Below are positions 1 to 64,000 of a DNA stretch of 64,000 nucleotides, piece after piece. The notes under the pieces are model-generated. The model did no database searches, had not been told where the DNA came from, and saw only the letters and a program-made list of their open reading frames with translations. Origin of the DNA: a virus; IMG/VR virus record IMGVR_UViG_3300028840_003851. The stretch is one strand, 5' to 3'. The translations under genes and the position numbers were made by a program. Numbering within the stretch: position 1 is the stretch's first letter; every line of letters starts with the position of its first letter.

Positions 1-361
1 AACAGGTTACGCTTACACCGTTCTGGGTAGAAGGCGTGCACTACCTGGTATCAACTCTAGATACAACGGTGTGCGCGCAGATGCAGAGCGAAAAGCGGTC
101 AACACGCGTATTCAAGGTAGCGCTGCAGACGTTGTAAAGATGGCTCAGATTATGTGTCACGCATCTAGGTTCGACAGAAAGTACGGATGCGAGATGCTCC
201 TTCAGATTCACGACGAGCTAGTGTTCGAGTGCCCCACGGAGAACGTGGAGAGGGCAATGAAGGACATCGTCGGAACTATGGAGCACCCGTTCCCCACAGA
301 CCTTGCAGTGGCTATGGGCGTGGATGCCGGTACAGGACAGACATGGGCGGAAGGACATTAG
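1..361 (+). CDS. polA: Family A DNA polymerase, C-terminal part (5'-truncated by window edge)
   Basis: Frame is open from base 2: TGYAYTVLGRRRALPGINS...AERKAVNTRIQGSAADVVK...LLQIHDELVFE, the PolA motif C region. Confidence 0.95.
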   Translation, partial: TGYAYTVLGRRRALPGINSRYNGVRADAERKAVNTRIQGSAADVVKMAQIMCHASRFDRKYGCEMLLQIHDELVFECPTENVERAMKDIVGTMEHPFPTDLAVAMGVDAGTGQTWAEGH

Positions 362-362
362 T

Positions 363-554
363 ATGAAGAACCCTAAGGATATGGACGACGGCGAGCTCGT
401 ATGTGAGCTACTGCAGCTTACAAATGAGTGGGCGGCGGCACCTATCCGTACAAAGCTTACGTTAGCCCGCGACCTAGACCTACTGAAGACAGAGGTTCTG
501 TCTCGTATGGAGAAAAGGAGAGACGATGAGACTAGAAGAGATGAGCAACCGTGA
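363..554 (+). CDS. Small hypothetical protein (paralog of next ORF)
   Basis: ATG at 363 right after the polA stop; MKNPKDMDDGELVCELL...KTEVLSRME. Confidence 0.65.
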   Translation: MKNPKDMDDGELVCELLQLTNEWAAAPIRTKLTLARDLDLLKTEVLSRMEKRRDDETRRDEQP

Positions 555-888
555 CCTGTTAGAGAACCTCCTACTGTGTACGAGTAGTCACTGCGAGCTA
601 AAAAGGTACCCGACACCTATAGAGATGAGGGAGGAGGTGCTTAGACGGATGGAAACAGAGGTAGAGGCTCAAGAGCAGCTTGCGAACAGGTACGTCGACC
701 TGATGTGCAGGGTGTTCAGAGACAGGTTCAACAACGGAGGGGAGCTTCACGATGCTGTAGAGGCTGACTACGGAGAGCAGCTAGACACTGTATACCTACA
801 GCTGTCGGACGCTAATAGGAAGCGGGTAGACCGCACGTTCTGCACCGGCTCCTACAAGGAGGAGAAGAATGTCGGAAACGCGAGTTAA
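526..888 (+). CDS. Hypothetical protein
   Basis: AAGGAG upstream; MRLEEMSNRDLLENLLL...REEVLRRME. Confidence 0.75.
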   Translation: MRLEEMSNRDLLENLLLCTSSHCELKRYPTPIEMREEVLRRMETEVEAQEQLANRYVDLMCRVFRDRFNNGGELHDAVEADYGEQLDTVYLQLSDANRKRVDRTFCTGSYKEEKNVGNAS

Positions 889-1171
889 GGAGTACTACTG
901 TGACACCTGTGGAGGAAGGATTGGGAGGACGCTTGAGCACGCCTGCTTCATCTGCGAAGCGCAGCTCTGTAGCCGTGATTGCTGCAAGGCTCTACTGTGT
1001 ACCGCAACGGGGACAGTAGCTACATTCAGCGATACTGATTGCCTGGGCAGTATAAAGCTGTGTCGTAGCTGTCGGAATAAGTACCAGGACAGAGCGTACG
1101 AAAGAGCAGTGGATGCCTTTTGCTCGGCTCTTAGAGAGTACAAAGAGGAGGAGGAGAAGAATGGAGGTTAG
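869..1171 (+). CDS. Cys-rich zinc-finger-like protein
   Basis: AGGAG RBS; CDTC, CFIC, CSRDCC and CRSC motifs. Confidence 0.75.
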   Translation: MSETRVKEYYCDTCGGRIGRTLEHACFICEAQLCSRDCCKALLCTATGTVATFSDTDCLGSIKLCRSCRNKYQDRAYERAVDAFCSALREYKEEEEKNGG

Positions 1172-1256
1172 ACCTGATGGGGAGCTTGTCATGCGCGTGG
1201 AGCCCCTAGACCTAGCGGACGAGAACCCTATTCCTGATGAGATACTAGGATGTTGA
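1161..1256 (+). CDS. 31-aa micro-ORF (not in ORF track)
   Basis: GAGGAGGAG upstream; MEVRPDGELVMRVEPLDLADENPIPDEILGC; exactly fills the gap between overlapping neighbours. Confidence 0.45.
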   Translation: MEVRPDGELVMRVEPLDLADENPIPDEILGC

Positions 1257-1786
1257 AACCGTGCAAGCTATGTGGTGGAGCCGGATTCTATAAGAGCGAG
1301 GAGGGAGGACCAGAGGACAAGAGCCCAAGGATGTACCACAAGTACTGGGTAAGCCGAACAGACAGAAGGGACAAGCCCGGAGAGAAGCACCACGGGTGCC
1401 ACCTGTTCGTGCTGGATGCTGACCACGACAGATTCGCCATCCCAGCACTTAGAGCATACGCAGCGGCATGCGACAAGGAGCTACCAGAGCTGTCAAGAGA
1501 CCTTAGGGTACTTGCAACAGAGATGGAAAGAAGGATGCCAGGCGTATCGCACTACATGCGCAACGCGCCAAGCGGGCATGTAGGGTTGAGCAATGTAACT
1601 GTGAAGAGGGAGACACAGCCAGGGGACGAGAGGAGAGGAGCCATTCTAGTAAGGGTGAAGGGCAGGGTTGGAGAGCACTGGATACCGAAGTACCGCATAC
1701 ATGACGACTCAGAGGTTTGGCGAGCGGGAACGTCTGGTACTCTAATCATCCCGTTGGAGCTGGCAGAAGAGAAAGGACTGGCATGA
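1250..1786 (+). CDS. Two-module phage hypothetical protein
   Basis: KYWVSRTDRRDKPGEKHHGCHLFVLDADHDRFAIPALRAYA module followed by a GAILVR...HWIPKYRIHDDSEVW...GTLIIP module. Confidence 0.8.
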   Translation: MLKPCKLCGGAGFYKSEEGGPEDKSPRMYHKYWVSRTDRRDKPGEKHHGCHLFVLDADHDRFAIPALRAYAAACDKELPELSRDLRVLATEMERRMPGVSHYMRNAPSGHVGLSNVTVKRETQPGDERRGAILVRVKGRVGEHWIPKYRIHDDSEVWRAGTSGTLIIPLELAEEKGLA

Positions 1787-2289
1787 GCTACATAGTGACG
1801 CATAAGCTGTTGAATGGTTACGTGTTCCCCGACAGGCAAGCTGCGTTCGAGGCTGTGTCTCGGTGCTACCTCTCTCCTCTAGTAATGGAGCTAACTGAGG
1901 ACGAGACAACCACAGTGCTTATCGCAGGTAAAGATGAGGAGGTCTGCAAGATACTACCAGCCACGCCCCCAGAGCCTATGGTGTCTTTGGCGTTACACGG
2001 ACGTGTAGAGAAGATAGACGTGAAGGCCGACTATAAGGATGGTGAGATTCAGCTTACTATGGCGCTTCCTGCCCTCTCGTACGATACCAGACTGGCATTG
2101 CAGCACATAGCCGCGCAGCCAAAGGTGTCTGCGATACTCCATCTAGGCTGCCACGCCAAAGAGCTTCATGATGAGAACGTACACCTTAAACACCGTCTAC
2201 GCGACCTTAAAAGACTTCACAAGGACCTTACGGGGGTGTCTAGGGCAATCAAGGAAACTATCCCAGAGGAGACTGAAGATGATGAGTAG
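1783..2289 (+). CDS. Hypothetical protein
   Basis: ATGA overlap with the previous stop at 1783; MSYIVTHKLL... Confidence 0.7.
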   Translation: MSYIVTHKLLNGYVFPDRQAAFEAVSRCYLSPLVMELTEDETTTVLIAGKDEEVCKILPATPPEPMVSLALHGRVEKIDVKADYKDGEIQLTMALPALSYDTRLALQHIAAQPKVSAILHLGCHAKELHDENVHLKHRLRDLKRLHKDLTGVSRAIKETIPEETEDDE

Positions 2290-2842
2290 AGAGCTATTGG
2301 TAACAGCGGTGTGCGGACTTCTTATCGAGGTTGGGTGCTCCGGCAAGTGCCCCCAGCCGGAGCCGTGCGTGTGCCCCACCAGCACAGTGAGCGCCGCGCC
2401 GACAACGAGCGGAACGGTCGTGCCAACCACAACGACGTCTGTGAAGCCGAAGGCTCCAGGTAGGAGCACGCAGCTTCCGGAGAAGCTAAGCAAGAAGGAG
2501 AAGAAAGCAGCCATTGCCAACGAGGACGACCCTGTAAAGGTTGAGGCCACAGTAGAGAAGCAGAAGGGGCTGTCCGGGGTCACCCTGGAGCTCAATAATA
2601 CGACAGACAAGACGGTCGTAGCCTTCAAGGGCTACGTCTACGGATTCAACAAGATGGACGAGCCTATGGAGATAGCTCTCGGAGGAGAGTTCGTTAAGTT
2701 CCTGTCCGCGGACGACACCAAGCTCACACCAGGAAAAAGCAAGCAGTGGTACCGCTCCTACTACGGTCTCGCTAAGGGTACGACCGCCTTGGTGGAGATT
2801 GTAAAGGTGAAGTACGACGACGGGAGTGATTGGGAAAGATAG
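2279..2842 (+). CDS. Secreted/membrane-anchored (possibly lipo)protein with Thr/Pro linker
   Basis: Hydrophobic N-terminus LLVTAVCGLLIEVGC, TTTS-rich linker, beta-rich C-domain ending YDDGSDWER; lipobox is non-canonical. Confidence 0.7.
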   Translation: MMSRELLVTAVCGLLIEVGCSGKCPQPEPCVCPTSTVSAAPTTSGTVVPTTTTSVKPKAPGRSTQLPEKLSKKEKKAAIANEDDPVKVEATVEKQKGLSGVTLELNNTTDKTVVAFKGYVYGFNKMDEPMEIALGGEFVKFLSADDTKLTPGKSKQWYRSYYGLAKGTTALVEIVKVKYDDGSDWER

Positions 2843-3042
2843 TGCGCTTCGTAGAGATTACCATCGTACCTGCCGGAGTGTGCGAGCACTGCGGCGGTAC
2901 GGTAGCATTGGAGCACCTAGATAGCTCATGGCGTAGGCGCTGCATGAGCTGCATGAGCTGCAACAAGGAGAGCAGACATGGCAGAGAAGAAGACGTTTTA
3001 CATCACGAAGTGGGCGCTAACGAAGGGCATTGTTGCCCGTAA
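2830..3042 (+). CDS. Small CxxC protein
   Basis: GGGAG before TTG; CEHC...CMSCMSC with a 9-nt tandem duplication TGCATGAGC at 2941-2958. Confidence 0.45.
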   Translation: MGKIVRFVEITIVPAGVCEHCGGTVALEHLDSSWRRRCMSCMSCNKESRHGREEDVLHHEVGANEGHCCP

Positions 3043-3274
3043 GGGGATAAGAGAGGAGAACCGAAACGGACCCAGAGTGGTCTTCGGAAGAGGTCAAGAC
3101 ATCCTTATCCTAAAGATCGGAAAGGACGTCTTTGAAGAGCTCACAGAAGCTAAAGCAGATGCCTTCAACAGAGCTAAGAAGGCCGAGGAGAGGGCAGAGA
3201 AGACGGCCAGAGAGGCCAGCAAGAAGCGCAAGGCGTTCAAGTCAGGGAACATCGAGGTAGTAGAGGAGGAGTAG
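2978..3274 (+). CDS. Phage hypothetical protein
   Basis: AAGGAG RBS; FYITKWALTKGI N-terminus of a type seen in small phage proteins. Confidence 0.75.
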   Translation: MAEKKTFYITKWALTKGIVARKGIREENRNGPRVVFGRGQDILILKIGKDVFEELTEAKADAFNRAKKAEERAEKTAREASKKRKAFKSGNIEVVEEE

Positions 3275-3276
3275 CC

Positions 3277-3456
3277 GTGGACAGGTATCTGTACGTAGTG
3301 GTAGACGACGACGGGGATATTGACGCGACCTTCAATAGAAGGGAAGAGGCCGTGGAGCATGCAAGTGCCTGGAAGGGTTTCAAGGTGTTCCGCTTCGAGC
3401 TTAGCAAGAACAAAAGAAGAAAGGACGGGGCCCTCTACGTCAGTAAGAAAGCATGA
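3277..3456 (+). CDS. 59-aa ORF (not in ORF track)
   Basis: GAGGAG RBS, GTG start; MDRYLYVVVDDDGDIDATFNRREEAVEHASAWKGFKVFRFELSK...; stop overlaps the next ATG (ATGA). Confidence 0.65.
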   Translation: MDRYLYVVVDDDGDIDATFNRREEAVEHASAWKGFKVFRFELSKNKRRKDGALYVSKKA

Positions 3457-4757
3457 GAGCTCAGGAGCCTTCATCCTACTCTAGGTGGGCTCCTGCTATG
3501 GGTAGGAGGGCGGCTGCAGGGTTCGTCCTCCGAAACCTATTCCTCAGTAAACGTCCCCTCACTAGAACGTACCTAAAAGAGAATACTCCAGCCACCATGT
3601 TCGAGACAGATGACGCTATATGCTGGCTGGAGGATGAGGGGCACATAGTGAGGGACGTTAATAGGGGATACCAGCTAGAGCCTACTGGCCGTAAGATGGC
3701 TGCGCGCGTCGCAGGTAAGCACTTCCACTGTTGGTTAGTTCTCTATCGCGTGCTGGACAAGGGCACGGATAGAAACCCCTACTACATGTGCATGTGTGTT
3801 TGCGGTAATGAGCACGCTATCTGCGGAACCTCGTTACGTAATGAGCACACCAAGTCATGCGGGTGCAAAAAAGCGAGGTACCTGCGCAAGGCGAATAGAA
3901 AGCATGGAGGGGCGTATGCAGACGCCAAGACGATAGAGTACATGTCTTGGAGAACCATGCGACAAAGAGCAGCAGAGAGAGGAGAGAGCATCGTCCCAGA
4001 GTGGGAGCACTACATCAACTTCAAACGGGACATGTGCCCAGGAGGAAAGAAGCCACCCAGAGGCTGGATGTTTCGTCTAAGGGAAGACCTTCCCTGGGGG
4101 CCATCTAACACAATCTGGGTAAAGAGAGAGCACCTAGGTAGCAGCAAGGATAGATACCCACTTAAGAGAAGAAGATACTACTGGTGGACGGTGCTGTCAG
4201 GGCCTCTTCGCAGCGGTATGTGCTGGTGCTACTGCTCATGCGGAACCATACAGGCCGTTCGCGCGGCAGACCTGAGAGAGGGCAAAAGGAAGCATTGCGA
4301 CAACCCCGTATCTATCCACAAGAAGAAGCACAACAACCACAAGGAGCTAGCTAATGTAGCGTATGATTACGGCACATCGGAAGAGCACGTTGGCCTACGT
4401 CTGCTACCCCATGTAATCGGCGAAACGACGTGGGGAGAGCTGGTAGAGCGCTCTGGGGTTCCCTACGAGGGTGTTGTAGATGGTGTGATGTGGCTTGTGC
4501 GTAGTGAGCTCGTGTCTCCCACCAAGCTGTACAACGGCATCAGTGCTGTAGAGCTCACAAGCGCAGGAGAGCGCGTGGTAAACACCCAATGGCTTGGACG
4601 AGAGATGTGGGAGTGGAGGATTCTAGGCGTAAGCCCGTTTAAGGAGAAGAGACACATGCTGTGCTTGTGTACCTGCGGGAAGGTAGAGGAGGTGCGCGCT
4701 ACAGACCTTCTGTCTGGACGGGTGCCTGACTGCGGTTGTGGAGGAACATATGGATGA
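3453..4757 (+). CDS. Degenerate HNH/homing-endonuclease-derived DNA-binding protein with three CxCG zinc modules and two wHTH-like segments
   Basis: Three copies of W.V+......C.C.CG....V....L..G....C; YMSWRTMRQR...WEHYINFKRDM segment resembles the phage HNH region. Confidence 0.7.
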   Translation: MRAQEPSSYSRWAPAMGRRAAAGFVLRNLFLSKRPLTRTYLKENTPATMFETDDAICWLEDEGHIVRDVNRGYQLEPTGRKMAARVAGKHFHCWLVLYRVLDKGTDRNPYYMCMCVCGNEHAICGTSLRNEHTKSCGCKKARYLRKANRKHGGAYADAKTIEYMSWRTMRQRAAERGESIVPEWEHYINFKRDMCPGGKKPPRGWMFRLREDLPWGPSNTIWVKREHLGSSKDRYPLKRRRYYWWTVLSGPLRSGMCWCYCSCGTIQAVRAADLREGKRKHCDNPVSIHKKKHNNHKELANVAYDYGTSEEHVGLRLLPHVIGETTWGELVERSGVPYEGVVDGVMWLVRSELVSPTKLYNGISAVELTSAGERVVNTQWLGREMWEWRILGVSPFKEKRHMLCLCTCGKVEEVRATDLLSGRVPDCGCGGTYG

Positions 4758-4941
4758 CCCTTACATGAAGGAGATGCGGGGACTGGTAGCTGCATGGCGC
4801 ACTGCGGCGCAAAGCAATGACGAGCTAGCACGGGCGCTATACCGGTCGGAGCCAAACAGCAGCGACGTGTACAAGGAAGCTGCGGCCACCCTGAATAGCT
4901 GCGCTAGTGCGCTAGAGAGACTATTGAACAAGGAGAGATAA
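4750..4941 (+). CDS. Small hypothetical protein
   Basis: GAGGA RBS; MDDPYMKEMRGLVAAWR...; stop overlaps the thyX start. Confidence 0.65.
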   Translation: MDDPYMKEMRGLVAAWRTAAQSNDELARALYRSEPNSSDVYKEAAATLNSCASALERLLNKER

Positions 4942-5837
4942 TGAATACGACAGAGATGAAGTACGAGATTTGGCAGTGCCCCGATGGAGAGGAGGCACTG
5001 GCCTTCCTGGAGAGATGCTGCAGGATAGCCTACAGGTCTGAGGACAAGATAGACGACGGGAAGGAGGCGTGCCCCGCGTGCAGGGGGAGGAAGATTCTCT
5101 TCAACAAGCTGGAGTATGACCCCTGCACAGAGTGTAAAGGTACGGGGAAGATACAAGCTAGGGAGTCCTCGGCCTCAAAGCTTTTGAGGTCTGTACTCAA
5201 GGCAGATAAAAGAGACCGCCTAGTAAAGATGGCGGCTAAGCTTCTCACCATGAACGCCGTGTCTGTCGCGCAGGTGGCAGAGGATATTGTAGATAATGTT
5301 CTCCTGTCCATGCAGGGTGACCCACCGCACGAGTCCGTACTGGAGCACATGGTTATATCCGTGTACTTCACAGGCAACCGTGGGTTCACGCACGAGCTAG
5401 TGCGCCACCGCCCCACGTCTTACACACAAGAAAGTACGCGCTACTGCAACTACAACAAAGGCAAGTTCGGTAGTGAGATACGCGTGATAGGGAGAGAGCC
5501 CGAAGAGCTTGGCGGGGATAACCCAGTAGCGGCACAGCGTATGTGGGATAAGTGCCTAGATGTCGTAGAGGAAACGTACCGGTGGCTCACTACCAGTGGC
5601 GTTAAGGCCCAGATGGCTAGAGACGTTCTCCCACAGGTACTGGCTGCTGACATCGTATGCACGGCAAACCTCAGACAGTGGAGACACATCTTTCGCATGC
5701 GCTGCTCTCGCCATGCCCACCCAGACATGCAGACCTTAATGCGCCCTCTGCTTGAGGAGCTTAAGCAGCGCATCCCAATCGTATTCGACGACATCTACCC
5801 TAACGGCTACGGCGATGTGTCGGCTAAAGCTGCTTGA
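4941..5837 (+). CDS. thyX: Flavin-dependent thymidylate synthase with inserted zinc-finger and helical segments
   Basis: HESVLEH, HELVRHRPTSYTQESTRY (RHRx7S), ARDVLP, ANLRQWRHIFRMRCSRHAHPDM. Confidence 0.95.
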   Translation: MNTTEMKYEIWQCPDGEEALAFLERCCRIAYRSEDKIDDGKEACPACRGRKILFNKLEYDPCTECKGTGKIQARESSASKLLRSVLKADKRDRLVKMAAKLLTMNAVSVAQVAEDIVDNVLLSMQGDPPHESVLEHMVISVYFTGNRGFTHELVRHRPTSYTQESTRYCNYNKGKFGSEIRVIGREPEELGGDNPVAAQRMWDKCLDVVEETYRWLTTSGVKAQMARDVLPQVLAADIVCTANLRQWRHIFRMRCSRHAHPDMQTLMRPLLEELKQRIPIVFDDIYPNGYGDVSAKAA

Positions 5838-5898
5838 GGAGAGAAGAAAGAAGCTCAAAAGAAAACGAAGAAAGAAGCGCAGGAAGAAGCTTAAAAGA

Positions 5899-5932
5899 GT
5901 GGCGGCAGAGACTAGGTCTCTGCCCCCGCCAC
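5899..5932 (+). other. Strong hairpin without U-tract
   Basis: GGCAGAGAC-TAG-GTCTCTGCC (9 bp) plus outer GTGGC/GCCAC. Confidence 0.55.
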
Positions 5933-5975
5933 CGAGCTAGATACTGTGCGCACCCCTGTATAGAGGAGAATAAGA

Positions 5976-6221
5976 ATGGGAGCTAGCATGGACATCTTCG
6001 GCGTCCTCTCAGGAAGGATAGCCGTTGCGGCAGACCAGGAAGCAAACCTGGTGGTTACCTGGAACGAGTCAATGACCTTTCAAACGTGGTTTGAGTCAGC
6101 TCCAGGTCTGTTTGAGGAGAAGGGCATCTTCACCCACAAGCGCCCTGTAGAAGGATTAGAGGAGGCGAAACGGATGGCTCGAGAGTGGATAGAAGCATTC
6201 AGGATGGAGATAGGTCTATGA
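5976..6221 (+). CDS. Hypothetical protein
   Basis: GAGGAG RBS; 81 aa; ATGA overlap with the next gene. Confidence 0.75.
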   Translation: MGASMDIFGVLSGRIAVAADQEANLVVTWNESMTFQTWFESAPGLFEEKGIFTHKRPVEGLEEAKRMAREWIEAFRMEIGL

Positions 6222-6799
6222 GGCTATTGGTTGATGTAGACAACGTACTAGCTGACTTCGGTTCGGAGTTCGAGAGGGTGCTCCGAGATAGAGGGGCGTA
6301 CATCCCTACAAAGCTAAAATCGAGCTACTACCTTGAGGAGGCTTACAGCCTTCCTAGAGCAGTGGTAGCGGCAGCTATCCGCGACATGGACGCGTCAAAG
6401 ATACCAATAGTGAAAGGAGCTAAAGACTTCATAGATAGAGCTTTGACCTTGGAGTACAACGTGTACTTTGTAACGTCCTACCCTGCCGTAGAGGGTCTAC
6501 CTGTGTATGGTTGGCGGGACAAAAGGGACGAGTGGCTACAGGAGCACTTCGGTGAGCTAGGCAAGAACGTCGTGCACACCGGCCACAAGTACCTGTGCGA
6601 TGGAGACGTGTTCATAGACGATAAGCCGTCCAACGTCTTCACGTGGGCAAAGCATCACAGGGATAAACGAGCTCTTCTGTGGAGCCAATTTCACAATCTA
6701 AAGGAGTCTCTGCCTCTCCTCCCTAAGCTATTCAGAGTAGGCTCCTTCAGTGCTGCTGAGATGCACCTAGTCATGGAGAAGAGCCATGCCGAGGGCTAA
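6218..6799 (+). CDS. 5'(3')-deoxyribonucleotidase (NT5C, HAD family)
   Basis: RLLVDVDNVLADF (HAD motif I), YFVTS, WLQEHF, GDVFIDDKPSN. Confidence 0.9.
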   Translation: MRLLVDVDNVLADFGSEFERVLRDRGAYIPTKLKSSYYLEEAYSLPRAVVAAAIRDMDASKIPIVKGAKDFIDRALTLEYNVYFVTSYPAVEGLPVYGWRDKRDEWLQEHFGELGKNVVHTGHKYLCDGDVFIDDKPSNVFTWAKHHRDKRALLWSQFHNLKESLPLLPKLFRVGSFSAAEMHLVMEKSHAEG

Positions 6800-7268
6800 G
6801 GGTGCTGGAGAGGTACAGCAGCACGAGCTAAACCTTGAGGTGGCAAGGAGGACAGGAGTCAAGCTGACCGTAGTGCGTACCGTAACCGCAGCCTTCGTAG
6901 AGGCACTGAAAAGAGCTCTCATAGAGAAGGGGTCTGCTACGGTGCGCAACCTAGGTAGATTCCGGCTAGTAACGGAGAGAAGAATATCCGACTCCGACCG
7001 GAATATGCCTGCCCACATCACCGCCGAGAAGCTACGATGTAGAGTGTTCTTTGCGAAAGGATTGCCTTTCAAGAAGCAGATACACAGCTTTTTAAAGGAA
7101 GGAATGGCCATGGACAAGTACGGCGTGGACGAAGGGATAGAGCAGGAGAAGATGGAGAAGGCAGCATCCGAGGGTTGCCCGGAATGCGGGAGGGAGCTAG
7201 TCAAGCATGGCTCCATCCTGCTATGCCCGACCCACGGCTCTGAGCCGTTCGAGAAGAAAAAGAAGTAA
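6786..7268 (+). CDS. HU/IHF-like DNA-binding protein fused to C-terminal zinc ribbon
   Basis: VARRTGVKLTVVRTVTAAFVEALKRALIEKGSATVRNLGRF...RVFFAKG; CPECG...CPTHG. Confidence 0.8.
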   Translation: MPRAKGAGEVQQHELNLEVARRTGVKLTVVRTVTAAFVEALKRALIEKGSATVRNLGRFRLVTERRISDSDRNMPAHITAEKLRCRVFFAKGLPFKKQIHSFLKEGMAMDKYGVDEGIEQEKMEKAASEGCPECGRELVKHGSILLCPTHGSEPFEKKKK

Positions 7269-7282
7269 CTGTAGTTTTGCAG

Positions 7283-7313
7283 AGTACAGGGCGGCCAGTC
7301 GGTCGCCCTTACT
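7283..7313 (+). terminator. Hairpin upstream of recA-like gene (possible terminator/processing site)
   Basis: AGGGCGGCC-AGTC-GGTCGCCCT plus AGTA/TACT; weak U-tract. Confidence 0.45.
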
Positions 7314-7328
7314 GTTACTAGAGGGAGC

Positions 7329-8537
7329 ATGGCTAAAGCAAAGAAGAGAGCGAGTAAGAAGGAAAGTCTAGCGCTTGTGTGCGCTAGGATTAACTCTAAG
7401 TACAAGCACCCCGTAATGTGTATGGCTGACGAGCTGCCAGACACCACGACGTTGCGTAGGCCCAGTGGCATAATGGAGCTAGACATACACACCGGAGGTG
7501 GGTTCCCTGGTGGAGCTGTGACCGTGGTAGCAGGGAAGGACCAGTCTGGAAAGAGCGAGCTCTGTGCCTACTGTGTGGAGATGGTGCAGCGTCTCTACAA
7601 GAAGGACACCAGAGTGGCAATCTTCGCTACGGAGGGAGGATTGGACGTAGACCGCCTACGTGACGTGGGAGTCAAGATACGCTTGTCCCCCGAGGAGGTG
7701 GCGCGCAAGAACTTTGCTAGAGCTGCCGCTGGGGTGCCGCCGCTAACCAAGGAGGAGATAGGAGAAACCGTAGGGGAGATATACGCTGGAAGGGCTCCTT
7801 CAGGAGACGAGACACTAGAGGAGATTCTGAGTCTGATAGGGGAGAACATATGCCAGCTTATAATCGTAGATTCAGTTACAACGCTGTTTCCTATGGCTAA
7901 CCTTGGCAAGTCCCTCACAGACTCGGAGAAGATGGCGGCACACGCCACCATGATAACAAGGTTCTCTAACCGTATTGGAGAGCTCATGAGCGCTGTGCGT
8001 GGTAACAACGCTACTACGGTAATCCTCACGCAACAGATGCGAGCTAACCAGGATAAAGCAAACGCCCCTACATACATGCAGAAGTCCCTTCCGAACGAGA
8101 AACCAGCAGGCGCTCACGCGTTCAAGCATATCGCCACAGTCCGTCTGCTTCTAAGCGAAGGAAGCAGGATAAAGAAGACCATTAAAGGTGACAAGGTCGT
8201 GGTCGGAAAGACGCTAAAGTGGTACGTAGACAAGGGCAAGAAGGGAACATACAACCATAGAACCGGAGACGCCCCATTCTACTACGGAGGGTACGGGTTC
8301 CGTACAGGAGTAGATAGAATAGGAAGCGTCATAGTGTCCGGTATCCGCAGAGGAGTTCTAGCAGAGAAGCCGGACGGGGTGTACCTAAACACCGTAAATG
8401 GCTCCGTGCTAGCTGCAGACAACCTAGTGGAGCTGCGTAGCAAGATAGAGCAAGACCTAGAGCTTGAGCTATCAATACGATACGCCATTCAAGCAAGCAC
8501 CGGAGACTACCGGGTGTACAGGGAGCAAGACGCGTGA
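7329..8537 (+). CDS. recA: RecA/UvsX-like recombinase
   Basis: PSGIMELDIHTGGGFPGG, Walker A GKDQSGKS, Walker B LIIVDSV, VILTQQMR, AFKH, VDKGK. Confidence 0.92.
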   Translation: MAKAKKRASKKESLALVCARINSKYKHPVMCMADELPDTTTLRRPSGIMELDIHTGGGFPGGAVTVVAGKDQSGKSELCAYCVEMVQRLYKKDTRVAIFATEGGLDVDRLRDVGVKIRLSPEEVARKNFARAAAGVPPLTKEEIGETVGEIYAGRAPSGDETLEEILSLIGENICQLIIVDSVTTLFPMANLGKSLTDSEKMAAHATMITRFSNRIGELMSAVRGNNATTVILTQQMRANQDKANAPTYMQKSLPNEKPAGAHAFKHIATVRLLLSEGSRIKKTIKGDKVVVGKTLKWYVDKGKKGTYNHRTGDAPFYYGGYGFRTGVDRIGSVIVSGIRRGVLAEKPDGVYLNTVNGSVLAADNLVELRSKIEQDLELELSIRYAIQASTGDYRVYREQDA

Positions 8538-8884
8538 ATCCTAAAAGCAGAAGACGCGCATCTAAGAAGCAGGAGATAAAGCTAGCAGAAGCCGTAGGAG
8601 GAAGAGTACAGCCCGGCTCAGGGTGCGTACCCGGCTGCAAAGGAGATTTTAGGGTACCAGGTAGACTGCTAGGAGAGGCTAAGTACACAACAAAGAAGAG
8701 CTACTCAATAAAGCTTCATGACCTATTGAAGCTTAAAGCAGAGTGCCAAGGACTAGAGCAGCCAGTGTTAGCCCTGGAGTTTAAGGACGACAGCCTTAGA
8801 ACGTTGGCTAAATACGTCATCATCCCTCAGGTTTACTGGGAGGAGCTGATAGAGGAGAAAGATGGAGAAGCTGACGAAGATTGA
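8534..8884 (+). CDS. PD-(D/E)XK nuclease, Hjc-like Holliday junction resolvase
   Basis: E...A...GGRVQPGSG...KGD...EAKYTTKKSYS. Confidence 0.8.
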   Translation: MNPKSRRRASKKQEIKLAEAVGGRVQPGSGCVPGCKGDFRVPGRLLGEAKYTTKKSYSIKLHDLLKLKAECQGLEQPVLALEFKDDSLRTLAKYVIIPQVYWEELIEEKDGEADED

Positions 8885-9680
8885 GCATCTAGAGTCTATT
8901 AGCGCGGAAACGAGGATGCGGTACTTGAAGAAGGTCGACAGCCTACGGTTCAAGTACATGCGGCTCATAGAGGGGAGAACCGGTGATGTTAGGTATGATG
9001 TGCATATAGGCGGAGGTGAGCACCGAGCAGGAGGCGTGCATGCTTCCGAGGTTGGTGGGTGCCTGCGCGCGCTTACCTACGCAATCAGCTCCACAGAAAG
9101 GATACCTGGCAAGAGCAACTGCAACATGCTCATGCGATTTGCGGTAGGTCACGCGCTCCACTCTATGCTCCAGCATGACTTCCACACAATGTGCAAGGAG
9201 GATGACGAGATAGGGTTTGAGGATGAGGTGAACATAGACCCATCTATCGGAGGACCCGCAGGAACGTGGAACATACACTCCCACTGCGACGGGGTGTTCA
9301 CATTCTTCGAGAAAGGAGAGCCGTACCTGAGAGTGGGTCTAGAGATAAAGACCGCTTCGGACAAGGACTATTCCGTGACTAATGAGCCTAAGACGAAGCA
9401 CAGAGAGCAGACATGCGTGTACATGAGCTGCCTAGACCTGCCCCTAATGTGGGTACTCTACTACAACAAGAGCAACAGCAACTTTACAGGTCCTCACGCA
9501 CCTTGGTTGTACAAGTTCGACGCGCACCTGTGGCGTAAGCTAGAGAAGAGAATGTCATCAGCCACTATTCATTCTATCCGTGAGAGCCTGCCGGCAAGGG
9601 ATGAAGGGTTTGAGTGCAGCTGGTGCCCCTTCTCTTGGACGTGTGACCCGATGAGGTTGAGGAGGGTACATGCTAGATAA
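8862..9680 (+). CDS. Cas4/RecB-like PD-(D/E)XK exonuclease
   Basis: HASEVGGCLR, GHALH, HCDG, LEIKT, QTCVYM, C-terminal ECSWCPFSWTC. Confidence 0.85.
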   Translation: MEKLTKIEHLESISAETRMRYLKKVDSLRFKYMRLIEGRTGDVRYDVHIGGGEHRAGGVHASEVGGCLRALTYAISSTERIPGKSNCNMLMRFAVGHALHSMLQHDFHTMCKEDDEIGFEDEVNIDPSIGGPAGTWNIHSHCDGVFTFFEKGEPYLRVGLEIKTASDKDYSVTNEPKTKHREQTCVYMSCLDLPLMWVLYYNKSNSNFTGPHAPWLYKFDAHLWRKLEKRMSSATIHSIRESLPARDEGFECSWCPFSWTCDPMRLRRVHAR

Positions 9681-10224
9681 GGAGACAGCGGAGAGTATTG
9701 CAGAGTTCTGGGACATCGCTGATGAGATAGAAAGTGAGCTATTTGAGCAAGGGTTCAAACCTTTCCCGATGCCCAGCGTAAACGCTCCCATAGTCACATC
9801 AGACATCCTAACAACCCTAAATGACAGGGAGTACACAGCCAATTTCGCATCCATAACACAGTGGCATGCGTATACCTCAACACAGCTAGCAAGAGTTAAG
9901 GTCAGACTCTACGGGATTCAAAATGCCATGAAGCACATGGAGACCGCCATCCATGAGCTAGAGCGCGCGGCTGCAGCAGACCTAGGGTCCAAGAAGCCTA
10001 CAGCACTAGAGCTGAAGGAAGCCGTGCTGCGAGACCCTGCATACCTGAAGCAGCGGCGAAAAGAGCAGGCAGCCCTGAGCCAGAAGGAGTACCTCGAGAA
10101 CTACGTGAAGATTCTAGAGAAGGCTGGAGGAGTGTTCTCTCGACAAGTGGAGATACGAAGGCAAGAAAGAGAGCAACAGCGAGTAGACGCTAACATGCCT
10201 TTAAGGGGCGGGTACCGTAGATGA
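9670..10224 (+). CDS. Coiled-coil protein, possibly UvsY-like recombination mediator
   Basis: Helical pattern ELKEAVLRDPAYLK...LENYVKILEKAGGVFSRQVEIRR; position inside the recombination cluster. Confidence 0.55.
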   Translation: MLDKETAESIAEFWDIADEIESELFEQGFKPFPMPSVNAPIVTSDILTTLNDREYTANFASITQWHAYTSTQLARVKVRLYGIQNAMKHMETAIHELERAAAADLGSKKPTALELKEAVLRDPAYLKQRRKEQAALSQKEYLENYVKILEKAGGVFSRQVEIRRQEREQQRVDANMPLRGGYRR

Positions 10225-10811
10225 TTCACATCATCCTGCCGTACCTACCCCCTACTACTAACAACGCCTACATCACCAAAAAGAAGAGGTCAGGGGGGAA
10301 AATAGTAACGTTCCGCACGCTGTCAAAGGACGGCGCGCTTTTCAAGAGCTCGGCTACCGTAACCCTCCTATCGGGGGGTCTAGTACACATGAGAGGAAGG
10401 AAGGACAGAGCGTACGGGCTTGCGCTACTGTTTGTGTTCGAGAGCATCTACAATAGCGGATGGCCAGGAAGGACAAAAAACAGGTATAAGCGAACCGACG
10501 TCACCAATAGAGTCAAGCTTCTAGAGGATTGCGTGGCGTCTGCATCAGGAGTAGACGATAGTCAGTACTTCCCTATACTGTTGAGCAAGACAGAGGGAGA
10601 CAAGGAGTGTACGCACGTGTGGATATGGGATACAGAGGAGGAGCCTGATGGGGCCAGAAAAGCTCTACGAGCTGTTGACGCAGTGCAACATTACGGAGCT
10701 CTACCAGAGAGTGAGCCAAGCGGGAATCAGGGCGCACCCCCTGTCCACGAAGGAGGAGCTAGTGGACATGCTCCTGACCGGAAAGGCAGGAGCGGTAAAC
10801 CCCCTCGATGA
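10221..10811 (+). CDS. rusA: RusA-like crossover junction endodeoxyribonuclease
   Basis: LPYLPPTTNNAY; RTDVTNRVKLLEDCVASASGVDDSQ (RusA DxDN..K...D pattern). Confidence 0.8.
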   Translation: MIHIILPYLPPTTNNAYITKKKRSGGKIVTFRTLSKDGALFKSSATVTLLSGGLVHMRGRKDRAYGLALLFVFESIYNSGWPGRTKNRYKRTDVTNRVKLLEDCVASASGVDDSQYFPILLSKTEGDKECTHVWIWDTEEEPDGARKALRAVDAVQHYGALPESEPSGNQGAPPVHEGGASGHAPDRKGRSGKPPR

Positions 10812-11013
10812 GTGGAGAACGAACATCATGCTGTTCGTTCTCCATCACTGGGAGAAGCTAAGACCGCAGCTCGGCGGGTGTGCTGCTAGTACTAGAAGAC
10901 CAGACGCCTGCTTTTACTGCACCGACATGCAGGTAATTGCCTGCCTAGCCATCGAGAACGAGAACAACATAGAGGAGATAAGAAAGCATGGAACCCACAA
11001 AGATGACGGTTGA
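10648..11013 (+). CDS. Hypothetical protein with N-terminal HeH/Rho-N-like motif and Cys cluster
   Basis: GAGGAG RBS; ITELYQRVSQAGIRAHPLSTKEELVDMLL; C...CFYC...C. Confidence 0.7.
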   Translation: MGPEKLYELLTQCNITELYQRVSQAGIRAHPLSTKEELVDMLLTGKAGAVNPLDEWRTNIMLFVLHHWEKLRPQLGGCAASTRRPDACFYCTDMQVIACLAIENENNIEEIRKHGTHKDDG

Positions 11014-11770
11014 GACCATCCCGCGAGACCTTCAGAAGCTCATCGGCGTTCAGCCATACATCAGAGGTCGAATAGCCGGCAAGATTGGAATGTTCGGTAA
11101 GGGGGACGATAAGGAGTCCCAGATGGAGATGTACCTTGCATTCTTGGCTATGAAGGACAAGGAGCAGTCAGAGGAGCTGCTAAGAGCTCTGAATGAGTAC
11201 GACGCGGGGAAGGATGTGACGATGATGGAGTACGTGGAGCAAGAGCCTGCTAAGGTCCCCACTGCTCCCTCAGCCCCTAAGATGGCAGAGGAGAAGAAAG
11301 AAGAGCCCGCAAAAGAGCCACAGAAGAAACCGACGCAAAGCGATGAGCAGAAGCCAGCAAAGACTAGAACTAAGAGAGGCAAGGCAAACGGAAAAAGCGC
11401 TGAGCCAGTGGACCTATCCCCGCCTAAGCTTCCTCCTGGGTTCCCCACAAGCTTGCCGGAGGGGCCCGCAGACAGGCCCAAGAAGAGCTCCCCAACCCCG
11501 GGGGTGTCTCCCTCAATGATATCAGACCTCGTTGAGGAGGTGCGTAGATGCAATGAGCGGGTAGAGGAGCTCTCTGCAAAGACAGAGGAGATTAAATCCG
11601 TAGCGGGCAGCAGCATGGCCCTTCTTATGTGGACGTACTTGTCCCTGTTCAGCAACAACGAGAAGGTAAGCGTAAGCTACCTTGTTGAGTGCATAAAGGG
11701 AGTGATAGGAAGAGGGGAGCTAGAAGCCTTCATTGAGGGCACTAGAAACCACAAGCCCTCGGGAAAATAA
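10988..11770 (+). CDS. Hypothetical protein with long Pro/Lys/Glu linker; ends at a slippery site
   Basis: 260-aa ORF; last codons TCG GGA AAA TAA. Confidence 0.8.
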   Translation: MEPTKMTVETIPRDLQKLIGVQPYIRGRIAGKIGMFGKGDDKESQMEMYLAFLAMKDKEQSEELLRALNEYDAGKDVTMMEYVEQEPAKVPTAPSAPKMAEEKKEEPAKEPQKKPTQSDEQKPAKTRTKRGKANGKSAEPVDLSPPKLPPGFPTSLPEGPADRPKKSSPTPGVSPSMISDLVEEVRRCNERVEELSAKTEEIKSVAGSSMALLMWTYLSLFSNNEKVSVSYLVECIKGVIGRGELEAFIEGTRNHKPSGK

Positions 11771-11804
11771 TTGCGCCCCCCTGGCCTGGGTGCACGGCTC
11801 CAGG
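11761..11804 (+). promoter_or_regulatory. Putative programmed -1 ribosomal frameshift signal
   Basis: In-frame G GGA AAA heptamer (11761-67), short spacer, stem TGCGCCC/GGGTGCA, possible second stem CCTGG/CCAGG. Confidence 0.65.
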
Positions 11805-11964
11805 AGACGACGACCTTATTACTGCTACCAAGGACGTAGACTCCATGAACAGCGAGGAGCTGAGCGCCCTGGCCAGAGAGCTGGGGCTCATCACCAACGA
11901 CAAGCCTCCCATAGAGGTGGTAAGAAGGAGACTGAGAGAGGCGGTAATAGAATGGGAGAGGTAG
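11767..11964 (+). CDS. -1-frame extension (65 aa) ending in a HeH/Rho-N-like helix pair
   Basis: IIAPPWPGCTAPGDDDLITATKDVDSMNSEELSALARELGLITNDKPPIEVVRRRLREAVIEWER; stop overlaps the start of the 11952 gene. Confidence 0.6.
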   Translation: MIAPPWPGCTAPGDDDLITATKDVDSMNSEELSALARELGLITNDKPPIEVVRRRLREAVIEWER

Positions 11965-12266
11965 CACAATCCAGCAGCTCTGAGCTCAAAGAGGCTGCAC
12001 AGACGGAGACATGGAGGTACGGTAGATACCCTATACCGCCTGCAGAGCAGCTGTGTCCTGGGGAGCCTGAGTGGGAGCCTGGCACATCATGGTGGATGTG
12101 CCCAAGATGCGGGCATGTTGGCCGCGCTCCGTACTTCGGGCATTACGCCGCTAGAGAGCCCGTCCCGCGTAGGACGGAGAAGAAGGGATGGGGAAGAGTC
12201 GCGATGGCCGTGGCGCCATTGATAGCGGCGTTAGCAAGCCTGCTTACACTAGCGCGTAGAGGATAG
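11952..12266 (+). CDS. Zinc-ribbon protein with C-terminal hydrophobic anchor
   Basis: GAGG upstream of ATG 11952; WMCPRCGH; VAMAVAPLIAALASLLTLA. Confidence 0.7.
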   Translation: MGEVAQSSSSELKEAAQTETWRYGRYPIPPAEQLCPGEPEWEPGTSWWMCPRCGHVGRAPYFGHYAAREPVPRRTEKKGWGRVAMAVAPLIAALASLLTLARRG

Positions 12267-12270
12267 CTTT

Positions 12271-12301
12271 AAGGCGGGCTCACCCCCGCCTTTCTTTAGC
12301 T
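12271..12301 (+). terminator. Intrinsic terminator at convergent junction
   Basis: AAGGCGGG-CTCACC-CCCGCC-TTTCTTTAGCT. Confidence 0.8.
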
Positions 12302-12480
12302 ACAGAAACCACACGGGGGCTGGACCTGTTCGCATCTGACTGCTGGATGGTAGGTGATGGAAGGTCCTCCGGAGGCTCTACGAGCTCCTCCTCTGCCTCT
12401 AGAGGTCCTAAGCCGCGGCTAACCGTGAGACGCCCTAGGCCGAGCCTAAACCCCCTGGACTGGAACCCTAGAGAGCTCAT
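12280..12480 (-). CDS. Small virion-associated hypothetical protein
   Basis: ATGA-type overlap with the upstream gene; SRGFRLGLGRLTVSRGLG. Confidence 0.55.
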   Translation of the reverse strand: MSSLGFQSRGFRLGLGRLTVSRGLGPLEAEEELVEPPEDLPSPTIQQSDANRSSPRVVSVAKERRG

Positions 12481-13016
12481 ATGCTGCTAGCCGTCCTCTT
12501 AGCAGGCACACCGGTGGCGGACACGATGGCGCCATCGTTGTTGTCCCTCAGCTCCTGGTCAAGGATAGGCGTTACGTTGTCATCATCATAGGTGATGAGG
12601 CGTCCCGGAAGACCAGGCTCCTCCTCCTGACGGTTGGTGATTACCTTCCTCACCAACGACGTGTCTGCTGCGATGTCGACAATCTTAAGGATGTCGTGGT
12701 CTCCCCCCACAACACCACCACCGTCGTCTACTGAGAACTCAGCCACCAGCTCCTGTCCAGCTTGAAGGTTTAGATTGGCAACATTGATGCTTCTCTGGTA
12801 ATGCCCGCGCTCTACCTCCACCATAGGAGAGTACTTGATTGTCCACCCAGATGTCTTGAAGGTGTTGTCCGCGAAGTCCAGGTAGGAGTTAACCGTGTCA
12901 CCGTCCCTTACAGCTACTGTAGGAGACTGTCCTGTAACACCGCCACCAGGTCCTATAATGGAGCACACCAAAGGGTAGGAGGATGACGTTCTCTCTATCT
13001 CGTGCGTACTACCCAT
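12477..13016 (-). CDS. Virion structural hypothetical protein
   Basis: Abuts neighbours; beta-rich composition; in the fibre operon. Confidence 0.75.
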   Translation of the reverse strand: MGSTHEIERTSSSYPLVCSIIGPGGGVTGQSPTVAVRDGDTVNSYLDFADNTFKTSGWTIKYSPMVEVERGHYQRSINVANLNLQAGQELVAEFSVDDGGGVVGGDHDILKIVDIAADTSLVRKVITNRQEEEPGLPGRLITYDDDNVTPILDQELRDNNDGAIVSATGVPAKRTASSI

Positions 13017-13397
13017 TTACTTCTCCACTGTAGGGGGTACTCCTAAAACTCTGTCTAGTATGTACTGCTGTTCGTCCGCCGTCAGGGGCTCTCCTGCTAT
13101 CCTCTTATCCCTTATCCTATCTAGCTCTGTATTGGCCAGCGATACGGCCTCTTTCTGCGCAGCAACCTCCGCTGTGTAGGCTGCTTTACCATCCAAAAAC
13201 TCCTGTGTCGGGGAGATTAGAGTGCTCTTCTCTACGGCTAATATACTGCCATCACGTGTAAACCACACCACATGGCAGTACCCACCTACCCCTTCTACCG
13301 TTGTGTGTCTACGCTCTCTTCCTTCCTTAGCCAGCAGCTCAGCAATCTCCTTTGTAGGCTCTCCGCAATCACACGCTGTCATCGACTCTAAGCTCAT
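13017..13397 (-). CDS. Tail-fibre assembly/chaperone-like protein (paralog 2)
   Basis: AGGAG RBS; downstream of a fibre gene; shares a CxC...G..C.VV..T..G.I....LI.P pattern with the neighbour. Confidence 0.6.
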   Translation of the reverse strand: MSLESMTACDCGEPTKEIAELLAKEGRERRHTTVEGVGGYCHVVWFTRDGSILAVEKSTLISPTQEFLDGKAAYTAEVAAQKEAVSLANTELDRIRDKRIAGEPLTADEQQYILDRVLGVPPTVEK

Positions 13398-13405
13398 GTC
13401 TCCTC

Positions 13406-13747
13406 CTAATCTCCTAGCAATATAGCACAGAGCTCGCAGATGTCGTCATTTGAAAACGTCTCCTTGCTCCTAGCCTTAGCCCTCAAAGCTTCTCTACGAG
13501 CGCGCTTGCTCTCCTCTGCCGCGTTCTCATCTGCGCAGTCTTTCAACCTTGCTGCCTCAGCTACCTCATAAGCGGATGAAGGAGCTATTAGCTCCTGCGG
13601 ATGTACAATCTCTCCGCCGGGGGTAGGGACCACCACGCAACACCACACTCCATTAGCATCCTCCTGATGGGCTCTGTATGCGCCTGGCTTATCATCCAAA
13701 GATGTTATAACGTTACGCTCTGTACACTTACACTCAGTTAACGCCAT
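13406..13747 (-). CDS. Tail-fibre assembly/chaperone-like protein (paralog 1)
   Basis: GGGAG RBS; directly follows the fibre gene. Confidence 0.6.
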   Translation of the reverse strand: MALTECKCTERNVITSLDDKPGAYRAHQEDANGVWCCVVVPTPGGEIVHPQELIAPSSAYEVAEAARLKDCADENAAEESKRARREALRAKARSKETFSNDDICELCAILLGD

Positions 13748-13749
13748 GC

Positions 13750-15327
13750 CTACGCTCCCATCTTGTACAAACGTAGCTGTGTATTCGTAACCAACCCGTT
13801 GGCTACAGACGAGTACAGTACTAAGCTAGTGATGTTGGTGGAGGAGTCTGCCCACCTAGACCCAAAATGGTAATTAACAGTATTATTTGTACCCGTAGAA
13901 GCATTACCTCCTCCACATATAGAGTTCATAGCTCTATACCTACCTGTCTTAGCGTGTAAGAGCGCTCGGAACACAACCCTTTGAATCGTTGAAGGCGCTC
14001 CAGCTACTCTCATGTAGATACTGGCTCCAGCATTAACAGCAGTCTCTGTACCCTCTAGTATCGCGCACCGCTGATTTGTGGTGACATTGTTAGGGGCTAT
14101 GTAGAAGTAAGACCCTGAAGTGGAGCTAGCCACCAGGAACCCCTCTATCATGTAGTTAATGTCCACGTTACCGTTGAGCCCAGAGAACGTGTATGATGTG
14201 ACAGAGGTAGACAGCTCGACCTCTACCAGGCGTTCCCAGTGTCCAGGGTACCCCTCGTACATCAGGTCTTTCTCAGCACTCTTAGAGGCCACGTATATTG
14301 TGGGAACACCTGTGGTGGCGTTCATGTTGAGCTCGCCAGCATTCGCAGATGCGGGGCTAGAGGACGACCAGCTTATAGTTCCGTCATTGGCTATCTCTAC
14401 TATGTTTGTGCGCAGTACGTTAATATACCCTAGAGACCACGAGTGAGTAGAATCGCCTATATTTCCATAACCATCTGCGTACGGTACTATGTTGGGCGCG
14501 TTGGCCTCTGTCCCCACCCTGCAGATGATATCCCCATCGTCACCGTCACCATCGGCGCTTCCCGTAGTTAGCAGTATGTCTCCCCCGTTTGCCTGCCCCG
14601 TACCTACCTTTGAACCGCTACCGGCTTGTATCCGTACCTCACCACCATCAGCACCTATACCCCCAGACCCTACAGACGAGGACACGTAGCTGTGCCCGGC
14701 TCTAAGGCTTAGGTCTCCGCCGTAAGAGGCAACACCAGAGCCAGCATGCGCAGGTCCCGGAACGCCCCCACCAGCCCATACTACCAGGTCTCCTCCGTAC
14801 GTACTGACAGTGGTCGGGGCACCTGCAGTGCCCCCTGTAAACCCTCCGCCTCCTCCGTCGTAATCCGCACCTGACGCGTCACCCGACTCCACGCTTGCGG
14901 CATACCCATCTCCTGTGGTCGTTTCAGAGGCAATGCGTAGTGCGTGATTACGGCAGAGTAATGTGAAGTCTGGTGGGTCGTTACTATGCTCAACGAGGAT
15001 GCCTATCTTATCTGCGGAGCCCAAAGGCTCCGCAAATATCACTCTATACCCTACTCGTTCGGAGGTAGAGCTGTCTCCTGTGTACCCTCCCTGCCGTACG
15101 TACACACCAGCTAATGTGTCCCCAGCCCCCATAGCTGTATTACGGCCAGCAGTTATATCTAGCGTGGCGTCAACAACACCATAGGAGCTGAAGTTTGATA
15201 TCAGCTCTAGTCCAGTAGTAGGCGGGCCAGTTCCTACACCCAGGGAGTAAACACGAATGGAGTCGTTCTGAACGTCATGCCGCTGGTGACTTCCACCGGA
15301 TATCTTTAAGAACCGTACCTCCGCCAT
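13750..15327 (-). CDS. Gly-rich tail/head fibre-like protein
   Basis: Repeated GG.+.+.AG.G segments; C-terminal beta domain WERLVEVELSTSVTSYTFSGL... Confidence 0.8.
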   Translation of the reverse strand: MAEVRFLKISGGSHQRHDVQNDSIRVYSLGVGTGPPTTGLELISNFSSYGVVDATLDITAGRNTAMGAGDTLAGVYVRQGGYTGDSSTSERVGYRVIFAEPLGSADKIGILVEHSNDPPDFTLLCRNHALRIASETTTGDGYAASVESGDASGADYDGGGGGFTGGTAGAPTTVSTYGGDLVVWAGGGVPGPAHAGSGVASYGGDLSLRAGHSYVSSSVGSGGIGADGGEVRIQAGSGSKVGTGQANGGDILLTTGSADGDGDDGDIICRVGTEANAPNIVPYADGYGNIGDSTHSWSLGYINVLRTNIVEIANDGTISWSSSSPASANAGELNMNATTGVPTIYVASKSAEKDLMYEGYPGHWERLVEVELSTSVTSYTFSGLNGNVDINYMIEGFLVASSTSGSYFYIAPNNVTTNQRCAILEGTETAVNAGASIYMRVAGAPSTIQRVVFRALLHAKTGRYRAMNSICGGGNASTGTNNTVNYHFGSRWADSSTNITSLVLYSSVANGLVTNTQLRLYKMGA

Positions 15328-15338
15328 GACCTGTCATC

Positions 15339-15680
15339 CTAGCTAGCCCTTACAAACGTCCACCTGTCTTGGTCAAGTGTCCAACGCTGGTTTACGTCTA
15401 TACCATGGGCCTCTGCGGTTCTCTTAGCCCACTCCTGCTGCTCATGCTCCTTGTCTTGGAGCTTCTTAAGCAGCTCTGCCTGCTGAACCTTAAACTGTGT
15501 CTCCAGCGAGGCGAACTGCTGACACAGCTTAGAGTGGGTTAAGCGTAGCTCTACTATCTCGTTGCGTAGAGATAGCCCGTATGCCTTCTCTGTGTCAGCG
15601 AGAGGAACGTTGTCTATAGGTGTCTCTAGACTTCGCACTCTACTGTTACTGCTGCTCTTGCTGTTCTTCTTAGTTGCCAT
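15339..15680 (-). CDS. Coiled-coil hypothetical protein (start moved to MATKK)
   Basis: GGTGG SD before ATG 15680; coiled coil followed by AEAHGIDV. Confidence 0.7.
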   Translation of the reverse strand: MATKKNSKSSSNSRVRSLETPIDNVPLADTEKAYGLSLRNEIVELRLTHSKLCQQFASLETQFKVQQAELLKKLQDKEHEQQEWAKRTAEAHGIDVNQRWTLDQDRWTFVRAS

Positions 15681-15683
15681 GGT

Positions 15684-15758
15684 TGTCCCACCAATGTCCC
15701 ACCGTAGATAAAAGACCGTGTGAGCTGGACGGTGGGACAGAGCCCGGCCCACACGGTC
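15684..15758 (-). promoter_or_regulatory. Terminator-like stem interlocked with an anti-SD helix (pseudoknot or switch)
   Basis: GACCGTGTG/CACACGGTC plus TTTT; loop TGTCCCACCGT is complementary to two downstream GGTGGGACA copies. Confidence 0.55.
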
Positions 15759-15765
15759 AGTCTTA

Positions 15766-18234
15766 TCACAGCTCGGTCAGCGGTGCACCACGTAGTACAA
15801 CATCGCAGACATTAGCTGCTGCAGAGGTCACGGCGTAGCCTACCTCTACAACCACATCTGGGTTAGCAGAGGGGAACCCTGTACCTCCGCTACGGCACAC
15901 GCGCCCAAGCGTTGTAGACACGTAAACGCGGTCTCCTGCAACAACATCAGACTCGCAAGCAACACTCGTTCTACCGCTAGAGGCTAGAACACCGTCAAAG
16001 GTGGCTGGTCCTGAGTCTACGGTTGTCACGACACCGGCAAACACGGATGTTGCTAGAGCGTCGGCATCTGCTTGGTCTACGCTGTTCGCTGTGGTTGTCA
16101 TGTACGCTACATCACCGACACTGCACGCTCCAGTGTCCATGCCTGTAACGGCTCCTCCAACGCCGTGGTAGTGCAAGGCACTAGCATCTGAGCCGTCTAG
16201 CAGCGTGTCCATGTTAGGCGCTGTGAAGTTGGCCGTGGTAAGCGCCGTACTAGCAATCAAGAAGCTAGTCCCAGAGGGTACGTTCAGCGTACCGTTAGAT
16301 GCATTGATAGCACCAGACCCTAGGAACGCAAAATCGGGGTTAGTAGATGCGTTACCGAAGCTCATCGCCTCAGCGGCGTCTGTTGTGTCGATGAGCAGGT
16401 AGTCGTCCGTGTTCTGCTCAATCAAGAACGCCAGGGCGCTGTTATCAGAGATACGGTACCGACAAGCACCTCCCAGCCCCATAAACACAGTGAAGTTCTG
16501 AGCGGCGTCCATTGACAGGTCAAAGCTTCCAGTGGGGTCTAGGTTTATGGTCCCACCAGTAAAGTTGAAATTCCCGCCTATAACGTCTAAACCGGAAACA
16601 CAGTCAACGTTGCCGTTAAACGTGGCCTGACCCGAGCCATATACCTGGAAGTCTGGGTTGGTCGTTGTGTTGCCAATCCCTACCTCCTCAGAGCCGTCGC
16701 CCGTATCTATTCGGATGTAATCTCCAAGGGCACCTTCCCTGATAAGAAAAGCACTGGAGTTATTGTCCGCCAGAACCATCTCGATGCCCTGTCCGGCATC
16801 CATCGCTAGATTGAAGCTTCCGGTGGGGTCTAGGTCGATGTTCGTCCCGGTGAAGGTCATCTGACCTCCGGACACATCAATACCGGCCTCTGCATCGAAG
16901 TTCACCGCAGAGGAGAAGCTGTTCAGGTTCGTGCCGTTTACAACCAGGTCCTGCGTGGCCGGGTCTAGCTGCAGGGTGGCCTGCCGCGTAGCGGCTCCAG
17001 TACCAGAGTTGAGACGGAGCTCTGCGGTAGAGGCGTCTGTAACTCCAGCAGCGCCGATGCCCACAATGGGGGAGTCCGCTGTTCCATCATCCGTAACCGT
17101 GTAAACCAGCAGGGGCGGGTCAGTCGTTGCGTCTAGAGTCCAGAACCCTTGGAACGCAGAAGTACCATCCCCAGAGAACAGCCCTAGATAAGCGTCCTGG
17201 TCCCCCGTGGTATGGTCCTGGTTGATGGTCCACGACACGTTGTCAGTACCGGAACCAGAGGAGCCAGCGGCAATCTGCGTCCACGAGCCACCCACATACC
17301 CGTAGAACGAGTTCAGGGTCTCGTCGTACACAATCATGCCATTGACACCGGTAAGCGCTGTGCGCTCGCCAGACGTCAAGGATACGAGAGCAGAGGCCGC
17401 AGTGGTAGATGTACCTCCCAGCACGATGGCGTCGCCGACTGCACGAATCTCGTGGTCAGCCCCACCAACGGTAAGCAGCCCAGATACGTCCGCAGAGGGC
17501 ATGTCAACATTGCCCGTAAACGTTACCTGACCGGTACCCACCTGGGTGATGGTGGTGTTGTCCGTGGCGTTACCAAGGGAGATGGCCGACGCCGTGGTCG
17601 CTCCCAGGGTGATGGACCCGTCGGACCCAGTGGTGCTAGCGCCCGCTTCCAGCTTAAGGTCACCGCCAGTAGCCCCTCCACCACCACCATCCGCTCCGGC
17701 ACTCGCTGCACGTAGATTAAGGTCTCCGCCATCACCCGCGGCGAACGTAGCGTCTCCAGCACCACCTGTACCCGCTAGGATAGTCAGGTTTCCCCCAGCC
17801 CCGCCAGCGGCCCCACCACTAGACGCTCCGCCACTTCCGCCGTAGATGGCAAGCTGCCTACCAACAGTCTCCACGGGAGAGGTGTCTACGATAACAATGT
17901 GGTTAGCGTCGTTGCTGAAGGTGAAGTTTGGCGCCGCCGCTGTTCCGAAGCGCCCACCCATCGTAATGCGGTCATCAGACGCATCACCGAGGGTTACATC
18001 CTCCTCAAGGACGGTATTACCCTCTACCGTCTCAATACCTTGCACCGTGACATTGCCAGGGAAGGTTACGGTCTGACCGCTCCTACCAACAGACATGCTG
18101 GTAGCATTGACGGTACCAATGTTGAGCACTCCAGCTGCGGCCACATCGAGGCCCAGCTTGATGTGCAGATTGTCTCCATCCGGCAGCCTCTTATGAGAGC
18201 CGCCATCCAGTACTAGGGGTATCTGGTCAGCCAT
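15766..18234 (-). CDS. Large fibre-like virion protein with internal duplication and C-terminal cement-like domain
   Basis: GAGGT RBS; Gly-rich; duplicated GG..TFTG..I.LDPTGSF.L.MDA.Q...N..AFLI....DY..IDT segment. Confidence 0.85.
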   Translation of the reverse strand: MADQIPLVLDGGSHKRLPDGDNLHIKLGLDVAAAGVLNIGTVNATSMSVGRSGQTVTFPGNVTVQGIETVEGNTVLEEDVTLGDASDDRITMGGRFGTAAAPNFTFSNDANHIVIVDTSPVETVGRQLAIYGGSGGASSGGAAGGAGGNLTILAGTGGAGDATFAAGDGGDLNLRAASAGADGGGGGATGGDLKLEAGASTTGSDGSITLGATTASAISLGNATDNTTITQVGTGQVTFTGNVDMPSADVSGLLTVGGADHEIRAVGDAIVLGGTSTTAASALVSLTSGERTALTGVNGMIVYDETLNSFYGYVGGSWTQIAAGSSGSGTDNVSWTINQDHTTGDQDAYLGLFSGDGTSAFQGFWTLDATTDPPLLVYTVTDDGTADSPIVGIGAAGVTDASTAELRLNSGTGAATRQATLQLDPATQDLVVNGTNLNSFSSAVNFDAEAGIDVSGGQMTFTGTNIDLDPTGSFNLAMDAGQGIEMVLADNNSSAFLIREGALGDYIRIDTGDGSEEVGIGNTTTNPDFQVYGSGQATFNGNVDCVSGLDVIGGNFNFTGGTINLDPTGSFDLSMDAAQNFTVFMGLGGACRYRISDNSALAFLIEQNTDDYLLIDTTDAAEAMSFGNASTNPDFAFLGSGAINASNGTLNVPSGTSFLIASTALTTANFTAPNMDTLLDGSDASALHYHGVGGAVTGMDTGACSVGDVAYMTTTANSVDQADADALATSVFAGVVTTVDSGPATFDGVLASSGRTSVACESDVVAGDRVYVSTTLGRVCRSGGTGFPSANPDVVVEVGYAVTSAAANVCDVVLRGAPLTEL

Positions 18235-18244
18235 TGTTGGACCT

Positions 18245-18472
18245 CTATACTATCTCTTCAAACCTGTGGTCGTTGCGAAGCAGACGAAGGGCCCGAGGGT
18301 CTGTGATGTCTACTCCAATGTCCTCTCCCACAACAAATCCTGTTTGCTTATTGGGAGCGTCAATCTTCATCTTTGTCCCGTTCTGTAGAGGGATACGTAT
18401 CTTGCGCATCTGTCCTCTCTTCTTTATCAGTCCGGGTCGGGCTTTTCCGCCCATCCATCTGAAACGTGCCAT
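18245..18472 (-). CDS. Small basic hypothetical protein
   Basis: TGATG stop/start coupling; 75 aa. Confidence 0.65.
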   Translation of the reverse strand: MARFRWMGGKARPGLIKKRGQMRKIRIPLQNGTKMKIDAPNKQTGFVVGEDIGVDITDPRALRLLRNDHRFEEIV

Positions 18473-18924
18473 CAGCCAATCTCCGTGAAGTCTGTATCTA
18501 CCTTGATGAGGAGCACCGTCGCCGACTTAGCTATCCCAATCTTCTGAGATATCAATGGCGGTGTCTCTGGGGGGATGTCCGGTGCAGTGGCAGTTATAGT
18601 GGACCCGCTCACTCCAGATGTGCTCAGATAATAAATGGCACGTGGGACCAACCCCGAGAACCCGGCCATCTCCCCGGAGTACTGCACCACGCATGTTCCA
18701 CCCACGACTGACTGAACAAGGCCAATCACGGGCTGTGTCCCGGGACCATTAGCGTCTGCCAGAGCTACCTGACCAGAGGCCGACAGGTATACAGCATCAC
18801 CTACTGCCAAGCCTCCTAGATGTGTATAGGTTCCTCTATTGGTGGCTGGGTCTCCGCCGCCACCAGCGCCTACCTCGGCAAAGTCTAGGGTTCCTGTGAA
18901 TGGATTAAAGACCAGGGAAGCCAT
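18472..18924 (-). CDS. Capsid cement/decoration-like protein
   Basis: GLAVGDAVYLSASGQVALADA...IGLV...GLVPRAIYYLS...IGIAKSATVLLI. Confidence 0.7.
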   Translation of the reverse strand: MASLVFNPFTGTLDFAEVGAGGGGDPATNRGTYTHLGGLAVGDAVYLSASGQVALADANGPGTQPVIGLVQSVVGGTCVVQYSGEMAGFSGLVPRAIYYLSTSGVSGSTITATAPDIPPETPPLISQKIGIAKSATVLLIKVDTDFTEIG

Positions 18925-19142
18925 TAGGTCCTCTGTACGCGCACCAGGTCCCCAGCTACCCAGGTGAGGGTTAGAGTGGCCACCAGCCCGCCACCGTTGT
19001 AGTACTCAACAGTTGTGGGGTCCCCGCCCGTGTAGCTAATCTGTACGTCGTCGTACTCAAAAGGGACAAGCTGCGCTAGCTGCAGCGTGCTCACAGAGTC
19101 TGTAGACGCGTCCAGGTACCTGCCTATAAGGATGGTCGCCAT
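18924..19142 (-). CDS. Small virion hypothetical protein
   Basis: AAGGAG RBS; TAATG coupling; YTGGDPTTVEYY...VATLTLTW. Confidence 0.7.
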   Translation of the reverse strand: MATILIGRYLDASTDSVSTLQLAQLVPFEYDDVQISYTGGDPTTVEYYNGGGLVATLTLTWVAGDLVRVQRT

Positions 19143-19637
19143 CTAGCTCCTTGCCTCCAATGCCCAGATGCTTAGGGAGAGTACACCAACCGTGCTGAGA
19201 ATTCCCAGCACCACGCCGAACTCTACTGACTGATACCACGGTGGGTCGTTAAGTCTCTTCTGCAGCTCTTCGCGTTTGTCCTCTGAGCTCTTCAAACGAA
19301 GGCGTAGGCTGCTCTCCATCTCCTCTGACCTGGACCTCTCCAGCTTAAGCAGCTTGGAGTAGTGCTCTACCTCTACGAGGCGTAGGTCCTTCTCCCTCTT
19401 CACATCTAGCTCTAGGCGGCGCCTGTACTGCACTATCCAGTTAACCCACCGGAGAGCGGTGTCCTGACTGTAGAGCTGACCTGTGAACGGTGCTGTGTCC
19501 CCCTTACGCAGAGGGACAATGACGTCATCCCCGGGGGGTATCGACTCCACCTTTGGAGGCTCTGCTGACGCTACCTGAGAAATCAGGAGTGCTAGCACAC
19601 AGAGAGTAAAGGTCAGAATCTTACTTGGAGTAGGCAT
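19143..19637 (-). CDS. Signal peptide + coiled coil + C-terminal TM protein (start moved to MPTPSK)
   Basis: KILTFTLCVLALLISQVASA signal; PLRKGDTAPFTG; PWYQSVEFGVVLGILSTVGVLSLSIWAL TM. Confidence 0.75.
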   Translation of the reverse strand: MPTPSKILTFTLCVLALLISQVASAEPPKVESIPPGDDVIVPLRKGDTAPFTGQLYSQDTALRWVNWIVQYRRRLELDVKREKDLRLVEVEHYSKLLKLERSRSEEMESSLRLRLKSSEDKREELQKRLNDPPWYQSVEFGVVLGILSTVGVLSLSIWALEARS

Positions 19638-19639
19638 AT

Positions 19640-22600
19640 CTACGTGCTCACCACCACTGTCCACTGGCCCGTAAGGGGCGTCCATCCGGAGAAATCAATA
19701 GTAAGCGTGTTCCCGTTAACTCCAGTAACCACGCGGGGAGCTGTAGTAACATCTCTCTTTACAAGAAGATTGTCGTACACCGCCACATGATTGAACTGTT
19801 GCCCTAGGTTGTGCGTTACAGTAAGAACACCAGTAACCAGAGAGGCGTCTGTAAACGCTGTCTGGTAGCTCCTGCTGTTGGTTGTTACGAGCTCGTCTAT
19901 AGCGGCCTGAGTATTGGTGGCTGTCAATCCCGACGTGGCGTTGTTGTACGACGAGCCCCTGTTGGTCCAGGTACCAGGGGCAGTAACGTTTACCAACGTA
20001 CCCCCTCCAAGCTTGGTGCAGCAGTTTGTCTCTATGACAGACCCAGCCTCCGCCACGGACGCTGAAGCGCCAAACGCGCAGGCAACAGCACGGAATGTAG
20101 AGCCCCCAGTAACGGTCACAGCTCCAAGAAACTCCGTTGCCATGGAGTTGATGTTCCACGCCCCACTGTTCGGAGACAAAGCTGCAGTAACGTCACAGTT
20201 GTTTATGGTGTACAGCCCCGGACCGTACGTTGCGGACCCTGCGTTTCCTAGCCTGCAGAACCTGTACACACCACCAGCTAGCGTGAAGTTGTCTAGGAAG
20301 TTTGTCCAGCTCGCCTCCATATCGAATAGATGGTCGCCTCCGAGAACCTTACCGCCGAACAACCTTTCTACAGCCAAGCTCTTCCCGTCGAACGGGTCTG
20401 TAAAGATGCAGTCATGCGCGAACAGAGCACCACCTGAGGGGGAGCCTCCACTGAGTACACAGCGGTCTGCTCGCAGCAAGGATGCGCCCGTCAGAGATAG
20501 ATTGGATATTGTGCACCCTATGACGCTCGCCTCCGTCGTATCCGCTGTTGGACCGACGTATGTGGCCGTAGAGGTGATGCTGCCTGTCAAGAAGGTCTGC
20601 CCCTCCTCCCCGACAATGCTTACCCACGGACGTACAACAATATTCTCTGCGTTAGTCCCTGTTATCTTAATAACCCATCTACTGGATGCTGACGGAGACT
20701 GTGCAGTGACGTACGCATCCGCACCAACCCAATTGGGGTACCTCTCTCCAATAACAGCTCCCTCATCAGGGTCTACCAATATTACGCGAGACGGCTGCGA
20801 CCCTCGCTGACCTACAAGAGCGTCTATGGCATCTTGAACGTTATCAACACCGCCAAGAGCGCCTAGGTCCGTGTATCGCACATTAGCCGAATCATCCAAC
20901 ATAGTATCGGGATACGGCGACGGTAGATATGAGAAGTTGGACTGCGTACCGAAGGTACACGTGGCGTCCCTGAATAGGGAGAAGCTAGCTACCTGGAACG
21001 GGAACCCAGCGTTCTCTACTGTATCCTGCGCTACGACAACGTCTCTGTACAGCCTAATCTGGCACGTTCCCCACATACGGAACACCCCCTCAACTCCGGA
21101 TGTCCTACTGCCATCTACAAGCTCTATTACAGTGTTGTCGCTTAGCTCGAATATAGGGGACTGACCGGGTAAGACCTGCAGCTCTGTGCTCCTAAATAGG
21201 AGCCTGTACCCTGTACCCTGTACAGACCACGAGGTAGAGTTACCTACAATCTTTAGGTCCTCTACAATCGACATACCGGGTAACGTAGCCCCGTCCTGAA
21301 TCTCTACCTCTGTTCTTGGTGTGGTTCCAGGAGGGTTACTGCCTTTGAGCGTTGTGTCCGTAATGTCCCAAGCACCTGCCGGGATTAACGCGGGAGACGT
21401 GAACGAGTCATCTATCCGGAGAGTCTTCTTCCCTGGCGGGGCGGCCCCAATAGCGGTCATCATAGCCGCCCAGTCTGTGTACACGTTACCCGCTGCTGTA
21501 CCGCCAGGCTGGTACACGAAGATTAGAGACCCTCCAAACGACAGCTCATCTATGGCCGCTTGTGTGTCGGTAGCGGTTAGATGCCCGGTGATTGATGGGT
21601 CGAACTCTACGTACTGCGCTTCCTCTGAGTTGACAACGAACCAGGCGCTGCCCGACCAGAAGCTCTTAGGGTCATCCCAAGTAGCTGATGCAGCCACTAT
21701 TACGGCAATACCTGATGAGCCAGCTACCCCGCTGAGGGACGTCTCTAAGCAGGAGCATCCTTGCCCCAGAAAGAGGAATATAGAGGAGCCGGAAACCGAA
21801 GCGTCTATTACTGGATTAGCTCCTGACGACCCGCTACCATGCTTCATGTCGAAGTACGCGGGACCTGTGGTTCCTATAACAGACACTAATGGAGAAAGAG
21901 GGCTCGCCGTCATAATGGCGTTGTTCTCCAGCTCCATCTTATCCCCCGATTCAAGGACTATTGCAGGAGGTGCCCCCAAGCTATAAATATTAATGTTGTT
22001 CGCAAGCCTGCGAAGGTTCGTGAGCGAAGCCCCCGCAGACACACGGCATAGAACCTGTGTAAGGCGGGTAGAATACCCCTCTAAAGACACATCGGTCATA
22101 TTCCATGAGCCAACAGGAATGGTTACAGGGGATATGTATGTGTCGTCTACAATGACCTTCCTAGGACCGTCTACGAGCAGAACGTCATCCATCATCTCTA
22201 CCCAATCTGAGTAGTAGCTACCCTCTGTAGGGCCACCCGGACGGAAGATGAATACGCGTGACGTGTCTGCTAGATAGGCGGATGTAGCGGTCCCACCAAT
22301 GTAATGAAACCCCGTTATGTATGGGTCCGCTACTGCGAAGTCGTCTGCCAGCATCAGCAGACCGTTGTCGTAGTTGAACACCCATCCGACGCTCTTGTTG
22401 ATGCCTGTGCCTGTTGTACCGTCTGTAGTGAGAATCTCTGTCCCACCAGCATCGGGGTCACCATTAAACAGACGCGCGGTGTATCCTACGCTAGGAACTC
22501 CTGTTGCCTGCGGAGCAAACGGGGGCTTTAACCACCCGTACATCCACGTAGAGAAGTCTCCGTACGTCTGGAGAGCTACGTATGTGTTGTTGACACCAGG

Positions 22601-22870
22601 AACAGGTGTCATCCTGATAGCATTAGCGGCCAAGCTGTAATCTGCAATCACTCCCGCCAGAGGACCCGCGGCATTCGCTTGCGCTGTTGCTATGTTAGCG
22701 GCTGGATTTGCTCGTACAAGAGCGGCCTCAGTCCACACTAACGCCGCATCTAGGACGAACCCAAAAGCTCTGGTGCTCTCATACCACTGCGCCGTTGGGT
22801 CTGAGTCTAGCACTCCTCCTTGTAGCGCCTTGGCTGCGGCTACAATCCTCTCTAGCTCGCCGAAAGACAC
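19640..22870 (-). CDS. Modular tail fibre/spike (1076 aa)
   Basis: Three modules beginning (R)V...PGG..G..Y.DW, each followed by a T..Q.AID.L trimer-knot motif. Confidence 0.85.
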   Translation of the reverse strand: MSFGELERIVAAAKALQGGVLDSDPTAQWYESTRAFGFVLDAALVWTEAALVRANPAANIATAQANAAGPLAGVIADYSLAANAIRMTPVPGVNNTYVALQTYGDFSTWMYGWLKPPFAPQATGVPSVGYTARLFNGDPDAGGTEILTTDGTTGTGINKSVGWVFNYDNGLLMLADDFAVADPYITGFHYIGGTATSAYLADTSRVFIFRPGGPTEGSYYSDWVEMMDDVLLVDGPRKVIVDDTYISPVTIPVGSWNMTDVSLEGYSTRLTQVLCRVSAGASLTNLRRLANNINIYSLGAPPAIVLESGDKMELENNAIMTASPLSPLVSVIGTTGPAYFDMKHGSGSSGANPVIDASVSGSSIFLFLGQGCSCLETSLSGVAGSSGIAVIVAASATWDDPKSFWSGSAWFVVNSEEAQYVEFDPSITGHLTATDTQAAIDELSFGGSLIFVYQPGGTAAGNVYTDWAAMMTAIGAAPPGKKTLRIDDSFTSPALIPAGAWDITDTTLKGSNPPGTTPRTEVEIQDGATLPGMSIVEDLKIVGNSTSWSVQGTGYRLLFRSTELQVLPGQSPIFELSDNTVIELVDGSRTSGVEGVFRMWGTCQIRLYRDVVVAQDTVENAGFPFQVASFSLFRDATCTFGTQSNFSYLPSPYPDTMLDDSANVRYTDLGALGGVDNVQDAIDALVGQRGSQPSRVILVDPDEGAVIGERYPNWVGADAYVTAQSPSASSRWVIKITGTNAENIVVRPWVSIVGEEGQTFLTGSITSTATYVGPTADTTEASVIGCTISNLSLTGASLLRADRCVLSGGSPSGGALFAHDCIFTDPFDGKSLAVERLFGGKVLGGDHLFDMEASWTNFLDNFTLAGGVYRFCRLGNAGSATYGPGLYTINNCDVTAALSPNSGAWNINSMATEFLGAVTVTGGSTFRAVACAFGASASVAEAGSVIETNCCTKLGGGTLVNVTAPGTWTNRGSSYNNATSGLTATNTQAAIDELVTTNSRSYQTAFTDASLVTGVLTVTHNLGQQFNHVAVYDNLLVKRDVTTAPRVVTGVNGNTLTIDFSGWTPLTGQWTVVVST

Positions 22871-22872
22871 AG

Positions 22873-23037
22873 CTATCTACCTGCTTCCTTGATGAGCCCC
22901 TCGGCTTGTGCCACAAGAACTCGCCACTCTGCTAGCGGGATACGGAACACCTGTACGCAGCTGTCACTCACCTTTACGGAGAGCTGCACCTCTTTGGTGT
23001 CCTTCTTGTATTCGACCTTTGTAAGTGTGGAGAACAT
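22873..23037 (-). CDS. 54-aa ORF (not in ORF track)
   Basis: MFSTLTKVEYKKDTKEVQLSVKVSDSCVQVFRIPLAEWRVLVAQAEGLIKEAGR fills the gap between two large genes; no SD. Confidence 0.5.
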   Translation of the reverse strand: MFSTLTKVEYKKDTKEVQLSVKVSDSCVQVFRIPLAEWRVLVAQAEGLIKEAGR

Positions 23038-23041
23038 AGAG

Positions 23042-24928
23042 CTACACGAAGGTTACGGACATAGAGTCCAGCTGAGTTCCTGGATTGATGATGCGTACCC
23101 AGCCATAGAACCCTATGCTTGCCGGGGTACCTGGGCCGAAGGTGCAGTTGATTGTGTTCCCTACGGAGGAGCCTTCCCTAATGCCGGAGCCGGGTACTGT
23201 CACACCGTCGTCCCAGAAGGCAAGGTTGAACGGCTCATGCACCCGTAGGGGGAAGGTGTTCCCTGGGGGAGGTCCGAAGTTACCTCCGGAGGGAGCATCG
23301 ATACGGTAGACATATACCTCAAGGTTCCCTGCAATGAGGTCTGCCAGGGCGTCTCCTGCCGCGAAGACGCCGGAGAACACAATCGTGAAGGAGGGTATGA
23401 GGCCGGGAGCCTGCGTGAACCTTCTGCCGTAGTCTACGGGAGCTCCTAGAGCCGAATAGTCTGGGTTAGCGCCGCCTACATCGGGCTTGTACAGCGTCCA
23501 ATCGGCGTTGGGGCTTGACGGTCCGTCCGAGCGAACGTAGGTCGTGGTGTTAGGTACCAAGAGGTAGCTGTCGTACTGCTGAGCTTCACCAGCTAGGAGG
23601 GCGTTAGAGCTCACCCACGTACCTGCCCCTGGGAAGCTAGCTGGGTCCTCTCTGCGAGCCTCGTCATCGAATCCCTCAAACAGGTCCGTGCTTGTAATCG
23701 TCCACGTGTCTATCAGCACAAGAGCATTAGCGGACAGCTGAGACCCACCAGCCGCCCACGGGTCTTGAGGTGTAGCTACGATATTCGCGGTGGGCCCCAT
23801 GTACCGGTAGTTGGCTTGAGATATGGCCCACGTGGTGTTTGTGTACCCAACACCAGCCACATCATGGTTGTTCGTCCACCCCGTGAAGCTCCCGGCTCCC
23901 GCACCAAACGGGCACTGGTTAAGCGTGGCTAGCCCATACTCTGCCCCATTTAGGACGAGGTTGCTGTCCACCCTGCTAGTGTTCTCGTTGAGGTCGTCAA
24001 TGCCGATGATGTTGGCTGTGAACTGGCTGTTGAGAACGTAGTACTCAAGTCCGGACAGGTGCTTGGTCTGAATGCCGCCACCTGTCTCTGCAATGGTTAC
24101 CGCACCGCTTATGCTGGGGGTCGTGGGGTTGGCGTCCAGGAACACATCGCTTTGAGTGTACGTGTGCGAAGAGCCGTCTGTAGCACTGTCTGTGTCGTGC
24201 GTGATGGCTACGTGGTACCTGCCACCCGCTAGTCCAGCATTCGTCAGTATAGCGCCGATGTTGACCGTCACAGCCATCTTGGCCTGGAACCTAAGAGAGT
24301 CCGGGCCGTATCCTGTGATGGCAACCGTGATGTTACCGCTGGGAGAGTTATGCAGAGCCACACCGTCTAGCACGGGAGTGGTGTACGTCTCTAACAGGGA
24401 CACCCCATCAGCGTCGTACACGTTGATGGTAGCCGTGCTATCCCCACCAAACCCGGTGGTGTTAGCCGGGGTTGTGAACCCTACAGCAGCGGTGGTAGCG
24501 GCGTCTTGGTCTGTGCCAGCCCACCCTCCGGTGTTAAACGGAGTGCCCTCCCCTCCCGCGGGAGCAGAGATATGTGCGGAAGTACGTGATTGGCCCTCTA
24601 CAACGCTCTGGTCTCCGTTGGCGCCATCAGACGTGTTCCAGTGAGAGAGAAAGGTAGGAGTAGGTATGAATATGTTCACCTGCCCAGGTATAGAAGGGTC
24701 TGAAGCGAGTACATCCGCTCCTATGAAGTTGAGGGCTGTTACGCCCGTTAGAACTACCGTCCCCTCGTCTAAAACAGTGACTCCGCCTATTCCCCCGCTC
24801 TGCTCGAGACGGTAGAAAGCCTCGTCGATGTCGTTACGAAGGTCGGTAATCTCCCCGCCCCTACCACGGCTCTTTAACAGATGCACGCGAACGGGCTTTT
24901 CATCTTTGAAGGACTGAGACTTTCCCAC
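23042..24928 (-). CDS. Virion structural protein (628 aa)
   Basis: Long Gly/Thr/Asp-rich beta-type ORF in the structural block. Confidence 0.85.
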   Translation of the reverse strand: MGKSQSFKDEKPVRVHLLKSRGRGGEITDLRNDIDEAFYRLEQSGGIGGVTVLDEGTVVLTGVTALNFIGADVLASDPSIPGQVNIFIPTPTFLSHWNTSDGANGDQSVVEGQSRTSAHISAPAGGEGTPFNTGGWAGTDQDAATTAAVGFTTPANTTGFGGDSTATINVYDADGVSLLETYTTPVLDGVALHNSPSGNITVAITGYGPDSLRFQAKMAVTVNIGAILTNAGLAGGRYHVAITHDTDSATDGSSHTYTQSDVFLDANPTTPSISGAVTIAETGGGIQTKHLSGLEYYVLNSQFTANIIGIDDLNENTSRVDSNLVLNGAEYGLATLNQCPFGAGAGSFTGWTNNHDVAGVGYTNTTWAISQANYRYMGPTANIVATPQDPWAAGGSQLSANALVLIDTWTITSTDLFEGFDDEARREDPASFPGAGTWVSSNALLAGEAQQYDSYLLVPNTTTYVRSDGPSSPNADWTLYKPDVGGANPDYSALGAPVDYGRRFTQAPGLIPSFTIVFSGVFAAGDALADLIAGNLEVYVYRIDAPSGGNFGPPPGNTFPLRVHEPFNLAFWDDGVTVPGSGIREGSSVGNTINCTFGPGTPASIGFYGWVRIINPGTQLDSMSVTFV

Positions 24929-24969
24929 AGCACCTCTACTCTAGCAGCTGACTGCTTTCTAAGGGAACG

Positions 24970-27555
24970 TCACACAAGACCATACGCGCTGAGCGCTGAT
25001 ATTGTCTGAGGAGAGATGCCTCCTGCAGCACTCATGGCGCTCCCGAATGTAGGATACGGGTTACCTATAGAAGCTCTAGGAGCTACGGGACCACCTGGCC
25101 CCACAGACCATCCGGACGACAAGGGACCGCCTCCCGCCATCCGCATCCCAGAGCCCTTCATCGCCTTCATGATTGCTCTTTGCTCGTTAGCCTGCACCTT
25201 GAACGCGGTAGGGTAGTAATCCTCCTTCCCCATCACCTGCACCTTGGCCGTCTTCTCCTGCACCGCAGCCTGCTTCACCTCCATCCCTAGCTCCCTGGCA
25301 CGTTCCACCCTCCCCTGAAGGTCCTTGACCCGAAGAAGCTGACGACGTACCTCCTTCGCACTGTCTCGCGGAGCTCCTCCACTTCTCTGGTTGGCGAGAA
25401 GGGTGCCTACTGTGCTTCCTCCCAGCACTCCAACGAGAGGTGCCGCTTGCGCCAGGAGATGCTTTCCTCCAAGAGCACGGGCACCGAGACCTGCACCAAA
25501 GCCTAAGCCAGCACCAGCCAAACCGTACAGCTGCTGCCGCCTCCTGCGCTCCTTCATCTGCTCTGCCGCGCCGGCAGCTCTCTCCAGAGCCTGACCCTGT
25601 TGATGGTGGGCCAAGATACCCTCCAGCAGGGCTGCAGTGTCGTCCCCCTTTTCCGCCGTCTTTGCTGTGCCCTCCGGGTCTACACCCAAAAGAGCCTTAA
25701 CGACGTCAAGGCCAACCTCAAACATGCTGCTTAATAGCTTAGGGGGTATGTGCTCCTTATATGCCTGTAGTGCGTCACTCTTGTTGTCATAGCCGACAAA
25801 CACCTTGTACTCATCGAACGTACCGTCCGGCTTTACCTGCCTAGCCCAGAATGTCCTTGTAGAGCCTTTGCTCGGGCCTACGAACACATCAAGGCTATCC
25901 CCGTCTCCTCCATTAGCACCTTTGAGGTAGCCGTAGTCTGTCTTGTACACGCGCTTCCACGGTGTACCCCCCTCGTCTACGCCCTCCATGACGAACCCCT
26001 TTGGGCGGTCTATGTGCACAGTGAGCCCTTGAAAGTATACCTTCTTCTTTGCTCTACCGTCCTGCGCAATCTTGTCTAGCTCTCCTACGAACCCACGCCA
26101 CCTGTGGAGCGCTGTAGGAGACCAGACCTCTGCTCTTTTCTCTTTGCTATCCATTAGCCCTCTAAACTGCCCTATCAGCTTCTCTTTACGTTGGGCGTGT
26201 GCCGTCAGGTACTCATCTATGCCCCCGCCGGGCTTTGTTATCTTCAGCTTCTCCAGCAACCCTGCCTTTGGTCTTGTGGCAAGGTAGCTCTCTACTGTGA
26301 TGTTTCGTTCCTTCTTGGGTAGGTGCGTATGGCTTCTGTACCTAATGCCTCGGCCTTCCACCTGCTTCAGCTTCTCTGTGTTCCAGTGTGGCTCTAGCAC
26401 CTGGAGCAGCCTGGTGCCCTTGAGGTCTAGCCCCTCACCGCCTGCTGAGCTAAGCAGTAGAACCCTCTTATTCCCTTCATTGTAGTCTCGAACCAGCTGG
26501 TCACGCTCCTTCTTGGGCATGGCCCCGGTGAACTCCCCGTAGGGGATGCCCGCCTGCTCAAGCCTCTCCTTGTACGGGCGTACCCCAGCATCCAGATAGT
26601 TTGAGTAGACCACCCCCTTAAACCTGGGGTTGCCCTCTAGCTTAGCCTTCATACGTTTGAACGCTGTATCAACCTTGGGCTCTTGGGGGGGCTCCTTTGG
26701 CGCATGCGCCCTCGTGGAGAGAGATATCTGCCGTACAGCAGAGGCAAACGCGTTAAGCTGCTTGGACTCCTGCTTGGAGGGGGGGAGACCCGCCTTTATC
26801 TTGAGCGCTACCCACGGAGGGGCTTGTCCTATTACCCCATCGTACAGCTTGCGCTGTTTGGCGGTCATGGGAACCTTCACCACCTCCCTCCTCACGTCTG
26901 GGAAGTCGGCCTTCGTGCCAGGGTGGTAGTCTACCCACGTACGCATCACCTTCTTGAGCTCGTTGGCCTGTCTCGGGTTAAGCTCCTGCACCGTCCCAGG
27001 CTTGGCCCCACGGATACGCTGCCACAAGGAAGGATTGATGCGCGTCTCCTTCACGTACCTCTGCTCAAAGCTCTTCTGGTCTGGGGGGAGGACACGCTCC
27101 CCCGCGGCAATGTTTATCAGAGGAGCTATGTCACTTGGCCTATTATAAAATGGGCTCGCCGTGAGGAGCATACGCTTATCTGAGAGGTTCCTCTTAAGCG
27201 CTTGATAGGTCTTAGAGTCCACCTCTCTTGCTCTGTGCGCCTCATCTACAATCAGCATGGGCGCATCTATCACCTCGCCTGCTCTTGCTACACGCTGCAG
27301 AGTAGTAATAGCCGCCTCGGGGGAGGTGCCTTCTATGTGCTTCTCTCGCTCCTTCTCGTAGTTCGCCTTCAAGGAGGCGGGCACGACCACAGTAGAAGGA
27401 AGACCTAACGCATCCTGTGCAGCAATAGAGCTGAGGGTCTTACCAGAGCCTAGCCCATGAGCCACTACCAGCCCTGGCTGCTCCTTCATACGCTCTACTA
27501 CCTTGCGCTGATGGGGCTTTAGCTCATGGCGTATTGCCGCGACCTTCTCAGACAT
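24970..27555 (-). CDS. Polyvalent protein: SNF2/SF2 helicase + InPase-like domain + glycine-rich hydrophobic segment
   Basis: HGLGSGKT, IVDEAH, LLTASP, SAGGEGLDLK, QVEGRGIR; then YKTDYGYLKGANGGDGDSLDVFVGP. Confidence 0.9.
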   Translation of the reverse strand: MSEKVAAIRHELKPHQRKVVERMKEQPGLVVAHGLGSGKTLSSIAAQDALGLPSTVVVPASLKANYEKEREKHIEGTSPEAAITTLQRVARAGEVIDAPMLIVDEAHRAREVDSKTYQALKRNLSDKRMLLTASPFYNRPSDIAPLINIAAGERVLPPDQKSFEQRYVKETRINPSLWQRIRGAKPGTVQELNPRQANELKKVMRTWVDYHPGTKADFPDVRREVVKVPMTAKQRKLYDGVIGQAPPWVALKIKAGLPPSKQESKQLNAFASAVRQISLSTRAHAPKEPPQEPKVDTAFKRMKAKLEGNPRFKGVVYSNYLDAGVRPYKERLEQAGIPYGEFTGAMPKKERDQLVRDYNEGNKRVLLLSSAGGEGLDLKGTRLLQVLEPHWNTEKLKQVEGRGIRYRSHTHLPKKERNITVESYLATRPKAGLLEKLKITKPGGGIDEYLTAHAQRKEKLIGQFRGLMDSKEKRAEVWSPTALHRWRGFVGELDKIAQDGRAKKKVYFQGLTVHIDRPKGFVMEGVDEGGTPWKRVYKTDYGYLKGANGGDGDSLDVFVGPSKGSTRTFWARQVKPDGTFDEYKVFVGYDNKSDALQAYKEHIPPKLLSSMFEVGLDVVKALLGVDPEGTAKTAEKGDDTAALLEGILAHHQQGQALERAAGAAEQMKERRRRQQLYGLAGAGLGFGAGLGARALGGKHLLAQAAPLVGVLGGSTVGTLLANQRSGGAPRDSAKEVRRQLLRVKDLQGRVERARELGMEVKQAAVQEKTAKVQVMGKEDYYPTAFKVQANEQRAIMKAMKGSGMRMAGGGPLSSGWSVGPGGPVAPRASIGNPYPTFGSAMSAAGGISPQTISALSAYGLV

Positions 27556-27560
27556 GCCTC

Positions 27561-27569
27561 ATCGTACCA
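27561..27569 (-). promoter_or_regulatory. Extended -10 element, probable leaderless start
   Basis: TGG-TACGAT-GAGGC-ATG. Confidence 0.5.
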
Positions 27570-27607
27570 CCATCCGTATGCACCGAGCACCTCTGTCAGA
27601 GCGAGAT

Positions 27608-27641
27608 GTGAAAGTTCGTCATGAAATAAAGCATAAGAATA
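27608..27641 (+). promoter_or_regulatory. Phage-type promoter motif upstream of candidate ncRNA
   Basis: GTGAAAGTTCG-N5-AAATA-N4-ATAAGAATA; aligns with the 28428 copy. Confidence 0.45.
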
Positions 27642-27669
27642 ACGAGATGGAAGATACATCTCAGGTGCC

Positions 27670-28345
27670 GACCAGAGTTAAAGCCCTCTGGTCAGGGAGA
27701 GCAGTCTCCCGCCATCGGAGTGGCGCCCGGTGGTTAGTGTTTTTTACCGAGGTACTCTCGGTAGGCTGGATGCTGGGCCGGTGACCAACAGCATCCGCAA
27801 AAGCCTGAGCACGGAGCTTCCCGGAGCTCTGCGCTGCTTATCTTAAGAGAGGCTGCGGTGTACCGCCGCGGATTAACCTCTCGCATGGGCTCCTACCAGT
27901 CCCTTAAAGGTAGGGTACGGCTCATGGCAGGTCTCCTCTTCACAATGAGGCCACATGCAAAGGGACACGCAACGACTCTGACAGCACCGCCACGTTGGGC
28001 CTTCGGCCTCTCGCGGTGCAGTCAGATTCGCCGCGCTACACCCTCCGCTAATGGTGTCTCTCGGGGCGTCAGGAGGAAGTGTAGGGCTGTGGGTTATAGG
28101 CCCCAGCGGGTTCGAGTCCCGAAACAGCCTCTATGTATAAGACAAAAGGCATGACTCAGTCCGAGCTCTCCGAGCTCGGACTGATTGCTGGGTACCACAT
28201 AGTACCCAGCAACCCCCCACGCCTCCCGCGTGGGGAGCTAACACCGGCCTGCGAGTGTGAGTCGGACCACTGGGTCCGACTATTCGGCCCATGGTACGTC
28301 TGCCCCCTCTGCGGGGCAGCTCCTGCTGAAGGGCACGAGCCACTC
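27670..28345 (+). ncRNA. Candidate large structured RNA (at least 15 adjacent hairpins, tRNA-like module)
   Basis: Back-to-back stems of 5-13 bp; G-U wobbles favour the + strand; T-arm CGGG-TTCGAGT-CCCG at 28107-28121. Confidence 0.65.
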
Positions 28346-28357
28346 GTATGCAGGTAA
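28151..28357 (+). CDS. Possible Cys/His micro-protein overlapping the hairpin array
   Basis: ATAAG-N9-ATG as for the 29889 gene; CECESDH...CPLCG; followed by the cassette element. Confidence 0.35.
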   Translation: MTQSELSELGLIAGYHIVPSNPPRLPRGELTPACECESDHWVRLFGPWYVCPLCGAAPAEGHEPLVCR

Positions 28358-28388
28358 GGGTAATGGGAGCTCCCCTATGAGAGCGCCC

Positions 28389-28427
28389 CGTCCAAGCTGA
28401 GACGTTAAACCAGCTTTTCTTAGCTCC
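28389..28427 (+). repeat. Cassette 3' element, copy 1
   Basis: CGTC-CAAGCTGA-GACG-TTAAACCA...TTTTCTTAGCTCC. Confidence 0.7.
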
Positions 28428-28518
28428 TTAAAAGTACGCTCAAGAATAGGTAATAAGAATAGTGAAGGAGACCACAGACACGTGCAAAGGTTGTGCGCTG
28501 CTCTAGTGGTTCAAGAAA

Positions 28519-29691
28519 ATGTCGAACATCACTTCCAACATCACCACCATCACCACCATCAGCACAACCGCAACCATAATCAACACCCCGGTGGTAGTCG
28601 ACCGCCGGGAGGGGGAGGAGGACCGAAGGGTCCTCGAGGTGGTTGGGGACGTAAGGGATGAGGAGGAGATTGAAAATCTCCTCCTCATTGTGGACGCGTT
28701 GATGGAGGGGAGGGAGGAGGTGGTTCCTGCCCTCCTCCCGGAGGGGTGGGAGTACAACGACGGGTACTTCCCACCCCGTATCGACACCACGTGGGAATCC
28801 CCGACCTCCCCGCTCCCCCCTATGGGAGCGGTGAAGGATTACCTGAACGAAATCCGGGTATCCATCCAAAACTATCCCCCGAGTGATGAGGTTGCCCGGG
28901 CCGTAATGGCTTGGGCCGAGACCCTCCCAGAGGGTAGGGGGAGGCGACTGGTGGGGGGAGCCCAAGCGGGCTCCGGGCACATAGCCCTACTCGATGGATG
29001 GAACGCCTACCAGCGAGAAGGGTGTGACTGGGTGAGCGTAGAGTTCGAGTTCCCTCCCGTCGAGGAGGTAATAGGGGCTCTGCGCGCCCTGCGTCCCGGG
29101 AGGTACGATAGGGAGGAGGTTGCCGTTCTCGGCAATCGGTTCTCCAGGCTACCCTGGGGATCGATTGAGGGGATGCCCGGATGGTTCATCCAGGACAGGG
29201 CAAAAGGGGACTGGTCGTCCCCTTACAGGGAGCGGACATTGTGCCTCCACCGAGTACCGGTAGTGACCATGGAGTACTGCACCTCCCTGATGCCCTTCAG
29301 GACCTTGGAGCTCCAGGTGTTCTCCGTGGAGGAGGGTAAGGCCCTCCGCCAGAGGGAGAAGGAGGAGAACCGCGCCAGTGCCCGAGAGTACGCAGACTCT
29401 AGGGCCCAGGCTAGGGACCTTCTCCTAGCAGGGGCGGAGCTGCAGTACTTTCCCGGGCAGATGGGAGGGGTGCTGTACTTTGAGGGCCTGCAAAGGTATG
29501 TCTCCGCTCACGGCGCCCTGCGGGGGCTCCTCCCGGATGTCGAGGTGGCAGAGCTGCTGTATAAGGCGGCGCAGGAGGACGCACCTCGCTGGATACGACT
29601 CCCACGGAAGCCCACTATACCAAAGTGGGTGGGGAAGAAGGCGGGGAGGTCCGCCGAAGCAGACATAGAGGAGGGGCTGGCTGAGCTCTAA
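28519..29691 (+). CDS. Hypothetical protein (390 aa)
   Basis: Long ORF with Thr/Ile-rich N-terminus; no recognisable family. Confidence 0.75.
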   Translation: MSNITSNITTITTISTTATIINTPVVVDRREGEEDRRVLEVVGDVRDEEEIENLLLIVDALMEGREEVVPALLPEGWEYNDGYFPPRIDTTWESPTSPLPPMGAVKDYLNEIRVSIQNYPPSDEVARAVMAWAETLPEGRGRRLVGGAQAGSGHIALLDGWNAYQREGCDWVSVEFEFPPVEEVIGALRALRPGRYDREEVAVLGNRFSRLPWGSIEGMPGWFIQDRAKGDWSSPYRERTLCLHRVPVVTMEYCTSLMPFRTLELQVFSVEEGKALRQREKEENRASAREYADSRAQARDLLLAGAELQYFPGQMGGVLYFEGLQRYVSAHGALRGLLPDVEVAELLYKAAQEDAPRWIRLPRKPTIPKWVGKKAGRSAEADIEEGLAEL

Positions 29692-29774
29692 AGGCCAGCC
29701 CCTTCCCTCCCCAGTGGTCGTGGCAAAGCCACTGGGGAGACACCGATGTGTCTGGCAAGCACATGGTGTAACCT

Positions 29775-29855
29775 CGTCCTCAGCTGAAGGACGTTAAGCA
29801 GAGCGCACAAGCTCTTCGGCACGGGACCATTAATGGTCCTTTTTAGTACCGTAAA
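29775..29855 (+). repeat. Cassette 3' element, copy 2, with terminator
   Basis: CGTCCT-CAGCTGA-AGGACG-TTAAGC; AGAGC-GCACAA-GCTCT; GGACCA-TTAA-TGGTCC-TTTTTAGTACCGTAAA. Confidence 0.75.
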
Positions 29856-29888
29856 ATAATACGTAAAATCGAGCATAAGAGTAATGGT

Positions 29889-30182
29889 ATGAAATACAAC
29901 CGCGACTGCAGCGTGTGCCTCAGTGAGAGGCGCAACCCATTCAGTCATGAATGGGACTGCGTCGCGGGTCCAGAGTGCCCGGAGTGCCATAAGTGCTCCG
30001 GGGTAATATTCGACACACAGTACAAGTCGGTAGACGGAAAATACTACTGGCGGGAGTACTATGTCGAGCCCCATGGCCGCATGGGGAACAGAAGCTACAA
30101 CGACGACTACCGAGTCGGGTACTTCTGCTCATGCGGCTGGGAGTACTCCAGACCCCGGCGTAGGAAGAAGGATGATGAGTAA
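29889..30182 (+). CDS. Cys-rich zinc-binding protein
   Basis: CSVC, CPECHKC, CSCG. Confidence 0.75.
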   Translation: MKYNRDCSVCLSERRNPFSHEWDCVAGPECPECHKCSGVIFDTQYKSVDGKYYWREYYVEPHGRMGNRSYNDDYRVGYFCSCGWEYSRPRRRKKDDE

Positions 30183-30199
30183 GGGAGCTCTCAAGTCCC

Positions 30200-30280
30200 A
30201 CGTCTAAGCTGTGAGACGTTAAACCATGGGCGCAACAGCCCTACCAGCACGGACCTCATGGTCCTTTTTAGCTCCGTAAA
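30200..30280 (+). repeat. Cassette 3' element, copy 3, with terminator
   Basis: ACGTCT-AAGCTGTG-AGACGT-TAAACCA; GGGC-GCAACA-GCCC; GGACC-TCAT-GGTCC-TTTTTAGCTCCGTAAA. Confidence 0.75.
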
Positions 30281-30297
30281 CAGGGTTCTCTCTGCGG

Positions 30298-30306
30298 TGC
30301 TACACT
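30298..30306 (+). promoter_or_regulatory. Extended -10 element, probable leaderless start
   Basis: TGC-TACACT-GTATGC-ATG (30313). Confidence 0.6.
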
Positions 30307-30312
30307 GTATGC

Positions 30313-30600
30313 ATGAAGGACGAGGAGCTGGAGGCCATCAAGGAGCGCCTCAAAGAGACAGACAACAGAGCAGCCTCCCTAGGGGTCTACTCCCAGACGA
30401 CGAACGACATGCGCGCCCTCATCCAAGAGATAGAGGTCTTGCGCAGGCGACAAGCCCTGTTAGCTGCTGTCGTAGACGCTGCAGTAAGACTTTGGTCGGT
30501 AGGAGCCGGTCTTCTCCGTACCTCGCTTAAGGACCTGCACGACCGATGGCCCAACTGGCAGAGCGAGACATCCCGCAGGAGCGGCAAGAAGGAGGACTAG
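30313..30600 (+). CDS. Coiled-coil hypothetical protein
   Basis: MKDEELEAIKERL...DMRALIQEIEVLR. Confidence 0.75.
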   Translation: MKDEELEAIKERLKETDNRAASLGVYSQTTNDMRALIQEIEVLRRRQALLAAVVDAAVRLWSVGAGLLRTSLKDLHDRWPNWQSETSRRSGKKED

Positions 30601-30963
30601 ATGGAGGAGAAGCTAGCCGTAGAGCTCATCAAGACCGTCCCCCTAGTAGGAGTTCTGTTCTGCGCGCTAACCCTAATATGGAGAAGACTTATTGCTGTTC
30701 AGGATAAGCACGACACATACCTTAAGGAGAACGCTGACAAGCTCACTATGCATACAGACAAGCTCCGCGAGGCCATAACAAACAATACACACGCCAACCA
30801 GAGCGTAGCTAAGGGGCTAGCAGAGCTACGTAGGTCAAACGAGCTGTTGGCGCGAGAGGTGATGGAGCTCCGCCTGGAGCATAGGTCCCCGTCCACTAGA
30901 CCCCTTATTGACTCCTCTAGGCCCCCACTAGAGTCGGGACACAGAATCTACACGGAGGAGTGA
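30601..30963 (+). CDS. Single-TM holin-like protein
   Basis: GGAGG RBS; VPLVGVLFCALTLIWRR followed by a coiled coil. Confidence 0.6.
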   Translation: MEEKLAVELIKTVPLVGVLFCALTLIWRRLIAVQDKHDTYLKENADKLTMHTDKLREAITNNTHANQSVAKGLAELRRSNELLAREVMELRLEHRSPSTRPLIDSSRPPLESGHRIYTEE

Positions 30964-31208
30964 TGAAGAGCTTCATCTACCTCCTATTTGGGGAGCTGAG
31001 CAAAGTAACGCCTGAGGAGAAGAGGCTGCATGACGCTTGGGACAAGCTAGGGGAGGCGAACGACGAGATTAACAATAACCTGGATAGACTGGAGGGGGCT
31101 ATACGTAAGGCCAGGAAGCAGGGCGCCCAGGCTGCGCAGGAGATACTCGATGGAGAAGAGGCCAGGCAAAGAGGAGAGCAAGACGGAGAATGCGCGAAGG
31201 AGAGTTAG
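30960..31208 (+). CDS. Small coiled-coil protein
   Basis: GGAGG RBS; coupled to the previous gene. Confidence 0.65.
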   Translation: MMKSFIYLLFGELSKVTPEEKRLHDAWDKLGEANDEINNNLDRLEGAIRKARKQGAQAAQEILDGEEARQRGEQDGECAKES

Positions 31209-31692
31209 GGCCGTCAGCTCTAACATCCAGCTCGCCGCCACCAGCAAAGCAAGCTACTGGTCTGAGCCCATGGCTAAGCTGGCTGCCGCCTTTGACGAGG
31301 TGTGTCACGTATCCTTAGAGGTTACGGACGAGATACGAAGGTCGCAGGAGGTTAACGCCAAGATGGTTGTTCTGGCGCGTGACCTTACACGTAGGGCACA
31401 CACAGTGACAATTGCCGTGTGCCTCTTCGTTTTGGCAAACCTTTTCCTGACCGCCCTTCTGTACTACCAATCTGCAAGGAAGCTAGACGAGATACAGCGG
31501 GGACAAGTGGCTAAGAGCCACAGCCACCCGGCTTACCTAACGAGCAGGGACCTACCGCCGCCGCCCCCTACCGTTACTGTGACCGTAACGGTGAGCAGCA
31601 AAGCTCCCCTGAGGCACCCTGTCCGTAGACCTCCTGCTGTAGCCCCCAAGCCTACCGCGTCTTCGCCTAAGCCGACTCCAATGTTCGAGTGA
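31150..31692 (+). CDS. Membrane protein with Pro-rich C-terminus
   Basis: TM VTIAVCLFVLANLFLTALLYY; PPPPPTVTVTVTV tail. Confidence 0.65.
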   Translation: MEKRPGKEESKTENARRRVRAVSSNIQLAATSKASYWSEPMAKLAAAFDEVCHVSLEVTDEIRRSQEVNAKMVVLARDLTRRAHTVTIAVCLFVLANLFLTALLYYQSARKLDEIQRGQVAKSHSHPAYLTSRDLPPPPPTVTVTVTVSSKAPLRHPVRRPPAVAPKPTASSPKPTPMFE

Positions 31693-31701
31693 CAATCGAT
31701 G

Positions 31702-31775
31702 TGCCCAGCGATAGGGTCGAACTCGCAGCATACCGCTTTTGAGGCGGCCTCCTCTGCCTTTTGGGCTAGCTTGGC
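31702..31775 (-). tRNA. tRNA-Leu(CAA)-like, degenerate T-stem, short variable loop
   Basis: Anticodon arm GCCGC-CTCAAAA-GCGGT; T-stem GCGAG/CTATC has two mismatches; no full CCA. Confidence 0.65.
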
Positions 31776-31851
31776 TGGTACCGGGAACAAGAGTCGAACT
31801 TGCACTGAGCTGGTTCTAAGCCAGCTGCCTCTGCCGTTGGGCTACCCCGGC
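31776..31851 (-). tRNA. tRNA-Leu(TAG), CCA encoded, short variable loop
   Basis: GCCGGGG acceptor, GCTGG-CTTAGAA-CCAGC, GCAAG-TTCGACT-CTTGT, ACCA end. Confidence 0.92.
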
Positions 31852-31858
31852 AAAACCT

Positions 31859-31938
31859 TGGGATGCTCCGGGCATCGAACCCGGACGATAGACATCATGA
31901 ATTCTGTTGTGCGTCGTCTACCGGCCCTAGCACATCCC
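31859..31938 (-). pseudogene. Degenerate tRNA (possible CAT anticodon)
   Basis: Intact acceptor GGGATGT/GCATCCC and T-arm CCGGG-TTCGATG-CCCGG; D and anticodon stems do not pair; 80 nt. Confidence 0.6.
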
Positions 31939-31945
31939 TAAGGCA

Positions 31946-32016
31946 GCTGAGTATGAGGGAATCGAACCCCCTTCTTCAGGTTTGGAGCCTGAGTGCCCAC
32001 CATGGGCTATGCCCAG
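31946..32016 (-). tRNA. tRNA-Trp(CCA), atypical
   Basis: TCAGG-CTCCAAA-CCTGA; D-arm GCCC-ATGGT-GGGC; extra A between T-stem and acceptor. Confidence 0.75.
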
Positions 32017-32212
32017 TGCTACCCCAAAGTGCCATTTTGGCCCTTTGGGGAGTAGTAAAACCCTGGTTTTGAGTACAGGACCAGGAACCTACTCCACCCC
32101 AGACCTGTTTGCCGTGGACAGCCTTCGGGTCCGGGTACCCGCCATCGATGGGTAATGCTTGGGAGCCAGCTCCGCTGGACTTACCTTCACCGCCGTGCAA
32201 GCGGCTAGACCC

Positions 32213-32296
32213 GGTGGACAGTGATGGAATCGAACCACGCGCCTCACAGCAGCTGGGTTACAGCCAGCCCAGTCTCCAAGACTGTATGCACCGTCC
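32213..32296 (-). tRNA. tRNA-Tyr(GTA)
   Basis: GGACGGT/ACTGTCC acceptor, GCTGG-CTGTAAC-CCAGC, variable arm, TTCGATT T-loop; unusual 5-bp D-stem CAGTC/GACTG. Confidence 0.85.
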
Positions 32297-32300
32297 TAAA

Positions 32301-32335
32301 CGATGAAAGGCCACCCGAGGGCGGCCTTTCATTCG
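32301..32335 (-). terminator. Hairpin with flanking A/U tracts just upstream of tRNA-Tyr
   Basis: Minus strand: ATGAAAGGCCGCC-CTCG-GGTGGCCTTTCAT. Confidence 0.65.
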
Positions 32336-32439
32336 CATATGCCTGTATCCCTCGGGCCTACATTGGGGTCCTCCAATACTCCTCGAGGTTTGTAAACAGG
32401 CTAGTCATTGTCCTCACAATAGCGAAGATGCGAAGGATG

Positions 32440-32808
32440 TCAACCTCTGACATCCTTCCCCACCTTTTTTAGGTACTCGTTCAGCTTGTCCGGGTCATCA
32501 AGGAGCTCTTTGACGTCCTCCTTCTGCTCGTCGGTGACCTTCTTGACCTCCTCCTCGTGCCTCTCCTCGACCTCCTGAACCTTCTTATCGTGCTCCTCCT
32601 CGGCCTTGCGGACGTCCTCGTCGTGCTTCTCCTTGATGCGAATACGCTCCTTCTCTGCCTCAATCTCCTCCTCTGAGGGGCCTGATGGCGTAGGAGCTCG
32701 CCGCTGGGAAACAGCTGTGATGATACCTACAACGATGCCGACGGGGAACAGGATGTACTTCCAGTACCGCTTGAGCCACGCCCACACCTTCTTCAGAAAG
32801 AGCATCAT
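32440..32808 (-). CDS. N-terminal membrane anchor + charged coiled coil (lysis/spanin-like candidate)
   Basis: KKVWAWLKRYWKYILFPVGIVVGIITAV followed by an E/K-rich helix. Confidence 0.75.
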   Translation of the reverse strand: MMLFLKKVWAWLKRYWKYILFPVGIVVGIITAVSQRRAPTPSGPSEEEIEAEKERIRIKEKHDEDVRKAEEEHDKKVQEVEERHEEEVKKVTDEQKEDVKELLDDPDKLNEYLKKVGKDVRG

Positions 32809-33197
32809 TCATTCTTCTCTGTGGGGTTGGTAGCCGTCGTTAGCTCCTCCTCACTCTTCAGCCCAGCCTTCTTGAGGATGAGCATCTTCAGAATCTTGTA
32901 GAGCATCGACGACAGGGAGCCAATGACCATCCCATACACCACAGCCACCTGATAGCTCTCGATGCCTGAGGGAAGAACAGAGGTACCCTTTAGCGCAGCA
33001 CCCACACACCCACCAATAGTGATTGGGATGAGGTACAGAAACACCTGATTCCACCACCTAGAGAAGGTTGTCTTGTAGGGCTTCTCCTTTAGATGTGGTT
33101 GAGCTGTCTCTACAATCTTTCGGATGCCCAACGTGATGACGTAGCAGCCAGCCCCAAACAGAGCTAACCAGACTATCTCTCCTAACAGCTTATCCAC
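32805..33197 (-). CDS. Holin-like protein (about 3 TM)
   Basis: AAGGAG RBS; three hydrophobic segments; charged C-terminus. Confidence 0.7.
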   Translation of the reverse strand: MDKLLGEIVWLALFGAGCYVITLGIRKIVETAQPHLKEKPYKTTFSRWWNQVFLYLIPITIGGCVGAALKGTSVLPSGIESYQVAVVYGMVIGSLSSMLYKILKMLILKKAGLKSEEELTTATNPTEKNE

Positions 33198-33208
33198 GAC
33201 TACTCCTT

Positions 33209-36200
33209 CTACGGAATTGGGTCACCGTACTCAATCAAAGCTATTCTAGCAAGGTTCCTAAACATAAGCTCCCCGTCTATTATCACCTGAGATGATGTTG
33301 GAGAGACAAACCCCCACCAGCGAACCAGACCTACGTTAAGCTGGTATGCAGTCGACGAGTCTAAAACCTGTCCTGGGTAGGGGACGGCCGAAGGTGGTGT
33401 CGACTTTATATAGAACGTTATGATTCCATTGTCTGCACCGTCGTACCCACAGTTGTTTCCCACAAGAATACCGCCCAAAGACGCCCCGCGAACAGCAGCT
33501 CCGTTTCTACCGAACAATATCTGTGTATGCGTTAGACCGCTGTTGTTGTCCTTTATCGTATTGTTAGTAATTACGAAACAGTCCTTAAGCGCGGCACCTG
33601 GTGCGTACCACAACCCATACGAGCTGCAATTATGTATTATATTATCTTGTACACGTACATCTGTAATATACTGACCTCCAAGCTCCGACACTAGCGCCGC
33701 ACCCACAAGGCAGTTGTCTATATCGCAGCCACGTATAGTAACTCCGGTGACATCGTCGTGTGCAGGGTCCAAGGATAAGAACACTCCAAGTCCAGGTACA
33801 TTCTTGATTAATGAGTCATGAAGCTCGAATCCGTTAGCCTCATCTAGGGTACCAGAGAATATGTGTATAGCCGAACCGCTACCACCTGTTCCTAGCTGTC
33901 TAAACGTACAGTCCTTTAATACTAGACTGCCGTTGCTTACAGCCATCAGAGCAGCAATATCACATATTTCCGCATTACCGGTACCGTCTATGACTAACCT
34001 AGATATGGACCCATTAGACCCGAACGGGGAATCCCCCGCTATAACCACTCTATAGTCAGGGTCAGCTGCTGCGGGGGCGAAATCATTAGCTATGTTCTCG
34101 ATAAATATTCCATCTACGTCGTAAGACTTTGCTCCACCAAGCATGAGGTCACATGCGCTAACGCTGTCTCCCAGACGACGTATAGTGCGGAAAAATGAGA
34201 GATTATTAATCACTAAATTATCCGCACTGATATAGAATGATGCTACTGTGGAAGATTTTCCTACACCTACCTCGGCGGCGAAGGTTCCATGAGGTACTGC
34301 AGTTGTGTATGTACCTGACTCAAACCCCCACTGTACATCTCGTATAGTTACCTTATTTGGTCTATACCCAGTGCTAGAGGCTTGCCACCCACCTACATAT
34401 AGAGGCGCAATTTCGGTGTCTTGTCCGGGACATGTCCATCTACCGCCCTCAATCCTAAGATGGTTCAGTGTAAAAGCTGATGTCCCGTTAAACCCTCTAA
34501 GGTACAGCAGAATACTGTTCTGCGAGGCCCCGAACCAGTTTGCCTCTACTCTACAGCGCACGAACACTAGGTCGTGAACAGTGAGTACCGGACCTATAGC
34601 AGGATGCTCAATGTCGACAGCCCCTACGTTCTCGCTAAGGTTACCTCCTACAGAGGAGCATCCGAACAACTTTAGCTGACAATCTTCAAATACTACGTCG
34701 TTTACGTCGGCAGTATCCCCCAATCCAACGAGGTTCGTGCTTATGCGCATAGGAGGGTGCTCACCTGTCATAGTGAAGAAACACCCTTCTGCCTTTACCC
34801 CTGAGGTTACGACACCATCACTGCTTGGACGTATGTGCACTGCAGGACCGTACTGCTGTCTGAGTCGTGAGTCCTTTAGGTAGCATGCGTAGGTGTTGTA
34901 GTTAGTCAGCGTAGGGGCTACTTGAAGTGTTATATCGTACACATAAGACCGCTCTACCTTGACGAAGTTAGAAGCAGAGATACTCACAGCGCCTGCAACG
35001 GTGTTCTGCAGGTACAGGTCTCGTATCACTATACTATTTAGGGATATGTTCCCATTCAGGAAGACAATAGAGGATGTACCCATACCCTCCAGCACTAGGT
35101 TAGACGGGATAGAGGACGTGTGGAAGGAGTTGTACACACCTTCCTTTACTTGTATGTGCAGTATAGTAGCAGGAGACCCTAGCCCGCTAAAGGCGGATAG
35201 AACCTCCGTGATGGCGGATGCTCCATTGAAGTCTCCAAAGCTGTTTACCCCATCACCCACGGTAACCTTGAACTTGGCGTTTAATAGCCGCATAAGGCTG
35301 GGTCGGATGCCTATTGTGCTTGGGTCAGACTCTATAAGTCTAGGGAACCTTGCTCCGTCAGACGCCAACCCCTCAGTAAGAGGAACAGGGCGTGGGGAGG
35401 CCATCATAAGCGTGTTGACATCTTGAAAACGTATCGTAAAGTCAGACGACCAGCAAGACGGTACAAATCCGCTTGTCTCCCTTACGCTGAAGATGTTGCT
35501 ACCGCCTGAGAAGGCTACGTTAAATACCCCTCCATCCACAAAATCTGCGTTAGTATCTACCTCTACATCAATGAAGTTATGCCCTATAAACGCTAGGGGA
35601 TTAGAGCCGGATGGTGTCTCTATCTTAGTGAGCTGTATCGCGTCAACAGCCCCATCCCCTCCAACGCGCCTGAACGCCTCCAGTAGGACGCGCAAAACCT
35701 CTCCAGGTATTAGATGAGCAGACCTGATAGACTCCCCCAACAGCCCACTAAGAGTAGGAGGAGTACCGGTAGATATCCCAGCAAAGCTAGAGCGTTCTCC
35801 GTAGATGACTCTGTACTGAACTCCGGCCGGTATCGGGGTATTGAAGAAGATGCGAGGGTTTGTCTGGAACCCGTTCCCTACGACAGGCAGACCTCCGCCA
35901 TCGTCAACAGCGTTAACGTACACCCGGATGCCCGTAGATAGAACCAGCTCGTGCATTGTATTGGGGTCTACGACGCTGAACAGCCTACCGTGCGTCTCTA
36001 GCGTGTCTGGTGTCCCAGCCTCCCCGACGAACACCTCTCCGGTGATGGTAGTGTTGTTGATTCCGAAGAGAGGAGTACTATCCCTGTACGTTACCTTGGG
36101 GATGCTGCTACTCAGAATGTTGTCTAGGAAGTCTGTGTTCTCTGCTAAAGCCCTATGTGCCCTGTTTCCATACAGAGACTCCGCGTCCTCACCGAAGTCT

Positions 36201-36358
36201 ATGAAGTAGGTCCCAGGGAAGCTACCGCCTGCCTTAGCTCCATCTGCCGGTGCTTGAGAGAACGGTGCTGCCGGGTCGTTGTTGATGTAGTCGTACCCTA
36301 CGGGGGGCCAAGGAACAGGTAGGTAGTAGGTCGGCGTGGTTAGTCTGTGAAACGGCAT
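33209..36358 (-). CDS. Tailspike with parallel beta-helix (pectate-lyase-like) domain
   Basis: Repeats GVTIRGCDIDNC / DVRVQDNIIHNC / FVITNNTIKDNN. Confidence 0.85.
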   Translation of the reverse strand: MPFHRLTTPTYYLPVPWPPVGYDYINNDPAAPFSQAPADGAKAGGSFPGTYFIDFGEDAESLYGNRAHRALAENTDFLDNILSSSIPKVTYRDSTPLFGINNTTITGEVFVGEAGTPDTLETHGRLFSVVDPNTMHELVLSTGIRVYVNAVDDGGGLPVVGNGFQTNPRIFFNTPIPAGVQYRVIYGERSSFAGISTGTPPTLSGLLGESIRSAHLIPGEVLRVLLEAFRRVGGDGAVDAIQLTKIETPSGSNPLAFIGHNFIDVEVDTNADFVDGGVFNVAFSGGSNIFSVRETSGFVPSCWSSDFTIRFQDVNTLMMASPRPVPLTEGLASDGARFPRLIESDPSTIGIRPSLMRLLNAKFKVTVGDGVNSFGDFNGASAITEVLSAFSGLGSPATILHIQVKEGVYNSFHTSSIPSNLVLEGMGTSSIVFLNGNISLNSIVIRDLYLQNTVAGAVSISASNFVKVERSYVYDITLQVAPTLTNYNTYACYLKDSRLRQQYGPAVHIRPSSDGVVTSGVKAEGCFFTMTGEHPPMRISTNLVGLGDTADVNDVVFEDCQLKLFGCSSVGGNLSENVGAVDIEHPAIGPVLTVHDLVFVRCRVEANWFGASQNSILLYLRGFNGTSAFTLNHLRIEGGRWTCPGQDTEIAPLYVGGWQASSTGYRPNKVTIRDVQWGFESGTYTTAVPHGTFAAEVGVGKSSTVASFYISADNLVINNLSFFRTIRRLGDSVSACDLMLGGAKSYDVDGIFIENIANDFAPAAADPDYRVVIAGDSPFGSNGSISRLVIDGTGNAEICDIAALMAVSNGSLVLKDCTFRQLGTGGSGSAIHIFSGTLDEANGFELHDSLIKNVPGLGVFLSLDPAHDDVTGVTIRGCDIDNCLVGAALVSELGGQYITDVRVQDNIIHNCSSYGLWYAPGAALKDCFVITNNTIKDNNSGLTHTQILFGRNGAAVRGASLGGILVGNNCGYDGADNGIITFYIKSTPPSAVPYPGQVLDSSTAYQLNVGLVRWWGFVSPTSSQVIIDGELMFRNLARIALIEYGDPIP

Positions 36359-36367
36359 CCTCGGCTC

Positions 36368-37006
36368 CTAGAACTGGAAGGTCCAGCGTACCTCAATCTC
36401 GATTGCGGAGGTCTTGCTTATTGTATCAACAGTGTCGTACGCAACCATGTACCCCGCGTTGTACTGAAAAGCTGGGTTTGCTGCAGCCGTGAACAGCCCA
36501 AGCTCAGAGATGGGCACGGTGAGGTAGGGCCCATAGCTAATCTCCAGCTGCGTGAATACCCTAAAGAACGTCACTGACTGTGGCGTGGGCCATGTAGGAG
36601 GGGCGGCTACCTGACCTATCCACTCGTCTGTTCCGATAGGAGGTCCCCCTCCAGGGTCACCGGTGACCCTTACCGGTCTCTCCAGCTGAGACACCGTAGG
36701 TAGCAAGTCTGTCTGGTTGTTCGTACCAGGGTAGTCAGCCAGCAGTGCCCCCGAGTTAGCTGTAGGAAGGGCGAGCTGCCTTGTACCTCCTATGCCCAGC
36801 CCCATGTACTTGATGCGGTCGTCCCTCTGCGTAGTCTCCGGGAAAAAGCTTATGTACGCAATAAGCTCGGCCAGCCACTGTCTACCGACATCCAGGAAGA
36901 TGTTGTGTCCCTCTCTTCGGTCCACTATCTTCCCTCGCTCTCTAGCTACCAGAGTGAGGTTCTGCTTAACCTCGATGTCATCCTTCAGGTTTATTAGACC
37001 CTTCAT
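36368..37006 (-). CDS. Tail-collar/baseplate-fibre connector-like protein (paralog B)
   Basis: RERGKIVDRREGHNIFLDVGRQWLA...MGLGIGG...ISELGLF...KTSAIEIEVRWTF. Confidence 0.75.
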   Translation of the reverse strand: MKGLINLKDDIEVKQNLTLVARERGKIVDRREGHNIFLDVGRQWLAELIAYISFFPETTQRDDRIKYMGLGIGGTRQLALPTANSGALLADYPGTNNQTDLLPTVSQLERPVRVTGDPGGGPPIGTDEWIGQVAAPPTWPTPQSVTFFRVFTQLEISYGPYLTVPISELGLFTAAANPAFQYNAGYMVAYDTVDTISKTSAIEIEVRWTFQF

Positions 37007-37666
37007 CTAGAACCTCACGTGCCAGATTATCTCTAGCGTATGTGCCGTAGTCATGATTACTGCGGGGAAGTTATGGTACGCGAATAGAGTGTTTCCGTAG
37101 GGAAACCCAGTAGGGTTAAGAGAGAAGTTGTTGTATAACCCCGCCTCTGAGATGGGCATCTCAGTGAACGTACCGTAAACGACATGCCCTAAAGACCCAT
37201 CCAGTATAATTCTGTATGCCGTGGAGTACGGAGTTGGATGGGTGATTATGCCGCCATACGGCCACCCAGGGGCCATGTCTACCAACCACTCGTCTATCAG
37301 AGTAGGTACAGAGTACGGATTCTGAGAGCCGAACACACGTACAGGAAGCTCTAGTGTGGTTATTGTAGGGGATATAGGGCAGTAGTCCTTGTACTCAAAA
37401 CCTGACGTACCGTGCGGGTCAAACCCTACGGGGTACGCAAGAGATATCGGGGGAGATGTTACCATCGCCTGCTCAGTTTGCTCTATACCGCCTATACCTA
37501 CCCCCATGTAGCGTATGCTCCTGGGGTCCGCGGGTACGTCTCCTGGCAGTAGACTTATATAGTTAGACAGCCACTGTCTACCGAGGTCTACAAAAACATT
37601 GTGACCTTCTCTCCTGGCTACTATCTTTCCCCTCTCGCGAAGGGTGATGAACACATTAGCTTTCAC
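37007..37666 (-). CDS. Tail-collar/baseplate-fibre connector-like protein (paralog A; start moved to GTG 37666)
   Basis: RERGKIVARREGHNVFVDLGRQWLS...MGVGIGG...ISEAGLY; GTGA overlap with the upstream stop. Confidence 0.75.
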   Translation of the reverse strand: MKANVFITLRERGKIVARREGHNVFVDLGRQWLSNYISLLPGDVPADPRSIRYMGVGIGGIEQTEQAMVTSPPISLAYPVGFDPHGTSGFEYKDYCPISPTITTLELPVRVFGSQNPYSVPTLIDEWLVDMAPGWPYGGIITHPTPYSTAYRIILDGSLGHVVYGTFTEMPISEAGLYNNFSLNPTGFPYGNTLFAYHNFPAVIMTTAHTLEIIWHVRF

Positions 37667-40600
37667 ATCGGCCCCAAAGAGTAGCTGTACAGCCCGGCAG
37701 GTATTACTAGACCGTACTTCTGCCACCAATATACAGGATTATTGAGCGCGTCCCTCTCCTCCTGAACTACCGCTATACGCACTCTAGTCCATGGAGGGGC
37801 CGGGTCTCCTGTAGTTTCATACAACCTTACATCTACTGTATCGGCAGCTTTAATGGATAAAGCTAAGGCCGCGTGAAGCTCAGTGTTAGGATTCTGAGCA
37901 TCAAACGGTATAGATGCAGCCAAAAACCCGCCTATATTTACCTCAACCACGTAGCCATTCGATGCGCCAACGATACCGTACACCAAGAGGTCCAAGCGCA
38001 CTAGCTCACCTTCAAAGGGGGATATCGAAGGACCCAGAGACAGCGGGAGCACGGGAGCTGGGTCTAGGAATACGTGAGTCGTGCTTACTGGGTCGTTCGG
38101 AGGGAACTCAGAGGCCGGGGTTATCAAAGTAGGCGCTGCAAACGTCACTGTGACGTTTGCGTATATCGGGTCGTCAGGGCACAGATACGCTTTGTCGTAC
38201 CCCCAAAGAATCTCGGCATCAGGCACAGGAGCAACAGGCGGAGGGTCGTTCGGGTCCGGGTTTGAATCGTACTGGTTGCGCCACCCGCCCCCTCCGCATC
38301 TGGGGTCATCCCACGTAAGCCCTATGCCCAACCACTTAGAGCCGTCACACGGGACATCCGTTACTATTACAGTTACAGATGCCTCCGTCTGGTCTGTGAC
38401 GTCTATCTCGGAGTCCTCCGCCGCCAACAGCACTACTAGCTTTGGGTACGTGTACTTGGGCTTAACACGTAGCACGAACTCGTGTGCGAATATCAGAGCA
38501 GACAGGTTAAACACCGTACTGTCCACCCTGAGCATGAACCTAAAGAACTTCTCTATCTCCCTTAGGTGGCCCTGGTTAAGGTACCCAACAAACCAGTCTG
38601 GGTCGTTAACGTAGTCCAGTATCTCGGCACCGGTCACAAGGGGGGCGAACTGCGGTACCTCATCCCCCTCTGTCCACCTCTCCCCCGTGGAGAAGTCTAC
38701 CTCCATCTCTAGGTCTCTAGGGAAGGTATACGACCTTACTATCTCCGGATTGGCGGTATCTCGTATTAGAATCCTGCCCTCATTGGGGGAGAAGTCTGTT
38801 CGTATCTCCTCAATAGTACCTGTCTCCTCTGCGAACGGGAGCCCAAGTAGAATCTGCACCCCTACACGCAGGTTGTACAAGGTGGGAGAGTGGGAGTAGG
38901 CGTACCATAAACCTCTAACGGCAGACAGATAGTCAACGCCGCTTGAAAGGGTGTCTAGGTCGTCTAGAGTAAAGCTTACAGGAATTCCGAAGTTTGCCTC
39001 TATGCGCTCGCTGTTGTCTAGATAGCTGTACTCAGCCCAAAGACGGTCAGGAGGCGTCTCTCCTTCCCAAACGTCCAGACCGTTAACATCTGCTACAAAT
39101 CGTATACAGGGGACATCCCTAAAGGTGTCTAGGTAGAAATCTAGATTGCGCCTAAGAACCTCTGCCTCATCCTCTATCACTATCTTGTCGCGCAACGTCG
39201 GTACGTCTACAACTAGCTCTGAGCGCGGAATGTACCTCCTCCGCACAACCTTAGCTAGACGCACCCTGTACTCATCTGGTCTGTACAGATACGCTCCTAG
39301 GGGTGTCGGGTCAACCTGCACCTCCTCCGGAACACCCTCGCACACCCCTAGCACTGTAGTGTGTACAATCTCGTATTCCTGTGCGGCGGGGGCGAGGTCT
39401 GGGTCTATTCCTAGGACCTCAAAGTATACGTGGTCCCCCACCGTAACCAGCCCTTTGTAGAAGTCCAACAGCTCCGAACGCGTGGCCGCACCTATGGACC
39501 ACTCAGTACCCACAGTAACAGGGAGAGCGTCTTTTAGCGTAATACGTTGGTACGCTAGAGGGTCTGATGCGTCATCTTGAACGCGTAGAATACGGTACCC
39601 AATACCACCAACAAGGAGAACGTCGTTCTCCTGAACTCCCAGACCCTCTAATGAGATGCTGGTACGGTATGTTCTCTCCGCTACGCCCGCCCCAGAGGAG
39701 CCTTTCGGGTAGATGCTTGACGAGCGAGGCAGGATAGAGCTGGGTATGGTACTAGTAGCCTCCACTGTGAACGGGAACGGGGCGTATATTCTGACGTACC
39801 CGTCGTAAGGAGCGGGGGCAGAGCTCCTGTCCACCACAGGCTGTATTGTGAAACCGTACCTAGCCAGCGCTCCTACGAGCTCATTTACAAGCTCTCCGTA
39901 GGTAAATGGGTCCGGTCCTGTGAACGTGTAGGATACCTCCTGTCCCAGAAAAGACAGGACTATAGTAGACGCAGACACGCCAGCTACTCCTGCAGAGGGA
40001 ATCAGAGAGGTGGTGACACCCTCCCACAGCGCTCTTATCTGGGTCAGCTCTGGTAGCGGTTCGGCCAGTAGGGGGTCATAGTGCAGCCACCTGCGCACGA
40101 ACTGTCGCTGGATGTCCCTTAAAGACTTTGAGTAGTCTATCTGCCACAGCGTGTACAGCTCCGATGCTGTCACCTGTGCAAGGGCAGACCAGAAGGTTGC
40201 AATAGGCTCCTTCTCCTCGACAAGCCTCCAAAAGTCACCAAGGTACGACCAGATAAAGGATAAGTCTGGAGTGCATCCTCTAGGAAGCGGAGACTCTAGA
40301 ACGTTTACAATGGTCTGACTGGCCTCAGAGTAGTTCTGGCCATCGAACACGGTAAGCTCAAAGGAGTAGAACCCAGGCTTGTCCGGTAGGAATGTTGGAT
40401 GTACCTCAGTGGCGTCACGCACGCCTCGTTGCCTTAACACCTTAAAGGACACGCCGCTGCTAACCGTCATATCCGCTTGCGATGGAGGTACGGTCATGTA
40501 CACATCACCACCTACTACGCCCACAGTGTCTACAACCCGCGCTATTCCGTTAAGCTGTATGATGTCTCCGGGAAGAACAGGGTCTGTGGTGTGTGGGATA

Positions 40601-41493
40601 GACAGCTCTGTAGACCTTATCTCATCTGCGGCTACGATATTACCGTCGTTAAGCTCTAATGCATTCTCACTTCCGATAGGAGCGTCTGTAAGGTGCCACT
40701 CGTACGCAAGAGGAGCTCCCTCTGGGTCGAACGAGGCAGAACCATCTAGCTCTACAATGCTGCACGACCTGACCGCCTGGTCATCCCCTGCGTCAGCGAT
40801 AGGTATTACGTTAGGTATCAGCACCGCATCAGTCATCTGTATTCGGTCTAGGTACACTAACGCCTCGGACCCGTACTCTCCACACACACTAACTACCGTT
40901 CGGTCCACGGCAGAGAACGCCAAGATGTCAGCGTCTATCAACGGCATCACAGCTCTAAGCTGGTAGGTGGGCAGCTCGCTCTTAGGGGTTACAAATATAT
41001 ACGCCGCATTGATGATGGTGCTCACCGCCATGCGGATGTTGAGCATCAAGCCCTCCTTGATGTACTCGTAGCTCCCAGGAATAATCTGAGTGGCGCTGCC
41101 TACGCTCATAAGCTGCGAGGCGTCGTGAATCACGCCTCCGCCGTACATCATACCTACCTTAGACAAGAACAGTCCGGCACACGCCCCTGTAGCATTCAGG
41201 GCTCCCACGAATACGTGCTGCGTGGTGACGTGCGTGAAGTCTACCGGCAACGACGCTGTGTAAATGTTCCACTCAAGCGTGAACTCAGGCTCTACGGCAA
41301 GTCCTATGTAGATGTAGGCACTTCCCGGGTCACCCGTAGGACCTGGAACCTGTATAGCTAGGTCATCAGCGTAGGGTGGGGGTCCACCGTAGAAGTGATT
41401 ACCTGGGCTTGTAGTTACAGAAGGCCCTCCCGGCAGATTTATAATCTGCGTCGCAGGGGGGTAGGTACCGTCGTAGTAGTCGTATGCGGCCAT
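37663..41493 (-). CDS. Large baseplate wedge protein with PKD/REJ Ig-like domain
   Basis: PIADAGDDQAV...LDGSASFDPEG...YSFELTVFDG; PTLYNLRVGVQILLGLP; downstream of baseplate J. Confidence 0.8.
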   Translation of the reverse strand: MAAYDYYDGTYPPATQIINLPGGPSVTTSPGNHFYGGPPPYADDLAIQVPGPTGDPGSAYIYIGLAVEPEFTLEWNIYTASLPVDFTHVTTQHVFVGALNATGACAGLFLSKVGMMYGGGVIHDASQLMSVGSATQIIPGSYEYIKEGLMLNIRMAVSTIINAAYIFVTPKSELPTYQLRAVMPLIDADILAFSAVDRTVVSVCGEYGSEALVYLDRIQMTDAVLIPNVIPIADAGDDQAVRSCSIVELDGSASFDPEGAPLAYEWHLTDAPIGSENALELNDGNIVAADEIRSTELSIPHTTDPVLPGDIIQLNGIARVVDTVGVVGGDVYMTVPPSQADMTVSSGVSFKVLRQRGVRDATEVHPTFLPDKPGFYSFELTVFDGQNYSEASQTIVNVLESPLPRGCTPDLSFIWSYLGDFWRLVEEKEPIATFWSALAQVTASELYTLWQIDYSKSLRDIQRQFVRRWLHYDPLLAEPLPELTQIRALWEGVTTSLIPSAGVAGVSASTIVLSFLGQEVSYTFTGPDPFTYGELVNELVGALARYGFTIQPVVDRSSAPAPYDGYVRIYAPFPFTVEATSTIPSSILPRSSSIYPKGSSGAGVAERTYRTSISLEGLGVQENDVLLVGGIGYRILRVQDDASDPLAYQRITLKDALPVTVGTEWSIGAATRSELLDFYKGLVTVGDHVYFEVLGIDPDLAPAAQEYEIVHTTVLGVCEGVPEEVQVDPTPLGAYLYRPDEYRVRLAKVVRRRYIPRSELVVDVPTLRDKIVIEDEAEVLRRNLDFYLDTFRDVPCIRFVADVNGLDVWEGETPPDRLWAEYSYLDNSERIEANFGIPVSFTLDDLDTLSSGVDYLSAVRGLWYAYSHSPTLYNLRVGVQILLGLPFAEETGTIEEIRTDFSPNEGRILIRDTANPEIVRSYTFPRDLEMEVDFSTGERWTEGDEVPQFAPLVTGAEILDYVNDPDWFVGYLNQGHLREIEKFFRFMLRVDSTVFNLSALIFAHEFVLRVKPKYTYPKLVVLLAAEDSEIDVTDQTEASVTVIVTDVPCDGSKWLGIGLTWDDPRCGGGGWRNQYDSNPDPNDPPPVAPVPDAEILWGYDKAYLCPDDPIYANVTVTFAAPTLITPASEFPPNDPVSTTHVFLDPAPVLPLSLGPSISPFEGELVRLDLLVYGIVGASNGYVVEVNIGGFLAASIPFDAQNPNTELHAALALSIKAADTVDVRLYETTGDPAPPWTRVRIAVVQEERDALNNPVYWWQKYGLVIPAGLYSYSLGPM

Positions 41494-41495
41494 CT

Positions 41496-41524
41496 TTGAC
41501 TTTCTTCCTCTACAAGCCTATCTT
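41496..41524 (+). promoter_or_regulatory. Sigma70-type promoter, probable leaderless start
   Basis: TTGACT-17 nt-TATCTT-6 nt-ATG (41531). Confidence 0.65.
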
Positions 41525-41530
41525 TTCCTC

Positions 41531-41845
41531 ATGCCAGTTTACACCGAGCTAGACCCTGTTCTTGTCTGGAAGGCGATAGAGGGAGTGGAGAATGCGCTTG
41601 AGGGGCCTGCCAAGTCTCAAGAGACCTTCTACCGACAGTTTGAGTGTCCCCGTTGCCGCGTCCCACTGCAAAAAGAGTTCGACTCTCGGCACGCGTTCGC
41701 CGACGACACCAGTGTTGTAGCTAGAGCTCTTCTTCGTTGCACTCACTGTCAATACCTCATAGACCCGCACACTAGCGTCGTTCTGGAGTTTGGAGATGCC
41801 TCAAAGATACCTCATGACATAATCCCTATTGTAGGAAAAGATTAG
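41531..41845 (+). CDS. Lone antisense-oriented zinc-ribbon protein
   Basis: CPRC...CTHC; the only plus-strand gene inside the baseplate operon. Confidence 0.8.
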   Translation: MPVYTELDPVLVWKAIEGVENALEGPAKSQETFYRQFECPRCRVPLQKEFDSRHAFADDTSVVARALLRCTHCQYLIDPHTSVVLEFGDASKIPHDIIPIVGKD

Positions 41846-44800
41846 CTCACATCTCTCACGATGTTAAGAACATCTGGTATGAACGTGCACAGTCTACTGT
41901 CTGTACCTATAGCATCCTGCGACCTTCGCGCTGTAACCGTTCTATCGGCCTCATGAACTATAGCGATAAGGTCTAGCGGATTGTCTATGTCTGTAGCTCC
42001 TCTGTCCAAGAATATCTTCTGCACGTTACTACTGCTAAGCGTGTCCTCCGGGTACAGCTTGGTGATGTAATCCTCAAGCTCTGGCTGCACAACATCTACC
42101 TTAGAGCCCCCAGTGTACGTCACGTCCATCCGCACAAAGTAGGGAGACAGATATCGAGCAAGGGGGCTTGAGCACACTACTCTCTCTATGTCTGAGCTGA
42201 TGTAGCTCTGAACACTATCTACTACAGGAGCTCTGTCGTAGCTAACCTGCAGGTTCTGCCCGGTAATTTGGATGGCATTAGATGGGTCATCATCTACACC
42301 GTCCGGGAGTATTGTTCTAGACACAATTATCTTTACGGTCTCTACACCCGAGAACGATAGGTTGCTATCCTCCGTTGTCAGGTACCACCCTTCAGACCTG
42401 TACCCCTCAGCACTCATCTGCACGTCTGCTGCTAGATTCCAGATATCCCCTGTCCCCTCCGACACAAGCTCTACGTCAAAGTAGTAGAGCCCTGCCTCAG
42501 CCTCGTTGTCACCCATGTCCGTTGTAGTGATTCTCTGAGCTCCTGGTCTGAGAATCTGGTAGCTCTGCCGGGGGTAGCTAGGACCTGGGTAGTTAGCTGT
42601 AAAGTTGGCATCGATGGGTATCGGAGCGTCTGCTTGGAGCGTAGTCGTGGCCGTGGAAAGTATTCTGTACGTACCGTAGCTTGGTGACCTGTTGCTCCTT
42701 TGGACGCTGTTACCTGTAGGGTTCGGTCCTGCAGTGTGAAACGACAATGGAGGAGCTGTACCAGCTATATCCCCTAGTATTAGCTCGTTGGCTGTCCCCG
42801 TCTCACTTATCGTTATCAGCATGTCTGCTTCAAACTCTAGAGTGTCCGTCCCTGTAAGAGAGCACACATCATCGCCGAACGAGGCGTTAATCTGCGACAC
42901 AATCCCTTCTCTACTCACATCCGTAGGAGCCAGAGCTGGGTCATCACGGACAAACGTAACAGTCTTCCAAGGACCGTTGTCTACAGAGTACGTTAAGGTT
43001 GTACCGGAGGCGTTAGCCACCGGCACCCCTGACGGCATCACAACGGTACCAGCTAAAGGCCAGTACAGCAGCAACAGGTCGTCCCCGGCATGTACTCTAG
43101 ACAGATTGAAGTCCTGAGACAGGGATGTCAGCGTAGGCGAGCCTGTCGTTGTCTCCCCGTCCCTCACAGGGACATCACCAGGTAATGGTGGTATTAGCTG
43201 TGTGCTTAGCGATGGGTCAGGAAGGTACCTTACATCCCCGTACGCTGTTGACGCCGTGAAGTACGTGTCGGAGTCTACCTCTATTGTAGTGGGCTCTAAA
43301 AAGTACATCCTTGCAGAGCCTATAGAGCGCGCCCCTATCTGAACATGCACGTTGAGCTCAGGGGACAGAGCCGTAGCATTGCTCAAGGTCGGAGTGTCCT
43401 CCGCTAGAATAAGCGCTTTAGATGGGTCTGCCGTCCCTAACGGTGACGTCCAGTCAACTACGTAAGGAATAGGGTAGAACCCCACCTGATTACCGTCTAG
43501 AACCTGTATTACATCTAGACCTGTAGCCAGGTCCACATCTGGGTCTAAGCTGTCCCACCCTGCAGAGGCGTTAGAAGACCGTATGTCACATGAGGTCCTA
43601 ACGTCGGTATCCCCGAACACGGCGGTCATCGCTGTACCCCCAGTAATGGCCACTCTTCCGCCATTACCGAACGGCCTGATGCCGAAGTGGGTGCTGTCTA
43701 GCTCCACCGCTACAGGACCGCTAGAGAACGGTAACAGCATCGTGTTCAACGTGTTAACTACCGAAGCTATATCTGCCTCTCCTGAGAACGTAACAACAAC
43801 AGTAGAAAAGTAAAAATTGTAGACGAACAGCGTACCCACGAGCGGGAACGTGATGCTTCCAGATACCAGCCCGAGAGACACGTCTACCCAATCATGCTTC
43901 ACGCCCCTAGCCGGGTTTTGAAAGGAGCGTGATTGAATGTCTACAGGCTTAGCGTACGGTACTGTAGTTCCTTGCGGCTGATTACCACTATCTAGCAGCT
44001 CTACTGATGTAACCCTGACTAGAGGCAGGTCGATGCTTCCTGCAACATTAGGGGTATAGACGGTGTATGACACACCTGTCTCTGTGAACGTCATCTCCGC
44101 ATCTAGCTCTAAAGACGTGAACCCAGGAGCTATAGGGTCTGCGGTGAGCGTGTACTCCCCCGCATCCTGCCCCTCTAGAATCTGCACAACGTCTCCCTCT
44201 GCCACGCCTAGAGCGTCGAAGTCTGTACCTGAAGATGTTGTGACGTAGACGGAGCCTTGTATCTTGCTCAGGTCGTTTCCCGATACCTTGGTATGCCTCG
44301 GGCCTGTGAGCTCTATTGTAAGCTCGTCAACCAGCCTCCACCTGGAAGGACCGCTGGTAGGGTTCGGAAGGTCAGGTGTCAGATATAGAACAGGGGACAG
44401 CCCAACCGTCTGCGTTACGCTCAGAACTCTGTAGCTGCCCGCGTTTGTACCTGTCTCTATCTGAAGTGTGTATCCTCTAGCTCCCGCCTCCTCTATGGCT
44501 GTGTACACAGAGTCCCCCTCGAAGTAGGTCGCATTCAACACTATATCTGTTAGCGTTACCTGGTTAGGGGCGACCTCTGCTGCCGACAAACCACTGACGG
44601 CTGGCTCGTCGTCTATTACCTCTGTGAGGACTAGCGACGTGCTCTCCAGCTCTGTAGCCCTGAGGTATACATCGTACGTGCCTCCTATATGTATCTCGTC
44701 GGGCTCTATAGTTACGGTACCGTATGGGCTGTCTGGGTATAGAATCCCACCAGGTATGCCAGACAACGTGAGCTCCTTGCGCCTTATCGCCCATGCACAC

Positions 44801-45918
44801 GGACCTGTAGCAGAGTAGAACATCTCCTGCTCTGTCACATCTATCTCAGTGGGGGACACGATGGACTCTACCTCAAAGTCACGGCCGGTTGTAAACGAGC
44901 CGGATGCCCCGAAGATTGTAATGTAAAGCCCTGATACCGGTCCGGCTGAGGCTACCGTTGTTAGGTCTACATCCGTTGTGTAGAACCTCCTAGTTCGGTT
45001 AGCCCCCTCTCCATCTGATACCGGTCTACCCGTCGTACCGGAGGCTATGATGTCCCCAAAGCTACCTCCAGTTACGATATCTCGCTGCATCTCAGGGTCG
45101 TTGAACCCTACAACGTTAAGTCGTTGTACCTCAGGATACGAGCGAGTAATCTTGGCGGCGATTCCCCTCAGAGACACCAGAGAACGTTCGGTGAGCTCAG
45201 ATTGGGCTCTGTACACGTAGTCTGTCGCTGTCTCCTCCTTAAGACCGTCCTGGAACCTCCGTAGGTTCGTTACACCGACGGCTGAGGGGGTGTTGGCTAC
45301 GGACACCAAGGACCTCGGCCCTATGTTGTACGCTGAGCCTGGATTCTCTGCTATTAGGTTGACGTCGAAGTAGTACAGCCCGTCATCGTCAACGTTGAGA
45401 ATCATCTCCTCAGCTCGGATGGACTGAGATTCTATGGGGAAGAAGTGCAGCCCGCCCTTGCTAGTGAAAAACTTCTCTGGCGTCATGCTGACAACCTGGG
45501 GCTGGTCAAACAGGATGCGCCCAACACCTTTGGCGTACTCCCCTGTCTCCCTTGTAGAGAAGAGGTTGGCCCCGAGTGCCTCCGCCTCCTCTGTAGTGAG
45601 TGCCCCTGGGTACTTAAACGACTGAGACCCTTGGATGCGCACGCTCTCTCTGACGATAGGGTCCCACAGCAGAGTAACGGGCTTGATGAGAAGGTCGGTC
45701 AACGCCCCTCCCTCATCAAAGGCTACGTCTGGATACGCCTGCTTCAGCCTGGCCTGCACGAAGGTGGCCATGTCTACCGTGAAAGGGTCGGTCCCTAAGC
45801 GGCGCAGAACACGCTGCACAATCTTAGTGTCGAACGGAGAGCCCTCACTGACATCCAAGCTCGGGTCCCACTCACGTGCTATCTGGCGAAGGAACGCCTC
45901 TAGGTCTCTGACTGCCAT
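41842..45918 (-). CDS. Baseplate J-like (T4 gp6-like) protein, extended
   Basis: VDLIAENPGSAYNI-type segment (VNLIAENPGSAYNIG), VTN...DGLKEETATDYVYR...SLVSLRGI. Confidence 0.85.
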   Translation of the reverse strand: MAVRDLEAFLRQIAREWDPSLDVSEGSPFDTKIVQRVLRRLGTDPFTVDMATFVQARLKQAYPDVAFDEGGALTDLLIKPVTLLWDPIVRESVRIQGSQSFKYPGALTTEEAEALGANLFSTRETGEYAKGVGRILFDQPQVVSMTPEKFFTSKGGLHFFPIESQSIRAEEMILNVDDDGLYYFDVNLIAENPGSAYNIGPRSLVSVANTPSAVGVTNLRRFQDGLKEETATDYVYRAQSELTERSLVSLRGIAAKITRSYPEVQRLNVVGFNDPEMQRDIVTGGSFGDIIASGTTGRPVSDGEGANRTRRFYTTDVDLTTVASAGPVSGLYITIFGASGSFTTGRDFEVESIVSPTEIDVTEQEMFYSATGPCAWAIRRKELTLSGIPGGILYPDSPYGTVTIEPDEIHIGGTYDVYLRATELESTSLVLTEVIDDEPAVSGLSAAEVAPNQVTLTDIVLNATYFEGDSVYTAIEEAGARGYTLQIETGTNAGSYRVLSVTQTVGLSPVLYLTPDLPNPTSGPSRWRLVDELTIELTGPRHTKVSGNDLSKIQGSVYVTTSSGTDFDALGVAEGDVVQILEGQDAGEYTLTADPIAPGFTSLELDAEMTFTETGVSYTVYTPNVAGSIDLPLVRVTSVELLDSGNQPQGTTVPYAKPVDIQSRSFQNPARGVKHDWVDVSLGLVSGSITFPLVGTLFVYNFYFSTVVVTFSGEADIASVVNTLNTMLLPFSSGPVAVELDSTHFGIRPFGNGGRVAITGGTAMTAVFGDTDVRTSCDIRSSNASAGWDSLDPDVDLATGLDVIQVLDGNQVGFYPIPYVVDWTSPLGTADPSKALILAEDTPTLSNATALSPELNVHVQIGARSIGSARMYFLEPTTIEVDSDTYFTASTAYGDVRYLPDPSLSTQLIPPLPGDVPVRDGETTTGSPTLTSLSQDFNLSRVHAGDDLLLLYWPLAGTVVMPSGVPVANASGTTLTYSVDNGPWKTVTFVRDDPALAPTDVSREGIVSQINASFGDDVCSLTGTDTLEFEADMLITISETGTANELILGDIAGTAPPLSFHTAGPNPTGNSVQRSNRSPSYGTYRILSTATTTLQADAPIPIDANFTANYPGPSYPRQSYQILRPGAQRITTTDMGDNEAEAGLYYFDVELVSEGTGDIWNLAADVQMSAEGYRSEGWYLTTEDSNLSFSGVETVKIIVSRTILPDGVDDDPSNAIQITGQNLQVSYDRAPVVDSVQSYISSDIERVVCSSPLARYLSPYFVRMDVTYTGGSKVDVVQPELEDYITKLYPEDTLSSSNVQKIFLDRGATDIDNPLDLIAIVHEADRTVTARRSQDAIGTDSRLCTFIPDVLNIVRDVS

Positions 45919-46572
45919 CTACACCTCCAGGTTGGCCACAGCAGCGCGGCCAGCCATCGACGTCACCTCTACGTTTACCACCAAGGCGCCAAGCTGCCTG
46001 TTGAAGTTTGCTCCGAGAACCTTTGCGGCCATGAGCCGCTCGTCTCTTGGGATGCCAGGATTCATGCTCTGACGTCTTACAATCTGCCTTGTAGCTGTGT
46101 CTACGGCTACCACGAACCCACTAACAATGTCCCCTCCTTGGTCCGCCCCAAACGTCTGACCTATAGGCTTCAGAGCGCTTGCTCCTTTCCCTTTGTCCAG
46201 CTTGTCAGAGCCCTTCGTGTTGAGGAGCTCCATCAGGAAAATCTGAATGAGCTTAAGCAGACCGGTCACCATCTGAGGAGTGCTGCTTAGCCTGAACGTA
46301 AGCAGACTCTTCTCCGTAACGGCGAGCTTGCGGGAGACTACGGAGACATCCACCAGTCTATCGCTCTCTAGAACCTCAGGGACCTGCGCAAGCAGCCTGG
46401 TGCGGCTCAGCACCATGAAGTTTGGGCTCTCAACGCCGTTCATCTTGACCTCCGCTACAGAGCGAAAGTCTGCCCCGATGATGTCCAACATGGACGGCGG
46501 ACCAGGCACCAACCGTATGCTGTTAAGCTCTATCTCCTCTTGAGGGAAGACAACCTGAAGGTCTATGCTCAC
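45919..46572 (-). CDS. Baseplate gp25-like protein with N-terminal IPT/TIG domain
   Basis: AAGGAGG RBS; LDIIGADF...VSRTRLLAQVP; GLLKLIQIFLMELLNTKGSD...RDERL. Confidence 0.75.
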   Translation of the reverse strand: MSIDLQVVFPQEEIELNSIRLVPGPPSMLDIIGADFRSVAEVKMNGVESPNFMVLSRTRLLAQVPEVLESDRLVDVSVVSRKLAVTEKSLLTFRLSSTPQMVTGLLKLIQIFLMELLNTKGSDKLDKGKGASALKPIGQTFGADQGGDIVSGFVVAVDTATRQIVRRQSMNPGIPRDERLMAAKVLGANFNRQLGALVVNVEVTSMAGRAAVANLEV

Positions 46573-46590
46573 ATCTCCTCCTTGCCACTA

Positions 46591-46599
46591 ACCATAGCA
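46591..46599 (-). promoter_or_regulatory. Extended -10 element for the baseplate operon (leadered)
   Basis: TGC-TATGGT, then AAGGAGG SD and GTG. Confidence 0.55.
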
Positions 46600-46613
46600 T
46601 CTTACCAAAAGCC

Positions 46614-46680
46614 AAAAAGAAATAGGCCCGCCGAGGGAGACAAGCGGGCCTAGGATGAGAAAGGAGGTGTGTGCTCCTTT
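46614..46680 (-). terminator. Tandem hairpins, second one with U-tract
   Basis: AAAGGAG/CTCCTTT (46660-80) and TAGGCCCGC/GCGGGCCTA (46623-52) followed by TTTCTTTTT on the minus strand. Confidence 0.7.
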
Positions 46681-46719
46681 AGAATTAGAAGAACATAACG
46701 AGCAGGTCAAGTCTTTTCT

Positions 46720-46953
46720 CTACCGTCTTCTTCCGGTCTCGTACTGTCTACGTACTATGTTCAGGTCCGTGACAAACGCCTTAGCCTCAGCGAGTGACTG
46801 TCTAAGCTCCTTGTTCTCCTCCTCTAGCTCCTTAACCCTCTCCTGACTAAGCTCCAGCATCTCTACCAGAATAGGATGGTAGTTCTCCGCTCTAGGAGCT
46901 ACGTCTCGCATGCGACTAACAGCGTCGTTCAGCCTTTCTGTGATGTCTCCCAT
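46720..46953 (-). CDS. Small coiled-coil protein
   Basis: GAGGG RBS; 77 aa. Confidence 0.7.
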   Translation of the reverse strand: MGDITERLNDAVSRMRDVAPRAENYHPILVEMLELSQERVKELEEENKELRQSLAEAKAFVTDLNIVRRQYETGRRR

Positions 46954-48023
46954 ACTTCCCTCAGCCGGTTAACGACATCGATGTCAAGACTCCCGTCTGG
47001 GGGTAGTCCCTCCTTCTCCTCAAACGCACGTATGGCCGCACTGGTCATCTTCCCTATACGCCCATCCGCCTTACACGGCCCTAGGTCGTAGCCTAGGTCT
47101 ATCAGCATCTCCTGTATGCCCTTAGCGTCGTAGAGCTCTCCTGAAGGTCCCTTCCAGTCCTTTAGGTCCTCGGGCAGGTCTGGGATGTCGATAGAGAACA
47201 ACCTCTCCAGAACAGGACGTATGGCCTTGTACCTGTGTGGGTATATCGCTATTCGCGGACCGAAGGTGAGCTCATTCAGCAGCTCAATTAACCACCCCTC
47301 GCTGAACGTTCGGTACTTGGTTTTCTGCGCAGCCACCGTTAGATGCTTAGCCGCTCTAACTGGGCTGTTAACCGCGAAGCTTAGGTACGCAGCTACGAAC
47401 GCCATGCTCATATCTGTACCTAGCTCAGTAGCAGCTTCTACGGCCTCTCTGGAGTGGTAGAAAGCGTAGTCGTACAGCCTAGGAGCGATAAACTCTACCT
47501 GAGCTCTCTGTGCGCTCTCCTTTCCCCAGAAGGATGCCACTACAGCAGCCCATGTCTTAGCGCGCTCCTCTGATTCAGAGCCCCAGCTTCCCTGCTTCCC
47601 GCTACACCCAAGCATCATCATGCTTTGCTGCTCCTCCGTAGCTACCGGGGACGGAGGCTCCTTAGACCTGTAGTGAATGCGCCACCCTCTCGGTCCCTTC
47701 ACAAAGCTGGCGTCACATAGCTCAAGAGCGGGGGATAGCATACCTGCCAGGCTCTCATCCTTCTCTACGGCGAAACCAAGTGCCTTGCTCGCGGTGAAGT
47801 ACCTCTTCTCTGTCACCTGGATGAGTGTGGTAGAGAGAATCTGCCCGTCGTACATGTTGATGGCGTCGTAGGCCCCGCCCTCAGTGGCTGTAATGACAGC
47901 CAGAATCTTGTCAGACAAGCTCGGCTCATCAGGTACAACGTACCGGTGCCTACCCCTAAAGAAGGGCCCCTCGTACCCGCCATACGCCCCCCAACCAATA
48001 TCCTTAGTCGAAACTAGCATCAC
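46929..48023 (-). CDS. Endolysin-like protein: lysozyme-like N-domain + PG_binding_1
   Basis: TEGGAYDAINMYD..LS...IQ; IQEMLIDLGYDLG...DGRIGKMTSAAIRAFEEKEGLPPDG. Confidence 0.8.
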   Translation of the reverse strand: MMLVSTKDIGWGAYGGYEGPFFRGRHRYVVPDEPSLSDKILAVITATEGGAYDAINMYDGQILSTTLIQVTEKRYFTASKALGFAVEKDESLAGMLSPALELCDASFVKGPRGWRIHYRSKEPPSPVATEEQQSMMMLGCSGKQGSWGSESEERAKTWAAVVASFWGKESAQRAQVEFIAPRLYDYAFYHSREAVEAATELGTDMSMAFVAAYLSFAVNSPVRAAKHLTVAAQKTKYRTFSEGWLIELLNELTFGPRIAIYPHRYKAIRPVLERLFSIDIPDLPEDLKDWKGPSGELYDAKGIQEMLIDLGYDLGPCKADGRIGKMTSAAIRAFEEKEGLPPDGSLDIDVVNRLREVWETSQKG

Positions 48024-48337
48024 GCATCCTTTGGTGTGTTTACGTTCTCTTCGTCACTTACGCTCGGACCAGAGTACTCCTCTACATCCTCTGCTGCCGC
48101 AAGAACATCTTTGTAGATACGCTCTACGCGCTCCTTCTCATTAGGACGCAGAACTGTACCAGAGCCTTCTATCCTCTCAATCTGGTCGTCAAGAGCATCC
48201 TCGAACGTGTACGCAGTAAAGCTGTTAACCGACTCCCTACCTCTCACAAAAGCGTACGCGTTGTTAAGCGCTCTTCTGATGCGTTGACGAACCTCTTGGT
48301 TGTCCTGCTCTTGACTGAGCTCTTCCTCTGTCGGCAT
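48020..48337 (-). CDS. Acidic hypothetical protein
   Basis: 105 aa; leaderless-type start. Confidence 0.75.
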   Translation of the reverse strand: MPTEEELSQEQDNQEVRQRIRRALNNAYAFVRGRESVNSFTAYTFEDALDDQIERIEGSGTVLRPNEKERVERIYKDVLAAAEDVEEYSGPSVSDEENVNTPKDA

Positions 48338-48343
48338 GTAGAG

Positions 48344-48352
48344 AGGGTACCA
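48344..48352 (-). promoter_or_regulatory. Extended -10 element, probable leaderless start
   Basis: TGG-TACCCT-CTCTAC-ATG. Confidence 0.6.
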
Positions 48353-48389
48353 CGCGTAGTACCAGCTGGTTCTATAAAACGACTTTGGT

Positions 48390-48423
48390 AGCTAAAGAAA
48401 AGGCGCCGTACCGTCGGCGCCTT
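48390..48423 (-). terminator. Intrinsic terminator
   Basis: AAGGCGCCG-ACGGTA-CGGCGCC-TTTTCTTTAGCT. Confidence 0.85.
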
Positions 48424-48427
48424 CTCC

Positions 48428-48652
48428 CTATTCGTAGGACAACCCTAGAGGCGGGTCATACCCTGTCTCCCATGCTCTTGCCGCTACAGACCTACCTAGC
48501 ATTGCCTCTGCAGATAGATGCTCCCGCATCTCTGCCCTAAGCGTAGCTGCCAGCTCATCGTACCCTAACTCCCTAAGCTCACGGTCAGAGTCTAGAGGGT
48601 TTACCTTGTACGCCCTACGAAACAGCATCTCTAGCTCCATTCTAATCTTCAT
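48428..48652 (-). CDS. Small hypothetical protein
   Basis: AAGGAG RBS; ATGA overlap; MKIRMELEMLF... Confidence 0.65.
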   Translation of the reverse strand: MKIRMELEMLFRRAYKVNPLDSDRELRELGYDELAATLRAEMREHLSAEAMLGRSVAARAWETGYDPPLGLSYE

Positions 48653-49488
48653 ACACACTCCTTATCTAAAGGGTACAGCGGACTAGCCCTGAACCGTCTA
48701 TTGCTTAGCGGTCGAGGGTCGCCTCCTTGTAGGATGGTTAGGATGTCATCCTCCTGCTCTCCGGCTCCCTCTGAGTTCGGGTAGAACACCTTTGGGTGGT
48801 AGAGCACAACCCCGTGAGAGTAGTCGTTGTAGTTAGTTATGTGGGCCTTTGCTTCCTTCTCAAACACGTGGATGGGCTTGTTGCTCTTGCCGTAGTACGC
48901 CCCATGTATCCCGCAGTACTTAAAGCCCCAATCGGCAAGCCACGGGTGGGTGATTAAGCCCTTCTTGTGACCTGTCACTGGCTTACCAATCTCGTAGCCT
49001 TCCTTCTCCATGTCATCCAGAAACCACTTAGTGTGGATGGGCCAGCGCTCCGTGCTCATCATGGAGGCGTTACGCGGGAACCTTGGAGGGGCCATCGCCC
49101 TGAAGCTCAGCTTCTGCGGGAAGTAGGCTCTGCGGGCATCCTCCATCTCAGGGGTACCTAGAATGAGCCCCCACTCGTTGGCTATGCGCTGAGCTGTACG
49201 AGGGGACATAGGAGTATGAACGAAGTCATCATCAGAGCCGAGACACAGGAAGTCTGGGAGGCTGTAGATGACCATAGGACGCCCATCAGGGCGCTGCAGC
49301 TCCAAGGGGTACAGGGTCCTCATGAAGCTCGGGATGTTCCCCCTCAGATACTCCTCCGTCAGAAACCTCTCCCGCACTATCCCAAAGCTCACTCCCTGGG
49401 CTAGCAAGTAGGTAACCATCTGGGAGGCTGCACGAGCCTCCGTCGGGCGTTCAGGCACTGTCGTGAGCTTCATACACGGGTGGGTCAT
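48649..49488 (-). CDS. Conserved hypothetical protein of apparent bacterial type
   Basis: PDFLCLGSDDDFVHTPMSPRTAQRIA, GHKK, YNDYSHGVVL motifs. Confidence 0.8.
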   Translation of the reverse strand: MTHPCMKLTTVPERPTEARAASQMVTYLLAQGVSFGIVRERFLTEEYLRGNIPSFMRTLYPLELQRPDGRPMVIYSLPDFLCLGSDDDFVHTPMSPRTAQRIANEWGLILGTPEMEDARRAYFPQKLSFRAMAPPRFPRNASMMSTERWPIHTKWFLDDMEKEGYEIGKPVTGHKKGLITHPWLADWGFKYCGIHGAYYGKSNKPIHVFEKEAKAHITNYNDYSHGVVLYHPKVFYPNSEGAGEQEDDILTILQGGDPRPLSNRRFRASPLYPLDKECV

Positions 49489-49738
49489 CGTTCCTCTCCT
49501 CCTTCAGCTTGCAATCTACCTTCTTGCTCGTTCCTAGCTCGCGACTCGATATCTCTCGGGCCTCATACCAGGACTCCGCGTCTACTGTTACCGTACTGTC
49601 CGGCTCGTCGCATATCCACCCTATCCAGGGCTTAAGCTTGCGCGCTGGACCTTCCTTCTTAAGCTCCTCGAGACTCTCCTTCCTCCGTTGCTGCTCCTCT
49701 GGTGTTGGCTTTTGCCACCGCTCATCGCACACACGCAC
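49451..49738 (-). CDS. Hypothetical protein
   Basis: AGGAGG RBS; 95 aa. Confidence 0.65.
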   Translation of the reverse strand: MRVCDERWQKPTPEEQQRRKESLEELKKEGPARKLKPWIGWICDEPDSTVTVDAESWYEAREISSRELGTSKKVDCKLKEERNDDPPVYEAHDSA

Positions 49739-49772
49739 ACCTCCTAGCTAGGCGTGGACCAAACGCCTTGTC

Positions 49773-49802
49773 CTAGAAAAACGGACGAGATTCTAGGATA
49801 AG
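49773..49802 (+). promoter_or_regulatory. ATAAG-type promoter motif for plus-strand island
   Basis: CTAGAAAAACG-N4-AGATT-N5-ATAAG; aligns with the 27608 and 28428 copies. Confidence 0.4.
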
Positions 49803-49827
49803 CGATGTGGAAGGAGGTCTGCAAACC

Positions 49828-50289
49828 ATGTCGACCTGTTCGTGTATAGCTGAGACCGCCTGCGACATCGTCGCAAGCGGAGACACCTGGGATGACTTCT
49901 ACGAGGAAGAGCGGGAGCTCTCGAAGGACAGGAGGTGCTGCGAGTGCGGCGAGACCCTGAGGAAGGGGTCAATGGCCTTCTACACCAGGGGGTGGATGTG
50001 GGACAGGGACGAGGAAGGAGAGGAGCTGGAGGGAGAGGAGGACCCGGACACGGTATCTGAGGATTGGACGTGCAAGGGGTGCCACGCCATCCGAAAGGAC
50101 CTGTACGGCGGCTGCATAATACTCGGCGAGCTTCGGGAGATGCTCAGCGAGTGCTTGGGCTTTGACTACGTTACCGGTGAGTACGACGAGGAGGATGAGC
50201 CATCAGATGCGGAGAGGGCACGGTACATCAAGGAGAGTGAGGAGAGGCAGAGGAGACTTGAGGAGCTGAGGTACGCAAAGACCTGCTAG
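49828..50289 (+). CDS. Acidic zinc-binding phage protein
   Basis: AAGGAGG RBS; RRCCECGETL...WTCKGC. Confidence 0.8.
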   Translation: MSTCSCIAETACDIVASGDTWDDFYEEERELSKDRRCCECGETLRKGSMAFYTRGWMWDRDEEGEELEGEEDPDTVSEDWTCKGCHAIRKDLYGGCIILGELREMLSECLGFDYVTGEYDEEDEPSDAERARYIKESEERQRRLEELRYAKTC

Positions 50290-50297
50290 GAGGTAAC

Positions 50298-50606
50298 ATG
50301 AGCATAGCGATGCATGGGTACAAGGGCACTCGGGAGTCACTAGAGCTGGTACACATGGATGACTACCCATCCTGGTCCACCAGCAACGCTGCCAGGCTGC
50401 TGGTACACCTGGGATACACCGGAGATATCTGGAGAGCTCCGGTGTTCTCTGTGGAGGAGCTGCGCGAGGGGATAGAGAATGCCCTAGTGAGGGTAACATC
50501 GTTCCCTTATGTCAAAGGGGGATACCTAGACAGGAGGTTCAAGGAGATGCGTGAGCACCTCAAGATGCTGGAGTCTGCGGGCGCGCGCTACGTGAGCTTC
50601 GCGTAG
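50298..50606 (+). CDS. Hypothetical protein
   Basis: AGGAGGT RBS; 102 aa. Confidence 0.8.
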   Translation: MSIAMHGYKGTRESLELVHMDDYPSWSTSNAARLLVHLGYTGDIWRAPVFSVEELREGIENALVRVTSFPYVKGGYLDRRFKEMREHLKMLESAGARYVSFA

Positions 50607-50612
50607 CAGTGT

Positions 50613-50643
50613 AGGGGAGCGCACGAGCTCCCCTTTTTTAGCT
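50613..50643 (+). terminator. Intrinsic terminator at convergent junction
   Basis: AGGGGAGC-GCACGA-GCTCCCC-TTTTTTAGCT. Confidence 0.85.
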
Positions 50644-50645
50644 CC

Positions 50646-51128
50646 CTAAGCTCCGGCTGCTAGCTGCGCCTGCCTAGCTGCGCGAAGCTTGGCTGCCCTC
50701 TGGGCCATCTGCGACTCAGCCGCCTGCATCGTGGATGACCCAGCCTGCGACACCGTCTGCTTTGGTATCATGGCAATCCGGTTCATGGCGGTTAGAGCTC
50801 CGGTGGTGTCCCCTCCGGCTCCCCGCAGACCCATGGCAAGCATTGCTGTCGGGTCCCTTATCTCCCCGCCCGTGGCTGCCTCCGCTGCTCTCCTAAAGCT
50901 GGGGTCCTCCATCAGCTTCTTGGCGCGGGTCATGTGCGAAGGAAGGGCGGGAGCCCCTGACGCCAACCTTTGACCCGCCCTTGTTGGGGGCAGAACCCTG
51001 CCTATTGTCTTTGGTTTGGCTACCGATGCGACGCCCCTCGTTAAGAACTTCGGAATAGGCAGGCTCTTGGCCACCTTAGACATGTAGTCGTGTAGCGACC
51101 TGACTAGCTGTAGGGTCTCACCGTCCAT
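50646..51128 (-). CDS. Basic Ala/Arg-rich protein with K-x-A leader (probable internal virion protein)
   Basis: LHDYMSKVA followed by a low-complexity basic sequence. Confidence 0.7.
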   Translation of the reverse strand: MDGETLQLVRSLHDYMSKVAKSLPIPKFLTRGVASVAKPKTIGRVLPPTRAGQRLASGAPALPSHMTRAKKLMEDPSFRRAAEAATGGEIRDPTAMLAMGLRGAGGDTTGALTAMNRIAMIPKQTVSQAGSSTMQAAESQMAQRAAKLRAARQAQLAAGA

Positions 51129-51134
51129 GGCTCT

Positions 51135-51143
51135 ACTTTACCA
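51135..51143 (-). promoter_or_regulatory. Extended -10 element, probable leaderless start
   Basis: TGG-TAAAGT-AGAGCC-ATG. Confidence 0.6.
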
Positions 51144-51153
51144 AAAGGAGCGT

Positions 51154-54100
51154 CTATATAGGAGACTCAGGGGTCGGGTCCTCTACGTCAGAGATGTCGA
51201 ACTCGAAGTCCTGCTCCTCATACTCGGCAAGTATGGACTGCTTATCTATCACACCCCTTCGCACCTTGCGCAGCGGGAGGTCAATACGACTAACATCCCT
51301 AATCTGCTCCAACATATATCCGGAGTAGCTGACAGATGAGGTGGACATCCCGAAGAATGTAGAGAACCTTCCCTGTAGAAGCACATCAACAGCCCTGTCC
51401 GCTCCCTTCTCTATGAAGCTTGCAACTAGAGTGTCAACCGATGGGACGACAGAGCAGCTATATGACTCCAGTATCTGCATCCCAAGAAGAGCTGCCGCAT
51501 ACAGCTGGTTTATGTAGTCATACGCCGTGCCTACTGCTACAGCACTAGGATTAGTGCTGTACACCAGAGGGTTCACAGCGGCATACATATTCTGAAAGTA
51601 TACGGGGTTGTTCTGGGACAGGGACAGCCAGCTTTCTGCCTGCTCTTTGAAGGTGTCGAACGTTTGACCCTGAGACCTTCTGATTCGGGCAAACGGTATC
51701 TGGATGTCGAGACCCATCGCGACTACACCCATGTCTGTAGATACCGGCGGGTCTACCTCTATTAGGTTCCTGCTCAGCTCCAGACCGACAATAGTGTGCG
51801 ATGAGCTGGGCGACAACGGGGATGTCAGGTACAGCTCAAACACGTCTCCGATAGATATCTCGCTAGATGTCCTTGGTATCTGTACGTAGGCCGTGGTCCC
51901 GCGCTCGTCTACCGGTGAGGAGAAGAACAGGCCCATTGCGGTGCTTGGGTTCGGTATAGGGTTTAGAAGAGAATCGTAGTAGAACCCATCTCCGTCCGTA
52001 ATCTGTAGTCTGGTGTCTGTCGTCTCGTCCGTGCTCGTAAATGTAACAGACCTGTAACCGAGCTCAGCGTTTTCTGCGAATACAGGCAAACCTCTGTAGG
52101 TCACTACCGGTATGGTGTTCTCTAAGGGGAGCTCAAACGGTATCTGCGTTCCCAAGAGCACGCCAGAGCGAACAACCCTGTACTCTCCATCAGCAAGACT
52201 ACCCTCAGACACTCTTAAGATGCAGTTATTGGGCGGTAGAAAGCTAGGACCTATCTCCACAAGAACGTCTGACACATCTGTAGGAGGCGCCGAGAAAGTG
52301 ACCTCCACGTACGTATCGCTTATGCCTGTTACTGGACCGAACTTGTTGACGTCTGCTGAGTCCGCTGCCTCCCTAAGAACTAGAACGTCACCGATGGACA
52401 CCCCTGAATCAGCGACGTTAGCTAGAGTCACTGTGGTTACCGCCCCAACCGTAGAGACGTCTGCGTTGCCCCTGACCTTGTAGAGTATATAGGTGAGAGA
52501 GGACGTAGTACTGGTTCTACCCTTTCCAGTGTAGATGTCCGCTGAGAACTCTGTGTCCAGCACTATCCTTGTATTGTTCCTAGGCGCTACTGCGGGAGTC
52601 TTGTTTACCTCTTCCGCAATCTCTAAGGCTGTTATCGGTCTAGAGTACGCCACCATCTCAGGGTAGAACCCTATAGACGTTAGTGCCGTTGTATAGTCGG
52701 TACCTGCTCCATCGTCCGTAGGAAGGCGTATGTACCAGTTAAACTCTAGAGCGTTGGAGTAGTGCGGCTCTGGGATGAACAGTCGTACTAGTCCTGGATA
52801 GGGACCTATATCAATGCGCACATCCGTATCCGTTACCGTAGGCCCGCCGTTAGTTATCACGGCCCATAGAACATTCCCGATAACGTTAATAATGGCGTAG
52901 GTGTACCTCTTGTTGCTGCCCGTACGGACAACCAAAACATCTGTGCCGGCTGTAACGCCTAACGCCGCAAAGTCTACACTAGCGTCGGCAGCTATACGGT
53001 CTATTCCTGGGAATACACCGTCAGCTACTATAGTAACCTCACCAGTCCACCTACTAGGATAGTAGTATACCTCTGCCTCAACGTATGGGTTAGCCCCCCA
53101 GGTAGCTACGCATGCGCTGTTTATAGCCTCTACCTGTGCGTACGCGGATGACGCTGGAGCGACATTTAACGTAACATCCACAGGGACGACTCCAGTTACC
53201 TCTATCCGGATAACATCGTCTGGGGCGGTTACGTTGTACGTCTCACTTAAAGCTCCGGATATCTGGGCCACGAAGCTCCCAGGGATGCTCAGTGTCGTTG
53301 TTAGCGAAGTATCGCTCTCTAGCTGCACATCTAGCTGGGTCTCCCCCGGCACGACTGGATATGGTCCGTGCTCGTCTGCTGTCTTACTCGCTGGTAGCGC
53401 AAGATGGTCGTTATCTGCGTACGGCTGGCTATCTCCCTCAATGTTTACAAATGAGGATACAGCCGGGAGGGAGCCGAAACCTCTGACCACCGCTCTAGCA
53501 GCAAGCACATCTAACGTAACGTCCTTGAGCCTCTCTAGCCTACCCTCCTTACCGAGAGCGTCCATCTCCTCTGCTGCAGTCCCTATGACACTCCTAGCAT
53601 TCGCTATTATTGATGAGGTCAGCGACGAGGCTAGCTGCAAGCTGCTGAAGTCGTCTATGCTTGCGCTGAGATACTGCATACCCTCAACTACCTCCTCGTA
53701 TGCGCTCTTTAAGGAGCTAATAAGTGCGGGGATGCGTACCCTGGCCTCCTCCGGAGTCTGAACAGCTTCTCCGTTCAAACGGATATTACCCCCAGTGTCC
53801 TCTAGGAACCTATCCGTGTTTGCTTTAAAACGTATGTACGCGGGGACATCCTCTATAGAGGAGAAAGATGTATCCCGGTTACTGGCGGCCGTTTCCAGAG
53901 CATAAAGGGCTGTGGAGGCGTTGAACAAGCTAGATAGGTTATCTATGGGTAGAGACCTCCTACCAGTTGCTGTTACAGCCTGTAGTAGCTCCTCTATTGA
54001 GCTCAATACAGAGCTAATAGCTGAGTACAGACGGTTGGCACCTAGAAGCACAACATAGTACGGCGCCGTAGGGCTTGTGACGAACACCCCGGCAGCGGCA

Positions 54101-54219
54101 TTCTGAATGTCGCTAAAGGTTACCGACAGCTCCCGATTGCCCCGTACTCCTACAGGTCTCCTGATGCTGCTTTGTACAAGCTTCTCAACGGCGTCTTGTA
54201 CCTCTTCCGGGGTGTACAT
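51154..54219 (-). CDS. Large virion/baseplate-associated protein (1021 aa)
   Basis: Helical N- and C-termini around a beta-rich core; upstream of the baseplate operon. Confidence 0.8.
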   Translation of the reverse strand: MYTPEEVQDAVEKLVQSSIRRPVGVRGNRELSVTFSDIQNAAAGVFVTSPTAPYYVVLLGANRLYSAISSVLSSIEELLQAVTATGRRSLPIDNLSSLFNASTALYALETAASNRDTSFSSIEDVPAYIRFKANTDRFLEDTGGNIRLNGEAVQTPEEARVRIPALISSLKSAYEEVVEGMQYLSASIDDFSSLQLASSLTSSIIANARSVIGTAAEEMDALGKEGRLERLKDVTLDVLAARAVVRGFGSLPAVSSFVNIEGDSQPYADNDHLALPASKTADEHGPYPVVPGETQLDVQLESDTSLTTTLSIPGSFVAQISGALSETYNVTAPDDVIRIEVTGVVPVDVTLNVAPASSAYAQVEAINSACVATWGANPYVEAEVYYYPSRWTGEVTIVADGVFPGIDRIAADASVDFAALGVTAGTDVLVVRTGSNKRYTYAIINVIGNVLWAVITNGGPTVTDTDVRIDIGPYPGLVRLFIPEPHYSNALEFNWYIRLPTDDGAGTDYTTALTSIGFYPEMVAYSRPITALEIAEEVNKTPAVAPRNNTRIVLDTEFSADIYTGKGRTSTTSSLTYILYKVRGNADVSTVGAVTTVTLANVADSGVSIGDVLVLREAADSADVNKFGPVTGISDTYVEVTFSAPPTDVSDVLVEIGPSFLPPNNCILRVSEGSLADGEYRVVRSGVLLGTQIPFELPLENTIPVVTYRGLPVFAENAELGYRSVTFTSTDETTDTRLQITDGDGFYYDSLLNPIPNPSTAMGLFFSSPVDERGTTAYVQIPRTSSEISIGDVFELYLTSPLSPSSSHTIVGLELSRNLIEVDPPVSTDMGVVAMGLDIQIPFARIRRSQGQTFDTFKEQAESWLSLSQNNPVYFQNMYAAVNPLVYSTNPSAVAVGTAYDYINQLYAAALLGMQILESYSCSVVPSVDTLVASFIEKGADRAVDVLLQGRFSTFFGMSTSSVSYSGYMLEQIRDVSRIDLPLRKVRRGVIDKQSILAEYEEQDFEFDISDVEDPTPESPI

Positions 54220-54220
54220 A

Positions 54221-54682
54221 CTACTGCAAGCTCATCCTAAGGTTGTTGCTCAGCGCCTCTCTAAGGAGAGCTATAGCCCTCATTAACGTGGGGTCCGCGC
54301 AGTTTCTAGAACCCTCTATCTTCCTGCAGTCCTCCTCAACCATCCTCATCGTCTCTACGTCCAAGCCCTCAGCTACCCTGCTGACCTCTTTTTCAAGTAT
54401 GCTTCTATCGTGCTGAGGCATACTACACAGCTGCTGCAGTATGCGAGCCGTGACCTCTGACGACAGAACAATCATCTCGTCGTCCGTTACTGCCTTCTTG
54501 CGCTCAGGTTTGTACCCAAGAAGGGCTACTCCGACAGAGCCTATGGTCACGGGCATCGAGATGCTTCTACCCTCTATCTCAAGCTCGTTAAGAGCTTTTG
54601 TCAGCTCCTTGCTCATAGTGTCGGCATCTACTGCGTGGCTTCCGCTACGTGCAAAAGGGATTACAACCGCCCTCCACTTCAT
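54221..54682 (-). CDS. Hypothetical protein
   Basis: GGAG RBS; 153 aa. Confidence 0.75.
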   Translation of the reverse strand: MKWRAVVIPFARSGSHAVDADTMSKELTKALNELEIEGRSISMPVTIGSVGVALLGYKPERKKAVTDDEMIVLSSEVTARILQQLCSMPQHDRSILEKEVSRVAEGLDVETMRMVEEDCRKIEGSRNCADPTLMRAIALLREALSNNLRMSLQ

Positions 54683-54686
54683 CAGC

Positions 54687-55439
54687 TCACTCTCCTCCTA
54701 ATGTTGTCGTCGCATAATGAGCCTCGTACTGGCTCATATACACGGTGTCACTCTGGTCAAGAACGTCCAAGGAGACATCAACAACCGCGTGCTGCTGAAC
54801 CTCCTCTCCTCCTCTCTTGCTTTTCTTACTCCTCCTTGTCTCAGCCGGTCTACCTACATGTAGAATAGCAGGAACATTAAGCTTACGTATACACTCCCTT
54901 ACATTATCAGGGTCCAGGTCTAACGCCTCACAGATAGCCAAGAAGCTCGTGATTGTGTTTCCGTCAACCTCCCTGGCCTCCCAATCAGGATGCCCTGGTC
55001 CCTCCTTAAATAGCCACTTGTACGCGTCTAGAGCTAGCTCCTTCTTGTCTAGCTTGCTGCTAGTTCTATAGAGAACCCAGTCGTGCGCAGCCCGCTTAAG
55101 AACCTCAACAAGCAAAGCTTTACATCTATGGCAGTTAACCTGTGCCATGCGAGAGCTCGGGTCCCACGGGGACTCAGCGTACGCATCCTCCTCCTCTTTC
55201 TCCTCTTTTGCCTCTTTCCTTGTATCCCTCTTACTCTCCTCCTTCTGGACACACGACGCCCCGTGTATGAGCAACCTAAGAGCCGCTCTAAGACGGGACA
55301 CCCTCTCGTCTATAAGCGCGTCTAGGTCAGAGCCGTTGTACAGGTCCTTCAGCCTGTAAAGCAGAAAAAGAGACACTGTAAGTGTCCCTACTGCAGCAAT
55401 GATAGCGTCATACTTGCTAGTGTACTGAGATAGCTCCAT
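54687..55439 (-). CDS. Hypothetical protein, possible regulator
   Basis: VLKRAAHDW...AYKWLF...SFLAICEALDLDPDNVRECI motif. Confidence 0.75.
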   Translation of the reverse strand: MELSQYTSKYDAIIAAVGTLTVSLFLLYRLKDLYNGSDLDALIDERVSRLRAALRLLIHGASCVQKEESKRDTRKEAKEEKEEEDAYAESPWDPSSRMAQVNCHRCKALLVEVLKRAAHDWVLYRTSSKLDKKELALDAYKWLFKEGPGHPDWEAREVDGNTITSFLAICEALDLDPDNVRECIRKLNVPAILHVGRPAETRRSKKSKRGGEEVQQHAVVDVSLDVLDQSDTVYMSQYEAHYATTTLGGE

Positions 55440-56313
55440 CTACAACCTCCACTGGCGTGTCTGGTATGCTGATGACAGAGGTATCTCTTCGCTCCGCTAC
55501 TACGCTTGCTTCTCCGGCACCCACGGCGGTAATGACCAGATTATCCCCGGACACTGCAACGGTAGCCACACCGGTATCTGAGCTGCTCCACAGAACGTCT
55601 GCAATAGCCGCCCCATCTAGCTCCCTGCCGTCTGTGGTTACAACCGTAGGGGTGACCTCGATTGAGTCCTCCACGTACAAGCTGTACGGTCCGGATGGGT
55701 CTAGCGTGACTGTCTTTACTCTCGGGAATAGCAGGTCTGGTAGGTTCACACTGGCTTGGTTCGGGACTGACACAGCTCTAAGGAGGTCCTCCCTATCTTG
55801 AATCATAGCGCAGTAGTTTCCGAAGCGTATGAGGTCTATCTGAGCAAACCCGTTGTCATCTGTTCTTATCGTTTGTCTCTCTGTTACGACCCCATCTCCG
55901 TCTAGCAGGATGGGGTCAAACCTTGCAATGAAATGAATGTCGAGGTTCCTCTTAGGAGAGCCAGACACGTCTCTGAAGAACCCTGACGCTCGACACAATC
56001 TTGGGTCAGAAGCTACAGGTACGGAGAGCACCTCGCAGTAGACGTTGAACACGTTGCTGCTAGGCACAGCCGGGGCGGGAGGCCCCACGACCTCCATAAG
56101 CTGAGGCTGCGTAAACTGTGTGTGCTGCTTGAAGAACCGCAGAGAGTAGCTTTGGGTGCTAAGGAGGAAGCTAGCCTTCCCGCTCTCGTCCGTCTCTCCC
56201 CTAGTGTAGAACAGAGCGCCATCGGTGCTGTACACGTGGACAACCGCACCAGCAATAGGAGCGTTATCTGGGGCGCTACTTAGGACGTAAACATCTACAG
56301 GCTCATACGACAT
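55417..56313 (-). CDS. Virion protein with transthyretin-like/carboxypeptidase-regulatory and Big_2 Ig domains
   Basis: PIAGAVVHVY...GETDESG; VLWSSSDTGVATV. Confidence 0.8.
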   Translation of the reverse strand: MSYEPVDVYVLSSAPDNAPIAGAVVHVYSTDGALFYTRGETDESGKASFLLSTQSYSLRFFKQHTQFTQPQLMEVVGPPAPAVPSSNVFNVYCEVLSVPVASDPRLCRASGFFRDVSGSPKRNLDIHFIARFDPILLDGDGVVTERQTIRTDDNGFAQIDLIRFGNYCAMIQDREDLLRAVSVPNQASVNLPDLLFPRVKTVTLDPSGPYSLYVEDSIEVTPTVVTTDGRELDGAAIADVLWSSSDTGVATVAVSGDNLVITAVGAGEASVVAERRDTSVISIPDTPVEVVDGAISVH

Positions 56314-56555
56314 CAGACGTACCTCATAAGAACTGTGTCACCGGCGGCGGGGACGTGCCTAAGCCTAAGCCGCTTCCCTAGCTTGTCCTCTATCTTGAGG
56401 CGCTTCCACCTGCTTATAAGATGTAGCTCCCCAAGGGGCTGTGCGGCTAAGTAGTGCTTAATAGAGAGACCCGTACACCGTAGAACGGCGGTGCCCCACA
56501 CACCCTTGTGCGGGAACACAAACCTAACTAGCCCTGCCTCAGCAGGGTCAATCAC
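56313..56555 (-). CDS. Small hypothetical protein
   Basis: Coupled to both neighbours. Confidence 0.55.
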   Translation of the reverse strand: MIDPAEAGLVRFVFPHKGVWGTAVLRCTGLSIKHYLAAQPLGELHLISRWKRLKIEDKLGKRLRLRHVPAAGDTVLMRYV

Positions 56556-57583
56556 AGAGACCGCCTCTCTGCATACACGATGTTAGGCACCTGCACCTTG
56601 AAAGCGTCATCGCCTGCTCCTACTGTTGGGTCTAGCAGGTTGAACCTCTTTATGCTTGTATCCGCAGGAACGACGATATCCCTGGTCAAAGGAGTTCCCT
56701 CTATAGCCACGGACACCTTCTGGCCACGAAGCAGCTGAAACTCTACGTGTCCCTCTGCATCCGAGCGCTCGATTAGGTCGCTACCGACCATCAAACGGTT
56801 GTCTACGATGGTGCTCGTGTGCTGCGCGAACACGCGCACCTCGTGACCAACAAGAGGTACTCCCCGGATGTCGATTAGGTCCAGCTCCCCGATGGCTAGC
56901 AGCTCGGAGTCTATCCCTACAACGTTCTCAGGTGAGAACGTATCAGAGAACCTGCTTACAGCCCCCGTCTGCGTGTTTCGGAACCTAGTTCTATAGAAGT
57001 ACTCGCTGGACCCTAGGATGTCGATGAACCGGTAGAGCTCCTGACTCTCCACCAAAGGCATCCAGGCATTGTGCCCGAAGTCCAGGCTCTCTGGCTCCTC
57101 GATAGACAGCCCAAGCAAGGAGGCTACCTCGCACTCCAACACACGAAGGGCCGCGCCTGTTCCCACCATGTTGGTCTGGATGGCTAGCACTCCTAGCTCG
57201 TCCACGTAGGCGCTAAGCTTTCCCAGGCTCTTGGATGTAATCTGAGACGCGACGTCTCCCAAGCTAAGGGGGTCTACCCCCGTAAGCAGAATCTCCAGGT
57301 CCTCATCCTCGTTGACACGAAGAGCCAGAGTTTGCCCCGTAACGTAAACAAGCCCACCGGCTACTGGGCTGGTGGGCGGGTCCTGCGCCGAACGGGGTAG
57401 CCTGGCGGACTTGTAAGCCTCGGCCGTGAGCTCCTCAAACATCCCCTGCGCAGTCTCTCTCGAGCGCCAAACCTCGAGAACATCGAACTGCCCAGAGAAG
57501 TCATCCGGAGATGCGATGATATCCAACGTCACGGACTGCGAGTCCGGAGATGCACTAACAGACGCGCCGAGGCTTACAGCCAT
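56552..57583 (-). CDS. Virion structural protein, partial paralog of the 55417 ORF
   Basis: AAGTAGG upstream; shared ..SD..G...+.L+R...+...R.+.VP module. Confidence 0.8.
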   Translation of the reverse strand: MAVSLGASVSASPDSQSVTLDIIASPDDFSGQFDVLEVWRSRETAQGMFEELTAEAYKSARLPRSAQDPPTSPVAGGLVYVTGQTLALRVNEDEDLEILLTGVDPLSLGDVASQITSKSLGKLSAYVDELGVLAIQTNMVGTGAALRVLECEVASLLGLSIEEPESLDFGHNAWMPLVESQELYRFIDILGSSEYFYRTRFRNTQTGAVSRFSDTFSPENVVGIDSELLAIGELDLIDIRGVPLVGHEVRVFAQHTSTIVDNRLMVGSDLIERSDAEGHVEFQLLRGQKVSVAIEGTPLTRDIVVPADTSIKRFNLLDPTVGAGDDAFKVQVPNIVYAERRSL

Positions 57584-57584
57584 C

Positions 57585-58007
57585 CTACTTCTCCTTAGCT
57601 CCTAGACCGGACACCAAACCCATCATCTTTGCCAGGTCCGGTATCTGGTCTTTGCGTACCACCTGTCCAGTTTCCTCCATGATGACGTGGGTGTCTAGGT
57701 CTATGCCGTGCTCCTTGGCAATCTCCTCCTTCATACGTGCGAGCTCCTCAAGCAGAGCTTTCTTCCTCTCCTCATGCTGTTGCGCAGCTTGCAGGGCAAT
57801 CTGATACCTAAGCCCCTCGATGAGAATCTTCTGGTGAAGATTCTGCGCCTGGAGCAGCTCCACCTGGGGGAGCATGGTGCCCTTAGTAGGTATACCTGCG
57901 ATGGTAAGCTTCTCTCGCACGGGGCAGTTGCTGCCCTCATCGGCCTTCTTTTTGGCTGCTTCCCGTCCCTCTCCTCTATCCCATGCGTCGCATCCCATGT
58001 CGCTCAT
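57585..58007 (-). CDS. Coiled-coil protein, paralog of the 15339 ORF
   Basis: Coiled coil followed by IAKEHGIDL. Confidence 0.7.
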   Translation of the reverse strand: MSDMGCDAWDRGEGREAAKKKADEGSNCPVREKLTIAGIPTKGTMLPQVELLQAQNLHQKILIEGLRYQIALQAAQQHEERKKALLEELARMKEEIAKEHGIDLDTHVIMEETGQVVRKDQIPDLAKMMGLVSGLGAKEK

Positions 58008-58013
58008 GATTCG

Positions 58014-58223
58014 TTACTCCTCTCTCAGAAAGTCCTCTATCTCGTCAGCCACAAGCGCCGTGGCGCTCGTCACAGTACCGTTAGCAAGCCTCTCGGAGCC
58101 CGTTCTACCCTGAAGTATCCTCTTGGATAGCGTAACCTTGTCGTCCAGCTCCTGCAGCCTCTTAGCCCTCCATGCCGTTGTCGCCGCTATCAGCTCCTGA
58201 ATTCTCTCCGCCTTGGTTGCCAT
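58014..58223 (-). CDS. Small helical protein
   Basis: AAGGAG RBS; MATKAERIQELI... Confidence 0.7.
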   Translation of the reverse strand: MATKAERIQELIAATTAWRAKRLQELDDKVTLSKRILQGRTGSERLANGTVTSATALVADEIEDFLREE

Positions 58224-58860
58224 CTAGCATCTCCTTTATAGGTCTGTAGCTTCTCCTATGAAGCTTACACACTCCAAGGCGCTCAAGCGCCTCCTTGTGC
58301 ATAGGAGTCCCGTACCCAACGTGCTTGCCGAACCCGTATCCAGGATACTCCCCGTCAAGCTCCTTCATGAGAAGGTCGCGATGAACCTTTGCCATGACGC
58401 TAGCCGCAGCTATCGCATGTGACTTTGTATCTCCCTTGGTGATGTAGGTAAAGGACCTATCCGCGTTCCTGGCAGGGTTACCGTCTACAAGAACTACTGC
58501 CTCTCCCAGCTCCTCCAGGCACGCGTACGCGGCCATGTGTATCGCCCCGCACAACGCGTTAGCAGCTCCAAGCCTATCTAACAGCCATGCAGGTATCTCT
58601 ACAATCTTACTGAACGTGCACAGCTGCTCCAGCACAGGAAGAACTGACATCCTTCTTTTGTGCGTCTTCAGCCTCTTAGAGTCTAGTATGTTCTCCTCTC
58701 CTAGATGCTCTGGCCACGCCATGTTAAGCGGGTACGCTGCGGCTGCCACCACAAGCGGACCTGCCCACGCTCCGTAACCAACCTCGTCTACTCCCACAAT
58801 GAACCTTTTATTAGCCCTCTTCACGAATGCCGGCACCCACCTTCTCGCTGCTCTTTTCAT
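58162..58860 (-). CDS. rnhB: Ribonuclease HII
   Basis: GVDEVGYGAWAGP, DSKRL, VLVDG, KGD..S..IAAASVMAKV.RD, YPGYGF.KH.GYGT. Confidence 0.95.
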   Translation of the reverse strand: MKRAARRWVPAFVKRANKRFIVGVDEVGYGAWAGPLVVAAAAYPLNMAWPEHLGEENILDSKRLKTHKRRMSVLPVLEQLCTFSKIVEIPAWLLDRLGAANALCGAIHMAAYACLEELGEAVVLVDGNPARNADRSFTYITKGDTKSHAIAAASVMAKVHRDLLMKELDGEYPGYGFGKHVGYGTPMHKEALERLGVCKLHRRSYRPIKEMLDGNQGGENSGADSGDNGMEG

Positions 58861-58894
58861 AGCTAGAAACAGAGACCCCCTATAGGGGGTCTCT
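58861..58894 (-). terminator. Perfect 24-bp palindrome/terminator abutting the rnhB start
   Basis: AGAGACCCCCTATAGGGGGTCTCT (58871-94), followed by GTTTCTAGCT-ATG on the minus strand. Confidence 0.7.
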
Positions 58895-58908
58895 CTACCT
58901 ACTTTCTA

Positions 58909-59181
58909 CTAGTCCTTCCTTCCTCGGTTTAGGTCCTCCGCCTCTCTACACGATATCTCTGTTTTGAGCTGCTCTATGACCTGACACAGCTCCTGAAACA
59001 GGGGGGTGTGCGACGTATCGCCTCTGCCAGAGACAAACAGATTACAAGGAGACCAACGGTCTACGCCCATGGCGTCCTTACCATCAGCTTCCTCTAGTAG
59101 ATAACGACCGTTATCTACTAGGTTACCCTCCACTACTACAACCCTGAACCGGGCCGTCTGTACTAGAACCTTTCTACTCAT
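58909..59181 (-). CDS. Hypothetical protein
   Basis: GGAGG RBS; overlaps the upstream stop. Confidence 0.7.
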   Translation of the reverse strand: MSRKVLVQTARFRVVVVEGNLVDNGRYLLEEADGKDAMGVDRWSPCNLFVSGRGDTSHTPLFQELCQVIEQLKTEISCREAEDLNRGRKD

Positions 59182-60388
59182 CCTCCACCTTTCCCAGCAG
59201 CTTCCCAGCTGCTAGCTGCAGGTCATGTGCCTTCTCCTGTAGCTCGTTCTCAGCCAACCATCCCACGGCATTAGCAAGCCACCATGCGTTAGCCTGTGGG
59301 TCACCGTCATCATCCTTGGATGGCGAAGGGAGCTCTTCCATGGGGGGCCCAGACAAGAGCTCTCTAACCCTCTCCCTCTCCTCCTTCAGCAGGGTCATAG
59401 CCTTAAGCATCTGGTCTGCCTTGTACCACGGTATCCTCTTCTCATGCGCGAACTGTATGAGCTCCAACGTATTCTTTATTGACGGGAGACTCAAGGCTCT
59501 TGGTACTAGGTCCCGTACCGCCTGACTCTGCGCCTCTACCTCAGCCTTCTTGAACTCCGCGGACGATTCAAGCTCTGTACATTGAAGAACAGAGCCGATG
59601 TGTCTGCGTGAGTAATCGTGCTCCAAGATAGATGTCGTACCTCCAAGAACAGAGAACGCGACAGTGCTTATAGAGAAAGCTCCCCTTCCGAAGTCAGAGT
59701 TCGTGAAGTTGACACCGATGGCTACAAAGCTCTTATCTACCGGCTCGAACACGTAAGGAAGGCAACAGGTAAGAGAGACCTTTAGGTCATCGTAGTAAGC
59801 GGCTACGGGGCCAGCTTTTACAGATTTGCAGCTCTCGATAAAAGCCCTTAGAAGAGCTCTTGTGTCGTACGTCACCCCGAACTTGTCAGATAGGAACGCT
59901 CTAATCTCCTCCTTGTCAGCTCCTTTCTCCTTTACCAGGCGCACGAGGAATCTCTTAATCCTCTTTCTGCTCTTACCTGTGGTGAAGGTCTCATGCTCAA
60001 ACAGCGTGTTGAGTACATGCGGTACCAGCTCTTGTCTCTCCAACTGACCACTTAGCATCCAGCGAATATCGCGCATGGACAGCTTGATGTCCGGCGGGTT
60101 GTTGGTCATCTGCTGTAACGCATTCTGATGCAAAATAGCATCGAACGTTTGCTTTGGCTCATCGGGGTTGCAGGCGACCAACCTCAGCTCCCCCTTATTT
60201 GGCGTAAGCTTCACCCGCAACGTGTGCGGCAGTGGCAGCTTGTTCGTTACAGTCCTGCCGCAGATAACCTCTAGCATCCTTATCTGCTTAGGGACTCCCT
60301 GCTCAACGAAGGAGTGCAACCTCCTCTTCATACTCTCTGCGCGCTTTCCCTCTGCCTCAATCTCTTCGATAGTCGTAATCGTGCTCAT
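59174..60388 (-). CDS. DUF932-like protein (start moved to MSTITT)
   Basis: HQNALQQM, RFLVRL, IRAFLSDKFG..YD, TNSDFGRGAF, RRHIG; GGAG 6 nt before ATG 60388. Confidence 0.75.
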   Translation of the reverse strand: MSTITTIEEIEAEGKRAESMKRRLHSFVEQGVPKQIRMLEVICGRTVTNKLPLPHTLRVKLTPNKGELRLVACNPDEPKQTFDAILHQNALQQMTNNPPDIKLSMRDIRWMLSGQLERQELVPHVLNTLFEHETFTTGKSRKRIKRFLVRLVKEKGADKEEIRAFLSDKFGVTYDTRALLRAFIESCKSVKAGPVAAYYDDLKVSLTCCLPYVFEPVDKSFVAIGVNFTNSDFGRGAFSISTVAFSVLGGTTSILEHDYSRRHIGSVLQCTELESSAEFKKAEVEAQSQAVRDLVPRALSLPSIKNTLELIQFAHEKRIPWYKADQMLKAMTLLKEERERVRELLSGPPMEELPSPSKDDDGDPQANAWWLANAVGWLAENELQEKAHDLQLAAGKLLGKVEDE

Positions 60389-60400
60389 CACTTTCTCCAT

Positions 60401-60433
60401 AAAAAAAAAAGGCGCCCGGTGTGGGCGCCTTTC
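60401..60433. terminator. Bidirectional-type intrinsic terminator
   Basis: A10-GGCGCCC-GGTGT-GGGCGCC-TTTC. Confidence 0.85.
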
Positions 60434-60452
60434 GTATACGCGTGCCTGCCTA

Positions 60453-61349
60453 TTACGTTTGCTCCTTGATTACTCCTTGTATCCTCCCTACAGCGCGAGA
60501 CACTGTAGAGGGACTCACACCTAGCTTCTTCGCTACAGCCCCCTTCGATGGGAGCCTCTTTAGCTTACTGACCTCGAAGGTACCGTCAGGCTTCTGAACC
60601 ATCTTGATACCCCTCAATGAGTTGTACACCTCTCGGGTGCGCTGGCTCTGAGCCAGCTCCCTGTCGTACGCCCTCCTCTCTGCGGGTGACTGCGGCCGGA
60701 ATGTAGGAGGCTTGAAGAACACATCGTTCTCCGGCTTATCCGGCTGCTGGTCCATCAAGCTGAGAACATCCAGTGGTAGAGGGCTGTGCTGATGCGCCAT
60801 CAGCTCTATCGGGTCCTCTGCGAAGGCACTACCCGATATGTCCTTACGGCTGGTGTCCATCCGAAGCTTTCGTACAATCTTCTCCGGCTGACCCATGAAG
60901 TCCGCCATCTGCGAGTCAGTCGGGGACTCCCCTAGCCTCTCCTGCAGCTGGTTGTGCGCCCTCTGGTACGGTCCGATAAGGCGGCTACGGTCCGATGGTG
61001 TGTACGCAAGATTAGAGTGCAGCTCAATCTTGCGAAGAACCTTCTTGTGGTTCGTGTTGACCCACGTGTTCAGCTCCGCCTTCCTAGGGTCCCATGTTTT
61101 ATGGGCGTGCACCGTGGCGTCCAAGAGGTCTAGCCTCAAGGCATCCTTGTTGACCTGCGGGGCGTTCCCCCACATGGACAGGTTACGCTGGATAGCCGGG
61201 TTGAACCTATCCAGCGACGCGTTCAGAAGCTCCTTCTTCCTTTGCCCCTCCGGCTCCTTGTGCCATTGTTTCCAGGCTTCAAAGTCCGCCTGGGCGGCGG
61301 GCTTAGGAAACGCAATCTTCTCTAGCTCCAGCTCTGAGAGCTTAATCAT
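60453..61349 (-). CDS. Sigma70-family RNA polymerase sigma factor
   Basis: Region 2 HKTWDPRKAELNTWV, region 3 LQERLGESPTDSQMADFMG, region 4 AVAKKLGVSPSTVSRA. Confidence 0.85.
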   Translation of the reverse strand: MIKLSELELEKIAFPKPAAQADFEAWKQWHKEPEGQRKKELLNASLDRFNPAIQRNLSMWGNAPQVNKDALRLDLLDATVHAHKTWDPRKAELNTWVNTNHKKVLRKIELHSNLAYTPSDRSRLIGPYQRAHNQLQERLGESPTDSQMADFMGQPEKIVRKLRMDTSRKDISGSAFAEDPIELMAHQHSPLPLDVLSLMDQQPDKPENDVFFKPPTFRPQSPAERRAYDRELAQSQRTREVYNSLRGIKMVQKPDGTFEVSKLKRLPSKGAVAKKLGVSPSTVSRAVGRIQGVIKEQT

Positions 61350-61350
61350 G

Positions 61351-61707
61351 TTACCTCCTGTTACAGAGGAGCTTCACCGTATCCTGCATGGTCAGCTGAG
61401 CGTGCGACACCTTCTTGAAGTGCCCTTTAGGGGAAGGAGGAGCTACAAAAGACCGGCTTAGAACACCGTCTCTGGCGTCCGCTGCTCTGTCCTTAACATC
61501 CGGGCTGTACTGCTCCGGGTCATCCCCATCCCATTCGTCGCCTTCGCCGACCTCTCCAGGGTCCTCTGCATTTACTGCTTGAGCCCCCTGTACGGTGTCG
61601 TCCTCGTTTGTCTCCGGTGGCTTGTCCTGAGCTTCCTTCTTCAAGAAAGCCTCGGCAAAACCTTCTTCAAAACGTTGATACGCCGACTTACCTACTACAG
61701 TAACCAT
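61351..61707 (-). CDS. Acidic protein with K-x-A leader
   Basis: FAEAFLKKEAQ followed by an acidic tract. Confidence 0.75.
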   Translation of the reverse strand: MVTVVGKSAYQRFEEGFAEAFLKKEAQDKPPETNEDDTVQGAQAVNAEDPGEVGEGDEWDGDDPEQYSPDVKDRAADARDGVLSRSFVAPPSPKGHFKKVSHAQLTMQDTVKLLCNRR

Positions 61708-61713
61708 GACTGT

Positions 61714-61722
61714 AGTCTAGCA
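61714..61722 (-). promoter_or_regulatory. Extended -10 element, probable leaderless start
   Basis: TGC-TAGACT-ACAGTC-ATG. Confidence 0.6.
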
Positions 61723-61781
61723 GGTGCTGCTCTATAGCACCTAGGCCGGCATCACCCTCTTATTCCACCTTTTTGCTCCGG

Positions 61782-62441
61782 CTACCAAACCCCACCCACA
61801 ACGTCCCAGCGGGAGGTGCCTGTCGGGAATACGGTGCTTCCCGCCGTAATGTGGAGCATCACGGATAGGTTGCTCACTCGTTGCGTTATAGCGACGTCTG
61901 ACGCACGCTCCACGCCTACAATCTTACGTACGGCCTTCTGCAGGTTGGGACGTACATCCTCGTGGTTGAGCTCCTCTCGTACCACAGCTGCCGCCTCTGA
62001 TATGCCTGTAAGCACAGCGGACGCAACCTTAAGCTCCGCGCTCAGCATAGGCAGTATGGCCTGCCCGTCCATATGTACTCCCGTAATCTCTATCTCTATC
62101 TCCTCCTTCACTCTCTTGGCTGCCTCTATCACTCTGGTCAGCCCCTTCCAAGACATCTCCTCCTGGCGAGCAAGGAGCACTAGGCTCTCCTCACTGCGCT
62201 GCTCCATGACAAGCTGTGTGTACACCCTTCGCATCGTCTCGACGCAGTACGTGCGGCAAGCCACCTGCACTAGGTAGAAAGCTCTAAGGCGGGACACCGC
62301 AGGAGTACAGGCTTCCTCCTTCGCCTGAGACTCCAAATCTTCCACCTCCTCCCCTAGATGTTCACATAGATACAGACCTGCATTCTTCTGCAGGTCTCTC
62401 CTAACTTCCTTTGCATAGCTACTAAAGATGGGACAGGTCAC
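61782..62441 (-). CDS. Helical hypothetical protein
   Basis: AAGGAGG RBS; VRRDLQKNA near the N-terminus. Confidence 0.75.
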   Translation of the reverse strand: MTCPIFSSYAKEVRRDLQKNAGLYLCEHLGEEVEDLESQAKEEACTPAVSRLRAFYLVQVACRTYCVETMRRVYTQLVMEQRSEESLVLLARQEEMSWKGLTRVIEAAKRVKEEIEIEITGVHMDGQAILPMLSAELKVASAVLTGISEAAAVVREELNHEDVRPNLQKAVRKIVGVERASDVAITQRVSNLSVMLHITAGSTVFPTGTSRWDVVGGVW

Positions 62442-62486
62442 TATGTCCTCCTTCCCCCATCTTATAGCGCGTACGCCTGGAGTTTT

Positions 62487-63278
62487 TCAGCTGGCGGCTA
62501 GGCCGGGCAAGACGTGGCCGGAGCCCGGTCCCTTTGGCTTAGCTAGGGTCCCTATGCCCTTGCCAGGGTGAACCGCGGCACGGGGCAGACCTACCCTTTT
62601 GGTGGCTGCTAGCATCGCTGCGGGGCTCGACGCCGCCTCCTTCAGGAGTCCCATGGCCTCGGCCTTCTTACGCATACGACTGCGCTGCTCCCTCGACGCA
62701 GCAGCCATCTCCAGCATGCGCTTGACCTGCTCATTCCACGCAGAAGCCATCTCCCTCTGCTCCTTCAGCTTGGAGGGATACATAGCAGCTGTTCCTGCGG
62801 CCATACCAGCACCCATACCAAGACCCGTACCCAAGATGGCGCCAGGGACTGCAGCTCGGGGGTGTAAGCGGCTTGCAAGGTACCCTAGCCCTACTCCCCC
62901 CAGAGATCCCCCAAAACCAAGACCGAGTACACCACCGCCACCAACTGCCCTCCCAAAAGCACGGTTCTTTATGTGCTCTTCGCTCCCAGGCTCAAGACGC
63001 TCACCACGCCTGGGCTTGTCTAGAAACTCAGGAAGTACGGCGCTCTCCTTAAGCTTCGGACTGTCGAGGTCTCCTGGGTTGGCGGCCTTCTTGTACTCCT
63101 TCTTGGGCTCGTCGTATTTGGCCTTAGCCTCTCGCTTACCCTCCGACGTACCGTAGCCCTTCGGAGTTTTCCCCAGGCTGTGGCTTTGCTGTGTAGCAAT
63201 TGCGAAAGCTGTGCTCTTTCGCATGCTTGGGTTGCGCGCTAGAAGGTGCTCCGCCCTGTTGTGTATCCACTGTGGCAT
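62487..63278 (-). CDS. Probable internal virion protein with glycine zipper and K-x-A motifs
   Basis: MPQWIHNRAEH...; GGGGVLGLGFGGSLGGVGLG; LLKEAA. Confidence 0.8.
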   Translation of the reverse strand: MPQWIHNRAEHLLARNPSMRKSTAFAIATQQSHSLGKTPKGYGTSEGKREAKAKYDEPKKEYKKAANPGDLDSPKLKESAVLPEFLDKPRRGERLEPGSEEHIKNRAFGRAVGGGGVLGLGFGGSLGGVGLGYLASRLHPRAAVPGAILGTGLGMGAGMAAGTAAMYPSKLKEQREMASAWNEQVKRMLEMAAASREQRSRMRKKAEAMGLLKEAASSPAAMLAATKRVGLPRAAVHPGKGIGTLAKPKGPGSGHVLPGLAAS

Positions 63279-63279
63279 A

Positions 63280-63996
63280 TCAGAGTCCTGTCATCTTCGT
63301 GATGTCTTGGCGAAGCTTGGTGCTAGGCCTGTTCTCGATGTAATCGCGCAGCTTGGCTTCCTGCGAGCGCTTTGCTAGAGCACGCGCCACTAGGGGCCCT
63401 ATAGCGCTAACCGTTCCGGCACCAAGGGCAGCAGCTGTCAAAGCCCTGCCAACATTCTTAGAACCTGATGCCACACCCTTTAGCTTTTCCCAAGAACCAG
63501 CTCTAGGTGCGTGCAGATAGCCTCCCTTACCCGCCTCACCCATGAACGCCTTAGGTACCGCTCCGCTGGCCAGTCCACCCACGAGAGCAGATGCAGGACC
63601 TACAATAGCCCCCGTAGCTGCGGCCCGTCCTACATCCTCTTTGGTGACCTTCTCCTTCTCTAGCTTTCGTAGCTTCTTAAGTGCCTCTTCCGCCTCAGAG
63701 TATGTGATGGCGGCCTCTCCGCCCTTCTCCAGGTCTCCCAGCGCTGTGAAGTTGCGCTGGTCCAGCTCATCTGTAGCTACGTCGGGCTCTGTGCTTTTCG
63801 CCACCGGAGTCTTGTCCGCACTTACAGGTCCCTTGGGACGCCTGAACTCCAAGCTACCTGGCAGCACCAAAGGGTTGGCTCTTGAGGCCTTCTTGATGGC
63901 CTCCGTCTGCTTGTACAGCGTGCCGTCCTTCTCCTTGCTAAGGAGAGTGGCTACACGCATAGGTCTTCTTCCAGCACGAGCATTAGCTACCTGCAT
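63280..63996 (-). CDS. Probable internal virion protein with glycine-rich hydrophobic segments (possibly 5'-truncated)
   Basis: AATGAIVGPASALVGGLASG; IKKAS; runs to the window edge. Confidence 0.75.
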   Translation of the reverse strand: MQVANARAGRRPMRVATLLSKEKDGTLYKQTEAIKKASRANPLVLPGSLEFRRPKGPVSADKTPVAKSTEPDVATDELDQRNFTALGDLEKGGEAAITYSEAEEALKKLRKLEKEKVTKEDVGRAAATGAIVGPASALVGGLASGAVPKAFMGEAGKGGYLHAPRAGSWEKLKGVASGSKNVGRALTAAALGAGTVSAIGPLVARALAKRSQEAKLRDYIENRPSTKLRQDITKMTGL

Positions 63997-64000
63997 ACAG

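Follow-up and report, generated by a model that had tools for sequence, protein, structure and literature searches.

Why does a phage gene of 260 codons end directly after a heptamer on which ribosomes may slip, and is the frame that stays open beyond its stop translated as a tail of the same protein? The gene (10988..11770, + strand) lies in a 64,000-nt stretch of DNA, hereafter the window, from an uncultured phage of ~180 kb, and ends TCG GGA AAA TAA. Within this end, G GGA AAA (11761..11767, + strand) forms a heptamer in the X XXY YYZ register, with X at a third codon position, and is a candidate site for tandem -1 slippage. It adjoins the zero-frame stop TAA (11768..11770, + strand), which would end the short isoform. 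An earlier note on this DNA had described this gene end and its in-frame heptamer, both confirmed here, and had read them as a canonical -1 site yielding two isoforms of a protein unrelated to tails. Conservation among relatives, and the failure of a rival explanation based on an independent start, support that reading, and positions 11761-11767 very likely constitute a programmed -1 ribosomal frameshift site.

The locus and its relatives

The 260-aa protein is predicted to be made up of an N-terminal four-helix, Rho-N-like domain (aa 10-75), a disordered linker rich in Pro, Lys and Glu (aa 80-170), and, towards the C-terminus (aa 175-253), a long-helix domain. In the AF2 model, built from a 21-row alignment, pLDDT exceeds 90 over aa 10-75, and the same domain matches the Rho N-terminal domain 1a62 in VIA-align (Z 5.5, rmsd 1.7 over 47 aa). 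The protein matched no Pfam or PHROG family, and a profile of its N-terminal domain found no meaningful match among PDB sequences. Foldseek searches of PDB and BFVD returned nothing significant, either for the model of the 260-aa protein or for that of the extension, and a capsid fold was not seen in the 260-aa protein by AF2 modelling, VIA-align or Foldseek.

The gene resides in a recombination cluster, as the earlier note had stated, its neighbours encoding a UvsX/RecA-like recombinase, a Cas4-like nuclease, a RusA-like protein, a second resolvase-like protein and a Zn-ribbon protein. These are not the neighbours of a G/GT tail assembly chaperone, and the protein matched no chaperone family or fold. 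The downstream gene (11952..12266, + strand) encodes a 104-aa protein of the CxxC...CxxC type conserved in relatives, and its ATG 11952 precedes the end of the -1 frame by 10 nt. An ORF in the +1 frame (11733-12266) was rejected as meaningful upstream of ATG 11952, its translation there being Arg-rich and non-coding in appearance. Promoters and terminators were scanned from 10800 to 12500, and nothing beyond the shuffled expectation was found between the two frames. The tRNA genes of the window are Leu-CAA, Leu-TAG and Trp only; tRNA-Gly, tRNA-Lys and tRNA-Asn genes are missing from its 64,000 nt. The sequencing runs listed for the locus are two DNA metagenome runs (sediment, seawater), possibly the source samples, and include no RNA run.

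No relative of the 260-aa protein was obtained by a word-indexed search of 5.8 billion proteins or by a direct search of viral contigs, the ESM Atlas gave no usable match, and INPHARED contained no cultured relative, the only matches being 22-24% identical and residing in Thermus and Eggerthella phages. Direct searches being without match, relatives of the protein were reached via synteny only. Homologues were collected through the syntenic Cas4-like neighbour, by running a profile of the extension against metagenome loci, and by a profile of the N-terminal domain alone, which is blind to both heptamer and tail, and gave 47 complete ORFs. Counts reported below refer to these 47 ORFs, to 37 distinct loci or, in alignments, to 21 relatives; the sampled loci are mutually related, and the counts are not numbers of independent events. 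Relatives are phage contigs of about 105-195 kb, and the clade carrying the family inhabits sediments, soils and waters. Zero-frame homologues are just 16-26% identical, and share four invariant columns only, one of which is the Gly of the heptamer.

Conservation of the slippery heptamer

An in-frame X XXY YYZ heptamer is found 0-5 codons before the stop in all the 47 complete homologues retrieved with the N-terminal-domain profile. The sequence is GGGAAAN, in frame, in 46 of them. In the exception, L088, an in-frame C CCA AAA is found, all three X bases being changed together, and the -1 frame still reads ...RWPDE. G GGA AAA is the form present in most loci, G GGA AAC was found in five of the 37 distinct loci, and C CCA AAA in one. 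In-frame GGGAAA[AC] is similarly present in each of the 26 metagenome loci matched by the extension profile, and GGGAAA is invariant in the DNA alignment of relatives. The codons involved are minority codons in these phages (GGA accounts for 17% of Gly codons, AAA for 18% of Lys codons, and NNG codons for 31% of their class). The codon preceding the heptamer occurs in 10 different forms, every one ending in G.

In these phages an in-frame X XXY YYZ heptamer (Y = A or T) is met with about once per 1,200 codons. Comparison of the aligned loci establishes that the heptamer is under constraint at the nucleotide level, beyond any amino-acid requirement, and heptamer and open -1 frame are found conserved together in every relative sequence, far beyond chance. 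The expectation that homologues should keep both is borne out by all of them, the compensated C CCA AAA included.

One further relative, P0010, may have a variant site, N GGA AAT, as its protein reads ..RRKCVGAVLDDPWP...

The reading frame beyond the stop

The -1 frame extension (11767..11964, + strand) consists of 65 codons followed by TAG 11962-64, and its translation, read from 11767, is IIAPPWPGCTAPGDDD...EVVRRRLREAVIEWER. That the frame is open for 65 codons, and ends in overlap with the start of the next gene, had been noted before and holds true. The trans-frame product would be 260 + 65 = 325 aa long. Near its beginning the extension has a W-P-G motif (TGG CCT GGG; 11782..11790, + strand). 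No variation of the Trp is seen in the family, the Pro and the Gly of the LG motif are nearly invariant in the alignment of 21 extensions, and the Pro and Gly codons of W-P-G vary at the third position between loci. Differences between close pairs are distributed over codon positions 1, 2 and 3 of the -1 frame as 200, 151 and 381, respectively. This third-position excess, along with the translation and the alignment, marks the -1 frame as protein-coding sequence under purifying selection.

The conserved coding part, with the invariant Trp, begins 5-9 codons past the shift site. Neither ATG nor GTG nor TTG is found between the last upstream -1 stop and the Trp in 31 of the 37 distinct loci, the window included; judged from the genomes compared, most have no separate start codon for the -1 frame. 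When 1.84 billion cluster representatives were searched exhaustively with a profile, 51 relatives of the extension were identified, almost all of them ORF calls of 37-81 aa. None is a natural in-frame fusion, a form that the earlier note had proposed to look for in homologues, and no protein of 230-460 aa has a C-terminal match. As no fused form is known among the 51 relatives, the split arrangement is the rule, not a local indel.

Other routes to the tail

Automatic gene finders call a 39-aa ORF (11845..11964, + strand) from ATG 11845, and an SD-like AAGGA (11830-34) is located 10 nt upstream. The call, as the many extension relatives entered in protein databases as ORFs of 37-81 aa, would suit a tail made as an independent small protein, next to which the heptamer is incidental. 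Yet the invariant Trp and conserved sequence are found 21 codons upstream of ATG 11845, in a stretch including IIAPPWPGCTAPGDDDLITATK, most relatives have Leu or another residue in place of the Met, and a canonical start ahead of the Trp is missing from 31 of the 37 loci. That a heptamer made of rare codons is invariant, and that it turned into C CCA AAA with compensation, would moreover be left unexplained. An independent start at ATG 11845, which the earlier note had named as a finding that would overturn its reading, fails on these grounds and is very improbable. Since no start precedes the invariant Trp in 31 of the 37 loci, the 39-aa ORF is, by sequence comparison, the extension called in truncated form. 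The gene is at present annotated as two ORFs, one of 260 aa and a spurious one of 39 aa, and the shift site corrects this.

Alternatively, ribosomes terminating at TAA 11768 might restart nearby on a codon that is not a canonical start (ATA or ATT in the window), making a separate tail of ~65 aa in fixed proportion. In all loci, 0-5 codons separate the stop from the place where conserved -1 coding sequence begins, a spacing that reinitiation would accommodate. In L016 and L017 a -1-frame ATG is located right at the stop, in ATGA or TAATG overlaps typical of coupling, and these two loci could also produce the tail through coupled reinitiation. Most loci, however, have neither ATG, GTG or TTG nor an SD at the junction, and reinitiation predicts neither the conservation of X XXY YYZ in the zero frame nor the replacement of GGG by CCC with the pattern kept; as a general explanation it is improbable. 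Still less credit can be given to an artefact or to chance, be it an assembly indel splitting one gene, transcriptional slippage at the run of As, or a heptamer and an open frame adjoining by accident. A single window would permit this, given one in-frame heptamer per ~1,200 codons, but the same frame arrangement recurs in 37 distinct assemblies from many samples, and no fused form was found. Assembly error was rejected because the 37 assemblies agree. Known transcriptional slippage sites have 8 or more As; the A run is 4 nt long here, 3 nt in GGGAAAC loci, and slippage of this type was rejected because the run is too short.

RNA structure around the shift site

Stimulatory elements were sought in the form of a hairpin or pseudoknot 5-9 nt downstream, or of an upstream SD. 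A 7-bp hairpin (11772..11794, + strand; stem 11772-78/11788-94), the minimum-free-energy one, is located 4 nt past the heptamer, and the sequence CCUGG at 11780-84 is able to pair with CCAGG at 11800-04. Both the stem and the potential pseudoknot had been described in the earlier note and do exist, but the role of signal attributed to them was not upheld, pairing being neither above chance nor conserved. The fold found in the window has a z of -0.85 relative to shuffled sequences, and of -0.57 relative to 50-nt windows of the same sequence. Over the family the mean z is -0.8, and the hairpins are very different. RNAalifold found zero consensus pairs in 21 relatives. For the stem and pseudoknot, 52% of alignment cells pair; shuffled alignments give 47%, and a slide by one column gives 55%. 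No upstream SD is conserved among relatives. The zero-frame stop near the heptamer may itself contribute to the shift. The stop is TAG in 25 of the 37 loci and in 27% of long ORFs, and from this enrichment comes the rather doubtful idea that slow termination is part of the signal in place of RNA structure.

A putative helix-extended-helix tail

The C-terminal part of the extension (11851..11943, + strand) is predicted to form a helix-extended-helix module similar to SAP, HeH and Rho-N domains, the predicted helices spanning extension residues 29-39 and 49-59. The AF2 model of the extension has a pLDDT of 82.7, and VIA-align ranks the SAP domain 2do1 first (Z 4.0, rmsd 2.6 over 42 aa). Among the 50 rows listed there, SAP, LEM or Rho-N domains take up 13. 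Foldseek E-values for the same model are all >1. As in SAP, LEM, HeH and Rho-N domains (2do1, 1h1j, 1a62, 2odc), helices of ~11 residues are separated by an extended linker of ~9 residues and carry an L..LA..LG pattern, and such domains are at the top of the structural match list. In contrast to what membership would imply, Z is only 3-4 and no Pfam threshold is reached, and binding to nucleic acid is putative. In a Pfam scan of 21 extensions, HeH was hit in one (E = 0.044), the other three families gave no listed hit, and none of the HeH, SAP, LEM and Rho_N models (PF12949, PF02037, PF03020, PF07498) scored above threshold. The extension profile matched tandem HeH-repeat proteins weakly; run against PDB sequences it retrieved designed repeat proteins only, and no SAP, HeH or Rho chain. 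The resemblance to Rho-N/SAP/HeH domains proposed in the earlier note may hold at the level of the fold, as modelled by AF2 and compared by VIA-align, while HeH membership by sequence (1 of 21 extensions) does not; the models point to a SAP/HeH likeness of fold only. The N-terminal domain and the frameshift tail have a common L..LA..LG helix (hhalign probability 55%). Matches of the extension also include SAP-like domains which bind proteins, those of MANF with BiP (6h9u) and of SLX4 with MUS81 (7bu5).

Proposed mechanism

Most ribosomes would decode GGA AAA, stop at TAA 11768 and release the 260-aa protein, which is probably oligomeric through its long helix. On G GGA AAA some would move back by one base, with the tRNA-Gly in the P site re-pairing to GGG instead of GGA and the tRNA-Lys in the A site to AAA again, and would translate 65 more codons in the -1 frame. 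The resulting 325-aa isoform would carry an added tail with the W-P-G segment first and the SAP/HeH-type module last. Both the slip itself and its efficiency we infer. Ribosomes of E. coli slip less on X XXA AAA than on X XXA AAG. In actinophage tail chaperones, GGGAAAA has been annotated as a -1 site (PMC11749239, PMC4626039); in E. coli, G_GGA_AAG is very prone to shifting, and the haloarchaeal virus HCTV-1 uses G_GGA_AAC (PMC5009743).

By analogy with lambda gpG/gpGT, a fixed ratio of the two isoforms may matter, and the tail would tether the protein to nucleic acid, or to a partner, in the recombination/replication module. A broader and rather doubtful idea is that placing a HeH tether on a set fraction of an oligomer by -1 frameshifting is a recurrent modular device of tailed phages, extending beyond capsids. 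Here Rho-N/HeH-like modules at both ends could make the protein a bivalent DNA/RNA bridge to the recombination/replication machinery, the efficiency of the shift setting the number of bridging subunits per assembly.

Comparison with known frameshift systems

The closest parallels come from the tail assembly chaperones of the lambda G/GT type (Levin 1993; Xu, Hendrix and Duda 2004, reviewed in PMC5009743), and the actinophage chaperone of phage Bush shifts on GGGAAAA itself (PMC11749239). As in G/GT systems, a -1 slip on G GGA AAx close to the upstream frame's 3' end would make one gene yield a short and a C-terminally extended product, and the arrangement is kept across very divergent phages, protein sequences are not. 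The gene, however, is not located between tail tube and tape-measure genes, but in a UvsX-like/Cas4-like/resolvase-like module, and its predicted Rho-N-like domain, disordered linker, long helix and SAP-like tail are all unlike gpG and gpT. Capsid proteins extended by -1 frameshifting (cps of Listeria A118 and A500, Lactobacillus phage A2, T3, T7 gene 10A/10B; PMC5009743) similarly acquire, by a shift at the very end of the gene, a small folded domain on a fraction of subunits. Yet the protein analysed here shows no capsid fold in the models and structure searches and is encoded outside the structural gene block, and published capsid extensions are mostly Ig-like. Among cellular genes, E. coli dnaX produces tau and gamma by -1 frameshifting on a Lys-codon heptamer, aided upstream by a strong SD and downstream by a hairpin (reviewed in PMC5009743). 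The likeness would lie in a non-structural protein of DNA metabolism with two isoforms differing in a C-terminal interaction module, and in a -1 slip on a Lys-codon heptamer. The dnaX product is truncated by the shift, whereas the phage product would be extended, and no conserved counterpart of the SD and hairpin of dnaX was found in the phage family. The site provides a natural setting in which to test frameshifting that lacks a conserved RNA stimulator.

Tail chaperone genes account for 2,397 of the 2,476 frameshifts annotated by SEA-PHAGES (PMC10885494). A few further annotated phage frameshifts occur in capsid genes. The mechanism is well known; the gene family and the phage group are new to -1 frameshifting. 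Deeply conserved in a whole clade of uncultured phages, in a gene that is uncharacterised and apparently not a virion one, the site would add a gene class to phage recoding, and conserved production of two isoforms would mark its uncharacterised protein as functionally important.

The proposed shift site in the window

The ORF at 10988-11770 (+) encodes a 260-aa protein and ends ...AAG CCC TCG GGA AAA TAA. A slippery heptamer, G GGA AAA, thus lies at 11761-11767 in the X XXY YYZ register, with the stop (11768-11770) immediately 3'. The -1 frame is open from 11767 to a TAG at 11962-11964, and its 65 sense codons read IIAPPWPGCTAPGDDDLITATKDVDSMNSEELSALARELGLITNDKPPIEVVRRRLREAVIEWER; the TAG is found 10 nt past the ATG of the next gene (11952). 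All that the earlier note had read in the sequence about heptamer, stop and -1 frame was borne out on re-reading the window. Tandem -1 slippage on G GGA AAA would very probably yield two isoforms, of 260 and 325 aa, in a ratio set by the efficiency of the slip. Automatic gene calling yields two ORFs here, one of 260 aa and one of 39 aa that starts at ATG 11845, and the probable recoding site is currently mis-annotated in this way.

Relatives and conservation of the heptamer

Neither the 260-aa protein nor its extension matched a Pfam or PHROG family. The protein found only itself in an index of 5.8 billion proteins, and nothing when searched directly in IMG/VR. As direct searches gave none, relatives were reached via the better-conserved Cas4-like neighbour, which led to loci at 33-55% identity, from phage contigs of ~105-195 kb and from metagenome contigs. 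All these loci share the order Cys-rich gene, homologue of the 260-aa ORF, Zn-ribbon gene. The homologues range in length over ~220-390 aa and share no more than 16-26% identity with the 260-aa protein; four columns of their alignment are invariant, and one of these holds the heptamer Gly.

The heptamer is conserved in homologues, which were recognized in three ways: by a pattern scan of syntenic loci, by an HMM of the extension, blind to the heptamer, and by an HMM restricted to the N-terminal domain, blind to both heptamer and extension. The heptamer was found in 23/23 syntenic loci containing the region, the apparent misses of the pattern scan being G GGA AAC sites or contigs ending too early, and in 26/26 metagenome loci matched by the extension HMM. 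GGGAAAN is present in frame within the last codons of 46 of the 47 complete ORFs retrieved with the N-terminal domain. The sole exception, locus L088, ends ...GAC CCA AAA GAC AGG TAG, with an in-frame C CCA AAA at 2913-2919. Relative to G GGA AAA the three X bases are changed jointly, the zero-frame Gly becoming Pro, and the slippery pattern is kept. The -1 frame of L088 still reads ...RWPDER, only its start being visible because the contig ends 52 nt past the site.

In 37 distinct loci, related to one another, the heptamer is GGGAAAA (32 loci) or GGGAAAC (5 loci). Ten different codons precede it (CCG, CAG, GAG, TCG, ACG, GGG, GCG, AAG, CTG, GTG), all ending in G. In these phages GGA makes up 17% of Gly codons, AAA 18% of Lys codons, and G-ending codons 31%. 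The use of minority codons, and a preceding codon that varies and always ends in G, leave the heptamer nucleotides unexplained by amino-acid conservation; as judged from these alignments, the heptamer is under constraint. A metagenomic protein related to the extension, P0010, reads ..ARRKCVGAVLDDPWP.. across the expected shift site, which implies N GGA AAT, N being A or C, a presumably imperfect heptamer.

The zero-frame stop follows the heptamer at a distance of 0 codons in 13 of the 37 loci, 1 in 17, 2 in 5, and 3 and 5 in one locus each. The stop is TAG in 25 of these 37 related loci (kinship not corrected for); of the 445 long open frames that they contain, 121 end in TAG and 274 in TGA. 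The enrichment may stem from what the -1 frame must encode, from slow termination, or from a 'shifty stop' effect (PMC5009743, citing Weiss et al. 1987 for the term).

The -1 frame as coding sequence

Aligned with one another, the 21 extensions found on viral contigs form one protein family, composed of 5-9 variable residues, a W-P-G motif in which W is invariant, an acidic segment, and the pattern L..L....L..LA..LG[VL]...(8-10 residues)...[LV][IL]R.R[LI]. Differences between close pairs number 200/151/381 at -1-frame codon positions 1, 2 and 3, and the third-position excess indicates purifying selection in the -1 frame, which by this measure is coding. In 31 of the 37 distinct loci, the window included, no ATG, GTG or TTG occurs in the -1 frame between the last upstream stop and the invariant Trp. 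An ATG arises right at the stop in two loci (AAAATGA, AAATAATGA), and a distant GTG is the sole candidate start in four.

The extension might be made independently from ATG 11845, the case against frameshifting singled out by the earlier note and the start chosen by gene callers. Yet most relatives have Leu or another residue in place of Met 11845, which hence is not a conserved start; this, and the 31 loci lacking any start before the Trp, remove the objection. Termination-reinitiation on non-canonical codons is very unlikely, and initiation at ATG 11845 a shade less likely still; both leave unexplained the conservation of the heptamer in register and the compensated change in L088. Chance, assembly error or transcriptional slippage is hardly credible, being contradicted by 37 distinct assemblies and by a run of A of only 3-4 nt. 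When 1.84 billion cluster representatives were searched exhaustively with a profile of the extension, 51 proteins matched, almost all ORF calls of 37-81 aa; none had both the length expected of a fused gene (230-460 aa) and a C-terminal match. The two-frame arrangement is therefore the rule in the family, and not the product of an assembly error or of a recent indel.

RNA structure around the site

The 7-bp stem 11772-11778/11788-11794, which the earlier note had proposed as stimulator of the slip along with a pseudoknot, is present as the minimum-free-energy hairpin (ViennaRNA), but stem and pseudoknot do not rise above chance: they pair in 52% of cells, vs. 47% in shuffles and 55% when slid one column. 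The 83-nt stretch folds no better than shuffles (z = -0.85), in the window the 50 nt downstream of the site do not exceed randomly drawn 50-nt pieces of that sequence in stability (z = -0.57), and the mean fold z of the family is -0.8. Strong hairpins reside in a few loci (L011, L012, L014, L017) and differ from one another in their pairings; RNAalifold found no consensus base pair in the alignment of 21 sites. The only nucleotides conserved 3' of GGGAAA are TGGC of the Trp-Pro codons, and no conserved SD was found upstream of the site across the family loci.

Predicted architecture of the two proposed isoforms

Three parts are distinguished in the AlphaFold2 model of the 260-aa protein, built with the family alignment. 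Residues 10-75 form a four-helix N-terminal domain with pLDDT above 90, and residues 80-170 a disordered linker, which takes the form of a long Pro/Gln/Ala-rich tract in relatives; the third part, a C-terminal domain, consists of one helix of 50 residues and two short ones. The N-terminal domain, which falls within 10988-11227 (aa 1-80), can be superposed on Rho's helical N-terminal subdomain (1a62; Z 5.5, rmsd 1.7 Å, 47 residues); the long C-terminal helix gave generic coiled-coil matches.

The extension was modelled with a pLDDT of 82.7, with helices at residues 29-39 and 49-59 and, between them, an extended linker of 9 residues. In a structural comparison with 48,161 chains the SAP domain of Hcc-1 scored best (2do1; Z 4.0, rmsd 2.6 Å, 42 residues), and SAP, LEM or Rho-N domains account for 13 of the 50 matches listed; low Z values are expected at 40 residues. 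Foldseek with the same model gave no significant match. By sequence, Pfam HeH matched 1 of 21 extensions (E = 0.044), the extension profile reaches tandem HeH-repeat proteins (E about 1e-4), and in hhalign the first helix of the tail weakly resembles the L..LA..LG helix of the N-terminal domain (probability 55%). The HeH-like tail of the earlier note thus stands as a likeness of predicted fold, but not as a family assignment by sequence: the modelled tail is SAP/HeH-like, and neither family membership nor nucleic-acid binding is claimed.

Genomic context

The window derives from an uncultured phage, with contigs of up to 178.6 kb, and no cultured relative was found in INPHARED. Upstream, on the same strand, lie genes for a UvsX/RecA-like recombinase (7329-8537), a resolvase-like protein of phrog_2002 (8534-8884; 'Holliday junction resolvase', E = 4e-19), a Cas4-like PD-(D/E)XK nuclease (8862-9680), a coiled-coil protein (9670-10224), a RusA-like protein (10221-10811, a weak match) and a Cys-rich protein (10648-11013). 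Two distinct resolvase-like genes (8534-8884 and 10221-10811) share a module with UvsX-like and Cas4-like genes. Downstream, the strand switches and tail-fibre-like genes follow.

The Cys-rich ORF has an HeH-like motif of its own at the start (..CNITELYQRVSQAGIRAHPLSTKEELVDMLL..), kept in relatives as CNRTELYQLC.. (loci L004, L005, L006, L007). The motif requires initiation at ATG 10648, so that the gene begins within the RusA-like ORF and shares its last 164 nt; it is cut off at the gene-caller start, 10762 (83 aa). The gene at 11952-12266 (104 aa, ..WWMCPRCGH..) is conserved across all relatives examined (..EPWR..W.C.KCGY..). Because its start just precedes the end of the -1 frame, frameshifting ribosomes would stop 10 nt inside it, and its translation is possibly coupled to that of the long isoform. 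Three phage tRNA genes (Leu-CAA, Leu-TAG, Trp-CCA) reside at 31701-32015 (-), and none decodes the slippery codons.

Neighbourhood and architecture suggest that the 260-aa protein is probably an oligomeric scaffold or mediator in the recombination/replication module. On the same basis, and by analogy with dnaX tau/gamma and with lambda gpG/gpGT, whose 30:1 ratio is required for assembly (PMC5009743), the tail may tether a fixed fraction of subunits to nucleic acid or a partner.

Comparison with known frameshift sites

No paper on this gene family was found. Similar heptamers are known from other systems: G_GGA_AAG is highly shift-prone in E. coli, and G_GGA_AAC serves g-t expression in the haloarchaeal virus HCTV-1 (PMC5009743). 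In Microbacterium phage Bush, GGGAAAA is annotated as the -1 site of the tail chaperone (PMC11749239), and for mycobacteriophage TM4 it has been reported as a site of translational frameshifting (PMC4626039). Tail chaperone genes hold 2,397 of the 2,476 frameshifts annotated in SEA-PHAGES (PMC10885494); other well-studied phage frameshifts occur in capsid genes (A118/A500, A2, T3, T7; PMC5009743). Compared with these, the proposed mechanism is a textbook one, whereas the gene is not a textbook case: here a conserved, probable recoding site lies in a family of uncharacterised genes, apparently not of the virion, within a clade of large uncultured phages.

Follow-up and report, generated by a model that had tools for sequence, protein, structure and literature searches.

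The interval between an SNF2 helicase gene and the gene for a 390-aa protein in an uncultured phage of about 178 kb is best explained, at a probability that we put at roughly 0.45, as a promoter-to-terminator unit (cassette 1) in which a non-coding hairpin chain of about 490 nt leads into a tRNA-like minihelix and then into a doubtful open reading frame (ORF), and in which the hairpins are a feature of the whole surrounding island. Firmer than this reading is the result for the 2.6-kb island as a whole: structure there appears to have been selected on top of coding sequence, 5 to 7 standard deviations past synonymous shuffles, which is unusual for a dsDNA phage. All positions refer to the window, that is, to the whole stretch of 64,000 nucleotides from IMG/VR record IMGVR_UViG_3300028840_003851 that was analysed.

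Genomic setting of the island

Contigs that carry the proteins flanking the island reach 178,578 bp on record, and these proteins all belong to single-member 90% clusters. Almost none of the proteins of the phage matches a PHROG family, and the phage is not T4-like. The identical sequence is present on a 123-kb Logan contig. Synteny with the two closest relatives (G001 and G002, with SNF2 proteins that are 74% and 63% identical) holds on both flanks of 27.6–32.4 kb, and the insert in between, which comprises the plus-strand cassettes and the tRNA genes, is missing from both genomes, as expected for a hyperplastic accessory locus. Upstream of other metagenomic SNF2 relatives, packed co-directional ORFs and no gap were found, and the SNF2 protein search in JGI metagenomes gave 20 loci, none of which had an upstream gap. 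Together, the three cassettes are best read as a strain-specific accessory island, opposed in direction to the surrounding minus-strand operon. The features of the region are as follows:

24970–27555, minus strand: SNF2 helicase with a fused InPase domain, an arrangement known from DarB-like polyvalent proteins; left neighbour of the gap
27556–28518: gap of 960 bp between the SNF2 gene (minus) and the 390-aa gene (plus)
27610–27641, plus strand: promoter-like box P1 of cassette 1, AAAGT ... ATAAGAATA, from motif scan and alignment A2
~27645–28430, plus strand: cassette 1, predicted promoter-to-terminator unit of ~0.8 kb
27644–27846, plus strand: 5' hairpin chain of about eight predicted local stem-loops (pair probability P 0.6–1.0; z −4.45), without coding signal
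27847–28083, plus strand: central hairpins, five larger predicted local stem-loops (P 0.84–0.99)
28084–28131, plus strand: D-armless tRNA-like minihelix, read directly from the sequence
28133–28357, plus strand: doubtful Cys-rich ORF of 74 aa (68 aa from the AUG at 28151) with a CxC...CxxC pattern, coinciding with five perfect hairpins
28365–28432, plus strand: 3' element E1, with GGGAGCTC, the hairpin CGTCC-AAGCTG-AGACG, TTAAAC, and AGCTG/CAGCT followed by TTTTCTTAGCTCC (alignment A1)
28440–29855, plus strand: cassette 2, with box P2, the 390-aa gene (28519–29691) and element E2 with a GGACC/GGTCC + T5 terminator
29860–30280, plus strand: cassette 3, with box P3, a 97-aa Cys-rich ORF (29889–30182) and element E3 with a terminator
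31701–32015, strand opposite to cassette 1: three tRNA genes (ARAGORN), 3.4 kb away

Recurring promoter-like boxes and 3' elements

The plus strand of 27.6–30.3 kb is built of three head-to-tail units, each of which runs from a promoter-like box through a body to a 3' element in the same order. A preliminary description of this DNA had pointed to an ATAAG promoter-like motif upstream of the structured stretch, and the motif is real: ATAAGARTA has only three occurrences in the 64 kb (27633, 28453, and 29875), all of them plus-strand, and an alignment of these copies extends over some 40 nt and includes the upstream AAAGT box (alignment A2). The box is not sigma-70-like, and a sigma-70-type site was not found anywhere in 27300–28800.

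The 3' element of cassette 1 can be aligned with E2 (29692–29855) and E3 (30183–30280) (alignment A1). Common to all are GAGCTC, a hairpin of the form CGTC(C/T)-loop with AGCTG-(G/A)GACG, and TTAA(A/G)C; at the fifth pair of this first hairpin, copy 2 has C-G and copy 3 has T-A. In E1, AGCTG/CAGCT with TTTTCTTAGCTCC is predicted to be a weak terminator, which puts the end of cassette 1 at about 28425. E2 and E3 have in addition a second small hairpin, GGACC/GGTCC with the T5 terminator, and then TAG(C/T)(T/A)CCGTAAA. Directly after the terminator comes the next promoter-like box, with E1 and P2 as well as E2 and P3 being contiguous, and E3 closes cassette 3. The 97-aa ORF begins 6 nt past box P3.

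Folding strength and hairpin density

The folding energy relative to dinucleotide shuffles had been set beforehand as the test of a structured RNA in this region, and the result was far past chance: RNAfold gave −344.4 kcal/mol for the plus strand of 27660–28350, compared with −274.8 ± 6.5 kcal/mol for the shuffles (z −10.7), a gain of 70 kcal/mol. All stems that the preliminary description had listed are present at their places, and three sub-pieces of the unit are each significant alone (z −4.45, −3.77, and −8.24). When perfect hairpins are defined by a stem of at least 8 bp and a loop of 3–14 nt, six of them, with stems of 8–13 bp, lie within 27670–28281, compared with about 0.44 expected in 0.8 kb (Poisson P ~1e-5, by hand arithmetic).

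The structure at 27670–28345 is thus present as described, but it is not confined to these positions, and the excess extends to about 30200 through two real genes. Perfect stems reach a density of 4.9/kb in the island versus 0.55/kb outside 27600–30250, a ninefold difference, and the genomes of the two relatives have 0.35–0.55/kb with a peak of 6 per 2.65 kb versus 13 in the island. In a GC-adjusted scan of minimum free energy (MFE) over the whole window, nearly all extreme plus-strand windows fell in 27600–30200. Almost half of the 200-nt windows in this range (13 of 27) had z < −3.4 relative to dinucleotide shuffles, the lowest values being −10.4, −8.5, and −6.9; the 101 control windows had a mean z of −0.38 (sd 1.18) and a minimum of −3.39. 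The hairpin excess spans the distance from the first promoter-like box to the third terminator, and the next genes past this terminator (30313–31692) fold ordinarily. Several of the hairpins are perfect 13–14-bp palindromes with 3-nt loops, and a 14-bp one lies inside the 390-aa gene. The sequences of the perfect palindromes of the island are all different.

Both coding sequences of the island exceed the structure that their proteins would account for: relative to synonymous-codon shuffles, the 390-aa gene had a z of −5.9 and the 97-aa gene a z of −6.7, and eight control genes or gene segments ranged from +0.8 to −3.0. The hairpins must therefore have been selected, or generated, at the nucleic-acid level atop the protein sequence. 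Since the same excess lies over the 390-aa and 97-aa coding sequences, structure does not discriminate an RNA gene here, and the use of it as the mark of such a gene had to be given up. As all three cassettes are hairpin-rich, the coding ones included, the hairpins are a property of the island transcripts and not of one RNA gene. For the discovery of non-coding RNAs (ncRNAs), this is a caution, as an extreme folding z-score here fails to separate RNA genes from mRNAs.

The folding also does not tell the strand. The minus strand of 27660–28350 had a z of −8.4 relative to dinucleotide shuffles, the MFE was −382.6 for the plus and −385.2 for the minus strand (sense/antisense ratio 1.000), and the imperfect pairs that had been taken as a plus-strand sign gave 30 G-U pairs on the plus versus 18 on the minus strand, which is not discriminating at nearly equal MFE. 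In control genes, the sense/antisense energy ratio tracks GC skew, and a strand call from energy is therefore uninformative.

Predicted architecture of cassette 1

The partition function of 27641–28440 contains, among the helices with P of at least 0.5, only local ones with a span of up to 112 nt, with a single exception, an end-to-end helix of 4 bp (span 772, P 0.71), which we treat as spurious. The one ornate RNA of about 700 nt that had been postulated for this stretch is therefore not what the ensemble contains; the predicted fold resembles beads on a string, without multi-junction or long-range architecture. About 20 stable hairpins are predicted in total, some 13 of them up to 28131 and some 8 after it.

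Among the central hairpins, 27973–28030 forms a 16-bp interrupted stem with a C(UUCG)G loop on top. If 27846–28134 is folded alone, the MFE structure closes 27848–28131 via AGAGGCUG/CAGCCUCU, an 8-bp end-to-end helix beside the T-arm of the minihelix; in the context of the full transcript, however, this closure is beaten by the local hairpin 27847–27882 (P 0.97). The last third, 28133–28357, contains five perfect hairpins of 13, 11, 8, 9, and 7 bp (z −8.24).

Coding potential

Coding was assessed with a 3-periodic Markov model, in which the bits/codon of all six frames were compared. No frame of 27554–28400 is coding by this measure: all scores lie between −0.16 and −0.44 bits/codon without separation of the six frames, compared with in-frame scores of at least −0.02 bits/codon for 18 control ORFs, except for one spurious antisense ORF. 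In the public annotation of the identical contig, no gene is called within the 960-bp gap, in agreement with the earlier notion that no convincing ORF is present, and cassette 1 does not have the G-rich sense-strand skew of most other coding sequences that were measured. We conclude that at least 27645–28131 is very probably non-coding.

Real genes are present in cassettes 2 and 3. With +0.10 bits/codon, the 390-aa ORF lies in what is clearly its best frame, and the frame of the 97-aa Cys-rich ORF likewise scores highest among the six. A word-indexed search with the 390-aa protein found only the protein itself, and full phmmer gave five remote relatives that match aa 210–390, the C-terminal half; the two of these five that were looked up lie on short contigs and have no non-coding stretch upstream. 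A homologue of the gene on another contig (L057) showed no hairpin excess. The AlphaFold2 model of the 390-aa product (pLDDT 38) was too poor for a fold search. An omega-RNA upstream of an IscB- or TnpB-like gene of about 400 aa was considered and dropped, as the 390-aa protein contains no RuvC, no HNH, and no Pfam domain at all.

The last third of cassette 1, 28133–28357, may be a small Cys-rich ORF. This 74-aa ORF scores −0.17 bits/codon, with a better score in another frame, its ribosome-binding site is weak or absent, and searches found no homologue and neither a Pfam nor a PHROG family. A protein language model gave a 'recognition' of 2412, a value reached by 9 of 100 shuffled sequences, and the nearest named clusters were zinc fingers. 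The AlphaFold2 model of the 68-aa product (pLDDT 49) was again too poor for a fold search.

The tRNA-like minihelix

The minihelix at 28084–28131 combines an acceptor-like stem of 7 bp with a 3-bp stem that carries a 7-nt loop and with a T-arm of canonical form (CGGG-UUCGAGU-CCCG). It has no D-arm, no encoded CCA, and an 'anticodon' stem of only 3 bp, and it ends 2 nt before the AUG (28133) of the doubtful 74-aa ORF. With −17.2 kcal/mol, the cloverleaf-type fold falls 3 kcal/mol short of a rival fold (−20.2 kcal/mol), and in the ensemble the T-arm does not reach P 0.5. ARAGORN called the element neither a tRNA nor a tmRNA in its default, relaxed, intron, mitochondrial, and tmRNA settings, the Rfam tRNA models had no match inside the gap even at E up to 10, and the Rfam mascRNA model scored 14.9 bits on it, compared with a gathering score of 42.5.

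The mascRNA lies at the 3' end of MALAT1, and tRNA 'punctuation' serves the processing of polycistronic transcripts. The minihelix is like these systems in that an acceptor-like stem is stacked on a canonical T-arm at the junction of a structured RNA and a downstream unit, where cleavage by RNase P or RNase Z would part the two; it differs from them by the missing D-arm and the 3-bp 'anticodon' stem, and the resemblance is a functional analogy only. A likeness to tmRNA can also be drawn, as the isolated 285-nt piece 27848–28132 can close end to end with the T-arm beside the 3' strand. In contrast to tmRNA, however, there is no G3-U70 (the candidate acceptor pairs are G-C, A-U, and G-C), three unpaired bases lie between the T-stem and the 3' strand, and the closing helix is disfavoured in the full transcript; neither ARAGORN nor the Rfam tmRNA models found a tmRNA. 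An attP-like copy of a host tRNA end was rejected after species-representative genomes had been scanned with the 3' part of the module, which gave no tRNA and a single chance match, within an actinomycete MAG gene.

Relation to known RNA families and phage cassettes

Cassette 1 belongs to no known RNA family. At gathering thresholds, Rfam recognised only two tRNAs in the whole window, and at E up to 10, 27400–28600 gave three chance-level matches of 15–17 bits. The large ncRNAs GOLLD, ROOL, OLE, HEARO, and raiA, group I and II introns, and RNase P were all without a match; GOLLD and ROOL are the ornate phage RNAs that the preliminary description had named but could not match to this stretch by eye. 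Homologues of the cassette 1 region in related phage contigs could not be found either: blastn in distant mode detected none in 50,697 phage records, blastn and nhmmer detected none in 595 kb of relatives and the whole genomes G001 and G002, and the JGI metagenome loci contained none. A single-sequence covariance model of 27968–28132 matched only itself in 433 kb. Motif scans of IMG/VR with the T-arm/acceptor strand, the tRNA-like loop plus T-arm, the hairpin of the 3' elements, and the terminator tail yielded no relative, as they returned nothing, or ordinary tRNAs and chance matches.

GOLLD and ROOL are known from a setting that is defined by phage, size, and nearby tRNA genes (10.1101/2024.12.08.627333). 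The location of cassette 1 in a phage and near tRNA genes agrees with this, and further likenesses are a length of hundreds of nucleotides, the absence of coding potential, and a very strong predicted structure. The differences are that a string of local hairpins is predicted here, as opposed to the multi-junction, pseudoknotted domains of GOLLD and ROOL, and that cassette 1 is a single orphan sequence without covariation support or covariance-model match.

By analogy, the nearest known kind appears to be the promoter-early stem-loop (PeSL) cassette from hyperplastic regions of T4-type phages (Arbiol et al. 2010, PMC2839356; PMC4122927), in which a terminator stem-loop abuts a promoter and is repeated between orphan genes at a variable locus (PMC2839356). 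The island has such a composite motif of terminator stem-loop and promoter-like box that is repeated between short orphan genes in head-to-tail units, each unit has its own predicted promoter and terminator, and the locus is hyperplastic and differs between related phages. It differs from PeSL cassettes in its box, which is not the sigma-70-consensus early promoter, and in motif sequences and a phage that are unrelated to the T4 type. The cassette bodies of the island are moreover hairpin-saturated, and one of them is apparently gene-less, neither of which has been described for PeSL. The island around cassette 1 would thus be an unusual hairpin-saturated variant of a PeSL-type accessory cassette.

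A model for cassette 1 and its alternatives

In the model that we favour, cassette 1 would be transcribed from about 27645 as a series of some 13 independent stem-loops, this chain would end in the tRNA-like minihelix 2 nt before the AUG of the possible 74-aa ORF, and the weak terminator of E1 (~28425) would end the unit. In a purely inferential step, we assign a stabilising role to the hairpins and a processing role to the minihelix. By acting in cis, the hairpins would give the transcripts a long life and make them resistant to Rho as well as to exo- and endoribonucleases of the host. The minihelix would be a processing site of the RNase P or RNase Z type, and cleavage there would free the hairpin RNA on its 5' side, while the message downstream would retain hardly any leader, with the AUG at 28133 two nucleotides from the new 5' end. 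Of the large structured RNA that had been proposed, the model retains a very probably non-coding and exceptionally structured stretch, as well as its setting, flanked by a promoter-like box and a 3' hairpin/T-run element that both recur, and it abandons the single ornate RNA.

That cassette 1 instead specifies a dedicated large ncRNA of about 500–770 nt with a defined higher-order fold, a new class analogous to GOLLD and ROOL that includes the tRNA-like module, is in our view distinctly unlikely. The size, the phage origin, and the tRNA cluster 3.4 kb away recall the GOLLD/ROOL setting (10.1101/2024.12.08.627333), and the lack of a coding signal, the extreme z, and the 8-bp end-to-end helix by which 27846–28134 alone can be closed beside the T-arm would suit such an RNA. 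However, the full-unit ensemble favours local hairpins and the end-to-end helix loses to the hairpin with P 0.97, the neighbouring coding cassettes are equally dense in hairpins, Rfam gave no match even at E up to 10, and phage records, IMG/VR scans, the relatives' genomes, and metagenome loci did not provide a second example. To our knowledge, perfect 11–14-bp stems with 3–6-nt loops are also atypical of ornate RNAs. A protein cassette that has decayed, or is partly live, is unlikely as well; it would be a former gene of about 237 codons with two frameshifts, of which the last 74 aa are perhaps translated. Open stretches at 27542–27781 (frame 2), 27765–28151 (frame 0), and 28100–28354 (frame 2) overlap end to end, and the two frame switches on the plus strand, versus five on the minus strand, have a P of 0.05 for two or fewer in shuffles, a marginal value; 11% of the antisense strands of real genes perform equally well. 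The last piece has its stop 8 nt upstream of the conserved GGGAGCTC in E1, just as the stop of the 97-aa ORF precedes E3, the distance from P1 to an ATG equals that from P3 to the start of the 97-aa ORF, and the language-model recognition of 2412 with zinc fingers as nearest named clusters would fit a protein. Three open stretches with two frame switches and a protein-like last piece mean that part or all of cassette 1 may be, or may have been, coding. Nevertheless, the three pieces score only −0.16, −0.37, and −0.17 bits/codon with frames unseparated, the translation of the Arg-rich middle piece does not look like a protein, and the absence of homologues and families, the pLDDT of 49, and the weak or absent ribosome-binding site speak against it.

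The hairpins might also matter at the level of DNA, as single-stranded or cruciform structures with roles such as recombination between cassettes, replication initiation, or protein binding, or they might be a side effect of template-switch mutation, by which inverted repeats are perfected. For this, which we regard as very doubtful, speak the full strand symmetry of the folding energy in cassette 1, the several perfect 13–14-bp palindromes with 3-nt loops, one of which lies within coding sequence, and the position in a divergent gap at the edge of an island that varies between relatives; in T4-type phages, the PeSL stem-loops are recombination sites (PMC2839356). On the other hand, the palindromes all differ in sequence, and therefore no single binding protein explains them. 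Iterons, an AT-rich unwinding region, or direct repeats were not found in the region, and the excess is bounded by the first promoter-like box and the third terminator, which fits transcription units better than a DNA site.

With the promoter-to-terminator unit as the preferred reading, a bolder version of it can be formulated, for which we see only a slim chance: cassette 1 would give rise to a stable phage ncRNA of 500–770 nt, made up of a hairpin chain with a 3' module that is processed by tRNA enzymes, and the island would represent an undescribed strategy. If this were true, accessory transcripts, coding or not, would be selected for saturating secondary structure, which could protect them from host RNases, Rho, or RNA-targeting defence or could serve as a decoy for these. 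The transcript of cassette 1, should it exist, would count as a large phage ncRNA that falls into none of the described families and is tied to a tRNA-like processing signal. For the island as a whole, the structure points to selection on transcript stability or accessibility, and its accessory genes are probably early or anti-host genes. Within the 5' hairpin chain, a weak hairpin and U-run at 27711–27746, with a terminator-like site at 27711–27734 followed by TAGTGTTTTT, could function as an attenuator.

Structure laid over the protein genes of the island

The 390-aa and 97-aa ORFs within 28519-30200 are genuine protein genes, and each carries secondary structure (RNA/DNA) in excess of synonymous-codon shuffles, by 5.9 sd in the 390-aa gene (28519-29691) and by 6.7 sd in the 97-aa gene. 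Part of this excess is a perfect 14-bp palindrome at 28658-28688, which at the same time codes for DEEEIENLLLI. For the C-terminal half of the otherwise orphan 390-aa protein (aa 210-390), five remote relatives (P0008-P0012) were found with E-values from 7.5e-13 to 7.8e-5, and together with them this half makes up a small uncharacterised family that has no Pfam domain. The N-terminal half yielded no relatives.

Signals and repeated motifs within and outside the island

The features discussed below are as follows.

24970-27555, minus strand: SNF2 helicase and InPase fusion, a DarB-like polyvalent protein
27711-27746: hairpin with UAGUGUUUUUU after it, roughly 100 nt downstream of the promoter-like box
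31701-31775, minus strand: tRNA-Leu(CAA)
31776-31851, minus strand: tRNA-Leu(TAG)
32215-32296, minus strand: tRNA-like sequence with GGTTCGATTCC T-loop, anticodon-like GTA and long extra arm
50613-50650: terminator tail, fourth copy, made up of hairpin AGGGGAGC/GCTCCCCT with TTTAGCTCCCTAAG after it

Within cassette 1, the hairpin with its UAGUGUUUUUU tract could be an attenuator, or else the 3' end of a small RNA of about 100 nt. Since the terminator tail has this additional copy beyond the limits of the three-cassette island, the motif is in use at other places in the genome too. The palindrome GAGCTC, which belongs to the conserved stretch that opens the 3' elements and also to several hairpins, occurs 69 times in the whole window, where dinucleotide shuffles give an expectation of 32 +/- 5.5. 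The genome of the closest relative, G001 (IMGVR_UViG_3300028920_000002), has its densest cluster of perfect hairpins at about 115000-118000, with 6 in 2.65 kb.

Genes flanking the island

To the left of the island, the SNF2 gene is shared with G001 (positions 1856-5845 of its locus L001), where the protein is extended at its N-terminus by about 715 aa, which the window's copy lacks. To the right, the two tRNA-Leu genes abut with zero spacer, and only tRNA-Leu(TAG) is reported by Rfam at gathering score. The tRNA-like sequence beyond them received neither an ARAGORN call nor an Rfam call at gathering score; it has the T-loop, anticodon-like triplet and extra arm listed.
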